Assembly: GCA_038204425.1 (NCBI GenBank)
Contig: JBBRCZ010000001.1
Span: 480,001-544,000, forward strand
From: Spirochaetia bacterium
GTDB taxonomy: Bacteria > Spirochaetota > Spirochaetia > DSM-27196 > Salinispiraceae
DNA: 64,000 nucleotides
Direction of reading: 5' to 3'
A program made the position numbers and the translations under genes. Shown here piece by piece: positions 1-64,000 of this stretch. Each line of letters begins with the position of its first letter. Position 1 is the first letter of the stretch. The notes under the pieces are model-generated. The model was not told where the DNA came from, did no database searches, and saw only the letters and a program-made list of their open reading frames with translations.

Positions 1-3000
1 AATTTTGAGAGATTCTTGTCCCAGTCTTGTAGAATTTCCATTGCTCGCTTGCTGCCCGTCAACTGTGCATGCTTTTCTATAAATGACTTAACTTCAGCGA
101 TCTCAACTTTATCACTTAGGCTTTCCAGCTCCACCATACCGGTGTTGACTTGATCAGCAAAGTTTCCATTGATGTTGTAAACGTAGGCAATACCGCCTGA
201 CATACCGGCTGCAAAGTTACGCCCCGTGGCACCGAGGATAAGTACCTTACCGCCTGTCATATACTCACAGCCATGGTCACCCACTCCCTCAACTACCACG
301 TCCGCGCCAGAGTTACGGACGCAAAAGCGTTCAGCAGCGGTGCCGCTGATAAAGGCCCGACCTTGAATTGCACCGTAAAAAGCGACGTTTCCAATTATGA
401 TGTTTTCTTCAGCGCGAAAGACAGAATTCTTTGGTGGATAAATCACTAGCTCGCCGCCTGAAAGACCTTTACCAACATAGTCGTTACAATCGCCTTCGAG
501 CTGAAAGTGTACACCCTTGGCCAACCAAGCACCAAAGCTTTGACCTGCGTGGCCCCTAAAATCAATTTTTAAAGTGTTCTGCGCGAGTCCGGCCAAACCA
601 TAACGACTTGCAATTTCGTAACTCAACATCGTTCCTACTGAACGATCAGTATTCTTAATCGGATACGACAAGCTGGTAGGCTTTTGTTGTTCTATGGCTT
701 GCTGAGAGTCTTTGATAATTGTTCGGTCTAAGACGGTTTGGATGCCGTGCTCTTGTGGAATACAACACAAACTGCCGGTCTTTGCCAACTCGTTGCGAGG
801 TTTTTCCAGAAGTGCCGACAGGTCAATCCCTTGACTCTTCCACATGAGAACTTCCGGGTCAGCCTCTAAAAGATCGGCGCGCCCTATAATCTCATCTAAG
901 CTTCGCACACCAAGACTCGCCATGATAGCGCGCACGTCCTCAGCAACAAAGCTGAAGTAGTTTACCGCATGCTCTGACTTGCCGGCGAATTTCTTGCGCA
1001 ATGCCTCGTCTTGGGTAGCTACGCCAACTGAACAGGTGTTTTTGTGGCATTTTCGTAACATTATGCAGCCAACTGAGATTAGGGCCGCTGTCGCAAAGCC
1101 ATACTCTTCGGCACCCAACAAGGCCGCTATCACCACGTCACGACCCGTTTTGAGCTGACCGTCGGTCTGTAAAGTAACTCGACTACGCAGATCGTTCATC
1201 ACCAAGGTTTGGTGTGTCTCGGCCATACCAAGTTCCCAAGGCAGTCCAGCATGCTTGATTCCGGTAAACGGAGATGCTCCCGTGCCGCCATCGTGACCAG
1301 CGATCAAAATGTGGTCAGCGTGAGCCTTGGCTACACCGGCGGCAATCGTACCAACGCCTACCTCTGAAACCAGTTTGACACTGATGCGAGCCTTTGGATT
1401 GGCGTTCTTAAGGTCAAAAATGAGCTGTGCCAAGTCTTCGATAGAGTAAATGTCATGGTGCGGTGGCGGACTAATAAGACCTACTCCAGGTGTTGTATGG
1501 CGAGTTTTGGCGATGACTTCAAAAACTTTTGCACCCGGCAACTCACCACCCTCACCGGGCTTGGCACCTTGCGCCATCTTGATTTGGATTTCATCAGCAT
1601 TGGCAAGATATTCGTTAGTGACCCCAAATCGGCCTGAGGCAACCTGCTTGATGGCCGATCGCTTGCTTGTACCATCGGGCAAGGGGTTAAAGCGCTCTGG
1701 CATTTCACCGCCCTCGCCAGTATTGGATTTGCCACCGATAGCATTCATTGCCAAGGCGAGCGTTTCATGAGCTTCCTGACTGATAGATCCAAATGACATC
1801 GCGCCGGTCGCAAAACGCTTCATTATGGCATTGGCTGGTTCAACCTCAGAAAGTGGTATAGCTGTTGAGCCCGACTTAAAGCGCAGCAAACCACGCGGCG
1901 TAAACTGCTGGTTTGATCGTTGGTTTTGGATTGCCGCAAAGGCATCATAGTGGCTTTTGGAGTTCTGACGCACAGCCATTTGCAAGTTTGTAATCGATTC
2001 CGGATCCCACATGTGTTTTTCGCCATTCCAACGATAGTTTAAATCGCCAGGGTTGATTGATTCAAAACCAATAGGAGCGTTACCAAGCGGCCAGGCCAGA
2101 TTATGGCGAGCTATGCCCTCAGCTGCGATTTGTTCAAAACCGACACCCTCGATGCGGCTGGCAGTACCAGTGAAACATTCATTGATAACTTCGCTTGCAA
2201 TACCGACAGCCTCAAAAATCTGCGAGGCTTTGTACGATTCTAGTGTAGAAATTCCCATTTTTCCAAAGACTTTAAGCATGCCGTACTCTATAGCCTTGAG
2301 GTAACCCTTAGTAATCAATTCGCGAGTAAATCCGTGGGCAAACAAACCTTGATCAAACATTTGCCACATTGATTCAAAAGCAAGGTACGGATTGACGGCG
2401 TCAGCGCCGAAACCAGTCAAGGCACAAAATTGGTGAACATCGCGTGGTTCGCCACTCTCGAGCACGAGCCCAATTTGAGTTCGTTTGCTAACTCTTATCA
2501 AATGCTGGTGAACGGCGCCAACTGCCAATAGTGCTGGAATAGCCAGTTGATTGGTCGAAACTAACCTGTCAGAAAGAATGACCAGGCTAAAGCCCTCAGC
2601 AATAGCGTGCTCGACTTCTTTAGCAATTCTTTTTAGGCCGCTTTTGAGGCCGCCCTGCCCCTGACTCAAGGGATAGGTTATATCGATGAGTCTTGACTTC
2701 CAACCGCGGTAGTCCATGTTTTTAAGTTGCTGCAGCTGCTCATTGGTAAGGACGGGATGCTCCAAAACCAAACGATGAGCCATTTCTGGATTGATGTCCA
2801 AAATATTTCGCTCAGGACCAATACTGGTTTTTAAGCTCATGATAATCTTCTCACGAACGCTGTCGATTGGTGGATTGGTAACTTGTGCAAACAGTTGCTT
2901 AAAATAGTCGTAGAGCAAACGCGGTTTGTCGGACAAGCAGGCCAAAGCCGCATCATTACCCATTGAACCCAAGGGTTCGTTACCAGTTTCTGCCATCGGC

Positions 3001-4460
3001 TTGAGGATCTCGCGCAAATGCTCGAGAGTATAGCCAAACAATCGCTGTCTTTCACCCAAACTGGATGCATCTAAGCCCGGTGCCGCGTATTGCGGTAAGT
3101 CGTTCAACCGAATTCGCTGCTGTTCCAACCAGTTTGAATAAGGTCTGGATTGGGAAAATTTTTGTTTTAGTTCGCTGTCGTCAATAATGCGACCTTCTTC
3201 AAAGTTGACCAAGAACATTCGGCCAGGCTGCAAGCGACCTTTCTTAACAATCTTTTCCTCGGGAATGTCCAGCACTCCGACTTCCGAAGCCATAATGACA
3301 TGATCGTCGTTGGTTAAATAGTAGCGGCTTGGTCGCAGTCCGTTACGGTCCAAAGTTGCACCAATATATTTTCCATCGGTAAAAACAACTGAAGCAGGAC
3401 CGTCCCAAGGCTCCATAGAGTTTGAAAAGAACTCATACATGGCCTTCTTTTCATTATCCATGTGTGGGTGACTCTGCCAAGCTTCAGGTATCATCATCAT
3501 GACAGCCTCAGGCAAGTCCCGCCCGCTCATAATTAGTAGCTCCAAGACATTATCAAAATGACCGGAGTCAGAAAGATCCTTCTCGTTGACAGGGAATATT
3601 TTTTTTAGGTCATCGCCCAACAAAGTGCTTTGTAGTTTGCCTTCACGGCCCTTCATTTTATTGACGTTGCCACGAACGGTGTTTATCTCGCCATTGTGAC
3701 TCATATATCGCAAAGGTTGCGCACGATCCCAACTGGGAAAAGTGTTGGTCGAAAACCGACTATGAACCATGGCGAGGTGGCTTTTAAAATCGGGGTTATG
3801 CAAGTCCTTAAAGTAGGCAAAAAGCTGCTCGGGCATCAGCATACCCTTGTAAACCATGACTCTAAGCGAAAGGCTGACCACGTAAAAGAAATCCTCTGGA
3901 TCAAACTCAGACTGTCCGCGGATAGCGTGACTGGCTTGTTTGCGGATTACAAAGAGCTTTCGTTCAAAAGCATCCTGATCCAGCCCCTTGCTGGCAATAA
4001 ATGCCTGCATCATAACCGGTTCCGAAGCTAAAGCGGTGGGTCCAATCATTGAATTGTCGACAGGAACCTTGCGCCATGCCAAGAACTCTTGCCCTTCGGC
4101 TTGGACGATGTGTTCAAATTTAGTTTGACACTTGGCCATCAAAGCAGGATCTTGCGGCAAAAAAACTATGCCGGCTGCCCAGGATCCCCTAGCGGGAAGC
4201 GTCAACCCAAGCTCTAACTTGGCAACTTTTTCTAAGAATTCAAAGGGCAGAGTTGTTAAAATACCGGCACCATCGCCCGTATTTCGTTCTGCACCAACCG
4301 CACCGCGATGCGTCATGCGTACCAAAATTTCTCGGGCATCATCGATTATTTGATGGCTTTGCTTGCCTTTTATGTGCGCAACAAAACCGACTCCACAGCT
4401 ATCGTGTTCAAATTGTGGATCATACATACCCTGCTTCTTGGGGCGTTGTCGCAATGCCAT
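1..4460 (-). CDS. gltB: Glutamate synthase large subunit (3' end runs off the window)
   Basis: Absent from the ORF track because it has no stop in the window. Manual translation from ATG 4460 (RBS AGGAAGGAG) gives MALRQRPKKQGMYDPQFEHDSCGVGF...MTHRGA...TGDGAG, later AQGAKPGEGGELPG and GCEYMTGG, which are the GltB amidotransferase, FMN and GXGXG motifs. Confidence 0.97.
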   Translation of the reverse strand, partial: MALRQRPKKQGMYDPQFEHDSCGVGFVAHIKGKQSHQIIDDAREILVRMTHRGAVGAERNTGDGAGILTTLPFEFLEKVAKLELGLTLPARGSWAAGIVFLPQDPALMAKCQTKFEHIVQAEGQEFLAWRKVPVDNSMIGPTALASEPVMMQAFIASKGLDQDAFERKLFVIRKQASHAIRGQSEFDPEDFFYVVSLSLRVMVYKGMLMPEQLFAYFKDLHNPDFKSHLAMVHSRFSTNTFPSWDRAQPLRYMSHNGEINTVRGNVNKMKGREGKLQSTLLGDDLKKIFPVNEKDLSDSGHFDNVLELLIMSGRDLPEAVMMMIPEAWQSHPHMDNEKKAMYEFFSNSMEPWDGPASVVFTDGKYIGATLDRNGLRPSRYYLTNDDHVIMASEVGVLDIPEEKIVKKGRLQPGRMFLVNFEEGRIIDDSELKQKFSQSRPYSNWLEQQRIRLNDLPQYAAPGLDASSLGERQRLFGYTLEHLREILKPMAETGNEPLGSMGNDAALACLSDKPRLLYDYFKQLFAQVTNPPIDSVREKIIMSLKTSIGPERNILDINPEMAHRLVLEHPVLTNEQLQQLKNMDYRGWKSRLIDITYPLSQGQGGLKSGLKRIAKEVEHAIAEGFSLVILSDRLVSTNQLAIPALLAVGAVHQHLIRVSKRTQIGLVLESGEPRDVHQFCALTGFGADAVNPYLAFESMWQMFDQGLFAHGFTRELITKGYLKAIEYGMLKVFGKMGISTLESYKASQIFEAVGIASEVINECFTGTASRIEGVGFEQIAAEGIARHNLAWPLGNAPIGFESINPGDLNYRWNGEKHMWDPESITNLQMAVRQNSKSHYDAFAAIQNQRSNQQFTPRGLLRFKSGSTAIPLSEVEPANAIMKRFATGAMSFGSISQEAHETLALAMNAIGGKSNTGEGGEMPERFNPLPDGTSKRSAIKQVASGRFGVTNEYLANADEIQIKMAQGAKPGEGGELPGAKVFEVIAKTRHTTPGVGLISPPPHHDIYSIEDLAQLIFDLKNANPKARISVKLVSEVGVGTIAAGVAKAHADHILIAGHDGGTGASPFTGIKHAGLPWELGMAETHQTLVMNDLRSRVTLQTDGQLKTGRDVVIAALLGAEEYGFATAALISVGCIMLRKCHKNTCSVGVATQDEALRKKFAGKSEHAVNYFSFVAEDVRAIMASLGVRSLDEIIGRADLLEADPEVLMWKSQGIDLSALLEKPRNELAKTGSLCCIPQEHGIQTVLDRTIIKDSQQAIEQQKPTSLSYPIKNTDRSVGTMLSYEIASRYGLAGLAQNTLKIDFRGHAGQSFGAWLAKGVHFQLEGDCNDYVGKGLSGGELVIYPPKNSVFRAEENIIIGNVAFYGAIQGRAFISGTAAERFCVRNSGADVVVEGVGDHGCEYMTGGKVLILGATGRNFAAGMSGGIAYVYNINGNFADQVNTGMVELESLSDKVEIAEVKSFIEKHAQLTGSKRAMEILQDWDKNLSK

Positions 4461-4493
4461 ATGGGCTCCTTCCTCTCTTGAGGTCAACGGACA

Positions 4494-4589
4494 AAAATAC
4501 CTTCTAACGGGAGTCAGAAGCTTGTACTAACAAGGGTGTCGTCTCCAGTCAGATACAACGCTGCTCAATGGTCAATTCAACAGCGCTGC
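4494..4589 (-). promoter_or_regulatory. Structured 5' leader of gltB (three hairpins, the last terminator-like)
   Basis: Minus strand: GCAGCGCUGUUGAAU-UGACC-AUUGAGCAGCGUUGU (14/15 pairs), CUUGU-UAGU-ACAAG, and CUUCUGAC-UCCC-GUUAGAAG followed by GUAUUUUU. Confidence 0.45.
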
Positions 4590-4753
4590 TATGATAATCA
4601 GCACTAACGCTCTTGGTAAATAATGATAGCTAGCCGGAATCACATTTTTTTGCAAAAAACTACTTTTCTGTACAGATGTCCTTCAGAAAATCCTACATTA
4701 GCGTATGATTAGCTATAAAAATATCCAAAAATTGGCTTAAGTCTGCCAGAATC

Positions 4754-6367
4754 TTATTGTTGTAGCTTGGCAATGATTTCCAAGAGACTCGCCAAACCAT
4801 TGGACTTTTTGTCCTTTAGACCAAAAGTCATTGACCCGCTCAAAATGTTATTGCCTTGATATGCATCCACCGAAATAGAAATCTCTTCAAGCTTTTCTAA
4901 CAGGCTCTGAACCTCAGGCGGCATTGGTAGATTAGCAGAACTATCAGCAAAAAAGCTAAGAATTGTAGAAATGTCAGCATGAATTACCAAGGATTTGCCA
5001 ACAAATTTTTTGAGCAAGGATTCAGAAATTGAGATTGGCCTTATAGTTTGTCCTAAGTAGGCCTTGGCAGGCTCTTCTTCAAAGAAAATGTAAGCATTGC
5101 TGTCTCGCAATACTATAAAGGGAGCAACTGCCTGACCTTCTTCGTCCAAGTCGGACCATAGTTGGCCTTGTTTGATCATGTCACCCTTCTTAACCCTTCC
5201 ATCAAGCCATGCGACCGCCTTTTTGGCATCAATAAGAGACACGGTCAACTGTCCTTTTATGTTTGGCTGACCCTGCCTATCTAGACTGCCTCCGGCAGCC
5301 AACAGAACATCACCCTTAATGAGCTTTAAGAACTCAACTAGTTCGTCAAAGCCCGATTGATCGCTCCCCAGGAGCTCAGCTATTTTGGTTTTGTTCTCGG
5401 GTGTTTGAATAAAACCAAGCAGGTTAGTTTGTGAAAAGGAAAAACCTGCAAACATAAACAAATCAGCAACTCCTGCTTGCTTTAGAAGATCTTTATTTAG
5501 CGCTTGCATCAGCTTTAATAGGCGTTGATCCATAAATTTCTGACTAACGCTGAGTTCTAGATCGCAAACAAGCAGTCCTGGACCATTTTCAAGTGTCAGG
5601 ACGAGATTGCTGTCCTTAAAGAGCTTAGTAATAGAGTCAGGTTCGGATGTCTTAGTGTCAGAAAAGGCAACATTTCGTTTGAACAAGTCGTCAAATTTGC
5701 CGGGTTGCGAAAGTAAGCTATAGAAATCAAACCATACTTTAAAGTCTGAATCTTTTTTGATCATATTTTGTAGCGCTTGATTTTTTGCCAAGAGACTCGT
5801 TTTTCTACTGGCTTGGACGGCTATACTTTCTAACCAAGTCTGCAAACCCTGAGCGTTTGTGGTTTTGTCTACCAACATGATGCCAAGATTGCCTTTAATC
5901 GCTAGCAAAGAAGAATCACTGGCAAAAACCTGGCTAAACCCAGTTTTTACCCTTGACTGTGTTCTGGGCTGGCTTTTTACTTCTGTTTTTTGAAAAAATT
6001 TTATCAAAGATTGTGAATCCTTGACGGAAAAAATAAATTGCATCGCTGTTCCGCCTTCACTTCTACCAAGAAACCCCATAACTATTGGTTTGGTAAAGTC
6101 GATGCCTAGAATCTCAGGATTAGCTATGAAATCTTTTTCTGCTTGGCCGCTTTCCTGGTCAAACATACCGTCAAAAAATCCTTGAGATAAAAGTTTCTCA
6201 GCGTTGGCTTTTTTGGATAGTGAGTCTAAGTTCATAGTAGCAACGATACTAAAATCGGAATCTAAATAGTCCAAAAGTTCCTGACCCAGACCTATACTGG
6301 CTTGAGAACTGAGTCCGAGAACAAACAAGATCACAACATTTACCTGAATCAGCATACGTTTTTTCAC
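4754..6367 (-). CDS. Exported hypothetical protein (DUF4836/DUF3352-like)
   Basis: 537-aa ORF, GTG start with a GGGGA RBS, N-terminal signal peptide. Family guess is weak (GIDFTKPI segment). Confidence 0.6.
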   Translation of the reverse strand: MKKRMLIQVNVVILFVLGLSSQASIGLGQELLDYLDSDFSIVATMNLDSLSKKANAEKLLSQGFFDGMFDQESGQAEKDFIANPEILGIDFTKPIVMGFLGRSEGGTAMQFIFSVKDSQSLIKFFQKTEVKSQPRTQSRVKTGFSQVFASDSSLLAIKGNLGIMLVDKTTNAQGLQTWLESIAVQASRKTSLLAKNQALQNMIKKDSDFKVWFDFYSLLSQPGKFDDLFKRNVAFSDTKTSEPDSITKLFKDSNLVLTLENGPGLLVCDLELSVSQKFMDQRLLKLMQALNKDLLKQAGVADLFMFAGFSFSQTNLLGFIQTPENKTKIAELLGSDQSGFDELVEFLKLIKGDVLLAAGGSLDRQGQPNIKGQLTVSLIDAKKAVAWLDGRVKKGDMIKQGQLWSDLDEEGQAVAPFIVLRDSNAYIFFEEEPAKAYLGQTIRPISISESLLKKFVGKSLVIHADISTILSFFADSSANLPMPPEVQSLLEKLEEISISVDAYQGNNILSGSMTFGLKDKKSNGLASLLEIIAKLQQ

Positions 6368-6431
6368 AAAATCCCCCTAAAGTCGTTTTAAGTCTATGCT
6401 GCAATTATGCAACCTTCAAAAAATTAAAAAA

Positions 6432-8345
6432 TTACATAGCTTCCAAAAACGGTAAGTTTAAAAGCTCAAATCCTGTTCTGAGTACTTTTTCAACGCCCAT
6501 AGAAAGCAAAAGTCTGGCTTGTGCACAGCGTTGATCGCTGGCGTTGATGACCGGTAGGTCATGATAAAAGCGGGAGAAAGCTTTGGCGATGTCGTAGAGT
6601 CGGCACGCAACGCGGCTTGGATCAAGCTCTGCCCCCGCCTGAGCTAGTAGCGCCGGCCACGACTCGAGTAACTTGGCGAGTTCCCATGCTTGATCCTCTT
6701 GCAGTAATTGAGCATCAAGGTCCGCCATCAGCGGCATAGCGTGGGGCCATTTCCGGATCATGCTACAAATCCTGGCCCCCATGTACTGTAAATAGGGTCC
6801 GGTGTTGCCATTGAATGACAGACTTTCTTCGGGGTTAAAGATCATATCTTTGTCTGGACTAACTTGGAGCAAATAGTAATGGAGAGCCGCAAGTGCCACA
6901 TTAAAGGCTGTCCCTTGCACTTCTGCTACATCGGCTTCTCGGCCGCGATTGCGAATTTCGGCCTCGGCGCCTTTGCTAAGCTCGTCCAACAAGTCATCAG
7001 CGTCGACTACGGTTCCCTCACGGGTCTTCATGCGCCCAGAAGGCAAGTTTACCAAACCATAGGAAAGGTGATGCAACTTGTTTGCCCATGTGTGCCCAAG
7101 CTTAGCAAGGCAATGAAAGAGCACTTTAAAGTGATAGTCTTGCTCGTTGGCGACGACATAGACGGCTTGATCAAAAGGCCAAGTTTGGTGACGATTTATG
7201 GCAGTTCCAAGGTCTTGGGTCAAATAGATGCTGGTGCCGTCAGCCCGCAAGACCACTTTTTGGGCGTTTTCTTGGGATTGCGCACTGTCCTTCCAAGGTA
7301 ATTCAACTACCACTGCTCCATCAGCACGCTTAAAAAAAGCTCCACTTGCTAAGCCATGCTTGACTTCTTCTTTGCCCATGAGGTAGGTCTCGTGTTCGTA
7401 CTGAATCCAATCAAAGGCGATGCCAGTTTTGCGGTAGGTTTCCATAATTCCATCTACCGCCCAACGGTTCATTATGGCCCACAGTTGCTTGACGGCAAGA
7501 TCATCGTTCTCCCAGGCCTTTAACATTTCTTGAGCTGATGCGCCAATTTCAGTTACCAGCCATAGCGCATCGTCGTCTTGATCTATGAGGTCGGGGCGAC
7601 TGAGCCTAAGGGCCGCAATTTGAGATTTAAGCTCGTTTTGGAAGCGAACATAAAGCTGGGCAACATAATGGTCACTTTTGAGCCCAAGTTGCTTAGGATC
7701 TTGTTCATTGCCCCAGCGTTGATAGGCCACCATTGACTTGCAAATATGGATACCACGGTCGTTAAAGAGGTTAACCTTGCGAACTTCGGCTCCATTAGCC
7801 GTTAGGATACGACTAGTGCTCTCTCCCAGAGCATTGTTGCGCAAGTGGCCCAGATGCAGTGGTTTATTGGTGTTAGGGCTAGAAAACTCGACAAGAACTC
7901 GTTGGCCAGCCAGACTTTTACCACTGCCCCACCGGCGTCCTTCTTGCTCGACAAGTGCCATAGACTCGAGCAAGTCTTTTTGGAATGCAGCCCTGTGGTA
8001 GCTCACGTTGCAGTAAGGACCCTCTGCCTTAACTGTGCCCAAGTTACCAGATTCAAAGTCAAGAATCAAACTCTGGTCGAGAGTCGTGTTAAGCGCCTTC
8101 CACTCTTGTCCTTCGATACTTAGCGACATCGCCAATTGGACAGCTAACTGCGCAGGCGCTTTTTTGAGTAATTTGGCAAACGGAAAAAGCGGAAAAGCCA
8201 AATCGCCATGCTCGCTGCTTGTTGGAGTTTCAGCTTGTAAACCTGTAAAGATGATTTGACTTGCTATTCCAATATTTTGACTCTTGGCATAATAAACTAA
8301 GGCATTGCCAATTAGGACTTTCCAAACTTCTTTGAGATCCTGCAT
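6432..8345 (-). CDS. argS: Arginine--tRNA ligase
   Basis: VEFSSPNTNKPLHLGHLRN (HIGH motif), MKTREG, GNTGPYLQY, C-terminal FLEAM. Confidence 0.97.
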   Translation of the reverse strand: MQDLKEVWKVLIGNALVYYAKSQNIGIASQIIFTGLQAETPTSSEHGDLAFPLFPFAKLLKKAPAQLAVQLAMSLSIEGQEWKALNTTLDQSLILDFESGNLGTVKAEGPYCNVSYHRAAFQKDLLESMALVEQEGRRWGSGKSLAGQRVLVEFSSPNTNKPLHLGHLRNNALGESTSRILTANGAEVRKVNLFNDRGIHICKSMVAYQRWGNEQDPKQLGLKSDHYVAQLYVRFQNELKSQIAALRLSRPDLIDQDDDALWLVTEIGASAQEMLKAWENDDLAVKQLWAIMNRWAVDGIMETYRKTGIAFDWIQYEHETYLMGKEEVKHGLASGAFFKRADGAVVVELPWKDSAQSQENAQKVVLRADGTSIYLTQDLGTAINRHQTWPFDQAVYVVANEQDYHFKVLFHCLAKLGHTWANKLHHLSYGLVNLPSGRMKTREGTVVDADDLLDELSKGAEAEIRNRGREADVAEVQGTAFNVALAALHYYLLQVSPDKDMIFNPEESLSFNGNTGPYLQYMGARICSMIRKWPHAMPLMADLDAQLLQEDQAWELAKLLESWPALLAQAGAELDPSRVACRLYDIAKAFSRFYHDLPVINASDQRCAQARLLLSMGVEKVLRTGFELLNLPFLEAM

Positions 8346-8390
8346 AGCATAGTGCTCCTGTAACTCTTGTCGCTTAAAATTCTGCCACTA

Positions 8391-9323
8391 CTATAGCGGC
8401 TTTTGCTCGGCTTGTCCTGCAAATATTGCCAGCATACGACCATAGGATTGCGCACCGTCACGACGAAAGGAGTGCAGGTAGCCCGAACTAGCCGTACTGT
8501 CGCTTGCATACTGGAAGCTAGACACGCTTATTGCTTGGGAAAAAGGTCTTCTTTGGCAATTGGCTTGGCCTTGAGCTAGGGCTATATTAGCTTGCAGTAG
8601 GCTAATGGCATACCGACCATCGCTTGCTAAGCTCACTGTTTGTTCTCCAAAACGCTGAGCAAACAACCTTGAGCGCTCAAAAGGTATGGGATAATCCTGG
8701 ACTGCAATGGCTGGCCCGGCCATGATACTAAGCGATAGAGCTTGCTGAGATGCCGAGGCGATAGCCTGTAGTGCCACCGCCAAAATTCCAGTACTCTGCC
8801 AACCAGAATGCAATAGGGCTCGCCATTGTTTACCTTCTTGATCAATTGCTTTAACAAAAAGTGGCATACAGTCAGCTACAGTGACAGACAGGCTAAGACC
8901 TGCAGCAAATGATTCTTTAAGAATGATACCATCTGCTTGATAGGAAGCACAGAAACCAGCTGACGAGCCTTTATAACCAAGTGCTGGCAATTCATCAATT
9001 TCAAGCTCCGATTGACCACTATCGGTCAAAAACAAACGGCCTTCAAAGACACGAGCAATTCCTGGCTCGCAAAGCATCAGCACACGCAAACCGTGCACCT
9101 GCTTGCATCCAAGCAGATGTGCTAGGGCATGTTCTGTCCTGAGTTGTGGTAAAATTGTCTGGGCGGCAAGCAGCGCATTGCGCCTTTGCATTGCCTGCTG
9201 ATCAAATCCCGATGGCCCCAAATCGCCAGCATTACGCAAAGTAATCGCGCAATTTTCCCAGGGCAAGCTGCTTATGATGTCGTGTGAATCTACAGAAAGG
9301 TCAAAGGCTTTCACTTGAAGCAT
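8391..9323 (-). CDS. YfiH/PgeF (laccase-domain / purine nucleoside phosphorylase) family protein
   Basis: QVHG, ADG, TVADCMP, HSGW and SFRR motifs. Confidence 0.8.
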   Translation of the reverse strand: MLQVKAFDLSVDSHDIISSLPWENCAITLRNAGDLGPSGFDQQAMQRRNALLAAQTILPQLRTEHALAHLLGCKQVHGLRVLMLCEPGIARVFEGRLFLTDSGQSELEIDELPALGYKGSSAGFCASYQADGIILKESFAAGLSLSVTVADCMPLFVKAIDQEGKQWRALLHSGWQSTGILAVALQAIASASQQALSLSIMAGPAIAVQDYPIPFERSRLFAQRFGEQTVSLASDGRYAISLLQANIALAQGQANCQRRPFSQAISVSSFQYASDSTASSGYLHSFRRDGAQSYGRMLAIFAGQAEQKPL

Positions 9324-9485
9324 AGTAGTCCTCGGCTTTTTTTATCAGCTTGGCTGGGGGCTCAACAGCCTCTTGCACCTTGACAAAGTCCCCTGCAAAG
9401 GTCAATACCATGGTTCTAAGCTTTTTTGTTTGACCCATTTTTGGTCAATTTTTCTATGACTGTCACATGCAAGAAAGGAAGCATT

Positions 9486-11021
9486 ATGGAACAAATCTAT
9501 ATATTTGATACGACACTGCGCGATGGGGAACAATCTCCCGGTGCAAGCATGGAGATGGAACAAAAACTTGAATTGGCACGCCAATTAGAACGTCTTGGCG
9601 TCGACGTTATCGAGGCGGGTTTTCCTGTTTCTAGCCCAGAACAGTTTAAAGCTTGTCAGGCTATAGCCAATGAGATAAGAGGCTGCTCAATTGCCGTTCT
9701 TTCTCGTGCTGTAGAAAAAGACCTCGATGCAGCGATAGAGGCCGTCAAAGGTGCAGCCAAACCAAGGATACACACTTTTGTGTCTACCTCCGATATTCAT
9801 ATGAAGCACAAGCTCAAAAAGGATCCAGAAGCGGTTTTGCAAATGGCTGTTGCCGCTGTAAAGTACGCTCGCAACAAAGTTGCCGAAGTCGAGTTTTCTC
9901 CAGAAGATGCCACTCGGAGCGACTTGGACTTTATGTGCCGTGTCTTAGAAAAAGTAATTGACGCCGGTGCCACTATTCTCAACATCCCCGACACCGTTGG
10001 CTACACCACCCCCGATGAGTTTGCGGCTACTATTAAAGCTATACGCAATCGTGTGCCAAACATCGACAAAGCAATTATCTCGGTGCATTGTCACAACGAC
10101 CTTGGCTTGGCGGTAGCAAATACCTTGGCAGCCTTGCAAGCTGGTGCACGCCAAGCAGAAGTTACCATCAATGGCATTGGCGAACGTGCAGGAAACGCCA
10201 GCCTGGAAGAACTGGTTATGGCCCTCAAGGTTCGCAAGGATACTTTGGGCATGGAAACAAATATCAACACGCAAGAAATTTGGCGAAGTTCCAAAATGCT
10301 GTCAAACATTATTGGTTTTCCTATTGCTCGGAACAAAGCAATAGTGGGCGAAAACGCTTTTGCACACGAATCCGGCATCCATCAGGATGGCATGCTTAAA
10401 AATCGTCAGACCTATGAAATAATGACCCCTCAAAGTGTTGGCCGCAGCGATTCAAAGCTGGTTCTTGGTCGCCACTCAGGCATGCATGGCTTTAAGAGTC
10501 GCCTTGCAGAGCTGGGTGTCAAATTGGAAGCCAACGAGCTCGAACATGCCTACCAACGTTTTCTTGAGATTGCCGATCGTAAGCGAGAAGTCTTTGATGA
10601 AGACTTACTGGCTTTGGTAACTGAAGAACTGCACCACGGCGAGAACCAACATCAACTTGACTATTTTACTGTTTTTTCTGGTAATTTGGCGATACCAACG
10701 GCAACTGTCCGACTTGCAGTCGGTAGCGAAAAAATAGAAGAGGCCGCAACCGGTGACGGACCCGTTGATGCTATTTTTAAAGCAATTGACCGCTGCCTTG
10801 GCATAACGTCGTCGTTAATAGAATACCATGTGCAGGCCTTAACGCCGGGGCAACAAGCCATGGGTGAAGTAAGCGTATTGATTGAGATTGATGGCTTGAG
10901 ACTGAGCGGTCGTGGTAACTCAACTGATATTTTGGAAGCTTCGGCTCGAGCTTATCTTAGTGCTTGCAATCGTCGTATCGTTATGAAGCAGTTTCGCAAC
11001 CCGCAGGGGATGTCGTTATGA
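9486..11021 (+). CDS. leuA: 2-isopropylmalate synthase
   Basis: IFDTTLRDGEQSPG, HCHND, GIGERAGN, HESGIHQDG, regulatory GDGPVDA. Start moved to ATG 9486, behind AAGGAAG. Confidence 0.95.
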   Translation: MEQIYIFDTTLRDGEQSPGASMEMEQKLELARQLERLGVDVIEAGFPVSSPEQFKACQAIANEIRGCSIAVLSRAVEKDLDAAIEAVKGAAKPRIHTFVSTSDIHMKHKLKKDPEAVLQMAVAAVKYARNKVAEVEFSPEDATRSDLDFMCRVLEKVIDAGATILNIPDTVGYTTPDEFAATIKAIRNRVPNIDKAIISVHCHNDLGLAVANTLAALQAGARQAEVTINGIGERAGNASLEELVMALKVRKDTLGMETNINTQEIWRSSKMLSNIIGFPIARNKAIVGENAFAHESGIHQDGMLKNRQTYEIMTPQSVGRSDSKLVLGRHSGMHGFKSRLAELGVKLEANELEHAYQRFLEIADRKREVFDEDLLALVTEELHHGENQHQLDYFTVFSGNLAIPTATVRLAVGSEKIEEAATGDGPVDAIFKAIDRCLGITSSLIEYHVQALTPGQQAMGEVSVLIEIDGLRLSGRGNSTDILEASARAYLSACNRRIVMKQFRNPQGMSL

Positions 11022-12604
11022 ACAAAAAAATAGCCATATTTGATACTACTTTGCGTGATGGCATGCAGGGTATAGAAATTAACTACACACTCGATGACAA
11101 GCTACAAATCGCCCAAGCCCTCGACGATATTGGCATTGATTATATTGAGGGCGGGTTTCCTCTGGCCAATGAAAAAGAAGCAGCGTTTTTTGAGGCTTGC
11201 AAAAACATACGATTTAAGAACTCTCGCATTGCGGCTTTTGGCAGCACGCGGAAACCAAGCACTAGTGCCAGCGATGACCCTATGTTGCGTGCCCTACTCG
11301 ACGCTCAAACTCAAACCGTCGTGATTGTAGGAAAAACCTGGAAGGCGCACGTTAGCAAGGTGCTTGGCACCAGTGTTGAAGAGAATCTAAAGATGATAGA
11401 AGACAGCGTGCACTTTCTAAAAAAGGAAGGCCGAGAGGTCATCTTTGATCTTGAGCATTTCTTTGATGGATATAAAGATGACCCCGACTATGCCAAACAA
11501 GTTTTGTTGACCGCGAGTGCTGCAGGTGCCGATGTACTGGTTCCTTGCGATACTAACGGTGGCACATTGCCGCAAGAAGTAGAAAAAATCTATCGGGATT
11601 TAGCAATGGTTAAAGGCTTGGTGGCACTTGGCGGCCATTTTCACAATGACTGCGGGACAGCCGTCGCCAACAGCATTATTGCCGTTAGCGAAGGCGCGGT
11701 CCATATCCAAGGCACCATCAATGGCTGGGGGGAGCGCACTGGAAACGCCAATTTGTGCGCGATTATGCCCAACCTTGTGCTCAAAATGCATCACCAAGCC
11801 ACCTGTGCACCACACCTAAATAAACTCACTAGTCTGTCGCGCTTTGTCGCCGAAAAAGCCAATATTATCCCAGACAAAAGGCAACCCTATGTTGGCGTTG
11901 CGAGTTTTTCGCACAAAGCTGGACAACACGCTGACGTTATAATTAAGGCAGCCCATTTAATGGAACACCTTGATGCTTCCTTAGTCGGCAATGAACGTCA
12001 ACTACTAGTCAGTGAGCTGGCTGGCAAGGCTACCGTGATGGAAAAGATGAAGAGGTACGGGTCGTTTGCAAAGAATGATGCGGTCATAGCAAAAATTTCT
12101 CAGGTCTTAAAAGAAAAAGAAAGCGCTGGTTACGAATACGAAGCTGCAGAAGCAAGCTTTGATTTAATTATGCGTCGAGCTTTGTCGATCTATCGACCTT
12201 TGATCAACCTCAAAAATTACCACCTCGAGTCTTTTAAGACGGCGGACAGTCAGTCCAAGACGGTCGGTCGTATGTTTCTTACCAGTAATAACAAAGAACT
12301 TATGGGAGCCGCTGTTGGCGTTGGACCAGTTCAAACATTAGACGGCGCTATGCGCGACGCTCTGAGTGCCCACTTTCCTTTTATTGCCGGCATAACCCTA
12401 ACCGACTACCGTGTACGTGTGCTCAACCCTGAGTCGGCTTCTGCAGCCAAGGTAAGGGTTTTTATCACTTCAAGCGACAAGATCCATTCTTGGGGAACCG
12501 TTGGCGTTAACGAAAATATCATAGAAGCTTCATGGGAGGCACTTGTTGACAGTCTTGAATATTACTACAACAATTTTGTGCCTGAGTCCCACAAAGGTCT
12601 TTGA
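11018..12604 (+). CDS. cimA: Citramalate synthase
   Basis: DTTLRDGMQG, YIEGGFP, AFGST, EHFFDG, CDTNGG, WGTVGVNENIIEASWEAL. ATGA overlap with leuA. Confidence 0.88.
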   Translation: MNKKIAIFDTTLRDGMQGIEINYTLDDKLQIAQALDDIGIDYIEGGFPLANEKEAAFFEACKNIRFKNSRIAAFGSTRKPSTSASDDPMLRALLDAQTQTVVIVGKTWKAHVSKVLGTSVEENLKMIEDSVHFLKKEGREVIFDLEHFFDGYKDDPDYAKQVLLTASAAGADVLVPCDTNGGTLPQEVEKIYRDLAMVKGLVALGGHFHNDCGTAVANSIIAVSEGAVHIQGTINGWGERTGNANLCAIMPNLVLKMHHQATCAPHLNKLTSLSRFVAEKANIIPDKRQPYVGVASFSHKAGQHADVIIKAAHLMEHLDASLVGNERQLLVSELAGKATVMEKMKRYGSFAKNDAVIAKISQVLKEKESAGYEYEAAEASFDLIMRRALSIYRPLINLKNYHLESFKTADSQSKTVGRMFLTSNNKELMGAAVGVGPVQTLDGAMRDALSAHFPFIAGITLTDYRVRVLNPESASAAKVRVFITSSDKIHSWGTVGVNENIIEASWEALVDSLEYYYNNFVPESHKGL

Positions 12605-12621
12605 TCGCAAGGTCCGAGAGT

Positions 12622-14016
12622 CTAGTTTCCGATCATACTGCGCGGATCAAGCAAGGTATCAAGTTCTGCTTCACCAATAAGTCCAGTCTCAAGCACCACT
12701 TCTCTAATTTTTCTTTTTTGCTTAAAGGCCTTATACGCCAGTTCGGCCGCCTTATCATAACCAATACGGGCATTCAATGGTGTTACCAGTGCAAGAGACC
12801 AGTCTATCCACCATGCACAACGTTCTTCATCGGCCTTGATGCCATCAATGCAAGTACTTGCAAGCGCTTTACATGCATTCTGAAGCAAGTTTAAACTCTC
12901 AACAACTTCCATGCCAATCAAGGGGTTCATCATGTTGAGTTGTAGCGGCGCATTTTGTCCGCCGATGCTAACAGAAAGCACCTTGCCACTAACATGAGCC
13001 GCCACCTGGATCACCATTTCGGGAATTACAGGATTGACCTTACCTGGCATAATACTTGAACCTGGTTGCAAAGATGGCAGCTCAATTTCTCCCAAGGCAC
13101 CACGTGGGCCAGACGCCAGAAGCCTGAGGTCGTTGGCAATCTTTAACAAACTTACACAAAGTGTGTTGAGGCTGCCCATCAATTGAACCTGAGCATCGCG
13201 AGCAGCAATTTGCTCAAATTTGTCAGGTGCTACTTTGAACGGCAGTGCGCTGGACTTAGCGATACCGGCAACAGTCTTTTGAGCAAAATCAGGATGGCAG
13301 TTGAGGCCAGTTCCTATGGCAGTACCACCGAGTGGCAGTTCCTCCAAGTCGCTGAGGCAAGATTGGATACGCTTTTTTGCTTTTTGAATCTGGACAGCAA
13401 AAGCTCCAAATTCTTGTCCAAGCGTCATCGGGACTGCATCCTGCAAATGGGTTCGACCGAGCTTAATAATTGTAGAAAACTGCTTAGATTTTTCAGTTAA
13501 ACTACTGGCGAGAAGTTCCAGTGCTGCGATCAAGCCTTGGGCAGTTTGGCGGCTAGCAATCTGAACCACACTAGGAATGACATCGTTTGAGCTCTGCCCT
13601 TTATTGACGTGATCGTTGGGATGAACTGGACTTCGACTTCCCAAAGGAGAACCTAGAATCTCATTGGCACGATTGGCAATCACTTCATTGGCGTTCATAT
13701 TACTTGACGTACCTGAGCCAGTTTGAAACACGTCGACAGGAAAATGCTCGTCCCATTTGCCATCGGCAACTTCACTAGCTGCTTGGGCGATGGCATGTGC
13801 TACATCGGGCTTGAGCAGTCCCAAAGCGAGGTTGGCAAGCGCAGCTTCCTTTTTTACCAAGCCAAGAGCGCGTATCATAGCAACAGGAAGTGCTTTGCCT
13901 GAGATGACAAAGTTATCAATGGCTCGTTGGGTTTGTGCACCCCAATAGGCCCAGTCAGGAACCTTCACCAGCCCCATGCTGTCTGGTTCGTCTCGAAATA
14001 CAGCACTCTTTTGCAT
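12622..14016 (-). CDS. fumC: Class II fumarate hydratase
   Basis: YWGAQTQR, FQTGSGTSSNMNANE, GRTHLQDA, GSSIMPGKVNP. Likely start ATG 14016. Confidence 0.92.
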   Translation of the reverse strand: MQKSAVFRDEPDSMGLVKVPDWAYWGAQTQRAIDNFVISGKALPVAMIRALGLVKKEAALANLALGLLKPDVAHAIAQAASEVADGKWDEHFPVDVFQTGSGTSSNMNANEVIANRANEILGSPLGSRSPVHPNDHVNKGQSSNDVIPSVVQIASRQTAQGLIAALELLASSLTEKSKQFSTIIKLGRTHLQDAVPMTLGQEFGAFAVQIQKAKKRIQSCLSDLEELPLGGTAIGTGLNCHPDFAQKTVAGIAKSSALPFKVAPDKFEQIAARDAQVQLMGSLNTLCVSLLKIANDLRLLASGPRGALGEIELPSLQPGSSIMPGKVNPVIPEMVIQVAAHVSGKVLSVSIGGQNAPLQLNMMNPLIGMEVVESLNLLQNACKALASTCIDGIKADEERCAWWIDWSLALVTPLNARIGYDKAAELAYKAFKQKRKIREVVLETGLIGEAELDTLLDPRSMIGN

Positions 14017-14101
14017 ATACAACCTTCCAATATTAAAAATTTTTAGACTTCTATCTTGGCAGTAAATACCGACCGTACGACATCGGTCAATATATCGTCG
14101 T

Positions 14102-14151
14102 TTTATTTGAAACAACTGACACTGTTTATTCAAAACAACTGACATTGTCAG
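14102..14151. repeat. Tandem 23-bp repeat (20/23 identical) plus palindrome CTGACATTGTCAG in the divergent fumC/kinase intergenic region
   Basis: TTTATTTGAAACAACTGACACTG (14102-14124) and TTTATTCAAAACAACTGACATTG (14125-14147). Confidence 0.6.
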
Positions 14152-14198
14152 ATTTTTTTGCGTATACTAAAATGACACATAGAGGGAGTAAAATCTGA

Positions 14199-15731
14199 TT
14201 GAAACTTGTTAAAGGCTTAGTTGGAGTACTGGTTTTACTGTGCCTGCTTAGTCTATTTCTTATCAACCATGAAGCAGCTAGAGCCGAAACCAATTTAAAG
14301 TCGTTAAAAATATCCGTACAAAAATTTAGGTCCGATTGGATCCAAAGTTTACTAAGTCTCAAAAACATACTCTTAGCGAATGAGCCGCTTGAGGACTTGA
14401 TTGCACATTGCACCCATAGAAGCCAAGCCTTAACAGACGTAAAATCACAGTTTGATCAACAAGTCGGCTGGTACTATGGCGGCAAAGAGCGCGTTGGGCA
14501 GTACCTCGATATTTTTCGCGAAAGCATCCTCTATGGCAAACAAAAAGTTGATGCTGCGATTACACTGGCGCAAAAACTAATCACTGAAAGTGATCTACCA
14601 AATGAACTTTCTCAAGGACGCAACAGTCTAAGCGAAACCTTAAGACGTCGCGGACTAGATGAACTAGGACCCAAGAGCCAAAGAGCGTTTTGGCTCTTGG
14701 TAAAAGAAATTGACAATTTTAACTTCTTCGATGAAACAAATAATGAAAAAGGGTACGAGCAGCTAATTATGGCCATAGATGAACGAACTCAAAATGAGAA
14801 CATATTCTTTTGGATGTTGCGCGTACTTGCTATATCTATTGGCATTTCCGCAACGTGCAGTTTGCTGTACTTATTTTACAAGAGCAATCAGTCATTACAT
14901 GGCATGGTGAAACAAACCTCCAAGGAGCTGTCTCAAACCCGTGACGTCTTGCAAATCAAGGAAGACCAGCTTTCGGATGCGCGTTATAATAAAGTATTAT
15001 TTGAACTTACAGTGGCCATTTCCAATGAAATAAACACCCCACTAGGAAACTGTATTACTTTGATGAGTTACTTAAGTTACAAACACGAAGACCTCTACCT
15101 TGATTTCCTAAAAAATGAAGTCTCAAAATCCAGCTTGCACGATTTCTTTAAGCTAGGATCGGAGAGTTTTGAAAGACTAAACATCAACCTTCATCGTATG
15201 AGAGATCAGATTAACAGTTTTAAAAAGCTTTCTGCTCATCAAATGCAAATATTAGTACAGGACCTGGATCCTTCACAATATTTTAGCACACTTGCCGAGG
15301 AACTTAGAATAAAGGCTCAGACTCGTGGTGTTAGGTTTTCTGCTAACATGGAATCGGGAATAAGAATTAAAACCTACGGTGAAAACGTTCGTTCAATGTT
15401 GGTCCAGCTTTTTGAGAACAGTATGCAACATGCTTTTCCTGAGGGAAAAAATGGTGAGATCTTTATGCAAGTTTCTATTTCCAAAAAAGGTTTGGAAATT
15501 GAGTTTAGAGATGATGGGCAAGGTGTCCCTCTAGAATCACTTGAGCAGCTCGCGCAGCCTTTTTACACCAGTGCTCGTTTTAAAGGCAACATGGGACTTG
15601 GCCTGTCAATAATTCAATCAATGGCAGTTTACCGACTAAAAGGAAGCTTTAAGGTGCTACGGCTTAACCCAGGTCTTGCCGTCTACCTGAGCATTCCTGC
15701 GGCAAGCAATCAAGAGCCGATCCAGAGCTAA
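14199..15731 (+). CDS. Membrane sensor histidine-kinase-like protein lacking the phospho-acceptor His
   Basis: Two TM segments. H-box reads ISNEINTPLG. N/G1/F/G2 boxes present (ENSMQHAF, DDGQG, PFYT, GLGL). Confidence 0.85.
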   Translation: MKLVKGLVGVLVLLCLLSLFLINHEAARAETNLKSLKISVQKFRSDWIQSLLSLKNILLANEPLEDLIAHCTHRSQALTDVKSQFDQQVGWYYGGKERVGQYLDIFRESILYGKQKVDAAITLAQKLITESDLPNELSQGRNSLSETLRRRGLDELGPKSQRAFWLLVKEIDNFNFFDETNNEKGYEQLIMAIDERTQNENIFFWMLRVLAISIGISATCSLLYLFYKSNQSLHGMVKQTSKELSQTRDVLQIKEDQLSDARYNKVLFELTVAISNEINTPLGNCITLMSYLSYKHEDLYLDFLKNEVSKSSLHDFFKLGSESFERLNINLHRMRDQINSFKKLSAHQMQILVQDLDPSQYFSTLAEELRIKAQTRGVRFSANMESGIRIKTYGENVRSMLVQLFENSMQHAFPEGKNGEIFMQVSISKKGLEIEFRDDGQGVPLESLEQLAQPFYTSARFKGNMGLGLSIIQSMAVYRLKGSFKVLRLNPGLAVYLSIPAASNQEPIQS

Positions 15732-15781
15732 CAACTTGCAATAAATAACCAATTAGAAACTGAGGAAAAAACCCGATAGTG

Positions 15782-15838
15782 CAGACAAAGCACCTTGTAA
15801 GCCAAAGCTTTGTCTGGTATCTTAATTGAGATAAGATA
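15782..15838. promoter_or_regulatory. Inverted repeats upstream of the cys operon
   Basis: CAGACAAAGC-N15-GCTTTGTCTG (15782-15816), followed by the near-palindrome TATCTTAATTGAGATA. Confidence 0.4.
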
Positions 15839-15858
15839 GTATTATAGAAGAGAGAAGC

Positions 15859-16671
15859 ATGGATACAAAATCAGACTTGGAAACATTGCAACGACAATCT
15901 CGAGACTTTGACACTGAAACGTTTCTAGCATGGTCGCTAGAACGATTTTCTTCTCATTCGGGCACGAGTCTTTCTTTTGCTACTAGTCTTGGCGCCGAAG
16001 ACCAAGTACTACTTTGGCTCTTGCAGAAAGTCACTGCACAAAATTCTGAAGCTCATATATATCGTAAGAATTTGGAAGTTTTTAGCTTGGATACTGGTCG
16101 ACTACCAGAAGAAACGTACTCCCTACTGCACGAGAATCGTAGCTTTTTTGAGCTTCCCATTGTTCCCTATTTTCCCTTACATCAGGCTGTCGAATCAATG
16201 ATTGCTAAACACGGTGTAAATCTCTTTTATGAATCCATAGAATTACGCAAATCATGTTGCTATGTCAGAAAGGTAGAGCCGCTCAAGAGGGCTTTGCTTG
16301 GCAAAAGCGCCTGGATTACCGGGCAAAGGCGGTCCCAGTCGGTAACAAGAAGCAAACTTGAGCGCATAGAGTGGGACGATGGTAATCAAATGTTTAAACT
16401 CAATCCACTTGCTGATTGGTCGAGCGCCCAAGTCTGGCAACTAATCAGAGAAAAAAAATTACCCTATAACAAGTTACACGACCAAGGCTATCCTAGCCTA
16501 GGCTGCGCTCCGTGCACTCGCGCGGTTACTGCCGGCGAAGACGAACGATCTGGTCGTTGGTGGTGGGAATCTCCGGAAAACAAAGAATGTGGCCTACATA
16601 TTGGCGAGCAAACAAAACCTGCCAAATTTGAAATTACCAAAATCTCAAGTGCCCAACTACTAGAAGAGTAA
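15859..16671 (+). CDS. cysH: APS/PAPS reductase (Fe-S type)
   Basis: LDTGRL, CC..RKVEPL, GYPSLGCAPCT, RSGRWWWE..KECGLH. Confidence 0.93.
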   Translation: MDTKSDLETLQRQSRDFDTETFLAWSLERFSSHSGTSLSFATSLGAEDQVLLWLLQKVTAQNSEAHIYRKNLEVFSLDTGRLPEETYSLLHENRSFFELPIVPYFPLHQAVESMIAKHGVNLFYESIELRKSCCYVRKVEPLKRALLGKSAWITGQRRSQSVTRSKLERIEWDDGNQMFKLNPLADWSSAQVWQLIREKKLPYNKLHDQGYPSLGCAPCTRAVTAGEDERSGRWWWESPENKECGLHIGEQTKPAKFEITKISSAQLLEE

Positions 16672-16699
16672 ACTATCTATAAAAGAATAAAGGAATGGT

Positions 16700-17533
16700 A
16701 TGGATCATCTAGACAAGCTAGAAGCTATTAGCGTTTTTATATTTAGGGAAGCATACCGTAGTTTTAAAAACTTGGCCATGTTGTGGTCAATAGGCAAGGA
16801 CTCTACCGTGCTTTTGTGGTTGGCACGAAAAGCCTTTTTTGGCCATGTTCCACTTCCTTTGGTACACATAGACACTGCCTTTAAGATCCCTGAGATGATC
16901 TGGGGGCAGAACACTAAAGCTTTGGAAAGCAAGCAAACCTTTCCTGATGGTGCAATCAACCGAGCAGCTTGCTGCGGTGCACTCAAAACAGAAGCACTCA
17001 AAAACACCTTGGCTGGTACTTGGACACGCTGGTGCATGGACCACGAAACTGGCCACTATCGTGTGGACAACAATACCAAACCGTATACCGGAGTAATTGT
17101 TGGAGCACGGGCCGACGAAGAAGGTTCGCGTAGCAAGGAACGTTACTTTTCTCCACGCGACAAACACAATGACTGGAATGTCGACGATCAACCTCCAGAA
17201 CTTTGGAACCAATTTAAGACCGATTTTGCCCCCGGGAGCCATGTAAGAATCCATCCCCTATTGGATTGGACTGAGCTCAATATTTGGGAGTATATTCAGA
17301 GAGAAACTATACCAATTGTTGATTTATACTTTGACCGAGGAGAAGGAACTCGTTATCGTTCTCTAGGCTGTTACCCCTGCACTAGCACCGTAAAATCAAA
17401 CGCAAAAAATGTGGAACAAATTATTGAAGAATTGCGCACGGGCAAATTTGCAAACATTGCCGAACGATCTGGCAGGGAACAAGACAAAGAAGGTGGTGGG
17501 CTAGAGCATCCTCGTCGTGGGGGTTACAGGTGA
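16700..17533 (+). pseudogene. cysD: Sulfate adenylyltransferase subunit 2 with an apparent in-frame deletion
   Basis: [25 protein letters not shown]. The conserved (E/Y)RD..A helix after KIPEMI is missing (PEMI|WGQN), and the C-terminus reads HPRRGGYR where homologues typically end LR..GYM/F. Confidence 0.7.
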
Positions 17534-17898
17534 GCAAGCCAACACTCAGTTTGCGAGAACAGTTTGATGTGGTAGTTGTGGGACACGTTGACCACGGCAA
17601 ATCCACGGTTATTGGACGCTTACTTGCCGACACTGGTAGTTTGCCCGAAGGCAAACTGGAGGCAGTTAGAGCAACATGTGAACGCAATTCTAAACCCTTT
17701 GAATACGCTTTTTTACTTGATGCACTGGAAAACGAACATCGACCCCATAGAACCATGACCATCAGTATTGGTCAGCATGACCTTAGTCAAGACTCGCTAG
17801 ACCTACAACTGGATGCCAAGCAAGACGACAAAGAACTCGTTAAGCAGATCAGCCAACACCTAGGCGATCATGATGTTTTGGTAGACTATGCACTCTAA
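17530..17898 (+). pseudogene. cysN: Sulfate adenylyltransferase subunit 1 remnant (N-terminus fused to a short tail)
   Basis: Only 122 aa: GHVDHGKST and [10 protein letters not shown], then an abrupt loss of GITID and the rest of the GTPase. Confidence 0.85.
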
Positions 17899-18436
17899 GC
17901 AGGCACGCTTTCTATTGCCAGTAAGTCTAGAAATAGACGGTGCTCATCTCATTTTTGTTGGTGGTGGCAGGGCAATCGAGAGGAAGATTAGCCAAGTACT
18001 GCAACTGATGCCGCAAGATATCGAAGCGTCAATGGTTCCTAGCATAACCATAGTTGCGCCGCAGATTCTAATAGCCATCAAAAATACTCTCCTAGCTGAC
18101 CAAAGAATGACTGGTAACTATAATTTGATTGAACGAGGTTTTAAACCTGACGATCTGGACCAATTACTTGGTCCAGACGTTTACCAACTGGTTTGGGCAA
18201 TGACTAGTGATTCATCGTTAAACCAGAGTATAGGCCAGCTTTGCCGGCACAAGGGTATTTGGTGCAATGCAAGTGGTAACCGTTCGTTTAGGCAAGGAGC
18301 AGTACTCAATCAAGCTGGATTCTTGTTAAACGTTCAAAGTCTAGATGGTGAACACCGTTTAGATGGCGCGCGCCCAGCTGCAGCAGGTGCGCTTCGAGAC
18401 AAAATAAAGGAATTTCTATGTACATGCCCTTTATGA
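17888..18436 (+). CDS. SirC/CysG N-terminal-like protein A (precorrin-2 dehydrogenase-like, NAD-binding motif kept)
   Basis: [29 protein letters not shown]...C...GIWCN. Confidence 0.65.
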
Positions 18437-19131
18437 TTCAGATCCGCAAGGCTGTTGTTTTTGCGGGGGAGCGCGGGGAGGGTTTGCAAAAGGTAGAAAA
18501 ACTCTCAATTTATGCCGACCAAGTTCTCGTGATCCCAGAAAAACATTGCGACTACCAGGAGATACTTTTTCCGGCCGGGCCAATAGTTCACGGGACTGAG
18601 ATTTTGGAATTTTCCAGCGCCAAAACAGCAAAAGTGCAGGCAAAAATTGCAAACAAAAACAACTACAAACAAGCCATCAAGGGTGCCGACTTTGTATGTT
18701 CTGATTTGCTTGACCGCAAACTCAACCAAAAAATATTCGCCTACTGCAAAAAGAAAGGTATCCGCTGCAACGTGATTGACACCAAAGATTTGTGCGACAC
18801 TTGGTTTATGAGCTTGATAGACGTACCAGGTATGTTGGTGGGAATTTCCAGCAAAGGCGGATGCGCCTATTACAGTAAACAGTCCCGACAAGAATTGCAT
18901 GAACAAATTCGTGCGCGCGGCCAAATGAGTTTGGCTTTGGTTGAAGTCAAAGAGTTCATAAAACAAGCAAACAATAAAATGGATGGCCCCACGTTGGGCC
19001 TGAGCGTGATCCCTACTCTGGCGAAGGTCTACAACGACCAAACATTTAGAAATTTTATGGCACGCGAGCAAAACCAAGATGCTCTTGAGTATGCCAGAAG
19101 TATAGTTGCTGCCCCCACAGGAGGACAATAA
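18418..19131 (+). CDS. SirC/CysG N-terminal-like protein B (dehydrogenase/ferrochelatase-like)
   Basis: DRKLNQKI..YC..KGIRCNVIDTKDLCD and VGISSKGG. The Gly-rich motif is atypical (AGERGEG). Confidence 0.65.
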   Translation: MYMPFMIQIRKAVVFAGERGEGLQKVEKLSIYADQVLVIPEKHCDYQEILFPAGPIVHGTEILEFSSAKTAKVQAKIANKNNYKQAIKGADFVCSDLLDRKLNQKIFAYCKKKGIRCNVIDTKDLCDTWFMSLIDVPGMLVGISSKGGCAYYSKQSRQELHEQIRARGQMSLALVEVKEFIKQANNKMDGPTLGLSVIPTLAKVYNDQTFRNFMAREQNQDALEYARSIVAAPTGGQ

Positions 19132-20069
19132 TGGCTAGCTCCCACGAAAATTTGCTAAGTTTGATAGGTGACACCCCATTAGTAAAGATTAGTCGTTGTT
19201 TTGTAGGCACTGCCGCTGCAAACGCTATAATCTGGGGCAAGTTAGAGAGCCTAAACCCTGGCGCAAGCGTTAAAGATAGAATTGCTTTGGCAATGATAGA
19301 GGCCGCCGAAAAAGAAGGACGAATCAAACCTGGCGACACTTTGATTGAACCAACTTCGGGAAATACCGGTATTGGTTTGGCCTGGGTGGGTGCCATAAAA
19401 GGCTACAAAGTCATTTTGACCATGCCTGAGTCTATGAGTATTGAACGTCGAAAGCTTTTACGTGCCTATGGAGCCGACATTGTCTTGACACCTGCGGTAG
19501 CAGGCATGCGCGGTGCCATTGGCAAAGCTGAACTATTGTTGGCAAGCATTAAGGGTTCGTTTATGCCCAGTCAGTTTTCCAATCCAGCCAACCCCGACGT
19601 ACATTACCGAACTACTGGGCCAGAAATTTGGCAGGCACTTGATGGTAAAGTAGACATATTGATAGCGGGAGTCGGAACCGGGGGCACTCTTAGCGGAGCT
19701 GGCCGCTTTCTCAAGGAAAAAAATCCTGCTGTAAAGATTGTCGCTGTAGAACCTGACTCATCGCAAGTGCTTGCGGGTGGCGAGGCCGGACCCCACATGA
19801 TCCAAGGTATTGGAGCTGGCTTTGTGCCGAGCAACTATCATCCAGCAGTTGTTGACGAAGTTATTGCAATAGCTAGCCGTCCAGCAATTGAAATGGCCAA
19901 AAAGGTTGCGCGTACTGACGGCCTTTTGGTCGGCATTAGTGCCGGCGGTAACGTCTTGGCGGCTAGTATGATAGCGTCACGACCAGAGAACAAAGGAAAG
20001 AATATCGTCACTATTTTGTGCGACACCGGTGAGCGCTACGTTTCAACGCTGCTTTTTCATGAAGACTAG
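19131..20069 (+). CDS. cysK: Cysteine synthase A
   Basis: KLESLNPGASVKDR (PLP Lys), EPTSGNTG, GVGTGGT, IQGIGAG, DTGERY. Confidence 0.96.
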   Translation: MASSHENLLSLIGDTPLVKISRCFVGTAAANAIIWGKLESLNPGASVKDRIALAMIEAAEKEGRIKPGDTLIEPTSGNTGIGLAWVGAIKGYKVILTMPESMSIERRKLLRAYGADIVLTPAVAGMRGAIGKAELLLASIKGSFMPSQFSNPANPDVHYRTTGPEIWQALDGKVDILIAGVGTGGTLSGAGRFLKEKNPAVKIVAVEPDSSQVLAGGEAGPHMIQGIGAGFVPSNYHPAVVDEVIAIASRPAIEMAKKVARTDGLLVGISAGGNVLAASMIASRPENKGKNIVTILCDTGERYVSTLLFHED

Positions 20070-20113
20070 GTACCCGTATCAATTAAAAGCAAGAGCTATA
20101 ACAGGAGTCCAGA

Positions 20114-21697
20114 ATGCAATGGAAAAATGAATTTGCGCGTCGCAGCGAAGAAGAAGAAATAAAAGACCATGGCTTAACCCTGGACTTTGAAGAAATAGCC
20201 CGTCGCGGAACAATGAGCAAAGAAGAGAAGCTAATCGGAAAATGGTATGGTGTCTATGCATCTCGTCATCCCGGTAATCATATGGCACGTATCGTTATCC
20301 CGGGCGGAGTGATGTCGACAACTCAGGCGCGCAACATTGCCAATGTTGCCGAAAATCATGGGCAAGGCAGACTAAACATAACTACTCGTCAGGCTATTCA
20401 GTTTCATTGGCTAAAAGTTGGTGCTTTACCTGATATGTTTCGCGAACTTTCCGAAGAAGGAAATACTACTTTTCACGGTTGCGGTGACGTAGCGCGTGCA
20501 GTGGCGGCCTGTCCTCTGGCAGAAACTTGTGAGTATCGCCGCATCAATGTTAGACCCTGGGCAATACGAACCCAGAAAGCACTCAATGGCTACCGAGATC
20601 TCGACAACTTGCCTCGTAAGTTTAAGGTAACCTTCTCTGGCTGCCAAGCTGGTTGCGCTCAACCGCACATGAACTGTGTCGGTAATATCGCCGTGCAACG
20701 TAAAGCTGCCGATGGTGAAAATCAAGTGGGTTTTGAAGTTGTTATAGGTGGCGGAATGGGTTGGCAAGCCTTTGTGGCTCAAAGGCTATTTAGCTTTGTT
20801 CCAGAAGATCAGATCATTCAAATCAATCGTGCAATTGCCCTACTCTATCGAGACCATGGTGATCGCTATAATCGTCAAAAGTCGCGGCTCAAATTTGTCG
20901 TGGATCGACTCGGAATCGACGAATGCCGCACTATCGTGCTTAAATTCCTCACAGGCGAAGAAGTTGACATTAGTCAGCTTTCCTGGGAAGATTTTAAGGA
21001 GACTGGTCCAGCATTCCCAGAGCGCCCGTTGGCACAAGATGTAAGCATTGGCACTGATGGGAAGGCCGTGGTACGCGCCATGATCAACCTTGGAGAGCTG
21101 GACCATCGCCAGCTTAGAGCACTGGCGGAAATCGCCGATGTCTATGCTGATCAAAAACTGTACACTACCAATCGCCAAAATATTGAGATCCACGGTGTTG
21201 AGCCGCAAAAGGTTGAAGCCGTTCAAATAGCGATTAAGGCGCTTGGCTTTGAAACTGACGGTTTTTACTCGCTTAAAGACATGGTACCCTGTGTAGGTAC
21301 CACTTACTGCCCTAAAGCAGTGGGAACGACCCGTGATGTTTATGATCTACTGCAACCCTTGGTTAGGCAAAAAAAGTATGATGCAATCCAAAAATCAGCC
21401 ATCATCAACATAACAGGATGCCCCAACTCTTGCTCTCCTTATCGAATAAGCGACATTGGCTTTAGAGGCATGCGCATCCGCGAAGATCAAGGATCCGTAG
21501 AAGGCTTTGAAGTACTCTTGGGTGGCGATCAAAAAAAACATGGACAGAAACTTGGCGAGTTTAAGACAAGTGATCTCTACCAAGTGGTTGAGACGGTTCT
21601 TGACACCTTTGTTTCCTTACGCAATGAGAACGAGACCCTGACGCACGCCGTAAATCGCGTGGGAATGGAACCCTTTGAAAAGGCGGTTTTTTCATGA
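20114..21697 (+). CDS. Siroheme sulfite/nitrite reductase hemoprotein (Sir/NirA-like)
   Basis: TTRQAIQ, LPRKFK, and two CX5C...GCX3C sets (CPLAETC/SGCQAGC and CVGTTYC/TGCPNSC). The cys-operon context points to sulfite. Confidence 0.9.
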   Translation: MQWKNEFARRSEEEEIKDHGLTLDFEEIARRGTMSKEEKLIGKWYGVYASRHPGNHMARIVIPGGVMSTTQARNIANVAENHGQGRLNITTRQAIQFHWLKVGALPDMFRELSEEGNTTFHGCGDVARAVAACPLAETCEYRRINVRPWAIRTQKALNGYRDLDNLPRKFKVTFSGCQAGCAQPHMNCVGNIAVQRKAADGENQVGFEVVIGGGMGWQAFVAQRLFSFVPEDQIIQINRAIALLYRDHGDRYNRQKSRLKFVVDRLGIDECRTIVLKFLTGEEVDISQLSWEDFKETGPAFPERPLAQDVSIGTDGKAVVRAMINLGELDHRQLRALAEIADVYADQKLYTTNRQNIEIHGVEPQKVEAVQIAIKALGFETDGFYSLKDMVPCVGTTYCPKAVGTTRDVYDLLQPLVRQKKYDAIQKSAIINITGCPNSCSPYRISDIGFRGMRIREDQGSVEGFEVLLGGDQKKHGQKLGEFKTSDLYQVVETVLDTFVSLRNENETLTHAVNRVGMEPFEKAVFS

Positions 21698-23550
21698 ACT
21701 ACAGCTACCGCAAGGCTGCCAATCCAACTGAGTACTCGGTTATCGAAGGCTTGGGACTGAGCAGCAAAGATCAAAAAACAATTGCTAAAGATATACCATG
21801 CCAAGCCGCATGTCCTGCCAAAACCAATGTGCCGGGCTACATCGAGCAAATAGCCAAGGGCAACTTTGATGCGGCCTACCGAATCAATCTAGAAGACAAT
21901 GTATTTCCCGGGGTTTTAGGACGAATTTGTACGCGACCTTGTGAAGACGCTTGTCGCCATAAATGGACCAACACCAACGGGCCAGTGCAGATATGTCATC
22001 TAAAACGAACCGGTGCCGATCACCACCAAGAAAAAGTTGAGCCATTGCCATCGTGGTTTGATACAACAGAAAAATCAGTTGCCATAGTCGGCGCCGGTCC
22101 TTGTGGTCTTGCGGCAGCGAGGGAGCTGCGCCGTTATGGACACCAAGTCACCATTTTTGAGAAAGGCACTTACGCAGGCGGCATGATGGTCGATGGCATA
22201 CCACGCTTTAGGTTGCCAATAGAAACGGTTCGTAGCGAAATTGATCTAATTATAGCAAGCGGTATTGATTTGCGCTTGGGTCAATCAATAGATGCAAAAA
22301 AAATTAGAGAATTGGAAAAATTCTACGATGCGGTTCTTATTGCCACCGGCACCACACTGCCTCGTCTTTTGGAATTTGATACCACTTTTGAAACCAATAA
22401 GGGTGCCAAAAACGATCAAATCATTTCTGGTCTAGAATTTATGAAGTCTTACAATGACGGTGAAATTCACCACATCGAAGGTGATGTGGTAGTCATTGGT
22501 GGTGGATTTACTGCGGTTGACTGTGCGCGCGCATGTGCTCGAGCGGCCAAGCGCATTATCGGTGAGGGTGGCAATGTTTCAATAATGTATCGCCGAACCG
22601 AACATCACATGGCAGCAGAGCTCGAAGAGATGGAAGAAATCAAGCTCGAAAACATTGAAGTGAGAACGCTAGTTTCTCCACTTGGTTTCGTAGTTGAAGA
22701 TGGCCGGATCAGTGGGGTTCGACTTGTGCGCAATAAAATTGTTCAAGCTGGTGCCGCAAGCAAACCGGGCATTGTTGCTATCGAAGGGAGCGAATTTATT
22801 CAGCCTTGCCACACCGTGATTGTGGCCATAGGCCAAGAACAAGATTTTTCGATACTTCCAGAAGGTATAAGGGCTGGCCAAGGCCAAGTTAGCACCAATG
22901 CCAAGGTATTTTTTGCAGGCGAATTTCTGACAGGCTCTAGCGACGTAATTCATGTAGTAGCCGAAGGCAAAGCTGTTGCCGACGAAATTGACCGTAGCCT
23001 AACTGGGTTAGTGCGTAAAAAGAAGCACGTCGCTATCCAAGTTGTAAATGATATGGGTGACGGTGAAACCGGGCGCCATAGAGCCCATGATCAACAAAGC
23101 CTAGCACCACTAAAGATCGCATCACTGCCTTTTCGCATTGATGCAAAAATAGAAGTCGAACAAGGAATACAAATAGACCAAATAGATACTGCTGCTACTC
23201 GCTGTTATTTGTGCAACTACAAATTTAGTATCGACAATGACAAGTGTATTCACTGCGACTGGTGCATTGAAGTTGCACCTCGCGATTGTATCAAAAAAAT
23301 TAGCATGGTCTTTAACGACGACGACGGATTTGTGAAGGACTATGTCGAAACGGACGTGTCGTCACGAGCAACATTTATACATATAGATTCAGACGAGTGT
23401 ATACGCTGTGGAAAGTGCTTGAGAGTCTGCCCAACTGGGGCCATCACCATGCGAAGAGCGGACCTAGTCGATTGCATTAGTACTGATTCTCAAAAAACAG
23501 CGAGCCCTGAGGGCTGGAAGCCACTAAGTATCGGTCTATTGAAGCGATAG
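21694..23550 (+). CDS. GltD/DsrL/NfnB-like FAD/NAD(P)H Fe-S oxidoreductase with a C-terminal ferredoxin domain
   Basis: PCQAACP, GRICTRPCEDAC, GAGPCG, GGGFTAVD, YRR, RCYLC, CIHCDWC, CIRCGKCLRVCP. ATGA overlap with the reductase. Confidence 0.88.
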   Translation: MNYSYRKAANPTEYSVIEGLGLSSKDQKTIAKDIPCQAACPAKTNVPGYIEQIAKGNFDAAYRINLEDNVFPGVLGRICTRPCEDACRHKWTNTNGPVQICHLKRTGADHHQEKVEPLPSWFDTTEKSVAIVGAGPCGLAAARELRRYGHQVTIFEKGTYAGGMMVDGIPRFRLPIETVRSEIDLIIASGIDLRLGQSIDAKKIRELEKFYDAVLIATGTTLPRLLEFDTTFETNKGAKNDQIISGLEFMKSYNDGEIHHIEGDVVVIGGGFTAVDCARACARAAKRIIGEGGNVSIMYRRTEHHMAAELEEMEEIKLENIEVRTLVSPLGFVVEDGRISGVRLVRNKIVQAGAASKPGIVAIEGSEFIQPCHTVIVAIGQEQDFSILPEGIRAGQGQVSTNAKVFFAGEFLTGSSDVIHVVAEGKAVADEIDRSLTGLVRKKKHVAIQVVNDMGDGETGRHRAHDQQSLAPLKIASLPFRIDAKIEVEQGIQIDQIDTAATRCYLCNYKFSIDNDKCIHCDWCIEVAPRDCIKKISMVFNDDDGFVKDYVETDVSSRATFIHIDSDECIRCGKCLRVCPTGAITMRRADLVDCISTDSQKTASPEGWKPLSIGLLKR

Positions 23551-23678
23551 AGCGGAATCTGTCAAGTATATTTTTTAGAAATTGCACTTTTTGTGACTTT
23601 TAGTCTGGTGACCAGTGCTGGGTTGACCTATCATTTAAGCGTAACTATAAAATAGCTATCACTACTTGGAGACTTTCA

Positions 23679-25802
23679 GTGAATCTCAGCATAAAAACAA
23701 AGTTCTTTACTGCCATAGTTCTTGTCGTGACAATCTCTGCAACCGTTTTCTATTTTTCCGAATCAACGGCCGTCACTCGTATTGAAGAACTTGGCAATTT
23801 AGCCAATCTTCAAAACAAAGACACTTCAGCAAAAGATTTGGCACACGATATCCAGGTGCAGCTTGCTCAATTGAGTGAGACCTACGCGTTAGCTTCGCAA
23901 AGCGACCAGGAGCAAAAGCTATCGATAGATGCTAAACAATATTTGGATACCAGCTCAGAAGGCTTATCGGCTTTAGCTAGTTACGCTGCCGGTCTTGAAG
24001 AAAGAAACAAGCGTTTGCTTGCCTTTGAACAGCAAAGCTCTATTTTGATTGCTCAAATAATCCATGGAGAAGCAAACCCAGATTCTGGATTAAGCACTTT
24101 TGTAAAAAACACGATACAGGAAAGACAACTATTTTGGATGCTTGGACTTGGCGCTGCACTAGTGATCTTGCTCATAGGTTTTGTGCTTGCACATAAGGCA
24201 AGCAGTTCTCTGCGAGCAACTATTGCTGCAGCCCAGCAACTCACTAACAAAACCAGCAATCTAGATAGCCGGTTGCCAGTATTCGCACAAGATGAAACGG
24301 CCAAGATCGCCACTGGCTTCAACAATTTTTTGGACAAGATGCAAGGTCTGCTTGCTTCTATCGTTTCCACCGTCAAAAAAAGCCAGCAACTCGGTATTCA
24401 TCTCTCCAAATCCTCTAGGGCTTCGGCTGAGACTATAAGACAAGTCAAAGACAGCATTCAAAGCATTCGCTCGGAGGTATTTAAACTTGATGATGACGTG
24501 TCTAGCTCATCAAGCGCTGTCGAAGAAATAATGGCCTCGGTGCATAGCCTTGCCTCTCAAGTAGAAAACCAATTTCAAGCCATAGAAAGCTCAAGTTCCT
24601 CAATCGAACAAATAATGGCCTCAGTCGCCAGCGTTGCAAACATCGCTAGTTCTCGGACCCAAACCATGGAAAATCTCGTCAGGATGATTAGAGATGGCAC
24701 TGATAAGGTAAGTTCAACCAACGCTATTATTTTCCAAATTTTATCTGATACTGACAACATGATGGAAATGGTCGACATAATAAATGGTGTGGCGCGTCAA
24801 ACCAATCTCTTGGCCATGAACGCGTCCATAGAAGCGGCTCACGCAGGTGAAGCAGGCAAAGGCTTTGCTGTAGTAGCCGACGAAGTACGCAAGTTAGCAG
24901 AAGATACTGCTGTTAACGCTGCCATGATTGGACAGTCCCTAAAATCAGTTACTCAAAGAATCAAGGAAGCTGGAACTGCCGGTTCGGCGAGTCAACAGTC
25001 ACTTGGGGCAATCAACAATGAAGTCAATGAATTTTCTTCTACATTGCAGGAAGTGAGCCTCTCGATGAATGAATTGTCGCTGGCAAGCACTGAGATTTTA
25101 CATTCGATCGAAACATTGGTTCTTACCAGCCAACAGGTGCGAGATTCTTCCAACGAGATGGGCATTGGCAGCAACGACATATTAAGATCTATTCAAAGCC
25201 TTAAAGAAGTCTCGGCAAATACTTTGCTGAGTGTTGATAATTTGGTAGTACTGTCAGAAACCCTTGAAAAATTATCGTTGCAAGTCTCTTCTTTTGGCAA
25301 CCAAAGCCAGTTTAACAGCTCTATTCTGGTTAAGGAAATAGCATTAATTACCAAGGCCGACACAACTATAGACGTCAACGTCACTTCTTCGGTTGGAATC
25401 GATTGGTCGGACATATTATCGGTAGGCATAGCAAGTATGGATGGAGAACACAAAGAATTATTTTTGCGGATCAACAATCTGCTAAAAGCTCTACTGGAGG
25501 GAAACCAACCAGCCAGAATTGAGGAACTCGTAAGCTTTATAACACAATACGTCGACATCCATTTTGGCAATGAAGAAAGTCTTATGGCCAGCTACAAGTA
25601 TCCAAAATTGGCCGAGCACGCAAAGCTCCATGAACACTTTAAGCAGGAGTTTAATGCGGTAATTGACAGACTTAAGAAGGAAGGTATGTCGGCCGTTCTT
25701 TTGATAGAAATTCAAGACAAAGTTGTTCAGTGGCTCTTAGATCATATAGCCAAAGTTGACAAACAATACGGAGACTTTATTGAGCAGGTGAAGGCCGGTT
25801 AA
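23679..25802 (+). CDS. Methyl-accepting chemotaxis protein with a C-terminal hemerythrin domain
   Basis: Two TMs, [39 protein letters not shown]. Hemerythrin ligands EHKELF, HFGNEE, HAKLH, HI...D. Confidence 0.93.
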
Positions 25803-25834
25803 AACTGATCTCAAGGTTGTGAGCCTCTTTTATG

Positions 25835-26134
25835 CTAGGTCTGCTTTCTTTTAGGTTTGCTGCGTTGATCGCCAAAGTATTTCTCACTTCGATAGCGAAG
25901 CCAAACCCGTAGCACCTGCGGTATTAGGTCTTTTTCTGGCTTGCTCAAAGTTTCATAAAGCTTAAGCGCTCGTTCACGTTCGGTACGACAGGCCAAATTG
26001 TTATGGGCATCCCAGTTTGTGCGCGCGAGTCGAATCAAGCGACATACTTCTTTGATGAGAGCGCCCCGATCTTGTATTTGGGTCGACTTGGGTGAGCTTA
26101 TTTTCTTCGCCTGATTTTCTAAGTTGTCTGACAC
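25835..26134 (-). CDS. Small conserved hypothetical protein
   Basis: 99 aa with the motif EVCRLIRLAR..WDAHNN.ACR.ER..AL.LY.TL....IPQ.LRVWLRYRSEKYFG. Confidence 0.75.
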   Translation of the reverse strand: MSDNLENQAKKISSPKSTQIQDRGALIKEVCRLIRLARTNWDAHNNLACRTERERALKLYETLSKPEKDLIPQVLRVWLRYRSEKYFGDQRSKPKRKQT

Positions 26135-26238
26135 AAGTACCTTTTTGCCATCCCGATTGCTGGCGCTTGGCTAGCGCTCCAACCTTGCAAGAAGTATAAC
26201 ATTATGCACAGTGGCTGTCTTTTACTTTTTCAAAACGA

Positions 26239-29200
26239 TTGACCGCGTTAGTTTGGGCAGGTATTATGATGGCCCGCATGCCCAGTTCTACAAGCCTCGA
26301 CTTAGTTAAAAAACACGGTAAGCTAATCAAGCTCAAAGCTGCCTGCCAACTCTGGCAAAATCGTAGGGTGTATCGCATACAAGCCATTCATGGCTCTTTC
26401 CAGGCCTTGGTCTTAGATGACACCGTCCTACCACACCAAGTGCATTGGCAGGAAAACAAAAATCAAGTTACTTTTGACTGCGACTGCAAGACCTATGGTG
26501 AGTTGCCTTGTAAGCATGTCTGGGCACTTTTGTTTGAGCTAAGACAGCGGTCAGCACTCGTTTCTCCAGTCTTCAAGAACTTGATTGGTGCATATTTGGA
26601 ACAAAGGAACGTCGCCGGCACGTTGCCTGGACGTGAATTCCTTCGCACACGTTCTCTATTTGAACATCAAACTAGCACACCTGCTTCGCATCAGCTTTCT
26701 CTTTTTGACCAAGATGAATCAGCAGAACCAAGTCAAGCGCCCCTTCTTACTAATGTTTTGATAGCTCAGACCTCAGCTCTGGCCTCCAGCAGTACTCTGC
26801 GAAGTAAAGTAGCAAATCCGATTCAAACGCGAACAGTTGCTATTGTACGTCCGGCACTTGCGCATCGCAATGAACTTTCGCTTGAGTTTGGAGAAGAAGT
26901 CTGTGACCAAGAGCGTTTTGAACCGATGCCACAATGGATAGAAGACTTGATTGGTCATGCCAAGTCCTCGGCGGTTCCACTAGTTAGGTTATTTGACTGC
27001 CATTATCAAAGGGTCTCGCGTTCTGCTGAACAAACACCAAGTGATCTTGCGGAACTATCTTACTGGCTCCGAACTGAAAGCCGCCGTCCCATCAACATCA
27101 GTATCTTAAGCGGCCTGAAGCTTAGGGGACGATTGGTTAAGACCCAAAACGATGCAATTTTTCCGTCTCAGTCAAGCCCCAGGATGCGCTACGTCTTTGA
27201 ATGTGCTGCCAATGGACAAGCTCAATTTGACGCGCTTAGCTTGTGGTCAGCCGAAAGCGATTGGCTCTACCACTACCAGAGCAAGGATCGCCAGCTACTA
27301 ATTCTGCGTCACCCACAAGCCGCTTCCTGGTGGCGCAGTCAAAGCAATCAAGGCTACGACTACAGTTTAGAACAATTGGCTGTTGCAGCAGAGTACGCCA
27401 GCAAAACTTGCTCAGATGTAATCAGCTTTGAGCTGCCAACACACTTGCCGGTTAAACTCTTGCACCTCAATCCACGTCCAATCTTAAGTCTCGGCACAAG
27501 CTCAGACAGGACCGAAATCTCACTTTCCTTTGCTTATGGAAACCAAGAAGTCAACCTTCGTGATGAACGAGAGGTAATAGCCGAAGCAAGTAAAGATCAA
27601 GATTCCGAAGACAATCAAGTCCAAGCAGCTTACTGGCGCAAGAGAGACCAAGAACAAACTCATCTGGGTCGCTTACGTAGCTTGGTAGACGATATTTTGC
27701 TTTTTGAGGGAGGTCTGTATGCAAGTTTACTTAGCCATAGCCCTGTCGCCGATCTCAGCCTAAGTTTGAGCTTTAAAGACTTTGTTCTCGAGCGCGGTCA
27801 AGAGCTCATGCAAGACGGTTTTGAACTGCGCTATGAGGGGCGAAGAATGAACACAAGTTCTGGATTGGCCTTTAAAGCCGAGCATGGCATAGACTGGTTT
27901 GGCCTGCGCACCGTATGGAAGAAAGAAGGACACAGCCTCGGTCTAACTTTGCTCAACGACCCGCAAAGCTTCAAAAGCGGCCTATCACGAGGTCAGGATC
28001 CAGAAGGTAACGAGTGCTGGATAGTTATGGGCAAGAACGATTTAGAACGCTTGCGTGTGCTAAGCGAAATGGGAATGGACAAAAACGGGCTCTTGCATAC
28101 CAGCCCTGTCAATATTTCTTTGATAAACAGCTTCTATCAAGAAGTAGAAAATCAAGATCATCACAGCATCGTAAGTGCTAGGCAGCTTTGTCTCAGTCTA
28201 GAAGAACTAAGAACCAAGATGGATGGGGAAGACTTTTCTTCATTACCTTTTGAAGTGCCGCAGGGGCTTAAAGCGCAACTGCGCCCCTACCAGCTTGCTG
28301 GCTACAACTGGCTACGCCTTTTACATCAAAACCAAGTTGGTGCTTGTTTAGCCGACGATATGGGACTTGGCAAGACGATCCAGACTATTGCACTACTTCT
28401 ATCACTTAAGGAACAAAACAATCTTGGACCCAGCATCCTAATTGCACCAGTGGTAACCATTCCAAACTGGGAAGACGAAATACTGCGTTTTGCACCGAGC
28501 CTAAGCATACGACGACATGGCGGCAGTGATCGTTTGCGAAGCGTGGAAGAGCTTTTGAGCCAGGACTCCAAAAGTGGCCAGCCCCCAGATTTGATTCTGA
28601 CCAGCTATCACACCTTGCGCAACGACCTGCACATCTTTGTCAAACATCAATGGGACTATCTAATTTTGGACGAGGCTCACTATATCAAGAACGCTAGCAG
28701 TCAACTCTTTAAAGCTGTTAAGGTGCTTCCAAGCAAGCATCGTTTGTCTTTAACCGGCACGCCGCTAGAAAACTCAACCCTAGAACTATGGAGTCAATTT
28801 AGTTTTCTCAATCCGGGTTTACTTGGAATACGCAGAAAGTTTGCCAGCGAATTTGCCCAAAGGATCGAAAAAGATGCCGATGAAGAGTCTTTGGAAATGC
28901 TTAGATCAACAGTCGCTCCATTTATACTTCGGAGGCGAAAACAAGACGTGCTGCATGACCTGCCTCCCAAAGAAGAAATTATCTTTAGAACGGAGATGGC
29001 AAGTCAACAAGCAGAACTCTACGAGAAGCATCGTGAAACATTTAGGCAAGAACTGGAAGGGGTAATTGACCAGAAAGGTCTCCAACATAGCCGCATGGAT
29101 GTCTTGCGTGCGATGCTGCGCTTGCGTCAAATTGCTATTCATCCAGCAATGGTAAAAGGCCCTGATGGCTTGCATCCCTATGCCAACGTCCCTTCTTGCA

Positions 29201-29700
29201 AGCTTGATGCATTGAGTATGCTACTAGACGAAAGCGTTGACGAGGGGCATAAAACGCTCGTTTTCTCTCAGTTTGTTTCAGCGCTCAACTTAATTGCAGC
29301 TCAACTGGATAGCACCAAATGCCCGTATGCGCTTTTGACAGGCGCAACAAAGGATAGACGGGCGGAGGTTGAGTCATTTAGAAACGATGCCCGGTTAAAT
29401 GTATTTCTTTTGTCGCTCAAAGCCGGGGGAGTTGGCATAAATCTAACCAAAGCTGACAATGTGGTGCTATTTGATCCATGGTGGAATCCAGCTGCTGAAC
29501 GCCAAGCAGTAGACCGAGCACACCGCATGGGCCAACGCAACCCGGTAGTTGTCTACAAGTTTATTACCTCAGGAACCATAGAAGAAAAGATTGTCCAACT
29601 ACAAGAACGCAAACATCTCTTAATTGGGTCCTTGATTGCTGGTGACCAAGTCTTTGCTTCCAATTTAAATGGTGAAGACGTACTAAACCTCTTCACTTAG
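26239..29700 (+). CDS. SWIM zinc-finger SNF2-family helicase
   Basis: CDC...CKH SWIM, LRPYQ, LADDMGLGKT, DEAH, LTGTPLEN, LVFSQF, DRAHRMGQ. Start uncertain. Confidence 0.93.
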   Translation: MTALVWAGIMMARMPSSTSLDLVKKHGKLIKLKAACQLWQNRRVYRIQAIHGSFQALVLDDTVLPHQVHWQENKNQVTFDCDCKTYGELPCKHVWALLFELRQRSALVSPVFKNLIGAYLEQRNVAGTLPGREFLRTRSLFEHQTSTPASHQLSLFDQDESAEPSQAPLLTNVLIAQTSALASSSTLRSKVANPIQTRTVAIVRPALAHRNELSLEFGEEVCDQERFEPMPQWIEDLIGHAKSSAVPLVRLFDCHYQRVSRSAEQTPSDLAELSYWLRTESRRPINISILSGLKLRGRLVKTQNDAIFPSQSSPRMRYVFECAANGQAQFDALSLWSAESDWLYHYQSKDRQLLILRHPQAASWWRSQSNQGYDYSLEQLAVAAEYASKTCSDVISFELPTHLPVKLLHLNPRPILSLGTSSDRTEISLSFAYGNQEVNLRDEREVIAEASKDQDSEDNQVQAAYWRKRDQEQTHLGRLRSLVDDILLFEGGLYASLLSHSPVADLSLSLSFKDFVLERGQELMQDGFELRYEGRRMNTSSGLAFKAEHGIDWFGLRTVWKKEGHSLGLTLLNDPQSFKSGLSRGQDPEGNECWIVMGKNDLERLRVLSEMGMDKNGLLHTSPVNISLINSFYQEVENQDHHSIVSARQLCLSLEELRTKMDGEDFSSLPFEVPQGLKAQLRPYQLAGYNWLRLLHQNQVGACLADDMGLGKTIQTIALLLSLKEQNNLGPSILIAPVVTIPNWEDEILRFAPSLSIRRHGGSDRLRSVEELLSQDSKSGQPPDLILTSYHTLRNDLHIFVKHQWDYLILDEAHYIKNASSQLFKAVKVLPSKHRLSLTGTPLENSTLELWSQFSFLNPGLLGIRRKFASEFAQRIEKDADEESLEMLRSTVAPFILRRRKQDVLHDLPPKEEIIFRTEMASQQAELYEKHRETFRQELEGVIDQKGLQHSRMDVLRAMLRLRQIAIHPAMVKGPDGLHPYANVPSCKLDALSMLLDESVDEGHKTLVFSQFVSALNLIAAQLDSTKCPYALLTGATKDRRAEVESFRNDARLNVFLLSLKAGGVGINLTKADNVVLFDPWWNPAAERQAVDRAHRMGQRNPVVVYKFITSGTIEEKIVQLQERKHLLIGSLIAGDQVFASNLNGEDVLNLFT

Positions 29701-29707
29701 TCAAAAA

Positions 29708-31213
29708 CTATAGTTTTTCGGTTACTCGATATTCCAAGTACTTACCCAAGAACAAGCGAGTATGCGCATCTAGGCCTGGCATAGCCATAAACAAAAAGCC
29801 CGAAAATGGAAGCAAAACACAGAGTTCAAGCGGGTAAAGCATACGTCGCCACAAAGGCTGTTTGTTAAGATTTGGCTGCGAACGCATATCGATAAGAAGC
29901 AACATAAACAAAGCGGATGAACTTGGCACTAAAAGCCAAATGGTAATCTCATGAACAATTTGGCCAAACTGAGTCAAACCAAAACTCGGATTAAAAAAGT
30001 TTACCGTTGCAAGCCCTGCCGTCATCAATAGCCAATTAACCGGCCAAAGAAAGTGCAATTCCATTACGTGTGCCACGCGACCAAGCTTTTTGAGTGCTGG
30101 TATTTCGGTATCCAAAAGTGCTCGCTTAAGAATATAGACATCATCACTTGCACCCCAAGCCCAACGTTTGACTTGTTCATAGGTATTGACATAGGTGCTC
30201 CAGAAATCCTTGTCCTCTGCTGCATCCGCATAAACAGGCAAAAAGATTGGATCAACGCGAGTTTCGCCGTGAGTATCAAAAAATGCCTTAAAGAAGATTC
30301 TAAAGTCCTCTGGGATAACATCAACATCCCAAAAATCTATCTTCTCGAGTAAGCGCCAGCTCAGGCTGTAGGTAGAAAAATTGATCAGTCCATCTTGGCG
30401 CATTAGACCGCTTATAGAAACCACAGTACAGATTCTATTGAAAACGCGCATTAGAGCAGGAATTTTGTCAATGTTGTTGTAGAACATCAACGCGCCTTGC
30501 CATATGCGACGATGAGGAGAATCAGACTTTAGGAACTGTCTAGAAAGCTCAGCAAAATGGTTGTGATGAAAGCATATGTCGGCGTCGACCGAAGAAACGG
30601 TCAAGAGGTCTTTATTGATGTGCGAACGCTTTGGCAAAATATCTACCAAACACTTGGCTGCCCACGCCATATTGGAAGACTTGCCGACAACCTCTCCCGC
30701 AATGTTACCTGGATGACGAGTAAAAATCAGCTCTTCAAAAACATCCGCAAAACGGTCTCGTATTAGTTCTTCACGGGTGTCATTGAGTTCCGCACCTGCG
30801 CGTTCCTCAAATGCTATTACGGGTATCAAGCGTTTTGGACCAACAACCTGCTTTTGCAGGCACTCGAGTGTCCTCAAAAGAATGTGCCCAGGTTCTTTGT
30901 AAGTTGGTATGATTACCAGATGTCTAAGCTGCTCAAAATGTTGCAGTTCAAATAACTCGGGTAGCAAATTCGTCTTTTCTAGGGCTTGAATCCTTCGATG
31001 AGCGGCCCATCCACGACCCGCCGTAGCTAACGATGTTACCAACCAATACATGTAAAAAAATACAACAAAGCCAGCAACCACCTCGGGTACAATTAAAGCT
31101 CCCCAAAATGGAAAGAGAATAATGTTCCAGCTTGCAACAGCTGGCATCATCTCCAGTATGCGCTGACTCCCATGTGGATGGCGCACGATAAAGTTACGAA
31201 CAAATTGTGACAT
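29708..31213 (-). CDS. Membrane GT2 (cellulose-synthase-like) glycosyltransferase
   Basis: IPTYKE, GKSSN, DAD, PED and QVKRW motifs, with flanking TM helices. Confidence 0.88.
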   Translation of the reverse strand: MSQFVRNFIVRHPHGSQRILEMMPAVASWNIILFPFWGALIVPEVVAGFVVFFYMYWLVTSLATAGRGWAAHRRIQALEKTNLLPELFELQHFEQLRHLVIIPTYKEPGHILLRTLECLQKQVVGPKRLIPVIAFEERAGAELNDTREELIRDRFADVFEELIFTRHPGNIAGEVVGKSSNMAWAAKCLVDILPKRSHINKDLLTVSSVDADICFHHNHFAELSRQFLKSDSPHRRIWQGALMFYNNIDKIPALMRVFNRICTVVSISGLMRQDGLINFSTYSLSWRLLEKIDFWDVDVIPEDFRIFFKAFFDTHGETRVDPIFLPVYADAAEDKDFWSTYVNTYEQVKRWAWGASDDVYILKRALLDTEIPALKKLGRVAHVMELHFLWPVNWLLMTAGLATVNFFNPSFGLTQFGQIVHEITIWLLVPSSSALFMLLLIDMRSQPNLNKQPLWRRMLYPLELCVLLPFSGFLFMAMPGLDAHTRLFLGKYLEYRVTEKL

Positions 31214-31361
31214 GCTTGGACAATAACAGTGATTTGCTCAGAGTGCAAGTATTGTTGCCTTAATTTGGCAGGATAGCACCAAAAATGACACAGAAATGTA
31301 GGATTTCTGCATGGCAGCAGCTTAGCTATGGCTCCAAAGTCCGACCCAGAAATAGGATAAC

Positions 31362-31595
31362 GAAATCACCCCGAGTTTACCAGAACCTTTTTTAATTAAG
31401 TCCAGCAACTAAGGCCGGAACTTGTTGATCAGTATAATATGCTTTTTCAAATTCCGCACGCGGTATATCTCCGATTGGCTGCAAGAGTCTGATGTGGTTA
31501 AACCTGTAAACCCATTCGAGGGTGGCATATTCGACATCGTCCAAATTTTTCTACGGCCCGTGCTTTCGAATGACTTCCGTTCTGTAAAGTCCCTT
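31362..31595 (-). mobile_element. IS3-family (IS51-group-like) transposase 3' remnant with terminal IR
   Basis: Manual translation GLYRTEVIRKHGP*KNLDDVEYATLEWVYRFNHIRLLQPIGDIPRAEFEKAYY (TAG at 31551-31553), ending at the IR-like GAAATCACCCCGAGTTTACCAGA. Confidence 0.85.
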
Positions 31596-31658
31596 GTTGT
31601 GCCCGCTTTCCCTGTTTGATCTGCAGACTTACCTAGGGTTAGCGGGTTTCTTTTTGTC

Positions 31659-32024
31659 CTGACAGAGGATTTAAAAACTGTCTTTCCACCCCTTATTAAT
31701 TCAGATGAAACAATTGGCCAACGCATCGCTCAATATCGAAAACTTTGTGGCCTGACACAACTGCAATTAACTGATCAAATTGGAATAGTTCAAAACTTGG
31801 TTTCTGATTATGAAAATGGAAAGATTCGGCTTTATGATGAAATGGTTGCACGATTTGCCACCATGCTGAAAATCAAGGACTGGGCACGCTTAACATCAGA
31901 GGCTTCGAAGAACCACAAAAAAGAACTGCTCTTTCCGGATATTCAAATCTCTTTTCAGGAAATCGAAGATTATAAAGTTGGTAGAAAACAACTCCAATCC
32001 GTAGAAACCCTTTTCAATGATTGA
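31659..32024 (+). pseudogene. XRE HTH fragment fused in frame to an antitoxin-like C-terminus
   Basis: ETIGQRIAQYRKLCGLTQLQLTDQIGIVQNLVSDYENGKIRLYDEMVARFA, then an unrelated tail ...EIEDYKVGRKQLQSVETLFND. No ATG start. Confidence 0.7.
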
Positions 32025-32352
32025 AATCCTTTATACTGATACCTTAAAAAAAGGTTATAAAGCTCTCGCTAAAAAATATCCTTCATTGCAAACTGATCTC
32101 GAAGACATAATAGCCGATCTCTTTAAAAATCCAAGATCAGGAACCCCCACTCGGCCATGATGCTTTCAAAATTCGTCTTTCCGTTAAATCCAAAGGAAGG
32201 GAGCAATCTGGCGGACTTCGAGTCATAACTTTTTTTTTCAACTCACTGTCACTAAAGATGAAACCCTATATCTCATGGCAATCTACGATAAATCAGACAT
32301 CTTCTCTATATCCGACAAAGAACTTAAAAACCTTATCAAATCCATTCCTTAA
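32017..32352 (+). pseudogene. RelE/ParE-family toxin, frameshifted twice
   Basis: MIEILYTDTLKKGYKALAKKYPSLQTDL..NPRSGTP / LGHDAFKIRLSVKSKG..SGGLRVI / LYLMAIYDKSD..ISDKEL. Frameshifts lie at a C5 and a T-run. Confidence 0.8.
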
Positions 32353-32514
32353 ATGCTGCCACACTGCCAACACAGTGTCACGCACCCCCACCTGTGCCAC
32401 TTCCAACCACGCTCCAAAGCGACTCCAGGCCGGCCGCCTCTCGCGGTTTGTGCCAAACCGCTGCCGCCATTCGCGCCTCGTGCGCTCAGGGGCTACCTCG
32501 TCATGGTTCTCGTG

Positions 32515-32540
32515 GTAGACCAAACAAACGTTTGGTCTAC
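32515..32540. repeat. Perfect 11-bp inverted repeat
   Basis: GTAGACCAAAC-AAAC-GTTTGGTCTAC. Confidence 0.9.
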
Positions 32541-32580
32541 TTCCTCCGGGCGGGCCGTTAACCCAGCCCTGGCCGTGCGG

Positions 32581-32640
32581 GGTAAGCCTCGTTCAACCGG
32601 ACGGAAAGCTTCGCTCACCGCCGGTTAACTCAGACGGCGC
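32581..32640 (+). repeat. Degenerate integron attC-like site
   Basis: L'' GTTCAACC ... L' GGTTAACT around a CGGACGG/CCGCCG stem. R boxes are eroded. Confidence 0.5.
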
Positions 32641-32653
32641 TTGTCGCCGTTCT

Positions 32654-32716
32654 GCCTAATGACCAGCTTAACCTGCAGCGCCGTTAGGCGGTGTCAGGTT
32701 GAAGCGCTAATTAGGC
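32654..32716 (-). repeat. Integron attC-like site (63 bp)
   Basis: Minus strand GCCTAAT-TAGCG-CTTCAACCTG...CAGGTTAAG-CTGGTC-ATTAGGC, with the extrahelical-base asymmetry typical of attC. Confidence 0.7.
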
Positions 32717-32752
32717 TTTTACATCATTAGTCACAGCAAATGGTTCTTGAGA

Positions 32753-33473
32753 CTACGATTCCGCTTCAACACGTGCAACTGCGAAGTCCATTCCTGTAAG
32801 AGTTTCGTTAATTATCATTGTCCTAAAATGCTGTGAACATAACAAAAGAGATTCCGGCCTCAGCAAACCACGTTTTACACCTATCTTCTGCTTGCTGGCT
32901 AAACAATCGCTTTTGTATAAACCATCAGACGGAGCTACAAAGAGCTCAGATAACATATTCAGCCCAATCGTGTGGCCCATTGGGCATTTGTATACTTCCT
33001 TGCCATTGCTTTCTGACAAATCAAAAGGACTAACACCAGCGATGGTCTGACTAGAAAGATCGAAGTCCAGTGTAGCTGAGAGTAGGAAATATTCCGAAGG
33101 TCCATTTGCAAAACTGATCCTTTTAAAGGATAGCCCTTTTATAGAGTGTTTCCTACAAGCCTCAGTTTCGTCATAAATAGTTCCACATTCCTCTCCCGCA
33201 GGGCTCGAACTTAGTCCTAATTAATAAATAAAGTAGTTGTCCTCCATCTAGTTCCCTGGGGTTGTACTTCCTCTTTATTGTCCATCCAAAAAAGAAACTC
33301 TGCTTATGATTCTCCATTACCTGCTGAGAAACAAACGGAATGCGTGCATACCTTGGATCATTTTTCGCCACCTCGATAATCTTTATGAACGAACCAAGTG
33401 TCTTTCCTTCTGTTTCTTCAAAAAGAAGATTCGAAAAATCCTTGTTAATCCGCAATTCTAAGGTTTCCTTCAT
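32753..33473 (-). pseudogene. Putative immunity protein of the upstream RHS tip, frameshifted
   Basis: ORFs 33171-33473 and 32753-33019 join across a frameshift at FEPCG/EECGTIYDE. It starts 16 bp after the toxin stop. Confidence 0.65.
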
Positions 33474-33489
33474 TTCATCTGCCCCATAA

Positions 33490-33870
33490 TCACTGTGGTA
33501 ACGGATACTTCGAAAAGACTTTCGTTATTATTTCCTGCAACTGACTTGCACTCGGCAATCCACTTTTGTAAGGCCAGAGAGATCGGAATTCGTTTGTTAT
33601 AACTTGGTGATATGCGGAGTCCAAGGGTGCTAAGACTTGGTCTTTTGCACCACCAAGATACTGCGGAATAGGATGATGCAATTGAATCTTCCCTGCTTTC
33701 TGGGCATTATTCGATACCCATTGTCCTGCTGGTGAGTTAGCAACAAACTGCCCTAATCTCGAAGTCTGATTGGAAACCCACTGACCAGCTAGGGAGTTTG
33801 CGATAGGTGAAAATAACCGTGCAGCTGCAGCAACAAACTTCCCATCCGGATCTGTGTACTTTAACGGTGT
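33490..33870 (-). pseudogene. Orphan RHS C-terminal toxin tip, HNH-like nuclease
   Basis: PLKYTDPDGK junction, then HHPIPQYLGG...YHQVITN...KYPLP. The upstream RHS core is absent. Confidence 0.75.
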
Positions 33871-33970
33871 CTCCGCTTTTCCATAAATCGTAAGGAAATA
33901 GGGCGTTGCCCGCTGCATGATTTCCGCTCTCAAGCGGTCCGTCTCTGAAAATGTTGGTGACTTAAGTAGT

Positions 33971-34357
33971 TTACTCCGCTTGAATCAAACGCGCAAGCTT
34001 GACCCCATGCTCATGATCCAATTCTTCATACAAGACGTGTTCGCGCGGGTGAAAGCGCGGGTACACGATGGCCAGGTTGTCGGTCATGACATGAGTATAG
34101 CGGACGGTGCTTTCGATATTGGTGTGGCGCTGCAGTTCCTGGACATGACGGATGCTTGCGCCGTTTTCCAGTAAATGAGTGGTTGTCGAATGTTGGATAG
34201 AGTGCGTGGAGATTTCCGGCTTGTCTGTGTCGGCGCGTTTGAGCAGTTCTCGAAAGCGTTCACTGATGGTGGTGCCTGGCAGGTGCCCTCCCTTGGTCGC
34301 GCCCCGGCTTCCGGCGAAGATCCAAGAGTCGCCTTGCTTATTTGGGGTCTGTCTCCT
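33971..34357 (-). pseudogene. XerC/D-like tyrosine recombinase C-terminal fragment
   Basis: THSIQHSTTTHLLENGASIRHVQELQRHTNIESTVRYTHV: HxLRH has become HSIQH and LGH has become QRH. The N-terminus is lost at a G9 run. Confidence 0.85.
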
Positions 34358-34373
34358 GGGGGGGGGCAGTGCT

Positions 34374-34748
34374 TTATGGCAACCAATCCACTTTGCGTTC
34401 CTCGGGAATTCGAAAAAAATACCAATTTTTAACATTATTGTATAGGAGCTTAGTTTCGATTCTAATGCCCCATAGACATTCTTCAACTAAAACAGTTTTT
34501 TCCTTAAATATGGTATCGATGAAGCTAATTTTTTCTATAAATTCTTGGGAAATAGAACAGTTATCAATAATTTCATCGATGATGTCTCGGGTTGATAAAT
34601 CATTTAAATATTCATCAAACTGATACCTATCATTGAATGGAAGTCCATTACAAGTCGAATCCCATCTATCTAATAAATAATTGATACCACCTTTCTTAAC
34701 TTCGGAAGAATATTTACTTTTTTTTATATATTCATCTACTTGCATCAT
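34374..34748 (-). CDS. Putative polymorphic-toxin immunity protein (intact)
   Basis: 124-aa AT-rich ORF starting 8 bp after the toxin stop, with DEYLNDLSTR and WYFFRIP. Confidence 0.7.
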   Translation of the reverse strand: MMQVDEYIKKSKYSSEVKKGGINYLLDRWDSTCNGLPFNDRYQFDEYLNDLSTRDIIDEIIDNCSISQEFIEKISFIDTIFKEKTVLVEECLWGIRIETKLLYNNVKNWYFFRIPEERKVDWLP

Positions 34749-34756
34749 TTCCAGCC

Positions 34757-35420
34757 TTATTTAGAATTTGTATCAAAATATTCTTGCGGGAATCTTGGTC
34801 TAAAGATCGTTCCTCTATTAGCAGCTGCAGGGTTGTGAATTACTAAAGTGCCATCATAAGCAAGATATCCTGTCTTGGGTTCTCCTGTCTTAATGTCAAC
34901 GTTAGTTCTTCTTTGAGTTTTTGGGTTAGTAAGAACTTGATTGATCCTTAACCTTTATCTGGTGTTGGTGCATTCAATTCTGGATGCTTACCTTCACCAG
35001 CTACATGTTTACCTATTTCGTCTTTACCCTTCTCTGGAATTGCATCTATACCAGGTGCTGCAATTGCAATCGCCGGTGCAACAGTACTACCTTGTAAAGT
35101 CACAAGCATAAAAAGGACAGTACCCCATCCTATCAATGATAGCGCAGTTCTCTTAGCTGCAGCATCTGCAGCTGCAGCCGCAGAAACAGCTTTTGCGGCC
35201 TCTCCTAATAACTGCCCCTTACCACCTTCCCATCCGGATCTGTGTACTTAATCGGATTATTCCCGACATAGCCATACCACAATAAACCATCGCGGACAGG
35301 GTCTTGAGTCAAGAAGCGGCCAGTGGTCGGATCATACCAGCGTGCATTGTAGTAATACAGTCCGGTATCGGTATCCAAGTCCTTGGAGGTATAGCGCATT
35401 GCCATCGACTCCTTGACCTC
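34757..35420 (-). pseudogene. RHS core fragment plus RNase-like toxin tip, frameshifted twice
   Basis: RYTSKDLDTDTGLYYYNARWYDPTTGRFLTQDP...YGYVGNNPIKYTDPDGK, frameshift, a TM-like linker and IGKHV..KHPE, frameshift, then VLTNP...GYLAYDGTLVIHNPAAANRGTIFRP..EYFD. Confidence 0.85.
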
Positions 35421-35424
35421 AGTT

Positions 35425-36672
35425 CTAGCTCTCCACAGCGCTTGCAGCCGGCTCTTGAGGCTTAATGCCGTGGGCAATAAGTGACTTATTTGCCAATACC
35501 AAAACCGTGCTAAGTAAAATCAATATGCCAGTAACGACTAAGAGGTATTCGATGGCAACAAGTTCTGCAAGTGGACCAAAAATTAGCATCCCCAGCGGCA
35601 TCATGGAGGTCATAAGCATAGTAAACACGCTAAAAACCCGGCCGAGATACTGTTCTTCTACATGTTCTTGGATCAGAACTGTGGCACCAGTGTTGTAAAA
35701 GGGCATAGCTATACCAAAGACACCCATCGGTATCAGGTATATCCAGAAATTTGGCATTGCCGATAATAGTATCGTACAAACACCCATTATCACGGACGCC
35801 GCAATCATCGTATACATGCGGTTCTTAAATCCACCCCAAGCAGCAATTATGCCACCGCCAAGCATCATACCCAGCGAGAAGACAATCTCTATCGCTGTAA
35901 GTCGCCACACGTCTTCTCCAAAGTTTCGTGCTACTTGCAAGGGCGTAAGAAAGGCAGCTGGTGCCACCAAAACCAACAAGGCTGCAACAAACCCAAAGAA
36001 AGAAACAAGAAATTTGTGTTGCCCAATATACTTAAATCCGAGCTTCATGTCCTCAAGATAAGTGACTGTTTGTTCTTGGCTGGCCTTTTTGTGCGGGCCA
36101 ATTTTAACAAACAAGAGCAAAACCAAAATCGCAATCAAAGCGGTACCAACGTCGATGAATAAAATTCCTTCTATCGGCCATACACTCAAAAGAAAGCCGC
36201 TTACTACTGGCGAAACAAACATAATTGCTGACTGTATAGTAGTCTGTATGCCGTTAACCTTTGCAAGCTGTTCTGCTGGAACAAATTGAGGAAGGATAGC
36301 ACCAACAGCTGGTCCCTGGATGGCGGTCCCTAAGGCTCTTATTGCAGCCGTCACCATAATCAACCACAGTGCTTTTTCGCCTGACAAAAAGACTGCTGCC
36401 AGCCCCAAAGTCGCGACAGCAATAAGAAAATCTGAAATTACAATCAGTTTTTTTCTATCCATGCGATCTGCCCAGACACCTGCAAAAGGCGACATCAAAA
36501 AGGTTGGAACAAAACCACACAGGACAAAAACAGTCATCACTATGCCAGATTTGGTTTCCAAAGTGACATACCACATCAGCGCATACTGCACCAAAGACGA
36601 ACCAAACAAGGACAAGGTTTGGCTTACTAGAAATATAGAAAGCTGTTGTTTCCAGCGCTTAACGTCGCTCAT
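35425..36672 (-). CDS. MFS transporter, DHA3/MefA-like
   Basis: FLVSQTLSLFGSSLVQYALMWY, GVWADRMDRKK, LGRVFS; about 12 TMs. Confidence 0.9.
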   Translation of the reverse strand: MSDVKRWKQQLSIFLVSQTLSLFGSSLVQYALMWYVTLETKSGIVMTVFVLCGFVPTFLMSPFAGVWADRMDRKKLIVISDFLIAVATLGLAAVFLSGEKALWLIMVTAAIRALGTAIQGPAVGAILPQFVPAEQLAKVNGIQTTIQSAIMFVSPVVSGFLLSVWPIEGILFIDVGTALIAILVLLLFVKIGPHKKASQEQTVTYLEDMKLGFKYIGQHKFLVSFFGFVAALLVLVAPAAFLTPLQVARNFGEDVWRLTAIEIVFSLGMMLGGGIIAAWGGFKNRMYTMIAASVIMGVCTILLSAMPNFWIYLIPMGVFGIAMPFYNTGATVLIQEHVEEQYLGRVFSVFTMLMTSMMPLGMLIFGPLAELVAIEYLLVVTGILILLSTVLVLANKSLIAHGIKPQEPAASAVES

Positions 36673-36768
36673 GATTCCTCCGCATACCTAGGCTAAAATT
36701 GCACAAAACAATTCGTCTGTCAACGAATAAGTGCATCGACCAAATCATGTCCACAAAAAATTTGTTTT

Positions 36769-37533
36769 CTAAAAAGCTACAATTTTTCGCGGGTCAGCAG
36801 GCTTGTCCTGAGATAGCCAATTTAACCAGTCAAGATAAAGGCTATCGTGACTCTTTTCAAACAATTTTGGATATTCGACACCAGCCAAAAGGATTTGGCT
36901 CAAGCCAATTGGTTTGGATGCCAACAAAAATGCAATCCATGCGTCGCCCCAGCCTCGACTATCATTTAACCAGCTGAGGTGCATTTGTTCATCGTTGGTA
37001 AAAGAATTTATCAAGATATCAGGTCCTGGTGCCTGGGCTCGTTCCTCGCCACTGCCGTCTTGCCAACAGAAATAGCTGAGCACTGCTCTATGCATCCAAT
37101 CATCAAGTTTTGGATAGTATGTCTTAAGTAAGTATTTGAGGTAAATTTCCAGCAGATAAGCTGGCTCTATTTTGCTGTCTTCAACAATAAAAAATTCGCC
37201 TTGCGATTCACTTCCCAGTTCGTCCTGCTGCACAAACAGTCGTTCCACAGGACTATAGCGGTGAGTGAGATACTGTTCTCGTTGAGCATAGAGATACCAG
37301 TCACTCTTGCTTTGTTCGGCATTTATAAGCCCCAAAGCCTTGCGCGCGCTTAGGCCACGATCTTCTAGCAAGGTCTTAAGTTCCAACGCAGAACGAGCAA
37401 GATTTGGGTCATGGTAGACCCTAAAGTTGTTGGACTCAACAAGTCCCATTTTGGGGTTCCATGGATCACTTCTTTTGATCAAAAACAAAAAGGTAGCCAG
37501 CAAAAGTATAGCAATCAATGTAAGTCTAAACAT
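36769..37533 (-). CDS. Hypothetical exported/membrane-anchored protein
   Basis: Long ORF; likely ATG 37533, with an N-terminal hydrophobic segment. Confidence 0.6.
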   Translation of the reverse strand: MFRLTLIAILLLATFLFLIKRSDPWNPKMGLVESNNFRVYHDPNLARSALELKTLLEDRGLSARKALGLINAEQSKSDWYLYAQREQYLTHRYSPVERLFVQQDELGSESQGEFFIVEDSKIEPAYLLEIYLKYLLKTYYPKLDDWMHRAVLSYFCWQDGSGEERAQAPGPDILINSFTNDEQMHLSWLNDSRGWGDAWIAFLLASKPIGLSQILLAGVEYPKLFEKSHDSLYLDWLNWLSQDKPADPRKIVAF

Positions 37534-37538
37534 GCGAC

Positions 37539-38393
37539 TCACAGTTGACTGTCTTCTGATGCTCGTTTTAAGTGGCGGATGGACCAAAAAGAAGTCAGTC
37601 CCAGCATCGTAGCCGTCAATAAGATCGCCATCGCTTGTATGACTGTCAACGCGATTGCATCAAACGCGGTCACCAAAGCGCCCAAATAACAGATAGCTGC
37701 TCCGATTGAGACAAGGCTAGCGATAAGCAATATCGCTGCGATTTTCAAAAAAAAGGATCGGTAGTTTGGAATTGATTTCGCCATAGAAATGTAGACAAAA
37801 ACGTAGATTAAGGTTGCTAAAGGAATGCTAAGCCCAAGTACAGCCTGCAGCAGTCTATTAGCAAACAGTGCTTTGTCTATGGCAAAGAAGGCAAGTCCAA
37901 AAGCAGATAAGGCACCAGCAAAGGCAAACACCGTGGCTAGTTCGGCATTTGGTTTACGTTGCAGATAGGTCTCGGTTAGTTTTTTACTGACTACGGCATT
38001 GGCATGTTTGTCAAAAGCCTTTGCTCGCTCAGTTTTTGCGTCTCTCAAGGTTTCATATATTGATGGTGTCCACCGCCAAGCAGAAAAAAGTATAAAAATT
38101 CCAGATGAAAGGACAACCATCGCACCACGATACCAAAGACTTGGTCCAAAGGTGTTTCCTTGCGACTGCGTGCTTATCCCCAGTAAACCAAGTGTTAATC
38201 CGGGAAAGTTTTCATTTATAAGTAACGATTTGTCTGGATAAACAAAAAAGGCTATGCCCAGAAACAAACAGAACATAACGCCGGCTACCAAAAATGTCAG
38301 GTGAGCTTTTGCGCTGGAAACCAAAGTGTTTAAGAATAAAGGCGGACTGGATTTAAACCAACCACTTGGCTTGTCGGCTTTTTTCTGTATCAT
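37539..38393 (-). CDS. Hypothetical multi-TM membrane protein
   Basis: 284-aa hydrophobic ORF with an ATGA overlap to the upstream gene. Confidence 0.65.
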   Translation of the reverse strand: MIQKKADKPSGWFKSSPPLFLNTLVSSAKAHLTFLVAGVMFCLFLGIAFFVYPDKSLLINENFPGLTLGLLGISTQSQGNTFGPSLWYRGAMVVLSSGIFILFSAWRWTPSIYETLRDAKTERAKAFDKHANAVVSKKLTETYLQRKPNAELATVFAFAGALSAFGLAFFAIDKALFANRLLQAVLGLSIPLATLIYVFVYISMAKSIPNYRSFFLKIAAILLIASLVSIGAAICYLGALVTAFDAIALTVIQAMAILLTATMLGLTSFWSIRHLKRASEDSQL

Positions 38394-39064
38394 TCAGCGC
38401 CCCCGGGGGCTGGTCCACTGGTCTTCTCAAAACTTCGTAGACCCCAGTAGAAAATATTGAGCAGCGTGCCGAGCAAAAAAGTAAAGACCCACGTACTAAG
38501 ATTAGAGAGAGGATCGGCGACCTGATTAAAAACATCCAAGAGTACATCGTCAATATTGTAAATCAAATCCCAGCTGTTCCAGCGCAGAAAACGACCCAAG
38601 TAGATGCCAAAACACGAAACGTAAATCATTAGGATGATGAGTAGATTAACCACGTTCTTCTTAAAGGTAAGGCTGTCGCTGATATTTTTTAGACTAACGA
38701 AACCGTACATCATGCCAGTCAGTCCATAGCTAAGCAGCATGATCAAATCAAACCACTTTGGAGCGTCAGGATATTTGCCCAAGTGCACCAAGTCCGTGAG
38801 AATGTAAGGGGCATTGGGAAAAAAAAGCAGCCAAATACATGCCGTAAATACAATCAAAAACCGGTTCCTAAATAGATGTCCATAAATTAAGGTCGATAGA
38901 AACCACGGTACGAAGGCCAAAAATAGATTCCAAAACATAAATAGGAACATCATTTTTCCCGTGAAGACGACTCTGCCCACTGACAGCGCGATAGAAAACA
39001 AAGACATGCACAGCAAAACAGCCGTGGTTTTTTGAGAAAACAATGTCTTAAAATAGCTAGTCAT
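38390..39064 (-). CDS. DUF1361 membrane protein
   Basis: WNLFLA, WLLFFPNAPYILTDLVHL, GIYLGRFLRWNSWD. Confidence 0.9.
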   Translation of the reverse strand: MTSYFKTLFSQKTTAVLLCMSLFSIALSVGRVVFTGKMMFLFMFWNLFLAFVPWFLSTLIYGHLFRNRFLIVFTACIWLLFFPNAPYILTDLVHLGKYPDAPKWFDLIMLLSYGLTGMMYGFVSLKNISDSLTFKKNVVNLLIILMIYVSCFGIYLGRFLRWNSWDLIYNIDDVLLDVFNQVADPLSNLSTWVFTFLLGTLLNIFYWGLRSFEKTSGPAPGGAE

Positions 39065-39072
39065 GTTTGATC

Positions 39073-39528
39073 CTAAATATTGTTGTAGGGTGGCTTTTTG
39101 ATGACTTGCAATCCTTGCGGACTTATTTCCCGATAGTAGCAGCCATGTTGAGCCTTCCCATCCGCCTTCAGCGCATGGCAGGCACCGTCACCTTCTTGAA
39201 AAACTAAGTACAATAGAGAGTTTTGCTCGCAGTTTATGCGCGTCTGAAACACTTTGAGTCGATTGCCGCTAGACTCACCTTTTTTCCAAAGTGTTTTTCG
39301 ACTTCTACTCCAAAAACAGATATAGCCGCTTCTCTGAGTTTCCAAAAAAGCCTCTCGGTTCTGGAAGGCCAAAACAATGACTTCTTTTGAGTCTTGGTCT
39401 TGGCAGACCACTGGAATGAGTACTTTTCCATCGCCTCCAAAATCCAAGCGAAGTTCTGCCTGGTATGCTGGGTCTAGTTCGGTAGCAAGGCCTTGTATTA
39501 ACTTGGATTGACTTTCGTTTGGTTCCAT
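39073..39528 (-). CDS. hisI: Phosphoribosyl-AMP cyclohydrolase
   Basis: FWSRSRKTLWKKGESSGN, NCEQNSLL, GACH...CYYR. Confidence 0.9.
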   Translation of the reverse strand: MEPNESQSKLIQGLATELDPAYQAELRLDFGGDGKVLIPVVCQDQDSKEVIVLAFQNREAFLETQRSGYICFWSRSRKTLWKKGESSGNRLKVFQTRINCEQNSLLYLVFQEGDGACHALKADGKAQHGCYYREISPQGLQVIKKPPYNNI

Positions 39529-39546
39529 TATCTCATCCTCTACCTT

Positions 39547-40311
39547 TTAATGAAACAACGCACTTAGACACCAAGCCGTCATTTCACGTGCCGCTTGTCC
39601 AGTTCTCCATAGACTCTGACTTGACGGTAGCAGAAATGACGGAAAACTTAAAGTCTCAGATACGTTGTCAACAATGTACCAAGAAAACTGGTGCTCGCTT
39701 ACTTGGTTTGCTATTTCAAAGTGCAACTGAGCTCTTCTTGCATGGAGAGCCGAAGTAATAATTAGCGCCCTAGAAAAATTGCGTCCTTTCATGATTGAAA
39801 CAACGTTTTGCGCGTTCTCAGCAGTATTTCGCGATCTTGCTTCCAAAAGCAGCTTGTCTTTGTCCATTCCAAGTTGCGTATACCAGCGGGCCATCACAGG
39901 TGCCTCAAGCGCCAGAGGATCTGCAAGTGATCCACTACCTCCTGAGAGCATAACCAAGGGAGCATAACCAAGCTTTTGCAGGCGCATAGCTTCATACAAA
40001 CGCTCTGCACTCTCACCAGTTTTGATTTGAACCGAGCTTTGCCCAGGGTCTACGCTCCCGCCGAGCACCACAATTACATCGTAGTGAGTATCGGCCATGG
40101 GTAGTTCAGAAACAGGAAGCTGCCAGTTGAGCATCAAACTAGCCCAGATTGGCGTTGAAAACAGATAGCACAACGCAAGCAAGATGCCTATCACGATCTT
40201 TTGTTTGGTTTTTAGATGTTTCTTTGTTTTAAAAAAAAGAAAACACGCCAGAACTATAATCCACAACACCGGATCCAAAAGCCAAGCAAGGACCTTGCTA
40301 ACAAAAAACAC
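39547..40311 (-). CDS. YdcF/ElyC (DUF218) family protein
   Basis: IVVLGG, SGGSG, EARSRNTAENA, ITSALHARRA. Confidence 0.88.
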   Translation of the reverse strand: MFFVSKVLAWLLDPVLWIIVLACFLFFKTKKHLKTKQKIVIGILLALCYLFSTPIWASLMLNWQLPVSELPMADTHYDVIVVLGGSVDPGQSSVQIKTGESAERLYEAMRLQKLGYAPLVMLSGGSGSLADPLALEAPVMARWYTQLGMDKDKLLLEARSRNTAENAQNVVSIMKGRNFSRALIITSALHARRAQLHFEIANQVSEHQFSWYIVDNVSETLSFPSFLLPSSQSLWRTGQAAREMTAWCLSALFH

Positions 40312-41027
40312 TATGGTTGAACTGGGCTGATATCAAAGAAGGCGGCTCCAGGAAGATTGCGAAGATCATCATGCCACAACACGAGCACATACCATGCGTT
40401 GTCCTTAATTACGGTTAGGCCCAAAGCTTGGCTATCTCGCCCAGAGCTGTAGTAGTAGTTTAGACCGTTAGGCATATCTGGAAGTGACCAAAAAGCGCCG
40501 TAGTTTCCATTCGGTACATCTATAAAATTTGTCCAACCTGGGCCAAAATCCTTGGCATACGCTACAATACCAAGGTTATAACTGGTCGCTACCTGCAGGT
40601 CAGGTATGGATCGACCCGTGGCGTTGAGCACCAATAATCTTGCTTTGTTGGAAGCGGGAGCGCTTAGATCGAATAAGGCAGGCTGTCCGTTGTTTTGCAC
40701 TAAAATCAAATAGTTCCGACCCGCTTCGAGTCGATAATAGAGCACCTTGCCATCCGCGACTTTGTTCTCTTGCCATTCATTTGCGTCTCGAGTTCGGTAC
40801 AATATCGAACGCGGTATCATTGAAGAGAAAACCACCATTTGACTCGCATTGTTAGGGGCCAAGTTGTCGGTAGCAAAAATACCGTCTTTGCCGAGACTAA
40901 CATCAACTGCTTGGGTCCAAAGGTTGACTGCAAAAACCCGAGAAACTGCGCCGGAGTTTTCTTGAGCAAATAGCACCTCGGTCAACAAACAGAGTAAGAT
41001 TACCCACAGCGCTGCCTTAACTTTCAT
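40311..41027 (-). CDS. Exported hypothetical protein (two beta-sandwich repeats, DUF4397-like)
   Basis: Signal peptide and GGAGG RBS; repeated SRVFAVN / ARLLVLN segments. Confidence 0.55.
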   Translation of the reverse strand: MKVKAALWVILLCLLTEVLFAQENSGAVSRVFAVNLWTQAVDVSLGKDGIFATDNLAPNNASQMVVFSSMIPRSILYRTRDANEWQENKVADGKVLYYRLEAGRNYLILVQNNGQPALFDLSAPASNKARLLVLNATGRSIPDLQVATSYNLGIVAYAKDFGPGWTNFIDVPNGNYGAFWSLPDMPNGLNYYYSSGRDSQALGLTVIKDNAWYVLVLWHDDLRNLPGAAFFDISPVQP

Positions 41028-41101
41028 GTAAACCTCCCAGCAAAAAGCCTTAGTTTTAGACTAAGGGATATTTTGGAGACTATCAAGTACTTAGTAAAGT
41101 A

Positions 41102-41554
41102 TCATCTAACTTCGAAATTTGCGTTGTTTACGGCCTTGTCGATCACAAGCGAGACTTCATCAAATGTAGGGCCCCTAAAGGCGTGTCTAGTGTTTTTTGA
41201 AAATCCCCAAGCTTCTGTGGGGCCAAAAAGCCCTATATCTATTTTTTTGTTGCCATTGCTGTCCAAAAAAGCCTTGAGAGCATAGGTACCCTTTTTTACG
41301 CCGACAAAATTGTACCTGATCCGATAACGCTTGTCTGCCAAAAGCACTGCATCGGGGCCAGGTACCACAAATTGCAGCCCCAAGAGCTGTGGTTTGTCGC
41401 CGTCAAAACTGTTCTTGTCAAAAAGGGCAATATAAAGAGTGCCACTGCCCGTTACGAGCACATCGCCACCCAGACTCAACGTGGTCTCCTGAGCAAAAAG
41501 ACTAGGCAGACAAACAAGGCATATGAACAGTCCGACATTTAATAACTTACGCAT
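41102..41554 (-). CDS. DUF2141 family exported protein
   Basis: GTYALKAFLDSNGNKKID..FGPTEAWGFSKN...GPTFDE. Confidence 0.88.
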   Translation of the reverse strand: MRKLLNVGLFICLVCLPSLFAQETTLSLGGDVLVTGSGTLYIALFDKNSFDGDKPQLLGLQFVVPGPDAVLLADKRYRIRYNFVGVKKGTYALKAFLDSNGNKKIDIGLFGPTEAWGFSKNTRHAFRGPTFDEVSLVIDKAVNNANFEVR

Positions 41555-41623
41555 GCAGTTGAGTATAGCTCAACAAAGACATTCTTACTCGCCAAAAACA
41601 AGCTTTTATGCTATCAAGTGTCT

Positions 41624-42283
41624 ATGAGACTAACCAAGCAAACCTTAGCCAGCATGGCTTTTGTGTTTATCAGCGCAGTTATGACCCTAACATGGTCATG
41701 CAAAATTGACGAACAACACCTCAAAGATGAGCTACTTTCTACTATGCAAGCAGATGAGCTGCTGTATTTTTCCGAGTCAGTGCAAACAAGTGAGCACGGC
41801 AGTGACTTAAACAAAGCCGCTCGTGAAGCCGCTCGCCGAGGGCACATCGGCGTGCTGTCCTGGTTAAAAGCAAAAGGTGCCGATCTCAATCGTTCAGACG
41901 CAGAGGGCTGGTCTCCAATTCTCTATGCAGCGGAAAACGCACAACTTGACACCCTACGCTACCTGGTTGAGAAGGCAGGCGTCGATGTTCGCGCTCGCAG
42001 CAAAGGTCGTCAAACGGCTCTCATGCTGGCGTGTTTGGGTGGACAAACCGATGTTTGTCGCTATCTTCTTGATCGCGGTGCCAACCTCAATGCACGCACC
42101 CTCCAAGGAAGTACGGCACTAATGTATGCAGCGGCCTCAGGCAAACTTGACTTGGTGCAAATGCTGATAGAAAGTGGCGCGGACAAACAGGCAAGCGACT
42201 TACAGCAACGAACAGCACTGTCTTTTAGTAAAAATGAGACAGTCAAAAACTATCTAAGTTCCCAAGGACTAGTGCAGCCTTAG
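41624..42283 (+). CDS. Ankyrin-repeat lipoprotein
   Basis: Lipobox-like TWSC; repeats GWSPILYAA, TALMLAC, TALMYAA. Confidence 0.88.
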   Translation: MRLTKQTLASMAFVFISAVMTLTWSCKIDEQHLKDELLSTMQADELLYFSESVQTSEHGSDLNKAAREAARRGHIGVLSWLKAKGADLNRSDAEGWSPILYAAENAQLDTLRYLVEKAGVDVRARSKGRQTALMLACLGGQTDVCRYLLDRGANLNARTLQGSTALMYAAASGKLDLVQMLIESGADKQASDLQQRTALSFSKNETVKNYLSSQGLVQP

Positions 42284-42355
42284 ACTTAACATAAACAGCT
42301 TAGATACCACGTCTTGCAGGCCAGTTAAAAGTACCTTAAACTTACTGCTCAGGAG

Positions 42356-45313
42356 TTGACCTTGCCGCTTGTCACCCACGTCAGTGATTCAGAAAGCAAA
42401 TCCAATCTCTTGGTTGTTACCTTTTTTGTTCTCTTTGTTGCAATCCTTGCAATCGGTTTTGGCTTGGTTATTTTTCCGAAGCATAGCAAAATTAGTGCGG
42501 ATAATCCGGTGTCTGGCCTAGTAGACGCTAGCAAAATCAATTTTGGCGACAACCTAGTCTTAAGCCTTGATGCTAATTGGCTCTTCACTGCCAACCGTTT
42601 GGTTGATCCAATGCAGCTAAAATTTCCACCGACGAATACTAGGCTTATTGATTCTCTTGATGATATTATAACCCTCCAAGAAAATACCATTTCCTTTTTG
42701 GTACCGGGATCGTGGGATGACGTATCTGCGGTTCAACAAACCTTGGGAATAGCAAGTTACGCTCTAAGGCTTGTACTTCCTACCAAAAGACCAGACTTTC
42801 TCTCACTTCGTTTTCCGGCTTTAAATGGTGCAAGCATAATTTTCATAAACGGTGAAGCGCGCTACTACAATGGAGTTGTTTCAGAATCCCGCGACAAATA
42901 CGAAGCGCGTGCTATAGCACGACAAGTAATCATAAAACCAAATAGTGATTTTATTGATATTGTGGTTCATCACGCCAATTTTTCCAGTGTACGTCCGGGT
43001 ATCCTTGAGGCTCCCGTTTTTGGTGCCAGCGATAAGATTGCTCAGATTGTTACTATAGAAACTGCTTCTACCTTTGCACTGGTTTCCAGCTTGTTGATTC
43101 TTGGTATCTACTTGTGCAACTTCTACGCCTTTCGTCGCCGAGAACCTGCAACCTTTATTCTTGGCGTCTTTTCTTTGATAATTGGGGTCAGATCTTTTTT
43201 TGTAAACGCCTTTGGACTTGAAGCTGTAGTTACGCTATTGGATTGGGAAACTTTTATGAAGATTCCTTATCTGTGCTACTATCTAGCGATACCGCTCTTT
43301 CTGCACTATCTATTTTTTACCTTTCGACAAGAAAGCGCCAAGACGCCCCTCTATATCAGCTATGCAGTAAGTATTTTTTTTGCTGCCTTTACCCTGCTCG
43401 GTGACTATCGTATCTACCACTATTTATTGCCCTTTTATCATGTTTTTAATGCTTTGGCAGCTATCTATGCTATTTATATCGTTGCAAGAGCCCTAAGACG
43501 CCACCGTCCAGGTTCCACCTTATTTGCACTTAGTTTTTTGGTGCTGCTTATCGCCTTCGCAATCGATATAATCTTGGTCTATCGCGTCATAAACCAAGTT
43601 CAATTGTCAGCTCCTGTCTTGCTGTTTTTCTTGCTTGTACAATCGCTTCTTTTAAGTTGGCGCTTTAACGATGACTATGATCGCTCCCAATCCCTATCCT
43701 TAGAACTCAAAAAACTAATTGCGCAGCACGATGAGATCCAAGAAAATCTAGAACACACCGTTCTAGATCGAACCAGAGAGTTAACCAAAGCGCTTGAGCT
43801 TTCCAACCAGGCCAGTCGTGCAAAGAGTGAGTTTTTGGCCAATATGAGCCACGAAATCCGAACCCCGCTCAATGCGATTATAGGTTTTACTGAGCTACTA
43901 GCCGACAATCCTGATGCACAAACTCGTTCTCGGTATCTCGACTTGGTATTATCCGAGGCAAGCAGACTCTTACAGTTAATCAACCAGCTCTTAGACGTTT
44001 CCAAGATCGAAGCCAACAAACTCGTCTTGGAGCACCATCCCTTTGATTTACACGAAATGTTTCAGACACTCGCTGCGACTATGCATATACGAACCCAACC
44101 GGTTGGACTGGCCTTCTTCCTCCACCTCGACGACAATTTGCCACGCTTTGTTACCGGTGATGCACTGCGCCTGCGGCAGATCTTTGACAATCTACTTGGC
44201 AATGCACTCAAGTTTACCGAGCAAGGAAGCATCAGCCTGCATGCCAAACTAATAACTTTTACTGACAAACGACTCGAACTCCAATGCGAAGTTATTGATA
44301 CCGGTATAGGAATACCCTTGGAACGTCAGGCAGCCGTCTTCGAAAGCTTTCAACAAGCTGACACAAGCATGACGCGCTTGTATGGAGGCTCAGGACTTGG
44401 AACCACCATAGCAAAGCGACTGGTTGAAATGATGCACGGCAGCATTAATTTTGAGTCAGCGCCTGGCAAAGGCACCACTTTTAGATTTGTGATTGCCTTA
44501 GATTTGTCGTCTCCAGCTAGCGTTCCATCTGGTCATCTCAAAGATCACTTAACCGAACCATGCTGGATCAACAACCCGGTTTGTCTGATAGTAGAAGACT
44601 ATGAGGTCAATGCTGAAATCACGGCACGTCACCTGCAACATGCCGGTTGGATGGTAAAGGTGTGCAACAACGGCAAAGAAGCTGTAAGTTTGTTTGAACA
44701 AGAACATTTTGACCTCGTTCTTATGGACATCCAGATGCCAATTATGGACGGTCTTGAGGCAACTAAAATTCTGCGATCCAAGTATGCTCGCTCGATTCCA
44801 ATTCTTGGACTGAGTGCAAATGCCTTTGCTGAGGATAGGAAGCGCTGTTTAGAATCAGGCATGAATGGACTCATTCCAAAGCCAACTCGACGCCAATACC
44901 TATTAGAAACCTTGGCCCATTTTGTTCCACCTGGATCATACATTGAGAACAGTCTCATTATTCCTGGACCAAACGACAATGGCAGTGCAAGCAGCTCAAA
45001 CTACCAGTCGCTGCTCCAAGACCTCGGTGGTGACCTATTGGTTTTTCTCACTATTGTCAAAGGTTTTTTAGAGAGCAGCACTGAAAACATTCACACAATG
45101 TACACAGCCTTGAGCCATGCAGATGCTAGTACGCTACATAGGCTGGCTCACGCAACCAAGGGTGGTGCACTAAACGTTGGTGCCAGTTCTGTACAAGAAC
45201 GCGCCAGAGTTCTTGAGCAAAGCGCCAAAAAAGGAAACCTCGACATTTGCAAGGAGCAGCTTTCTCAACTAGAGGAAAGCCTCAATGAACTTAGAGACGT
45301 TTGGGGATTATGA
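42356..45313 (+). CDS. Hybrid sensor kinase (7TM-DISM-like, HisKA, HATPase, REC, HPt)
   Basis: [40 protein letters not shown]. Confidence 0.93.
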
Positions 45314-45355
45314 CAGCTAGACCCCGGGTGCTATTTGACGGTCGTTGTCTCCAGA

Positions 45356-46258
45356 TTATTCCAAAACAGCATTATTGCGAATAGAAAGCATACGCAATGC
45401 ATCATCGAGTAACACCAACTGGGTAATCATGGTTCTAAACAAGCTATAGTGTGTGCCAGCATCAAAACGTTGCACCTTGGCAAGTAACTCTTGGTCAAGA
45501 CCAACCAAACGAGCATTTTCTCCTTGCGCAAGCGCGCTGTATTTTCTGTACGGGCTGTCTACTATTCTTGAGTAGCCAAAAAAATCTCCGGGACCAAACT
45601 CAAACAGAGTCAGATCCTGATCACTGCTTTTGAGCCCAACCTTGATACTTCCTTCTATTACTATGTAGGACTGACCATCATTGCGGTCGCCCTGAGAAAA
45701 AACTGGCTTACCTGAGCCGATTAAGATACTACGTGAATGATTGAGCATTTCGGGTATTCGCAAACATTTTTTTCTATTTTCCAAAATTATGGGCACGAGT
45801 TGAGGATCAACAATTAGAGGCCTATCAATTGCAAATCGTACTAGGAGTGATAGTACTTTTTCGATCCTTTGTATGGCACAATCGCTTAGCTGATCCAAAA
45901 AACCAAAAGATTTTTCTATTAGAGCAAGAAACTGCTGCTCCTTGATAAAAGCGACAGTAGTTCCGTCCATACTTGCTACAACGCTCGCCAAGCGCGGGCG
46001 ATCCAAAACCAGGGCTGTTTCGCCAAAGAACTGCCCTACTTTGATAAAACCCAAAAGTGCCCGAGCGCCAGGAATGTCCTGAACCACTTTAGCCTCTCCT
46101 GCTAAGAGAAATGCCAGACCCTCAGTGGCAAGCGCACCTTCTTCTACGATGGTCTGCCCTTGAGAGTAGTGAAGTACAGTCGACTCATGTGCCAAAAGTG
46201 TTGCTAGTTCTAGTCGATCCATAAGTCTCAGTCTCGTACCTTGCTCAGGACCCGTCAA
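45356..46258 (-). CDS. Tandem cyclic-nucleotide-binding domain protein
   Basis: GQFFGETAL...PRLASV and GPGDFFG...RKYSA; no HTH or output domain. Confidence 0.8.
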   Translation of the reverse strand: MTGPEQGTRLRLMDRLELATLLAHESTVLHYSQGQTIVEEGALATEGLAFLLAGEAKVVQDIPGARALLGFIKVGQFFGETALVLDRPRLASVVASMDGTTVAFIKEQQFLALIEKSFGFLDQLSDCAIQRIEKVLSLLVRFAIDRPLIVDPQLVPIILENRKKCLRIPEMLNHSRSILIGSGKPVFSQGDRNDGQSYIVIEGSIKVGLKSSDQDLTLFEFGPGDFFGYSRIVDSPYRKYSALAQGENARLVGLDQELLAKVQRFDAGTHYSLFRTMITQLVLLDDALRMLSIRNNAVLE

Positions 46259-46285
46259 GCAAGTAACTATTGTTGTTTCTGGCTA

Positions 46286-47761
46286 CTATTTGACCAGATC
46301 CTTAAGTGTTTGGATTGCTTTTGCAAGTCGTCTTGTTGTTTTCTCCAGACCAAGCAACCTAATGCTTGGCATAAGGGGCGGGCTAGCACTGGTCCCCGTC
46401 AAAACCAAGCGTAACGGCATCAATAGCTGGCCAAGTTTTAAACCCCAGTCTTGGGCAAGTTGGTGAAAATGCGCCTCATTTTGCTCGTCGCTTCGATCCA
46501 AAAATCCAACAAAGGCCGTTTGTGCCTTTTCCAAAATCGCACATACGTCGGCCGTATTCTGTTTTTTGGGTACAATTAGCTCTGGTTTGGATAAATCTGG
46601 TTCTGCAAAAAGAAAACCCAAGACTATTGGTGCATCACTTAGTTTGTGCAAACGATCACGCGCAATAGGCAATGCTTGGCTCAATAGTATCGCGTGTTCA
46701 GTAAGATTTCCCGCAAACAAGCCAGCTTTCTGCATTTCTGGTACTATCAAGTGACACAGTCGCTCATGGTCGAGGCTTCGCAGATAGTGCGCGTTAAACC
46801 AATCGAGTTTTTGATAGTCAAAACTAGCGGGGCTTTTCGATAGTTTTTCCAAAGTAAAGAGTTTTTCCAAATCTTGTTTTTCAAAAAGCTCTCGTTCACC
46901 ATCAAAACTCCAACCTAAGAGTGTAATATAATTGATGATTGCTTCGGGCAGGTAACCGGCCAACCTAAAGTCTTGTGCGCTGGTAGAACCATGACGTTTA
47001 GACAGTTTGTGACCATCTGAGCCCATAATCATTGACAAATGGCAATAGATGGGGGCCTGCCAGGCAAATGCCTCAAAAATCTGGACATGTAAAGGCGCTG
47101 ACGGTAGCCACTCTTGGCCTCTAAGAACATGACTTGTCTGCATAAAATGATCATCAACAACGTGCGCCAAATGGTAGGTCGGAAAGCCGTCACTTTTGAG
47201 AATCACCGGATCAGGGTTAATGTTTTTGTTGGGCCACGCCACCTCGCCCAAAAGAATATCGTTGACCATTGTCTCACCAAGCAAAGCGCCTTTGAACCTA
47301 ATCACATGTTTCTCACCGCTTGCTATCCTGCCAGCCGCCACATTTGGATCAAGATCCCTACAGCGTCGGTCGTAACCAGTAGATGCGCCTCCGTCAGCAG
47401 TTTGTTGCTCACGCATACGTTCCAAGTCTTCGGAACTACAGAAACAAGCATATGCTTTATCGTCGTTGACCAGTTTTTGGGAGTGCGTCTTATAGAGCTC
47501 TACTCGTTGAGACTGGACATATGGTCCAAATTCGCCACCCTCTCGTGGACCTTCATCCAGTTCGATACCAAGCCAAGCAAGGGTCTCATATATATCCTCA
47601 ACCGCCCGATCGTCATAACGCGACTGATCAGTATCCTCAATACGTAGAAAAAACTCTCCACCGCTGGCCTTGGCAAAAAAATAGTTAAATAGTGCGGTTC
47701 TTACGCCACCAATATGTTGAAGACCAGTGGGCGAAGGTGCGTAGCGTACTCGTGTTTTCAT
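46286..47761 (-). CDS. gltX: Glutamate--tRNA ligase
   Basis: RYAPSPTGLQHIGG, LRIEDTD, KLSKRHG. Confidence 0.97.
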   Translation of the reverse strand: MKTRVRYAPSPTGLQHIGGVRTALFNYFFAKASGGEFFLRIEDTDQSRYDDRAVEDIYETLAWLGIELDEGPREGGEFGPYVQSQRVELYKTHSQKLVNDDKAYACFCSSEDLERMREQQTADGGASTGYDRRCRDLDPNVAAGRIASGEKHVIRFKGALLGETMVNDILLGEVAWPNKNINPDPVILKSDGFPTYHLAHVVDDHFMQTSHVLRGQEWLPSAPLHVQIFEAFAWQAPIYCHLSMIMGSDGHKLSKRHGSTSAQDFRLAGYLPEAIINYITLLGWSFDGERELFEKQDLEKLFTLEKLSKSPASFDYQKLDWFNAHYLRSLDHERLCHLIVPEMQKAGLFAGNLTEHAILLSQALPIARDRLHKLSDAPIVLGFLFAEPDLSKPELIVPKKQNTADVCAILEKAQTAFVGFLDRSDEQNEAHFHQLAQDWGLKLGQLLMPLRLVLTGTSASPPLMPSIRLLGLEKTTRRLAKAIQTLKDLVK

Positions 47762-47861
47762 AAGTGCTCATTATAGGCGTAAGAAAGTATTCTCGCAACC
47801 TTGGACAGTTGACTTGTTTAAGCAAGCAACGTAGCATTCCAAAAAAAAAGGAACCTGCTAC

Positions 47862-49148
47862 ATGGATGTCTATAGTTGGATTGCCATCATTGCTTTTGTT
47901 ACGGTTTTTATCCTTATTTCTTTTGAATTGATCAACAAAGCCATTGCTTCATTGGCTGGCGCCGCCTTATTTATGATTTTGGGCATAGTTAAACCTGATC
48001 AAGGCTATCACGCCATAGACTGGAGTGTAGTTATTTTTCTGGTCAGTATGATGATTTTGGTGTCCTTAACCAAACGCAGCGGAGTCTTTGAGTTTATTGC
48101 CATCAAAACTGCCAAGTTTTCCAAGGGCGACCCAATCCGTATTTTGGTACTTATGTCTGTCATCACTGCGCTATCTGCCTCGTTGCTTGGTACAGTTGCA
48201 ACTGTCTTGATATTGAGTCCCGTGTTTATTCTGATAGCCGTAGAACTTGCCATCAGTCCCGTTCCTTTTTTGATTGTAATGGCCCTGTGTGCCAACTTAG
48301 GAGGCGCCGCAACGTTGATTGGCGACCCAACAAGTATATTGATTGGTAGCTCTGCCAAGTTTGGATTTTTAGAGTTTGTACTCAACAATGGTTTTTTTAT
48401 GCTCATTTTGCTTGCTGTCATCCTATTCATTTTGAGCAAATTCTTTAAGAAAAAGATGGTAGTTTCTAACGAACGCAAGGCTCGCATAATGGAGTTTAAT
48501 ACCACACGCATCATTCGCGACAAGCCACTCTTGATAAAATGTTTGATAACTTTAGCAATAGTCGTTTTGGGCTTTGTTTTTGGCGCTTATGTTGGCCTAC
48601 AAGCACCTTTGGTTGCCCTCTGTGGTTGTTTGCTGCTTTTGCTTGCCAGCGAGCGCCATGACATAGACAAAGTTCTACTCGAAGTAGAATGGTCTACGAT
48701 ACTTTTTTTCGTCGGGCTTTTTATCATGGTGCTAGGTTTAGAAAATCTGGGCCTAATAGACAAGCTGGCCACCATTGTAATCCAGTTAACTGGTGGCAAT
48801 TTGCTTTTAACGGCCATATTGATAATTTGGGTATCTGCTGTTGCTTCTGCTTTTGTTGACAACATCCCCTACGTTATTGCTATGATACCGCTGATAGAAA
48901 ATTTAAGCCGTGCCTATGGAACAAGTGAAGTGGCACCCTTGTGGTGGGCCTTGAGCCTTGGCGCAGTTCTAGGTGGCAACGCTACTCTAATTGGCGCAAG
49001 TGCCAACGTGGTTACGGCCGGCATTGCGGGCAAGAGTGGTATTCCGATTAGTTTTGCGAGCTTTGCGCGCCTTGCTGTTCCGTTGGCGTTGGTCAGTTTA
49101 GTCTTGGCAACTGGGTATATTTATATTAGGTATTTTTTGCTTCGATAA
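47862..49148 (+). CDS. ArsB/NhaD (SLC13-like) ion transporter
   Basis: ANLGGAATLIGDP, SAFVDNIP, LGGNATLIGASANV. Confidence 0.88.
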   Translation: MDVYSWIAIIAFVTVFILISFELINKAIASLAGAALFMILGIVKPDQGYHAIDWSVVIFLVSMMILVSLTKRSGVFEFIAIKTAKFSKGDPIRILVLMSVITALSASLLGTVATVLILSPVFILIAVELAISPVPFLIVMALCANLGGAATLIGDPTSILIGSSAKFGFLEFVLNNGFFMLILLAVILFILSKFFKKKMVVSNERKARIMEFNTTRIIRDKPLLIKCLITLAIVVLGFVFGAYVGLQAPLVALCGCLLLLLASERHDIDKVLLEVEWSTILFFVGLFIMVLGLENLGLIDKLATIVIQLTGGNLLLTAILIIWVSAVASAFVDNIPYVIAMIPLIENLSRAYGTSEVAPLWWALSLGAVLGGNATLIGASANVVTAGIAGKSGIPISFASFARLAVPLALVSLVLATGYIYIRYFLLR

Positions 49149-49210
49149 AATGTCAATTGAACTTAGCTGTGGTTAAAATCATTTTGACAAACGGGCCAGT
49201 AGACTGCTAT

Positions 49211-49909
49211 ATGCATCACACCATCGCACAGCCGACAACAAATTCCATCGACGCTCTGTATAGTCAGGAAAAGTCAGACCTTTTGCCACGAGAAAAAGCT
49301 CTAGCATTAGGTATTGACCAACTAAATGATCTGGAACTCTTGCAAAGTATCCTAGGTGCAGGAATCAAAGGGCGGCCGGTCCAAGAATTGGCTCGCCAAG
49401 TGCTAAGCTACTTGAGTCACGAACCCAATGGACCTTCGCTAGAAAGACTTTGTCAGTTGCAAGGCATAGGCAGCGCTAAGGCAATTCTCATCTGTTCCGC
49501 AGTTGAGCTGTGTCGGAGACTCTATTTTCCGCGAAAAACTCGTATACAAAAACCAGAAGATGTTTGGCAAAACGTACGCCACTTTGCCGACCGCGAGCAA
49601 GAACATTTTTTATGTCTGACCTTAAACGGTGCGCACGAACTAATTAAAGTGTGTATTGTAACAGTTGGACTTGTGAACAAAACCATGGTACATCCGCGCG
49701 AGGTATTTGCCCCCGCAATTATAGACAGGGCAACCTCGCTAATGGTTGCTCACAACCACCCTTCCGGCAACTTAGAACCAAGCGCCGAGGACATTGCAGT
49801 AACCAATCGTTTGCGAATGGCAGGGGAAACTTTGGGGATTCAACTACTCGACCACCTTATTTTCTCCAAAACCGCCTATCTTTCCTTTAAAGAACGAGAA
49901 CTACTTTAA
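49211..49909 (+). CDS. radC: RadC (JAB domain) protein
   Basis: LPREK, VHPREVF, AHNHPSG..PSAED, LLDHLI. Confidence 0.92.
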   Translation: MHHTIAQPTTNSIDALYSQEKSDLLPREKALALGIDQLNDLELLQSILGAGIKGRPVQELARQVLSYLSHEPNGPSLERLCQLQGIGSAKAILICSAVELCRRLYFPRKTRIQKPEDVWQNVRHFADREQEHFLCLTLNGAHELIKVCIVTVGLVNKTMVHPREVFAPAIIDRATSLMVAHNHPSGNLEPSAEDIAVTNRLRMAGETLGIQLLDHLIFSKTAYLSFKERELL

Positions 49910-50054
49910 GGTAAAATCTATCACCGTCACTGGTCCATCCGATGTGGTCTTGATTCCTTGGGCCTGCAAAGGCTACAATGCTGAGGACTTCTAGACAGCG
50001 ACCTAAAAATCTGCAGTTTAGTTGGGTAATGTGAAAGACAGGAACGAGGTTGCA

Positions 50055-50435
50055 ATGTCAGATTTAAGAGTACGTTCGGTTGGCGAAGAAGACTTGGGGA
50101 CTATTTTTGACAATGATGTTGAGTTTGACGGCGAAATGCTGCTCGAACTGCCTATTCTAATTCATGGTAAAATCAAAGGTTCCATAAAGAGCTCCAGTGA
50201 CGTTTTTATCGGCGAAGGATCAACCCTAGAAGCCGAAGTCGTAGCCCGCCGAATTAGTATCAAAGGCAAAGCAAATACAAACATGCGCGCGAGTGAGAGA
50301 ATTGAGTTGTTTCGCACGGCCCGGATTCAGGGCAGTCTTCATACTCCAGAATTAATAGTACAAAGCGGCGCCCGCTTCAGCGGCCCATGCACCATGCCAA
50401 TGGGCGATGATGCAACAGGAGACGATGCCAAATGA
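50055..50435 (+). CDS. Bactofilin (polymer-forming cytoskeletal protein)
   Basis: Beta-helix pattern GTIF..DVEFDG...IHGKIKG...GARFSGPCTM. Confidence 0.85.
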   Translation: MSDLRVRSVGEEDLGTIFDNDVEFDGEMLLELPILIHGKIKGSIKSSSDVFIGEGSTLEAEVVARRISIKGKANTNMRASERIELFRTARIQGSLHTPELIVQSGARFSGPCTMPMGDDATGDDAK

Positions 50436-51187
50436 AATTGACCAAATTTTCCTTAGTGATTCAAACAACTGCTTTTATAGCATTGTTTGCGGTGTGGCAA
50501 CCTTTGCTTGGCGCACAGGAAGGCAATGCAAACAGCACCAGCACGGTACAATTGAGCTCGTCAACAACTGTCGCATCTCTTAGATCCAGAAATGAAGACG
50601 CGCTTATTGCCTACCGCAATCGTGATTTCCAGTCCGCTATCTCGATTACTCTCAAGGAAATTCAACAAAGTCCATCCAATCTAGACAGTTATGCAGTTCT
50701 TGGTTGGAGTCTTAACGCGCTTAAACGTTATGACGAAGCTATTCGTTACACTCAACAAGGGCGTGCTTATGGCTCTAACGACCAAAGATTAATTGGTATT
50801 ATGGCTGAAGCCCATTTTGCCTTGGGCAATGATGTAAATGCAATTGCCTTTTTCCAAACCTATATTGCAATTATTGGCCGTATCCCTGGTTATGATACAA
50901 GATACATTCGCGACGCTTACCGGGATTTAGCAGAAGTTTTTATCCGTAACGGCGAACTACATCACGCAGACATAGCCTTAAGTTCTTCAATTGCTTGGAA
51001 CCGCGGTAGCTCAGCGCTTGACCCAGTTAGACTGAGTAGGCTTTGGTCCAGACTTGGCTACGTTAGGGAACTACTCAAGGATCTTGTCCAAGCGCGAACC
51101 GCTTGGGAACAGGCTCGACGTCTGGATCCAGCGATGACAGAAGCCCAACAAGCACTAGTTAGGTTACAAGGCAGTACAAATCCCTAG
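50432..51187 (+). CDS. Exported TPR protein
   Basis: Signal peptide, TPR-like helices, ATGA overlap. Confidence 0.8.
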   Translation: MKLTKFSLVIQTTAFIALFAVWQPLLGAQEGNANSTSTVQLSSSTTVASLRSRNEDALIAYRNRDFQSAISITLKEIQQSPSNLDSYAVLGWSLNALKRYDEAIRYTQQGRAYGSNDQRLIGIMAEAHFALGNDVNAIAFFQTYIAIIGRIPGYDTRYIRDAYRDLAEVFIRNGELHHADIALSSSIAWNRGSSALDPVRLSRLWSRLGYVRELLKDLVQARTAWEQARRLDPAMTEAQQALVRLQGSTNP

Positions 51188-51287
51188 TTTTTTTTGTTCT
51201 AGAAATGGAATCTTTGCTCATTTAGTACTATGATGGTAGAACGATTGGTTCCAATAGATAATTTGGAAACAACACACGGAGGTATAC

Positions 51288-52844
51288 ATGAGTAAAATAC
51301 TTGGTCTATTAACGTTTCTTGTTTTAACAACAGGTCTCGTAAGTGCACAAGAAGACATCTTTAAGCCAGCAAACCCCATAACCATGGGTCGTGGTGGGGC
51401 CTTTACCGCTGACGGAGAAGGATACAATGCATTCTTTTATAATCCTGCCGGTTTTAATCGCAAATCGGAGTTCTCCTTCTCGGTTAATGGCTATGGGATA
51501 ATTGACAATAAGATTATTAAGATTATTTTTTCGACTATTGGCGGGGCTAACCCCTTGGCAGGAGGAGATTCGGGCAATCCGGCGGACGCCTTGGCCGGAC
51601 TGGGTATCACCATTGATGAAACTCAAATTACTGAGCTTGAGACATTCGTGACTGACGTTAACACTAATGCACCGAACGCCTTTGGAGATGCCCTTGTGAG
51701 TTTGGGCGCGAGCAATCCAGAACTTCAGGCTTTGCTTCCCAGCGATCCAAGCACACTTAGCAATGAACAAGCAATTGCACTTTTGATCCAAACCACCAGT
51801 GACCCTCAAGAACTGGGTACTTTGATCGACAGCTACATTGCTGCAGTTGCTGCTGCGTCGGGGGAAACACCCGGAGCTTCTCTTGCTAACATTGGAACAG
51901 ATCTCGTTGCATCCCTAGAAAACGCCTTCCCCTCTGGGAACATTAACGGTGGCGTTTCACTTGGTCTAGGTTATGTAGGCAACGGATTTGGTATCGGTCT
52001 TTTTGCTAATGCCGAGGTTGGTGTCTATACACCAGAAGGCAAAAGCATACTTTCGGCACAGGGCATTATAACCAATACTATTACTCTTGCCGGCGGTGCA
52101 GCGTTTGAACTTGCAAAGGGTTTGGACATTGGCTTTTTGATTAGACCAACCATCCTTGGATATACTAGTATTGACCCACTCGATATTCTACTTCCTCTGC
52201 TACAAGGTGGTGAAGTTTCAGCTGACTTAAACTCGCTATTAAATGGTGGGGTCTATCAAGGCTTTTATCTTGGCCTAGACGTAGGTGTATTGTGGGATGT
52301 CATAGACGGAGTTACACTCGGAGCAACGCTCAAGGATATTATTCCATACCAAGTAAGCTACACAAAGTTTGACACCATTGATGAATATCTCGCTAACTTT
52401 GGAAATGTTGGCAGTGGCCTAGCAGCTGGTATTGATTTGGCCAGTCTATATCAAGTTCCTCCACTTAAACTAAACGTAGGCATCATGTGGGCACCCCAGA
52501 TGGGTGATATCAACAAAATCATTAGTCCAAAATTTAACCTAGACCTTCTGGACCTGTTTGGCTTTATTCGTTATTTGGATGAAACTGGTACCCCGCCTTT
52601 GGCATTGGTTGGCAAGGACTATGACTTTCTCAATTTTGTTAACTTGGGTGCCGAGATTAAGTTCTTTGAAATACTTAGTGCTCGGGCTGGTTACTACAGC
52701 AAGTCCTTAACCTTGGGAATAGGTGCGCATCTCTTGTTCTTGGACATTAACGCAGCCTTTGCCTTTAAGAACCCTAAAGAAGTAAATGGTGAGTTCCAGT
52801 TTACTGATGTAGGCGGTAGTCTTGAAGTTGCAATTAGGTTCTAG
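51288..52844 (+). CDS. Outer-membrane beta-barrel protein (TraF/FadL-like N-terminus)
   Basis: Signal peptide, MGRGGAFTA...FFYNPAG, amphipathic strands, terminal Phe. Confidence 0.75.
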   Translation: MSKILGLLTFLVLTTGLVSAQEDIFKPANPITMGRGGAFTADGEGYNAFFYNPAGFNRKSEFSFSVNGYGIIDNKIIKIIFSTIGGANPLAGGDSGNPADALAGLGITIDETQITELETFVTDVNTNAPNAFGDALVSLGASNPELQALLPSDPSTLSNEQAIALLIQTTSDPQELGTLIDSYIAAVAAASGETPGASLANIGTDLVASLENAFPSGNINGGVSLGLGYVGNGFGIGLFANAEVGVYTPEGKSILSAQGIITNTITLAGGAAFELAKGLDIGFLIRPTILGYTSIDPLDILLPLLQGGEVSADLNSLLNGGVYQGFYLGLDVGVLWDVIDGVTLGATLKDIIPYQVSYTKFDTIDEYLANFGNVGSGLAAGIDLASLYQVPPLKLNVGIMWAPQMGDINKIISPKFNLDLLDLFGFIRYLDETGTPPLALVGKDYDFLNFVNLGAEIKFFEILSARAGYYSKSLTLGIGAHLLFLDINAAFAFKNPKEVNGEFQFTDVGGSLEVAIRF

Positions 52845-52874
52845 TCTTTCAACGATTAGTTTACTTTCTTGATC

Positions 52875-52911
52875 AAAAAAAAGCTGTCCAGTATACTGGG
52901 CAGCTTTTTTT
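52875..52911. terminator. Bidirectional rho-independent terminator
   Basis: A8-GCTGTCCAG-TATA-CTGGGCAGC-T7 between convergent genes. Confidence 0.85.
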
Positions 52912-53890
52912 ATGGTACTGACTTGCCACGGATGGCTGTAAAGAGCTTGTACCAATCTTCTCGGCTGATAGCAACTGAACTTGCCTGGCTAGAAAGTTCT
53001 ATTCGTTCTAGCTGAGTGCTTCCAATTACTGGCAAAATTTTTGCTGGGTGCTTCATCAGCCAAGCCAGAACAATCGCTTCTTTACTCGTTTCATAAACAA
53101 GTGCCATTTCAGCAACTACGGCAGCGCATCTATCCAATTGAGGGTCTTGACCACTGAGTTGCCTGCCGCTGAGTCTACCTTGGGCAAGCGCCCCCCAAGC
53201 TTGCAGACTTATGCCGTGCAGCTGACAGTAGTTGATTGTATCATTGATGCAAGCGAGTGGACGGGAGCTAGGCTGATTTACGAGTATTCCACCTTCGACA
53301 AAATCGTGATGAACCAAGCTTAGTTCCAGTTGATTGCTAACAAGTTTCTGTCCAAGTGCGCTTTGCAAGAGTTGAATCTGAGAGGCAGAAAAGTTGCTCA
53401 CGCCAAAATATCTCACTAAACCATGCCTAGAAAGGCTATCCAAGACTTCTGCGAGCTCAAAAATATCCATCAGTGGATCCGGCCTGTGCAACAATAAAAT
53501 GTCTAGGTACTGACACTGCAGCCGCCCGAGGCTTCCCAATACCGAAGCCTCAATGTGCTCTCTAGAAAAATCGTAGCGGCCAACCCCAACACTTTCTGCT
53601 GATCCAGCTTGGCGAATACCACACTTACTTTGAATCACTAGGTCTTTTCTCAAGCTCCAGTTTTTGGCCAAAAAATTTCCAAATAGCTGTTCTGGCCGAC
53701 CACCGGCATAGATGTCTGCGTGGTCAAAAAAGCTAAACCCGCATTCTAATGCTTTTAGAATAACTAACTCGGCCTTTTGAGTTTGTTGCTCAAAGCTTGC
53801 TTGACTATGCCATGCTCCGGCCAGTCCCATACAGCCAAAAATTAGCCTGGAAACACTAAGATCTGTATTTGGTAAACTTAAATACTCCAT
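52910..53890 (-). CDS. Aldo/keto reductase (YdhF-like)
   Basis: FDHADIY, IQSKCGI, LLLHRPDPL, GVSNF. Confidence 0.92.
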   Translation of the reverse strand: MEYLSLPNTDLSVSRLIFGCMGLAGAWHSQASFEQQTQKAELVILKALECGFSFFDHADIYAGGRPEQLFGNFLAKNWSLRKDLVIQSKCGIRQAGSAESVGVGRYDFSREHIEASVLGSLGRLQCQYLDILLLHRPDPLMDIFELAEVLDSLSRHGLVRYFGVSNFSASQIQLLQSALGQKLVSNQLELSLVHHDFVEGGILVNQPSSRPLACINDTINYCQLHGISLQAWGALAQGRLSGRQLSGQDPQLDRCAAVVAEMALVYETSKEAIVLAWLMKHPAKILPVIGSTQLERIELSSQASSVAISREDWYKLFTAIRGKSVP

Positions 53891-53907
53891 CTTGATCCTT
53901 TTGGCAC

Positions 53908-55260
53908 TTACAAAATATTTTTGTGGAGAGCCTCAATAGCAGCGTTTAAGGCTGATTGGGCAACTACCAACGACAAGTTGATGTCGCTGGCGCCCATGGT
54001 TATCAGTCTTACTGGGATTGCTTGCAAAGCACTAAAAACTTTTAGCAGGAAATCGTTACTTGAGTATAGATTGCGGCCAACAACCGAAACTATCGCAAGC
54101 TCAGATTCTATGCTTAGTTCAGAGAATTTTTCCAAATCATGTTTTAACGACTTAATGTGCTGTAGATTGTCTACCGTTACTGAAACACAAACCTCGCTAG
54201 TGGCAATCAAGTCAACGCTTACTTTGTACTTTTCAAAGACCGAAAAGATGGAATCCAAAAACCCCGAGGCATTTAGCATACGTGTTGATCTAACGGTAAT
54301 TAAGGTAATGTTCTTCTTGCCAGCAATGGCGAGCGGACCTTGTCTTTGACTATCTTGATCCTTATCCGAAGAAATGCAGGTTCCACTAAGCTGCGGTCGG
54401 TGCGTGTTCTTAACCCAGACCGGAATGCCAAGCTCAACCGCTGGAACAATGGTAGACGGGTGAATAACCTTGGCCCCAAAAAAAGCGAGTTCAGCGGCTT
54501 CGCCATAGCTGATTTCCGGCAAGACTCTTGCATGAGAAATTATCCTTGGGTCAGTAGTCATTATTCCGTCAACATCAGTCCAAATTTCTACTGATTCTGC
54601 CGCAAGAGCAGCTCCAATAATTGTTGCAGAATAGTCACTGCCACCTCGACCCAAAGTAGTCGTTACTCCATGCTCAGTACTGCCCAAGAAGCCTTGAGTT
54701 ATAATAAGGTGTCCCGGTTTGGAAACGACTTTTTGGCGAATTAAGGGATAGCTGAGGTCTTTTTTGAGTTGGGCGCAACCAAACTGATCATCGGTTTTTA
54801 TAAACTCGCGGGCATCCAAAAGACTGACGGAAATACCTTTTGCCCTAGCTCGGTAGTAGAGAAGCAAAGTTGATAGACGCTCGCCCAACGACAATAGCAT
54901 ATCATAACTTCTGGCACTCACTTCTCTAATTAGACACAATCCTTTGACCATGGCGCTTAGGTCCGTCGTGAGTTTTCTTAGTGCAGAAGTACAGTCCCCA
55001 AGCAGCTGATCATGCTTGTCTAACAGCTCTCTCGCGACTTTGAGGTGAGATTCTTCTATGCCTAACAAAAGGTCTTGCGCTTCTGCAAGGTTTCCCGCAT
55101 TGGCATACTTACTAACCGAGACCAGTTTGTCGGTGACGGTGGTCATCGCGCTAGAAACCAAGACTGGAGATTTTGACAATACCGACTGAGCAATGTTGAG
55201 GGTTTTTTCAATCATGTCGGCATTGCCAACACTCGTCCCACCAAATTTTAAGACTAACAT
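53908..55260 (-). CDS. lysC: Aspartate kinase
   Basis: VLKFGGTSV, TLGRGGSDYS, WTDVDG, two ACT domains. Confidence 0.93.
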   Translation of the reverse strand: MLVLKFGGTSVGNADMIEKTLNIAQSVLSKSPVLVSSAMTTVTDKLVSVSKYANAGNLAEAQDLLLGIEESHLKVARELLDKHDQLLGDCTSALRKLTTDLSAMVKGLCLIREVSARSYDMLLSLGERLSTLLLYYRARAKGISVSLLDAREFIKTDDQFGCAQLKKDLSYPLIRQKVVSKPGHLIITQGFLGSTEHGVTTTLGRGGSDYSATIIGAALAAESVEIWTDVDGIMTTDPRIISHARVLPEISYGEAAELAFFGAKVIHPSTIVPAVELGIPVWVKNTHRPQLSGTCISSDKDQDSQRQGPLAIAGKKNITLITVRSTRMLNASGFLDSIFSVFEKYKVSVDLIATSEVCVSVTVDNLQHIKSLKHDLEKFSELSIESELAIVSVVGRNLYSSNDFLLKVFSALQAIPVRLITMGASDINLSLVVAQSALNAAIEALHKNIL

Positions 55261-55353
55261 AGCAGCAATACTTATACCATGTTTGCATGATCGTCAATTA
55301 CCATGGCTTTTGGAATGGTTGCAAACCGACTTGTCTGTCTTTATACTGTCGAC

Positions 55354-56166
55354 ATGAATAAAGCTTTTGCTCAATCAGTCACCAAAGCAGTTTCATGCAT
55401 CCGCAAGCATACTGATTGTGTGCCACAAGTTGGCTTGATTCTGGGCTCAGGAATGTCTCATGTTGCTCAAGCATTGGGTGGAACCGAGATATCATTTTCC
55501 AAGATCAAAGGATTCCCAAACACCAGTGTAGTTGGTCATCAAGCAGCTTTGGTCATTAGTCAAGAATGCGCTATTATGGCGGGTAGATTTCATTACTATG
55601 AGGGGCATCAGCTTGAGACCGTTGTAAAACCCGTTGCCGTTTTAGCGAGTCTGGGCGTTAAAACTTTAGTAATAACCAACGCTGCTGGTGGCATAAGGGC
55701 TGATTTACAACCAGGCGACCTTGCCTTGATTGAGGATCACATCAATTTACAAGGGAACAACCCGTTTATTGGACCCCATGATCCACAATGGGGGCCGCGT
55801 TTTCCCGATATGTCAGAGGTCTATAGCTCTCGACTTCGCAAGCTCTGCGTCAAGCTCGATCCTAAGCTCAAATCAGGCATCTATGCCGCCTTAAGTGGAC
55901 CAAGTTATGAAACGCCAGCTGAAATTCGCATGTTAAAAACAATGGGGGCTGACTTAGTGGGCATGTCAACAGTTCCTGAAGCATTGTTCGCCAAGTCGCT
56001 CGGCTTAGAAGTAATCGGAATATCCCTTGTGACTAATGCTGCGGCTGGTTTAAGTGACAAAACACTAAACCATGACGAAGTGATTCAAGTAGGAAAAACT
56101 GCCGAAGCCCGGCTTATAGTCCTGATTGCATCCTTAATTAGAGCTTTAAATAGTCGAGCACTTTAG
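55354..56166 (+). CDS. Purine-nucleoside phosphorylase (trimeric type)
   Basis: ILGSG, GRFHYYEG, GPSYETPAE, VGMSTVPE. Confidence 0.93.
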   Translation: MNKAFAQSVTKAVSCIRKHTDCVPQVGLILGSGMSHVAQALGGTEISFSKIKGFPNTSVVGHQAALVISQECAIMAGRFHYYEGHQLETVVKPVAVLASLGVKTLVITNAAGGIRADLQPGDLALIEDHINLQGNNPFIGPHDPQWGPRFPDMSEVYSSRLRKLCVKLDPKLKSGIYAALSGPSYETPAEIRMLKTMGADLVGMSTVPEALFAKSLGLEVIGISLVTNAAAGLSDKTLNHDEVIQVGKTAEARLIVLIASLIRALNSRAL

Positions 56167-58827
56167 ATGCCCAAAAATTTCCCCAAAAAGAAGGCCGATG
56201 TTTTTGAAGGCGTCCAACTAAGCACCAGAGTGGCATCAGAGGCTGTCGAAAGAATGCGAGAGATTCTCAAAGATCATCAAGGACACGAAGTGCTTTTTGT
56301 TTGTGAGCTTGATACGGATGGCAAAGTCAAGTCGGTCATTGACCTTGCTCATGGAAGTCCAGGTATGGTACCGGTACCTCGCAAACAAGTCAGTTGCGGA
56401 CAAGTAATTATCCACAACCATCCTTCTGGCTCGATCAGACCTTCCGATGCCGATGTCCGACTTTCTGCCCAGCTTGCCGATGAAGGAATTGGAAGCTGGG
56501 TTGTGGATAGTGATTTAAAAAGACTGTGTGTAATTGTGGAAGCCTATCGAGACAGTACGGTACTCTTAGACGAGGACAAGCTCGCAGCAATGATTGACTC
56601 AGGTGGCGCCTTATCTCGTCTGGAGCAGCATTTTGAACCCCGGTCTGGGCAAATATCCATGTTACGTACGGTGGTTAAAGCATTTAACCAAGAAACCCTT
56701 GCCATTATCGAGGCGGGTACTGGTATTGGAAAAACGTTTGCTTATCTTTTACCTGCCGCCTCTTGGGCTTTGCAAAACAATGAGCGCATTGTCATTAGCA
56801 CTGCCACCATAAACCTCCAGCAACAAATAATTGATAAGGACATTCCCTTGATTTCAAAGGTCCTAGGTAGCGAGATTAAAGCAGTCTTGGCTAAGGGTCG
56901 AGGAAACTATCTTTGCAAAAAACGATTGCATGAGGCGATTGATGAAGAAGGTCTTCTGCTTGATCCCCAAGACGAACTTAGTCACATTGCCCAATGGGCT
57001 ACAACTAGCAAAGACGGTTCCAAAAGCGATTTTGCTCAACTACCAAGCGAAGGTGTTTGGAATAGAATAAACGCTGATGCTGACAACTGTAGTGGCCTAT
57101 TGTGTACCTACAGAGACGAGTGCTTCTTTTTTAAGGCTCGTCGCGAGGCAGCTAGTGCCAACATTGTAGTCGCCAATCATCATCTTCTATTTGCCGATGC
57201 TGCGATGAGGGCGCAAGGATTAGGTTTTGATGGCACGGTAGTCTTACCTTCTTTTCAAAGACTCGTCCTAGACGAAGCCCACAATATTGAACAAGGAGCC
57301 ACCAACTTTTTTGCGCTAACGCTCAACAAGTGGATGGTGCTAAAATATTCAAATTTAATTCTTAGGCGCAGACGTGGCAGGAACTTTGGTATTCTCGCCC
57401 AACTTAATGCTTCCTTACCACAAGACAGCGTCAAAACACTTAACCTAGACCAGATAGAAATGCAACTTTTGGCATGCAAAGAAGCTACGTTTTCCTTTGA
57501 CCAAGAAGCTATCGATATTCTTGGCGGGCAGAATACGATTCGCATAAACCTGCAAACTCAAGCACTTCTGGGCAAGTTTATGGTCACAGTTACTCACCTC
57601 AACAACAAGTTGCTCCAACTGGTTGAAATACTACAAAATTTGCTTACAGAGATTGAGGACCTGCAACTTAGTGGCGAATTGCCAGGTTTCATAGATCTTC
57701 AAACTATGATCCGTCGCATCTCAAGCCTTTGCAAAACCTGTCAGACTTTTAGCAGTTTTGAAACACAAAATGACAAGGTTTTGTGGATCGAACGAGAGCG
57801 CCTTTCATCAGGGGAAAATTTCGCTCACTTGATAGCCTGCCCTCTCGACATCGCTCCACGACTTCGCGAGGCATTGTTTAAACCCTACGCAAGCATAGTG
57901 CTCACCAGCGCCACCTTAACAACGAACAATCGTTTTGATTGGTGGGCGCAACGACTTGGCCTAAGAGAAGCAAAAACCATCGCTGGTCCGACTCTTCAAG
58001 CGCCGCCCGATGAATGGTCAGGCTACGATAGTTCTTGGTACGGTTTTGACCAACAAAGCCAGTGGAAGGAAGAAAAGAAGGCAACAGTTAGTGATCCCCA
58101 CGCACTAGAAAGCTTACAACTGCCATACATCGACAGGTCAGCCTTTCGCATCAGGGTTCAATCACCCTTCGACTACCTAAATCGAGTGCTATTGGCGATA
58201 CCGGACGATGCCCCCGACCCTGCTTCCGAAAATTATCAAAACTATCTAAGTAGCTTTATCGTTAAGGGTCTACGCATCTCTGGTGGACACGCCTTAGTTT
58301 TGTTCACCTCATATGACATGCTGAGTAAAACTTGGGAGCAAGTAAAAAAGCAACTAGAAGGAAGTAATGTAACTCTGTTTAAACAGGGTGATATGGAACG
58401 ATCCCGCCTGCTCAGTCAGTTTACTCTTGATATCAGCAGTTGTTTGTTTGCAACCGAAAGCTTTTGGGAGGGGGTCGACAGTCCGGGGCAAACACTGCAA
58501 GTGGTGATACTATGCCGTCTGCCTTTTAAAGTCCCAAGTGAACCGCTTCAGATAGCTCGTAGTGAAACAATTGCTGCCAATGGCGGAAACCCATTTACTG
58601 AGCTTTCGGTCCCTGAAGCGGTTATGAAGTTTCGTCAGGGTTTTGGGCGCCTTATGCGTCGCACAGAAGACTTTGGAATAGTCTTGGTGCCAGACCGGCG
58701 CATAGTGAGCAAATCATATGGAAAGACTTTTCTTAATAGTCTGCCACCTTGCGGCAAGATAGTTGCCTCAACTGATGTAATTTTTGAAGAAATGCAGCGA
58801 TTTCTTACCAGAATGCGTACGACATAA
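56167..58827 (+). CDS. DinG/YoaA-family helicase with an N-terminal JAB/RadC-like domain
   Basis: HNHPSG..PSDAD at the N-terminus; EAGTGIGKT, Fe-S cysteines, DEAH, SAT, QGFGRLMR. Confidence 0.92.
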   Translation: MPKNFPKKKADVFEGVQLSTRVASEAVERMREILKDHQGHEVLFVCELDTDGKVKSVIDLAHGSPGMVPVPRKQVSCGQVIIHNHPSGSIRPSDADVRLSAQLADEGIGSWVVDSDLKRLCVIVEAYRDSTVLLDEDKLAAMIDSGGALSRLEQHFEPRSGQISMLRTVVKAFNQETLAIIEAGTGIGKTFAYLLPAASWALQNNERIVISTATINLQQQIIDKDIPLISKVLGSEIKAVLAKGRGNYLCKKRLHEAIDEEGLLLDPQDELSHIAQWATTSKDGSKSDFAQLPSEGVWNRINADADNCSGLLCTYRDECFFFKARREAASANIVVANHHLLFADAAMRAQGLGFDGTVVLPSFQRLVLDEAHNIEQGATNFFALTLNKWMVLKYSNLILRRRRGRNFGILAQLNASLPQDSVKTLNLDQIEMQLLACKEATFSFDQEAIDILGGQNTIRINLQTQALLGKFMVTVTHLNNKLLQLVEILQNLLTEIEDLQLSGELPGFIDLQTMIRRISSLCKTCQTFSSFETQNDKVLWIERERLSSGENFAHLIACPLDIAPRLREALFKPYASIVLTSATLTTNNRFDWWAQRLGLREAKTIAGPTLQAPPDEWSGYDSSWYGFDQQSQWKEEKKATVSDPHALESLQLPYIDRSAFRIRVQSPFDYLNRVLLAIPDDAPDPASENYQNYLSSFIVKGLRISGGHALVLFTSYDMLSKTWEQVKKQLEGSNVTLFKQGDMERSRLLSQFTLDISSCLFATESFWEGVDSPGQTLQVVILCRLPFKVPSEPLQIARSETIAANGGNPFTELSVPEAVMKFRQGFGRLMRRTEDFGIVLVPDRRIVSKSYGKTFLNSLPPCGKIVASTDVIFEEMQRFLTRMRTT

Positions 58828-58861
58828 AAAAAGCTACCCTAGAATCACTTCTATGGTAGCT
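58826..58861 (-). terminator. Rho-independent terminator (groES side)
   Basis: AGCTACC-C-TAGAA-TCAC-TTCTA-T-GGTAGCT with an A-tract on the left. Confidence 0.65.
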
Positions 58862-58900
58862 ACGCGCCACAACACCTTCTTAGGACTGATGACCAAAGAA

Positions 58901-59164
58901 TTATTGGATGATGGCAATCAATTCAGAAAAACGAACAACCAGATGTTCATCGGCTTCTATTTTAACAGCAGTGCCCACGTACTTGTCATACATAACACGA
59001 TCGCCAGCTTTTACTTTGATAGTTTCGTCATCGCCAATTGCGACGACGGTTGCTACCTGTGTCTTTTCTTGGGCATTTTGTGGAATAAAAAGTCCACCCT
59101 TTGTCTTTTCTTCGGCGGCCTCGACTTTTATCAAGACTCGATCGCCAAGTGGCTGAAGTTTCAT
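58901..59164 (-). CDS. groES: Co-chaperonin GroES (no adjacent groEL)
   Basis: MKLQPLGDRVLIK...KTKGGLFIP; upstream TTGACC-N17-TATATT promoter. Confidence 0.95.
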   Translation of the reverse strand: MKLQPLGDRVLIKVEAAEEKTKGGLFIPQNAQEKTQVATVVAIGDDETIKVKAGDRVMYDKYVGTAVKIEADEHLVVRFSELIAIIQ

Positions 59165-59294
59165 GAAAACCTCCTTATTTAGAGTTTGTCAAAAATAGGT
59201 ATTTATTAACTTGTTTAATATATGGACAAGATCGACCAAGGTCAAGGAAAATCGTAAGCCATTTCGCCTGCAAGCAAAGCAATATTGATTAAAA

Positions 59295-59392
59295 TGGGTC
59301 ATAATGACGCGGCTTACTTAGCGCCAGCATTGGTTGCGACATTCTGACCCACATAGCTCGATCTTAAACATCAATTCTACTTTTCTGACCCA
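59295..59392. promoter_or_regulatory. Three phased candidate enhancer-binding-protein sites
   Basis: TGGGTCATAATGACGCG (59295), TGCGACATTCTGACCCA (59335), TCTACTTTTCTGACCCA (59376); spacing 40 and 41 bp. Confidence 0.6.
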
Positions 59393-59562
59393 TTTTGTGA
59401 AAATTTCTTAACTCAGAACTGATTTTTTTTAACTATTCTGTTCAAAACCGCTTGATTTCAACTTGTCAGAAAACACTCATTTCTTTTTATTTTTCACCCT
59501 TTTCATTATATCAAAAGGAATTAATTGATCCCCCAAGTTTAATTTGGATACAGAAAATTTTC

Positions 59563-59580
59563 TTGGCACGAGTATTGCAT
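59563..59580 (+). promoter_or_regulatory. Sigma54 -24/-12 promoter
   Basis: TTGGCAC-GAGTA-TTGCAT, an exact match to TGGCAC-N5-TTGCW. Confidence 0.85.
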
Positions 59581-59600
59581 TATAGCAAGTGGAGGATTTC

Positions 59601-60479
59601 ATGAGCACTTATCAAAAACCCATTTCACAGTACAGAAACGACACGGTTGATTCAGAGAATGTTATTTCAATGTATCTAAAAGAAATTAATAGAATACCGC
59701 TTCTCACCCGACAGGAAGAAGACACCTGCGCAAGAGCAGCAGCCAAGGGCGATCAAAATGCAAAACACAAGCTTGTTCAGTCTAATTTACGCTTTGTTGT
59801 AAATGTAGCAAAAAAATACCAAAACCAAGGTCTTCCACTTTCTGATTTAATTAGTGAAGGAAATATTGGACTAATGAATGCCATCGACCGCTATGATGTC
59901 GACAAGGGCTACCACTTTATTTCCTATGCGGTCTGGTGGATACGGCAGTCAATCCTCAAAGCAGTATGTGAAAAGTCACGTATGATTCGCTTGCCACTCA
60001 ACCGAGCTAATGAGTTGGTCCAGATAGAAAAAGCACGGAAGGCCATCTATGGAACAAGAAATGACAACGCAGAGCTTGAGCAGATTGCACAGCTGCTCAA
60101 CATGGACAAAGATCATGTTTCTGACCTAATCAACATCAGCCGAGATCACATTTCTTTGGACACGCCAGTATATACCGACAGAGACTCTAGTTTCCTTGGT
60201 GACTTTATAGAAGATATTGATCGCATTAGTCCGGAAGAAGAACTTATCAACCAAGGTCTTCGCAACGACATCAATGAAATACTGGATACGCTCTCCCAAA
60301 AAGAGTCAGAAATCTTACAATCTAGGTTTGGACTCAATGGACGCAAGGCGATGTCGTTGAAAGAAATTGGGGACCAATACTCACTTACCAAGGAACGCAT
60401 ACGTCAGATTGAGAAGAAGGCCATAAAGCGCTTGCAGCATCCACAGCGGGCAAGAATTCTTGAATCTTACATTGCGTGA
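59601..60479 (+). CDS. Alternative sigma70 factor (RpoD/RpoS-like, no region 1.1)
   Basis: YLKEI, NLRFVV, LISEGNIGL, SYAVWWIRQ, TKERIRQIE. GGAGG RBS before ATG 59601. Confidence 0.93.
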   Translation: MSTYQKPISQYRNDTVDSENVISMYLKEINRIPLLTRQEEDTCARAAAKGDQNAKHKLVQSNLRFVVNVAKKYQNQGLPLSDLISEGNIGLMNAIDRYDVDKGYHFISYAVWWIRQSILKAVCEKSRMIRLPLNRANELVQIEKARKAIYGTRNDNAELEQIAQLLNMDKDHVSDLINISRDHISLDTPVYTDRDSSFLGDFIEDIDRISPEEELINQGLRNDINEILDTLSQKESEILQSRFGLNGRKAMSLKEIGDQYSLTKERIRQIEKKAIKRLQHPQRARILESYIA

Positions 60480-60509
60480 TTGACATTTTTACCCCTCATC
60501 TGTTATATT
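60480..60509 (+). promoter_or_regulatory. Sigma70 promoter of the tRNA cluster
   Basis: TTGACA-N18-TATATT with an extended -10 TG. Confidence 0.65.
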
Positions 60510-60524
60510 CAGGCCCACAAAAGT

Positions 60525-60597
60525 GGGCTGCTAGCTCAGCTGGTAGAGCATTGCCCTTTTAAGGCACGGGTCACTGGTTCGAATCCAGTGCAGCTCA
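60525..60597 (+). tRNA. tRNA-Lys(TTT)
   Basis: GGGCTGC/GCAGCTC acceptor stem, AGCTCAGCTGGTAGAGC D arm, CTTTTAA loop, GGTTCGAATCC. Confidence 0.95.
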
Positions 60598-60617
60598 ATA
60601 ACCTTTTTTAGGTTCAC

Positions 60618-60689
60618 GTCTCCTTCGTCTAGTGGTTAGGACAGCGGGTTTTCATCCCGCCAACAGGGGTTCGACTCCCCTAGGAGATG
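60618..60689 (+). tRNA. tRNA-Glu(TTC)
   Basis: GTCTCCT/AGGAGAT acceptor stem, GCGGG-TTTTCAT-CCCGC anticodon arm, GGTTCGACTCC. Confidence 0.95.
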
Positions 60690-60741
60690 AGTGTAATAGT
60701 TCTGGCCGTTGGACGGTTTTGACCGGAGACTACGGTGTCAT

Positions 60742-60813
60742 GTCTCCTTCGTCTAGTGGTTAGGACAGCGGGTTTTCATCCCGCCAACAGGGGTTCGACT
60801 CCCCTAGGAGATG
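60742..60813 (+). tRNA. tRNA-Glu(TTC), identical second copy
   Basis: Same 72-nt sequence as 60618-60689. Confidence 0.95.
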
Positions 60814-60849
60814 AAAAAAGCTGTTGTGGAATACCACAACAGCTTTTTT
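60814..60849. terminator. Bidirectional rho-independent terminator
   Basis: A6-GCTGTTGTGG-AATA-CCACAACAGC-T6. Confidence 0.9.
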
Positions 60850-60876
60850 ATTTTCCATAGGTCGTTGGGATGGCTT

Positions 60877-61347
60877 TTAGAACCAGAAACGAAGTCCTAC
60901 TGCACCTTGGATATTGAAGCCAAAATCAGCCTGATTGCTAACCACAATGCCAAGTGCCGGAGCTATTTCAGCAAAGAGTTCAAACCATCTGGTAATAAAT
61001 AACTGCAAACCAAGTGGCAGACGTGCTCCGATAGCAAATTGAGCAGGATCACCAGTCACAATGGCTGCATAGGCACCTAAGCCAACGAAACCTTCTAGCG
61101 GTCCAACAACTACACCTTGGATGAGCCACCAGTCAGCAATGAGTCCAATGCTAACATTATTGCCACCTAGGTTACCGACACCAATTCCCAACAAGGGAGC
61201 GTTGTCTAGTTTTAGTGACAACATGACGTTATTTCCTGGCAAATTTCCCCAGAAAGGCAGACCAGCTTCGACGCCGATGCCCACTGCAAAGACGCTACCG
61301 CAGCCAATTACGGCTATCAGAACCAACAAAACCACAATCTTCTTCAT
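60877..61347 (-). CDS. Small outer-membrane beta-barrel (spirochaetal DUF3996-like)
   Basis: Signal peptide, GARLPLGL, ELFAEIAP, terminal GLRFWF. Confidence 0.75.
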   Translation of the reverse strand: MKKIVVLLVLIAVIGCGSVFAVGIGVEAGLPFWGNLPGNNVMLSLKLDNAPLLGIGVGNLGGNNVSIGLIADWWLIQGVVVGPLEGFVGLGAYAAIVTGDPAQFAIGARLPLGLQLFITRWFELFAEIAPALGIVVSNQADFGFNIQGAVGLRFWF

Positions 61348-61465
61348 AGATCCTCCTAATTGTGTGAAAAGTTAATCAACTAATCTAAGAATTGCAAGCT
61401 TATACGCTGCTGCTTGATTCTCGCACTTAGTCCGGTTACTATTGAATCTGCGGGGGTTTTTACTG

Positions 61466-62221
61466 ATGAGGGTTGTTATTGTTGGTTACGGACGTATGGG
61501 AAAGGAAGTGGAAGCTATTTGCTTGGAGCGCGGTCATACTATAGTTTGTCGTGTCGATACTTCTGAGAGCCTTGCGGACGTAAAATTTTTAAACGAAGCC
61601 ACTTTAGATGGGATTGACGGCGTGATTGAGTTCTCCTTGGCGGATGCGGTTTTAGATCATGCAAAACTATATGCTCAAACAGGAACAAAGGCCGTAATCG
61701 GCACAACGGGCTGGGAATCACAAAAGCATCAAGTCGAGTCCTTAATCAAATCAAGTAAAGCAGCGCTCTTGCACGGCTCTAACTTTTCTATTGGCGCCCA
61801 TATAATGTTTAAGCTTTCAGCAATGGCCGCTTCCTTAATTAAGGACCTTAGTGATTATGATATTGCTGTCCATGAGGTTCATCACAACAAGAAAGTTGAC
61901 AGCCCTTCTGGAACTGCCCTAAGCATAGCGGAACGCATCATTGAAAAGCTTCCAAGAAAAAAAGTAGTGCAATCAAACAGCCTCAATCGGCCAATTGCTC
62001 CTGAAGAGCTACATGTGTCGTCTGCACGACTGGGTTCCATAGCCGGGATTCATACGGTTCTTTTGGATAGCGCAGCCGATAGCATAGAAATTACTCACAC
62101 TGCACGTTCAAGAAGGGGCTTGGCATTAGGCTCAGTTCTTGCCCTTGAGTGGTTGCAAGGCAAACAAGGATTCTTCCGTGTAGAAGACTTTATTGATGAA
62201 AAACTTGGACTTGGCAATTGA
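61466..62221 (+). CDS. dapB: 4-hydroxy-tetrahydrodipicolinate reductase
   Basis: GYGRMG, IGTTG, NFSIG, EVHHNKKVDSPSGTA. Confidence 0.95.
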   Translation: MRVVIVGYGRMGKEVEAICLERGHTIVCRVDTSESLADVKFLNEATLDGIDGVIEFSLADAVLDHAKLYAQTGTKAVIGTTGWESQKHQVESLIKSSKAALLHGSNFSIGAHIMFKLSAMAASLIKDLSDYDIAVHEVHHNKKVDSPSGTALSIAERIIEKLPRKKVVQSNSLNRPIAPEELHVSSARLGSIAGIHTVLLDSAADSIEITHTARSRRGLALGSVLALEWLQGKQGFFRVEDFIDEKLGLGN

Positions 62222-62230
62222 GGAGTATCT

Positions 62231-63106
62231 ATGTTTGAAGGAATATATACCGCGCTCGTTACCCCTTTTAATACAAACGGCAGTATTGATGAAGCTGCCC
62301 TAAAGGCCTTGGTCGACGAACAGATAGAAGCAGGCATTAAAGGCTTGGTACCGGTCGGCAGCACTGGCGAGAGTCCAACCGTGAGTCATCTAGAAAACGT
62401 TAGAGTGGTGGAACTTGTAGTCAAACAAGCTGCCGGCAGGGTGCCTGTTGTAGCGGGTACAGGCTCAAATAGCACGGCCGAAGCAATAGAAATGACCAAG
62501 GCTGCGCATAGCTTGGGGGCAAGCGCTAGCTTGCAGGTTGCCCCCTACTATAACAAACCAAATGCGGAAGGTTTTTACCGCCACTTCTCAAGCATTGCCG
62601 AAGCGGTTGATCTTCCACTCGTGGTCTATAACATACCTGGTCGAACGGGCAAGAACGTTGAAACCGCGACAATCCTCAAACTTGCCCAACACCAAAATAT
62701 AGTTGCCGTAAAAGAATGCAGTGGCAATTTGGATCAAGTTATGGATCTCATTAACTTAGCTCCCAAGGATTTTTCTATCATTTGTGGTGACGACAATATG
62801 GCAATTGTCTATTTTGGACTTGGCGCCAAGGGTTTGATATCAGTCGCCAGCCACTTAGTAGCCCGGCACTTAGTTGAGCTTTATGACCTTGTAAGTAGCG
62901 GCAAGCATAGTCAGGCTTTGGCGCTGCACTACAAATTGTTACCTTTGTTCCGTTCTATGTTTATTGACACCAACCCTATTCCTCTCAAGTATGCTCTTTC
63001 ACAACTGGGTAAGATTAAAGAAGTTTATCGACTCCCACTTTGCGAGATGACCGTTGACCTAAAACACCAGATGAACAAGACACTTAGTGACTTTGGCTTG
63101 CTGTAA
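62231..63106 (+). CDS. dapA: 4-hydroxy-tetrahydrodipicolinate synthase
   Basis: GSTGESPT, PYYNKP, YNIPGRTG, VKE, TNPIPLK. Confidence 0.96.
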   Translation: MFEGIYTALVTPFNTNGSIDEAALKALVDEQIEAGIKGLVPVGSTGESPTVSHLENVRVVELVVKQAAGRVPVVAGTGSNSTAEAIEMTKAAHSLGASASLQVAPYYNKPNAEGFYRHFSSIAEAVDLPLVVYNIPGRTGKNVETATILKLAQHQNIVAVKECSGNLDQVMDLINLAPKDFSIICGDDNMAIVYFGLGAKGLISVASHLVARHLVELYDLVSSGKHSQALALHYKLLPLFRSMFIDTNPIPLKYALSQLGKIKEVYRLPLCEMTVDLKHQMNKTLSDFGLL

Positions 63107-63107
63107 T

Positions 63108-64000
63108 TCACAGCAAGCGTGCCCAAGCCAAAAACTCATCGGGAGAGACAGTCTCAGCCCTTCTTTTTAGGTCAATACCAAGCAAAGAAGCAGAGTCTCG
63201 TACTGAATCCATGCCTGGATACTTTGCTAGGCTACTTGATTTGAGGTTGTTCTCGAGTGTTTTTCGACGAGAAACAAAGCTTGATCTAACTAGTGAACCA
63301 AAAGAAGACGGAAAGTCATCAACAATATAGTCGTCTCGAGGATCCAGGCTTACAATGGCACTTTGCACTTCTGGTTCTGGATAGAATAGCTGCGGCCCCA
63401 AAATTGCGGGGATCTCCACTCGGTAACGAGCTTGGCATTGCACTGAAAACGAAGAATAGTTTTCGCTATCAACTGCACAAGCCATTCGCTCAGCGCCTTC
63501 TTTCTGAACGGTGTAGACCATTCGACAACGCCAGTTGTTTTCCAAACAATGCATAATAAAGGCCGAGGCGGCATTATAGGGGAGATTTCCACAGATACCG
63601 TCTACCTTTGAGTTAATCGTGTCTTCTTTCCAAGCATCTGACGAGGTTTTAATCGCATCACCGCTTGTCAAGAAAAAGTTACTGCATTCGCCAAATAGCT
63701 TTTGCAGGATCCTAATGAAGCCATGGTCTATTTCAAAAACCCGCAGCTTTTTGACGGAGTCTACAATATGGTGAGTAAGTGCACCCAAGCCTGGTCCCAC
63801 CTCCCACCAGGTTTGACTAGTCTGCAGCTTCATGCAACGCACCAATTCTTCGCGTGCGTGGCGACCAATCATAAAGTTTTGACCGAATTTTTTTGACATA
63901 GCGAGACCCTCAGATTCGAGCAACTTAGCAAGTTCTTTTGGTGAATCCCACTGAATTGAGCTTAGCTTTAATGAGCTAGTTTTTTTGTGTACGTCTTCTG
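63108..64000 (-). CDS. rsmA: 16S rRNA adenine dimethyltransferase (5' end beyond the window)
   Basis: Frame is open to the window edge: WDSPKELAKLL..SKKFGQNF, EVGPGLGALT, GNLPYN, RRKTL. Confidence 0.93.
   Translation of the reverse strand, partial: EDVHKKTSSLKLSSIQWDSPKELAKLLESEGLAMSKKFGQNFMIGRHAREELVRCMKLQTSQTWWEVGPGLGALTHHIVDSVKKLRVFEIDHGFIRILQKLFGECSNFFLTSGDAIKTSSDAWKEDTINSKVDGICGNLPYNAASAFIMHCLENNWRCRMVYTVQKEGAERMACAVDSENYSSFSVQCQARYRVEIPAILGPQLFYPEPEVQSAIVSLDPRDDYIVDDFPSSFGSLVRSSFVSRRKTLENNLKSSSLAKYPGMDSVRDSASLLGIDLKRRAETVSPDEFLAWARLL

Follow-up and report, generated by a model that had tools for sequence, protein, structure and literature searches.

A predicted sulfite reductase linked to a GltD/DsrL-type iron-sulfur flavoprotein in a Spirochaetia cys operon with damaged cysDN genes

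Assimilatory sulfite reductases have two textbook electron donors, CysJ or free ferredoxin. CysJI of Escherichia coli reduces sulfite to sulfide with NADPH, and its CysJ is a diflavin FAD/FMN reductase. NirA/SirA of Mycobacterium tuberculosis (1zj8) and the plant ferredoxin-dependent sulfite and nitrite reductases are single chains with two S/NiR repeats, and they are served by transient ferredoxin. Assimilatory nitrite reductases of plants and cyanobacteria carry Asn in place of the second Lys (RKxN). Characterised monomeric assimilatory reductases have a single site and have lost the N-half cluster motif, according to the available parts of PMC10229431 and PMC11947256. DsrL-2 is the NADPH donor to the siroheme sulfite reductase DsrAB, and a YRR motif is the mark of NADP(H) use both there and in NfnB (PMC7596348, available part). 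The NADPH/FAD/[4Fe-4S] input module of GltD is reused with varied partners, as in NfnB/SudA, NfnA and StnC (9n5u, 9bov, 8oh5), DPD, and AegA; the available part of PMC8097209 names GltS, DPD, Nfn, and AegA and no sulfite reductase. Fsr and haloarchaeal aFsr join a two-electron-carrier oxidase module, a FrhB-like F420H2 input, to a single-repeat Dsr-type catalytic siroheme domain via ferredoxin-type clusters (PMC10229431 and PMC3448663, in their available parts).

We analysed a window of 64,000 nucleotides from a Spirochaetia bacterium. Gene families were assigned by Pfam, NCBIfam, and TIGR profiles with curated cut-offs. An earlier note had described a tightly packed, co-directional eight-gene operon in which only the ATP-sulfurylase genes are damaged, and both points were borne out by the ORF coordinates and family profiles (Table 1). 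The eight ORFs span 15859-23550 (+) with no other genes between them, and the intergenic gaps are 28, -4, -11, -19, -1, 44, and -4 nt. A promoter and terminator scan stayed at chance level (11 vs 10.7; 10 vs 8.7). CysH scores at the cut-off of TIGR02055 and above that of PRK02090. Judged by sequence, the first SirC-like protein would be a siroheme dehydrogenase/chelatase part, and the second another siroheme-synthesis part. Homologues of protein A occupy the same place in loci L008, L009, L095, and L112. No breaks were seen in the six genes other than cysD and cysN, and the cluster cysteines of the reductase and the flavoprotein are kept; decay of the entire operon was rejected on these grounds.

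Table 1. Genes of the operon at positions 15859-23550 of the window
Feature	Position	Strand	Description
cysH	15859..16671	+	APS reductase, Fe-S type; CC 133-134, CxxC 216; intact
cysD*	16700..17533	+	ATP sulfurylase small subunit; 15-residue in-frame deletion near 16900; C-terminus drifted
cysN*	17530..17898	+	122-aa remnant of CysN, N-terminal piece by profile
SirC/CysG-N-like protein A	17888..18436	+	NAD_binding_7
SirC/CysG-N-like protein B	18418..19131	+	NAD_binding_7; start without GxGxxG-like stretch
cysK	19131..20069	+	Cysteine synthase A, intact; TIGR01139 412.5 bits, cut-off 350.95
Sulfite reductase (predicted)	20114..21697	+	Siroheme-[4Fe-4S], NirA/SirA fold, two-repeat NIR_SIR
GltD/NfnB/DsrL-type iron-sulfur flavoprotein	21694..23550	+	Fer4_20 + Pyr_redox_2 + C-terminal Fer4

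The reductase contains two NIR_SIR and two NIR_SIR_ferr stretches in one chain (Pfam). It falls below the NCBIfam cut-offs for NirA (227.5/523 bits), CysI (128.2/756.55), and sir (111/731.5). The top Foldseek match of its modelled fold is 1zj8 (TM 0.86, 26% identity), and plant nitrite reductases are among its best sequence matches in the PDB; the E. coli CysJI hemoprotein is only 18-20% identical in structure alignments. As in NirA/SirA, the C-terminal half holds the CX5C..CX3C pattern, with the catalytic cysteines C393, C399, C436, and C440 in 240/240 clade sequences. Y48 and C123 sit at the places of the NirA Tyr and Cys that presumably form its cross-link. R59, R128, K169, and K171, which we take to match the substrate residues in E. 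coli numbering, are likewise found in 240/240. The motif reads RKFK, and K171 stands where aligned plant nitrite reductases have Asn. Four sulfite-binding residues, two Arg and two Lys, are described for assimilatory reductases in the available part of PMC10229431. The enzyme would reduce sulfite to sulfide with six electrons.

The flavoprotein is ordered as an N-terminal Fe-S domain, an FAD domain with an embedded NADP domain, a linker, and a C-terminal 2x[4Fe-4S] domain. Its best PDB matches are GltD-like modules (E 4.5e-63 to 2e-50). By domain order and YRR motif, it resembles DsrL-2. The motif lies at 299-301, with Y299 in 119/121 and R300 and R301 in 121/121 flavoprotein sequences, which suggests NADPH use. 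Unlike DsrL, it has a monomeric, assimilatory-type partner to which it is often fused, an invariant RCxxC at 503-507, and no dsrAB in the genome. One C-terminal motif is CxxCxxC..AP.xC532, not CxxCxxCxxxCP. The flavoprotein is a GltD-type FAD/[4Fe-4S] protein, unlike CysJ, and a dedicated one, unlike the ferredoxin of NirA/SirA and the plant enzymes; as the putative donor of the operon reductase, it would give a NADPH-dependent reaction inside a cys operon, as in CysJI. The pair follows the design logic of Fsr and aFsr but differs from them in its input module and in having two repeats in the catalytic chain.

Gene linkage is conserved, as found in the neighbourhood survey that the earlier note had proposed. 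The flavoprotein gene lies directly 3' of the reductase gene in 18/18 close loci with room, drawn from a set whose 19 full-length reductases form only 10 clusters at 90% identity, and in 0/128 distant loci. The L094 copy of the flavoprotein gene breaks off after 39 residues. All of the 120 best long homologues are reductase-flavoprotein fusions, and the junction gap is below 10 residues in 101 of them. In a FastTree of 75 rows, hand-picked and random and chosen by closeness to the query, the split forms nest inside the fusions (0.989), and stand-alone sequences also branch outside. Members of the family occur in several phyla whose bacteria are uncultured or little studied, and source databases often give them the label of a nitrite reductase, a glutamate synthase, or a formate dehydrogenase. 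Pontiella, considered as a cultured host of the module, is tabulated with canonical cysI and cysJ. The ESM Atlas returned no match at or above 0.9. No description of the pair was found in the openly accessible literature.

The complex model of reductase and flavoprotein scored 0.77, against 0.00 for the best of three controls; this mark was reached by 116/157 solved pairs and 2/215 mismatched pairs, in a calibration unlike our run, which had the flavoprotein in two pieces, its own alignments, and ligands. The runs share at least 87% of contacts, and the partner pLDDT is at least 91. Flavoprotein residues 518-523 and 577-581 contact reductase residues 436-438, 400-403, and 452-462. In the model, which may echo solved maize reductase-ferredoxin complexes, the ferredoxin domain of the flavoprotein docks on the catalytic cluster. 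Entry of electrons at the second Cys site was unsupported, as docking is on the catalytic side. Together with linkage and fusion, the model supports well the earlier proposal of a self-contained NADPH-to-sulfite-to-cysteine module whose donor is non-canonical.

The rest of the genome, a 24-contig assembly that is 95.6% complete, was searched for the other parts of the pathway. An intact cysD and cysN pair is present at C15:46900-44724; the two score above the TIGR02039 and TIGR02034 cut-offs, and the encoded CysN retains all GTPase motifs. Because the assembly consists of 24 contigs, only composition and marker genes link C15 to C1. The tetranucleotide and codon use of C15 are genome-like, and it carries the only miaB of the genome (60-67% identical to family orthologues in 7/7 genomes); contamination is thus unlikely. 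A sulfate ABC importer, sbp-cysT-cysW-cysA, lies on C9, with Sbp above its cut-off, and two SulP proteins are encoded. The siroheme precursor genes hemA, hemB, hemL, and a hemC-cobA-hemD fusion are present, as is a CysE-like gene with a score below the cut-off. In this 95.6% complete assembly, Sat, APS kinase, and dsrAB were not found, and the operon reductase is the sole NIR_SIR gene. The search for CysJ gave none over the cut-off, only two weak matches (22 bits vs 668). As the earlier note had stated, the operon encodes neither CysJ nor free ferredoxin, but a free 2x[4Fe-4S] ferredoxin is encoded elsewhere in the genome (C1:207379-207525), as is a flavodoxin. The true gltD lies apart from the operon (C1:479907-478441).

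We therefore favour, with a probability of about 0.75, assimilatory sulfate reduction that is spread over several loci and ends in a two-subunit NADPH-dependent sulfite reductase, the operon cysDN being redundant. Sulfate would be taken up by Sbp-CysTWA and activated to APS by the CysDN of C15. The operon CysH would convert APS to sulfite, the siroheme enzyme would reduce sulfite to sulfide, and CysK would make cysteine. NADPH would pass a hydride to the FAD of the flavoprotein, and single electrons would then move through the N-terminal clusters to the C-terminal 2x[4Fe-4S] domain. Docked beside the catalytic cluster, this domain would replace CysJ or free ferredoxin, although the free ferredoxin and flavodoxin could be alternative donors.

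A compatible reading, which we consider possible but rather unlikely, is that the enzyme is shared by sulfite and nitrite and also finishes nitrate assimilation. Sulfite may not be the sole substrate, because genes for a NarK-like transporter and a nitrate-reductase-like molybdoenzyme (both below NCBIfam cut-offs) lie with Moco genes at C5:26468-35653, and neither NrfA nor a second siroheme nitrite reductase was found in the assembly, which at 95.6% completeness could miss one. K171 in place of the plant Asn presumably speaks against nitrite as substrate, and 20/21 close loci have a cys gene nearby. Methanogen Fsr reduces nitrite with a Km lower than that for sulfite (PMC10229431, available part).

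It is improbable that the flavoprotein acts as a free NADPH:ferredoxin reductase, charging soluble ferredoxin for a conventional SirA, with linkage reflecting co-regulation only. Actinobacteria offer an analogy, with fpr and cysI paired in their cys operons; the genome has a free ferredoxin, and the nearest solved fold, 1zj8, is ferredoxin-dependent. Against this reading stand the short fusion junctions, the confident AlphaFold2 model of one natural fusion (pTM 0.86, pLDDT 93), and the docking of the flavoprotein's own ferredoxin domain on a surface that bears the clade-specific residues W217, P400, R454, and S461.

The damage to cysDN is real. In an alignment with six intact relatives, the residues missing from cysD follow I67, and eight more changes, including L to P and M to R at the C-terminus, fall at sites invariant in these relatives; the gene is probably a pseudogene. 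In cysN, residues 1-70 are fused in frame near 17740 to the final 52 residues of a 590-aa CysN (E 2e-7), and about 470 residues are deleted, including the DxPGH and NKMD motifs. Assembly error is ruled out as the origin of the deletions, because contigs of other runs (X1, the possible source, and X2) cross both junctions without gaps; one listed contig of X3, from a second study, crosses the cysD junction only. cysD is full length in 6/6 related loci that have it, so a conserved design does not include its loss. With cysDN full length in these loci, the damage is best read as ordinary decay of a copy that was probably redundant, and it does not point to cross-feeding. The operon itself may have arrived by horizontal transfer. 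The claim of the earlier note that sulfate activation was lost and that the module is fed sulfite or thiosulfate from partners fails and is very improbable: operon cysDN is truly broken, no Sat was found, and the assembly leaves C15 and C1 unjoined, but an intact cysDN, which the note itself had named in its refutation, and a sulfate importer are present elsewhere, C15 fits the genome, related loci keep cysD, and the intact APS reductase would be superfluous in a sulfite-only pathway.

The reductase belongs to a widespread, apparently unstudied type whose electrons probably come from a dedicated NADPH iron-sulfur flavoprotein, and the family points to a third donor type for assimilatory sulfite reductases. 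The fusions offer a single-gene test object for two questions: how a DsrL-type protein passes electrons to a siroheme site, a question that also concerns DsrAB, and whether two cofactor sites can exist in a monomeric reductase. The operon reductase departs from the single-site rule: unlike NirA/SirA, from which its inter-repeat linker also differs, it keeps four cysteines in the N-half (C133, C139, and C177 in 240/240, C181 in 239/240 clade sequences). The mirror residues of this site are R321 (197/240), R354 (234/240), and H360 (213/240), and the mirror of K171 is hydrophobic. Tentatively, the clade may be an undescribed class in which a single chain keeps both ancestral siroheme (or sirohydrochlorin)-[4Fe-4S] sites and is permanently coupled to a DsrL-like NADPH module; as in DsrAB, one site would be catalytic and the other structural. 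Such a class would mirror DsrABL on the assimilatory side, within a single soluble polypeptide of 1,110 residues, and would be a living link between reductases with two sites and those with one. All four second-site cysteines were present in 0/133 distant-locus sequences, mostly Bacillota, and in 71/143 more diverse sequences, the window included (150 hits, of which 8 under 430 aa were left out); the site is therefore not unique to the clade. The second-site cysteines are also common in other anaerobe-type relatives.

The operon comprises eight co-directional genes separated by intergenic gaps of 28, -4, -11, -19, -1, 44, and -4 bases. Profile scans assigned their products to CysH, CysD, part of a CysN, two SirC/CysG-N-like proteins, CysK, a siroheme reductase built of two repeats, and a GltD-type iron-sulfur flavoprotein that ends in a ferredoxin domain. 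The window's two SirC-like proteins have just a 20-residue alignment in common, and the second is without the glycine-rich NAD loop at its start; dehydrogenase and chelatase roles are possibly split between them.

Coordinates of the operon and other features (C, contigs of the host genome; L, loci)
Location	Feature	Remark
Window 15859-23550	Reductase operon	+ strand
Window 17888-19131	Two divergent SirC-like genes in tandem	Pair kept in L008, L009, L095, L097, L100, L102, and L112
Window 23679-25802	Methyl-accepting chemotaxis protein with C-terminal hemerythrin domain	Directly behind the operon
C1:66561-68648	Three-way hemC-cobA-hemD fusion, 695 aa	Within a hemA/hemB/hemL cluster
C5:26468-35653 (L190)	NarK-like transporter, 709-aa nitrate-reductase-like molybdoenzyme, Moco genes	Scores below cut-offs
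C15:46900-44724	Second cysD-cysN pair, 302 + 422 residues	TIGR02039 and TIGR02034 cut-offs exceeded; all GTPase motifs present
C15:46989-54751	F-type ATPase operon with N-ATPase-like gene order	Intact cysDN starts directly behind; an ilvD-like gene follows just after its end
L005:17212-18840; L006:11376-13004	Second, distant sulfite-reductase-like gene (27%)	Inside the module's operon
L011:123-2104; L096:5023-6984	Module beside ThiF/MoeB-like, DsrE-like, and JAB-like genes and cysK	Bacteroidota-type; names from sequence starts
L094:4245-4500	Flavoprotein gene broken off after 39 codons	Unrelated DNA resembling an insertion sequence

Two collection scans supplied 160 loci for a survey of gene neighborhoods, the best 80 out of 303 and the best 80 out of 82. 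Among these best-scoring loci, the flavoprotein gene directly followed the reductase gene in all 18 close loci that had 300 or more downstream bases and in none of the 128 distant loci. A cys gene was present in 20 of 21 close loci, and the 19 full-length close reductases collapsed to 10 clusters at 90% identity. By record title, module loci belong to Kiritimatiellia, Brevinematales, Spirochaetales, and Bacteroidota; Lentisphaerae, Planctomycetota, Deltaproteobacteria, Myxococcales, and Chitinivibrionales also appear in the protein names. When longer proteins were searched, 239 matched at E 1e-20, and all of the best 120 were reductase-then-flavoprotein fusions. These 120 were 44-54% identical to the window flavoprotein, covered at least 80% of it in 118 cases, and had fewer than 10 residues between the fused halves in 101. 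AlphaFold2 modeled one natural fusion with a pTM of 0.86; among the matches listed, no solved structure spanned both halves (best TM 0.41 of query). Linkage and fusion thus support the self-contained, non-canonical reductase module proposed in the earlier note and extend it beyond what was then recognized. Two fusions, P0161 and P0211, are annotated with PF13241 (SirC-like or a Rossmann cross-hit); P0211 has 1243 aa, and an extra domain is possible. The Bacteroidota-type neighborhood suggests a candidate protein-thiocarboxylate sulfur relay.

Modeling combined the reductase with two flavoprotein segments, residues 1-125 and 440-598, and with four clusters. The score was 0.77 (best of three controls, 0.00). 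The mark is attained by 116 of 157 solved complexes against 2 of 215 mismatched pairs, rates only roughly valid for this job. Likeness may raise the score, because the pieces are fused elsewhere and a maize reductase-ferredoxin complex has been solved. Run-to-run contact agreement was at least 87%, and partner pLDDT was at least 91. In the model, ferredoxin domain residues 518-523, 556-561, and 577-581 lie on reductase residues 436-438, 400-403, and the 452-462 hairpin, with extra contacts from flavoprotein N-terminal residues 2-8; this surface adjoins the cysteines of the catalytic cluster. Several modeled interface residues are near-invariant within the reductase clade and rare beyond it (W217, 0.98 vs 0.00; P400, 1.00 vs 0.05; R454, 0.99 vs 0.05; S461, 0.95 vs 0.02). 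The complex model supports binding of the predicted partners.

The reductase model (pLDDT 92.9) best matched Mycobacterium tuberculosis NirA/SirA (TM 0.86). All 240 of 240 clade sequences share R59, R128, K169, K171, and the C-half cysteines, a pattern that fits sulfite as the substrate. The flavoprotein carries a YRR motif (R300 and R301 in 121/121), which in DsrL-2 and NfnB is tied to the use of NADP(H) (PMC7596348). The two cysteines that open the N-terminal motif of GltD are absent from it; the invariant RCxxC at 503-507 probably supplies the missing ligands of the N-terminal cluster. Electrons would start at NADPH and pass to the flavoprotein FAD, then through its N-terminal and C-terminal clusters to the catalytic [4Fe-4S]-siroheme of the reductase. 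The module would work in the manner of CysJI and of DsrL paired with DsrAB, yet it is a member of neither. The accessible open-access literature (including PMC10504309, PMC8097209, PMC11947256, PMC3448663, PMC11266412, PMC7596348, PMC7356697, and PMC10229431) yielded no account of an assimilatory sulfite reductase partnered by a GltD/DsrL-type protein; subscription papers and other supplements could hold one. The class-table legend in PMC10229431 gives only Fsr, DsrAB, AsrC, alSir, Dsr-LP, and aSir.

The operon CysD is missing 15 residues after I67 and has 8 further differences at sites invariant in six intact relatives. The operon CysN has 122 residues; its first 70 run in frame straight into the final 52 of a 590-residue CysN. 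Among the longer contigs listed, gap-free ones of two sequencing runs, X1 (a possible source run) and X2, cross both deletion junctions, and one of X3, a run of a second study, crosses the cysD junction. Gene calls, profile scans, the relatives' alignment, and these contigs bear out the eight-gene operon with damaged cysD and cysN. The earlier note had inferred from this damage that sulfate activation was lost at this locus and that the pathway begins at sulfite. The host assembly (2.84 Mb, 24 contigs, 95.6% complete) contains a second, intact cysDN on contig C15, whose CysD is 34% identical to the operon CysD and of a separate lineage. Its counterparts (57-59% identical) occur in 4/7 family genomes and, in the three inspected, adjoin a CysQ-like gene (named from sequence) outside any reductase operon. 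C15 behaves like the rest of the genome in composition and marker content: its tetranucleotide correlation is 0.985, its codon use is ordinary, and it carries the genome's only miaB, with orthologues in 7/7 family genomes. The genome also encodes sbp-cysT-cysW-cysA behind an Rrf2-like gene on contig C9, two SulP proteins, siroheme precursor genes (hemA, the hemC-cobA-hemD fusion, hemB, and hemL), a CysE-like protein scoring below cut-off, and two additional cysteine synthases; cysTWA, Rrf2, hemA, hemB, and hemL were named from sequence. In this assembly, no Sat, APS kinase, or second NIR_SIR gene was found, and no CysJ match exceeded the cut-off. An APS kinase is unnecessary, since the operon CysH shows the CC..CxxC signature of APS reductases; that this CysH is undamaged fits an ongoing supply of APS. 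On paper, the route from sulfate to cysteine is therefore complete, and sulfite entry is refuted at the gene level. NrfA, a second siroheme enzyme, or another dedicated nitrite reductase was likewise not found in the assembly, and the operon reductase may reduce nitrite too in the host.

Among the 21 loci with a close reductase relative, six hold cysD, always at full length (292-293 residues); CysN has about 590-600 residues in related loci where read out. L095 and L112 share the window gene order, although L112 breaks off partway through the reductase gene. Within the host's lineage, the reductase clade is patchily spread, with 0/7 family genomes, one strong and one weak match among 40 relatives, and 1/400 other phylum genomes (E 1e-100). 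We infer that the operon was acquired sideways and that its cysDN, then redundant, decayed; this sequence of events is putative.

In characterized assimilatory enzymes, the cluster motif of the N-half has been lost and its place is taken by a linker (PMC10229431, PMC11947256). The window clade keeps C133, C139, and C177 in 240/240 sequences and C181 in 239/240. The C-half bears mirror copies of residues that contact siroheme in CysI (R321, 197/240; R354, 234/240; H360, 213/240); in 133 distant sequences, these positions are occupied by G, S/T, and mostly P. In the clade alignment, a mirror counterpart of K171 is absent from the C-half. A structural siroheme or a bare cluster could plausibly occupy this second site, which in the model lies away from the predicted electron path. 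The four-cysteine site itself is not unique to the clade, since 71/143 diverse representatives (window included) have all four cysteines; the mirror residues alone are largely limited to the clade and its nearest kin. About half of the diverse nitrite/sulfite reductase representatives (P0379-P0527) retain the four N-half cysteines, at odds with the rule that monomeric enzymes have a single site, and possibly form a broad family with an extra cluster.
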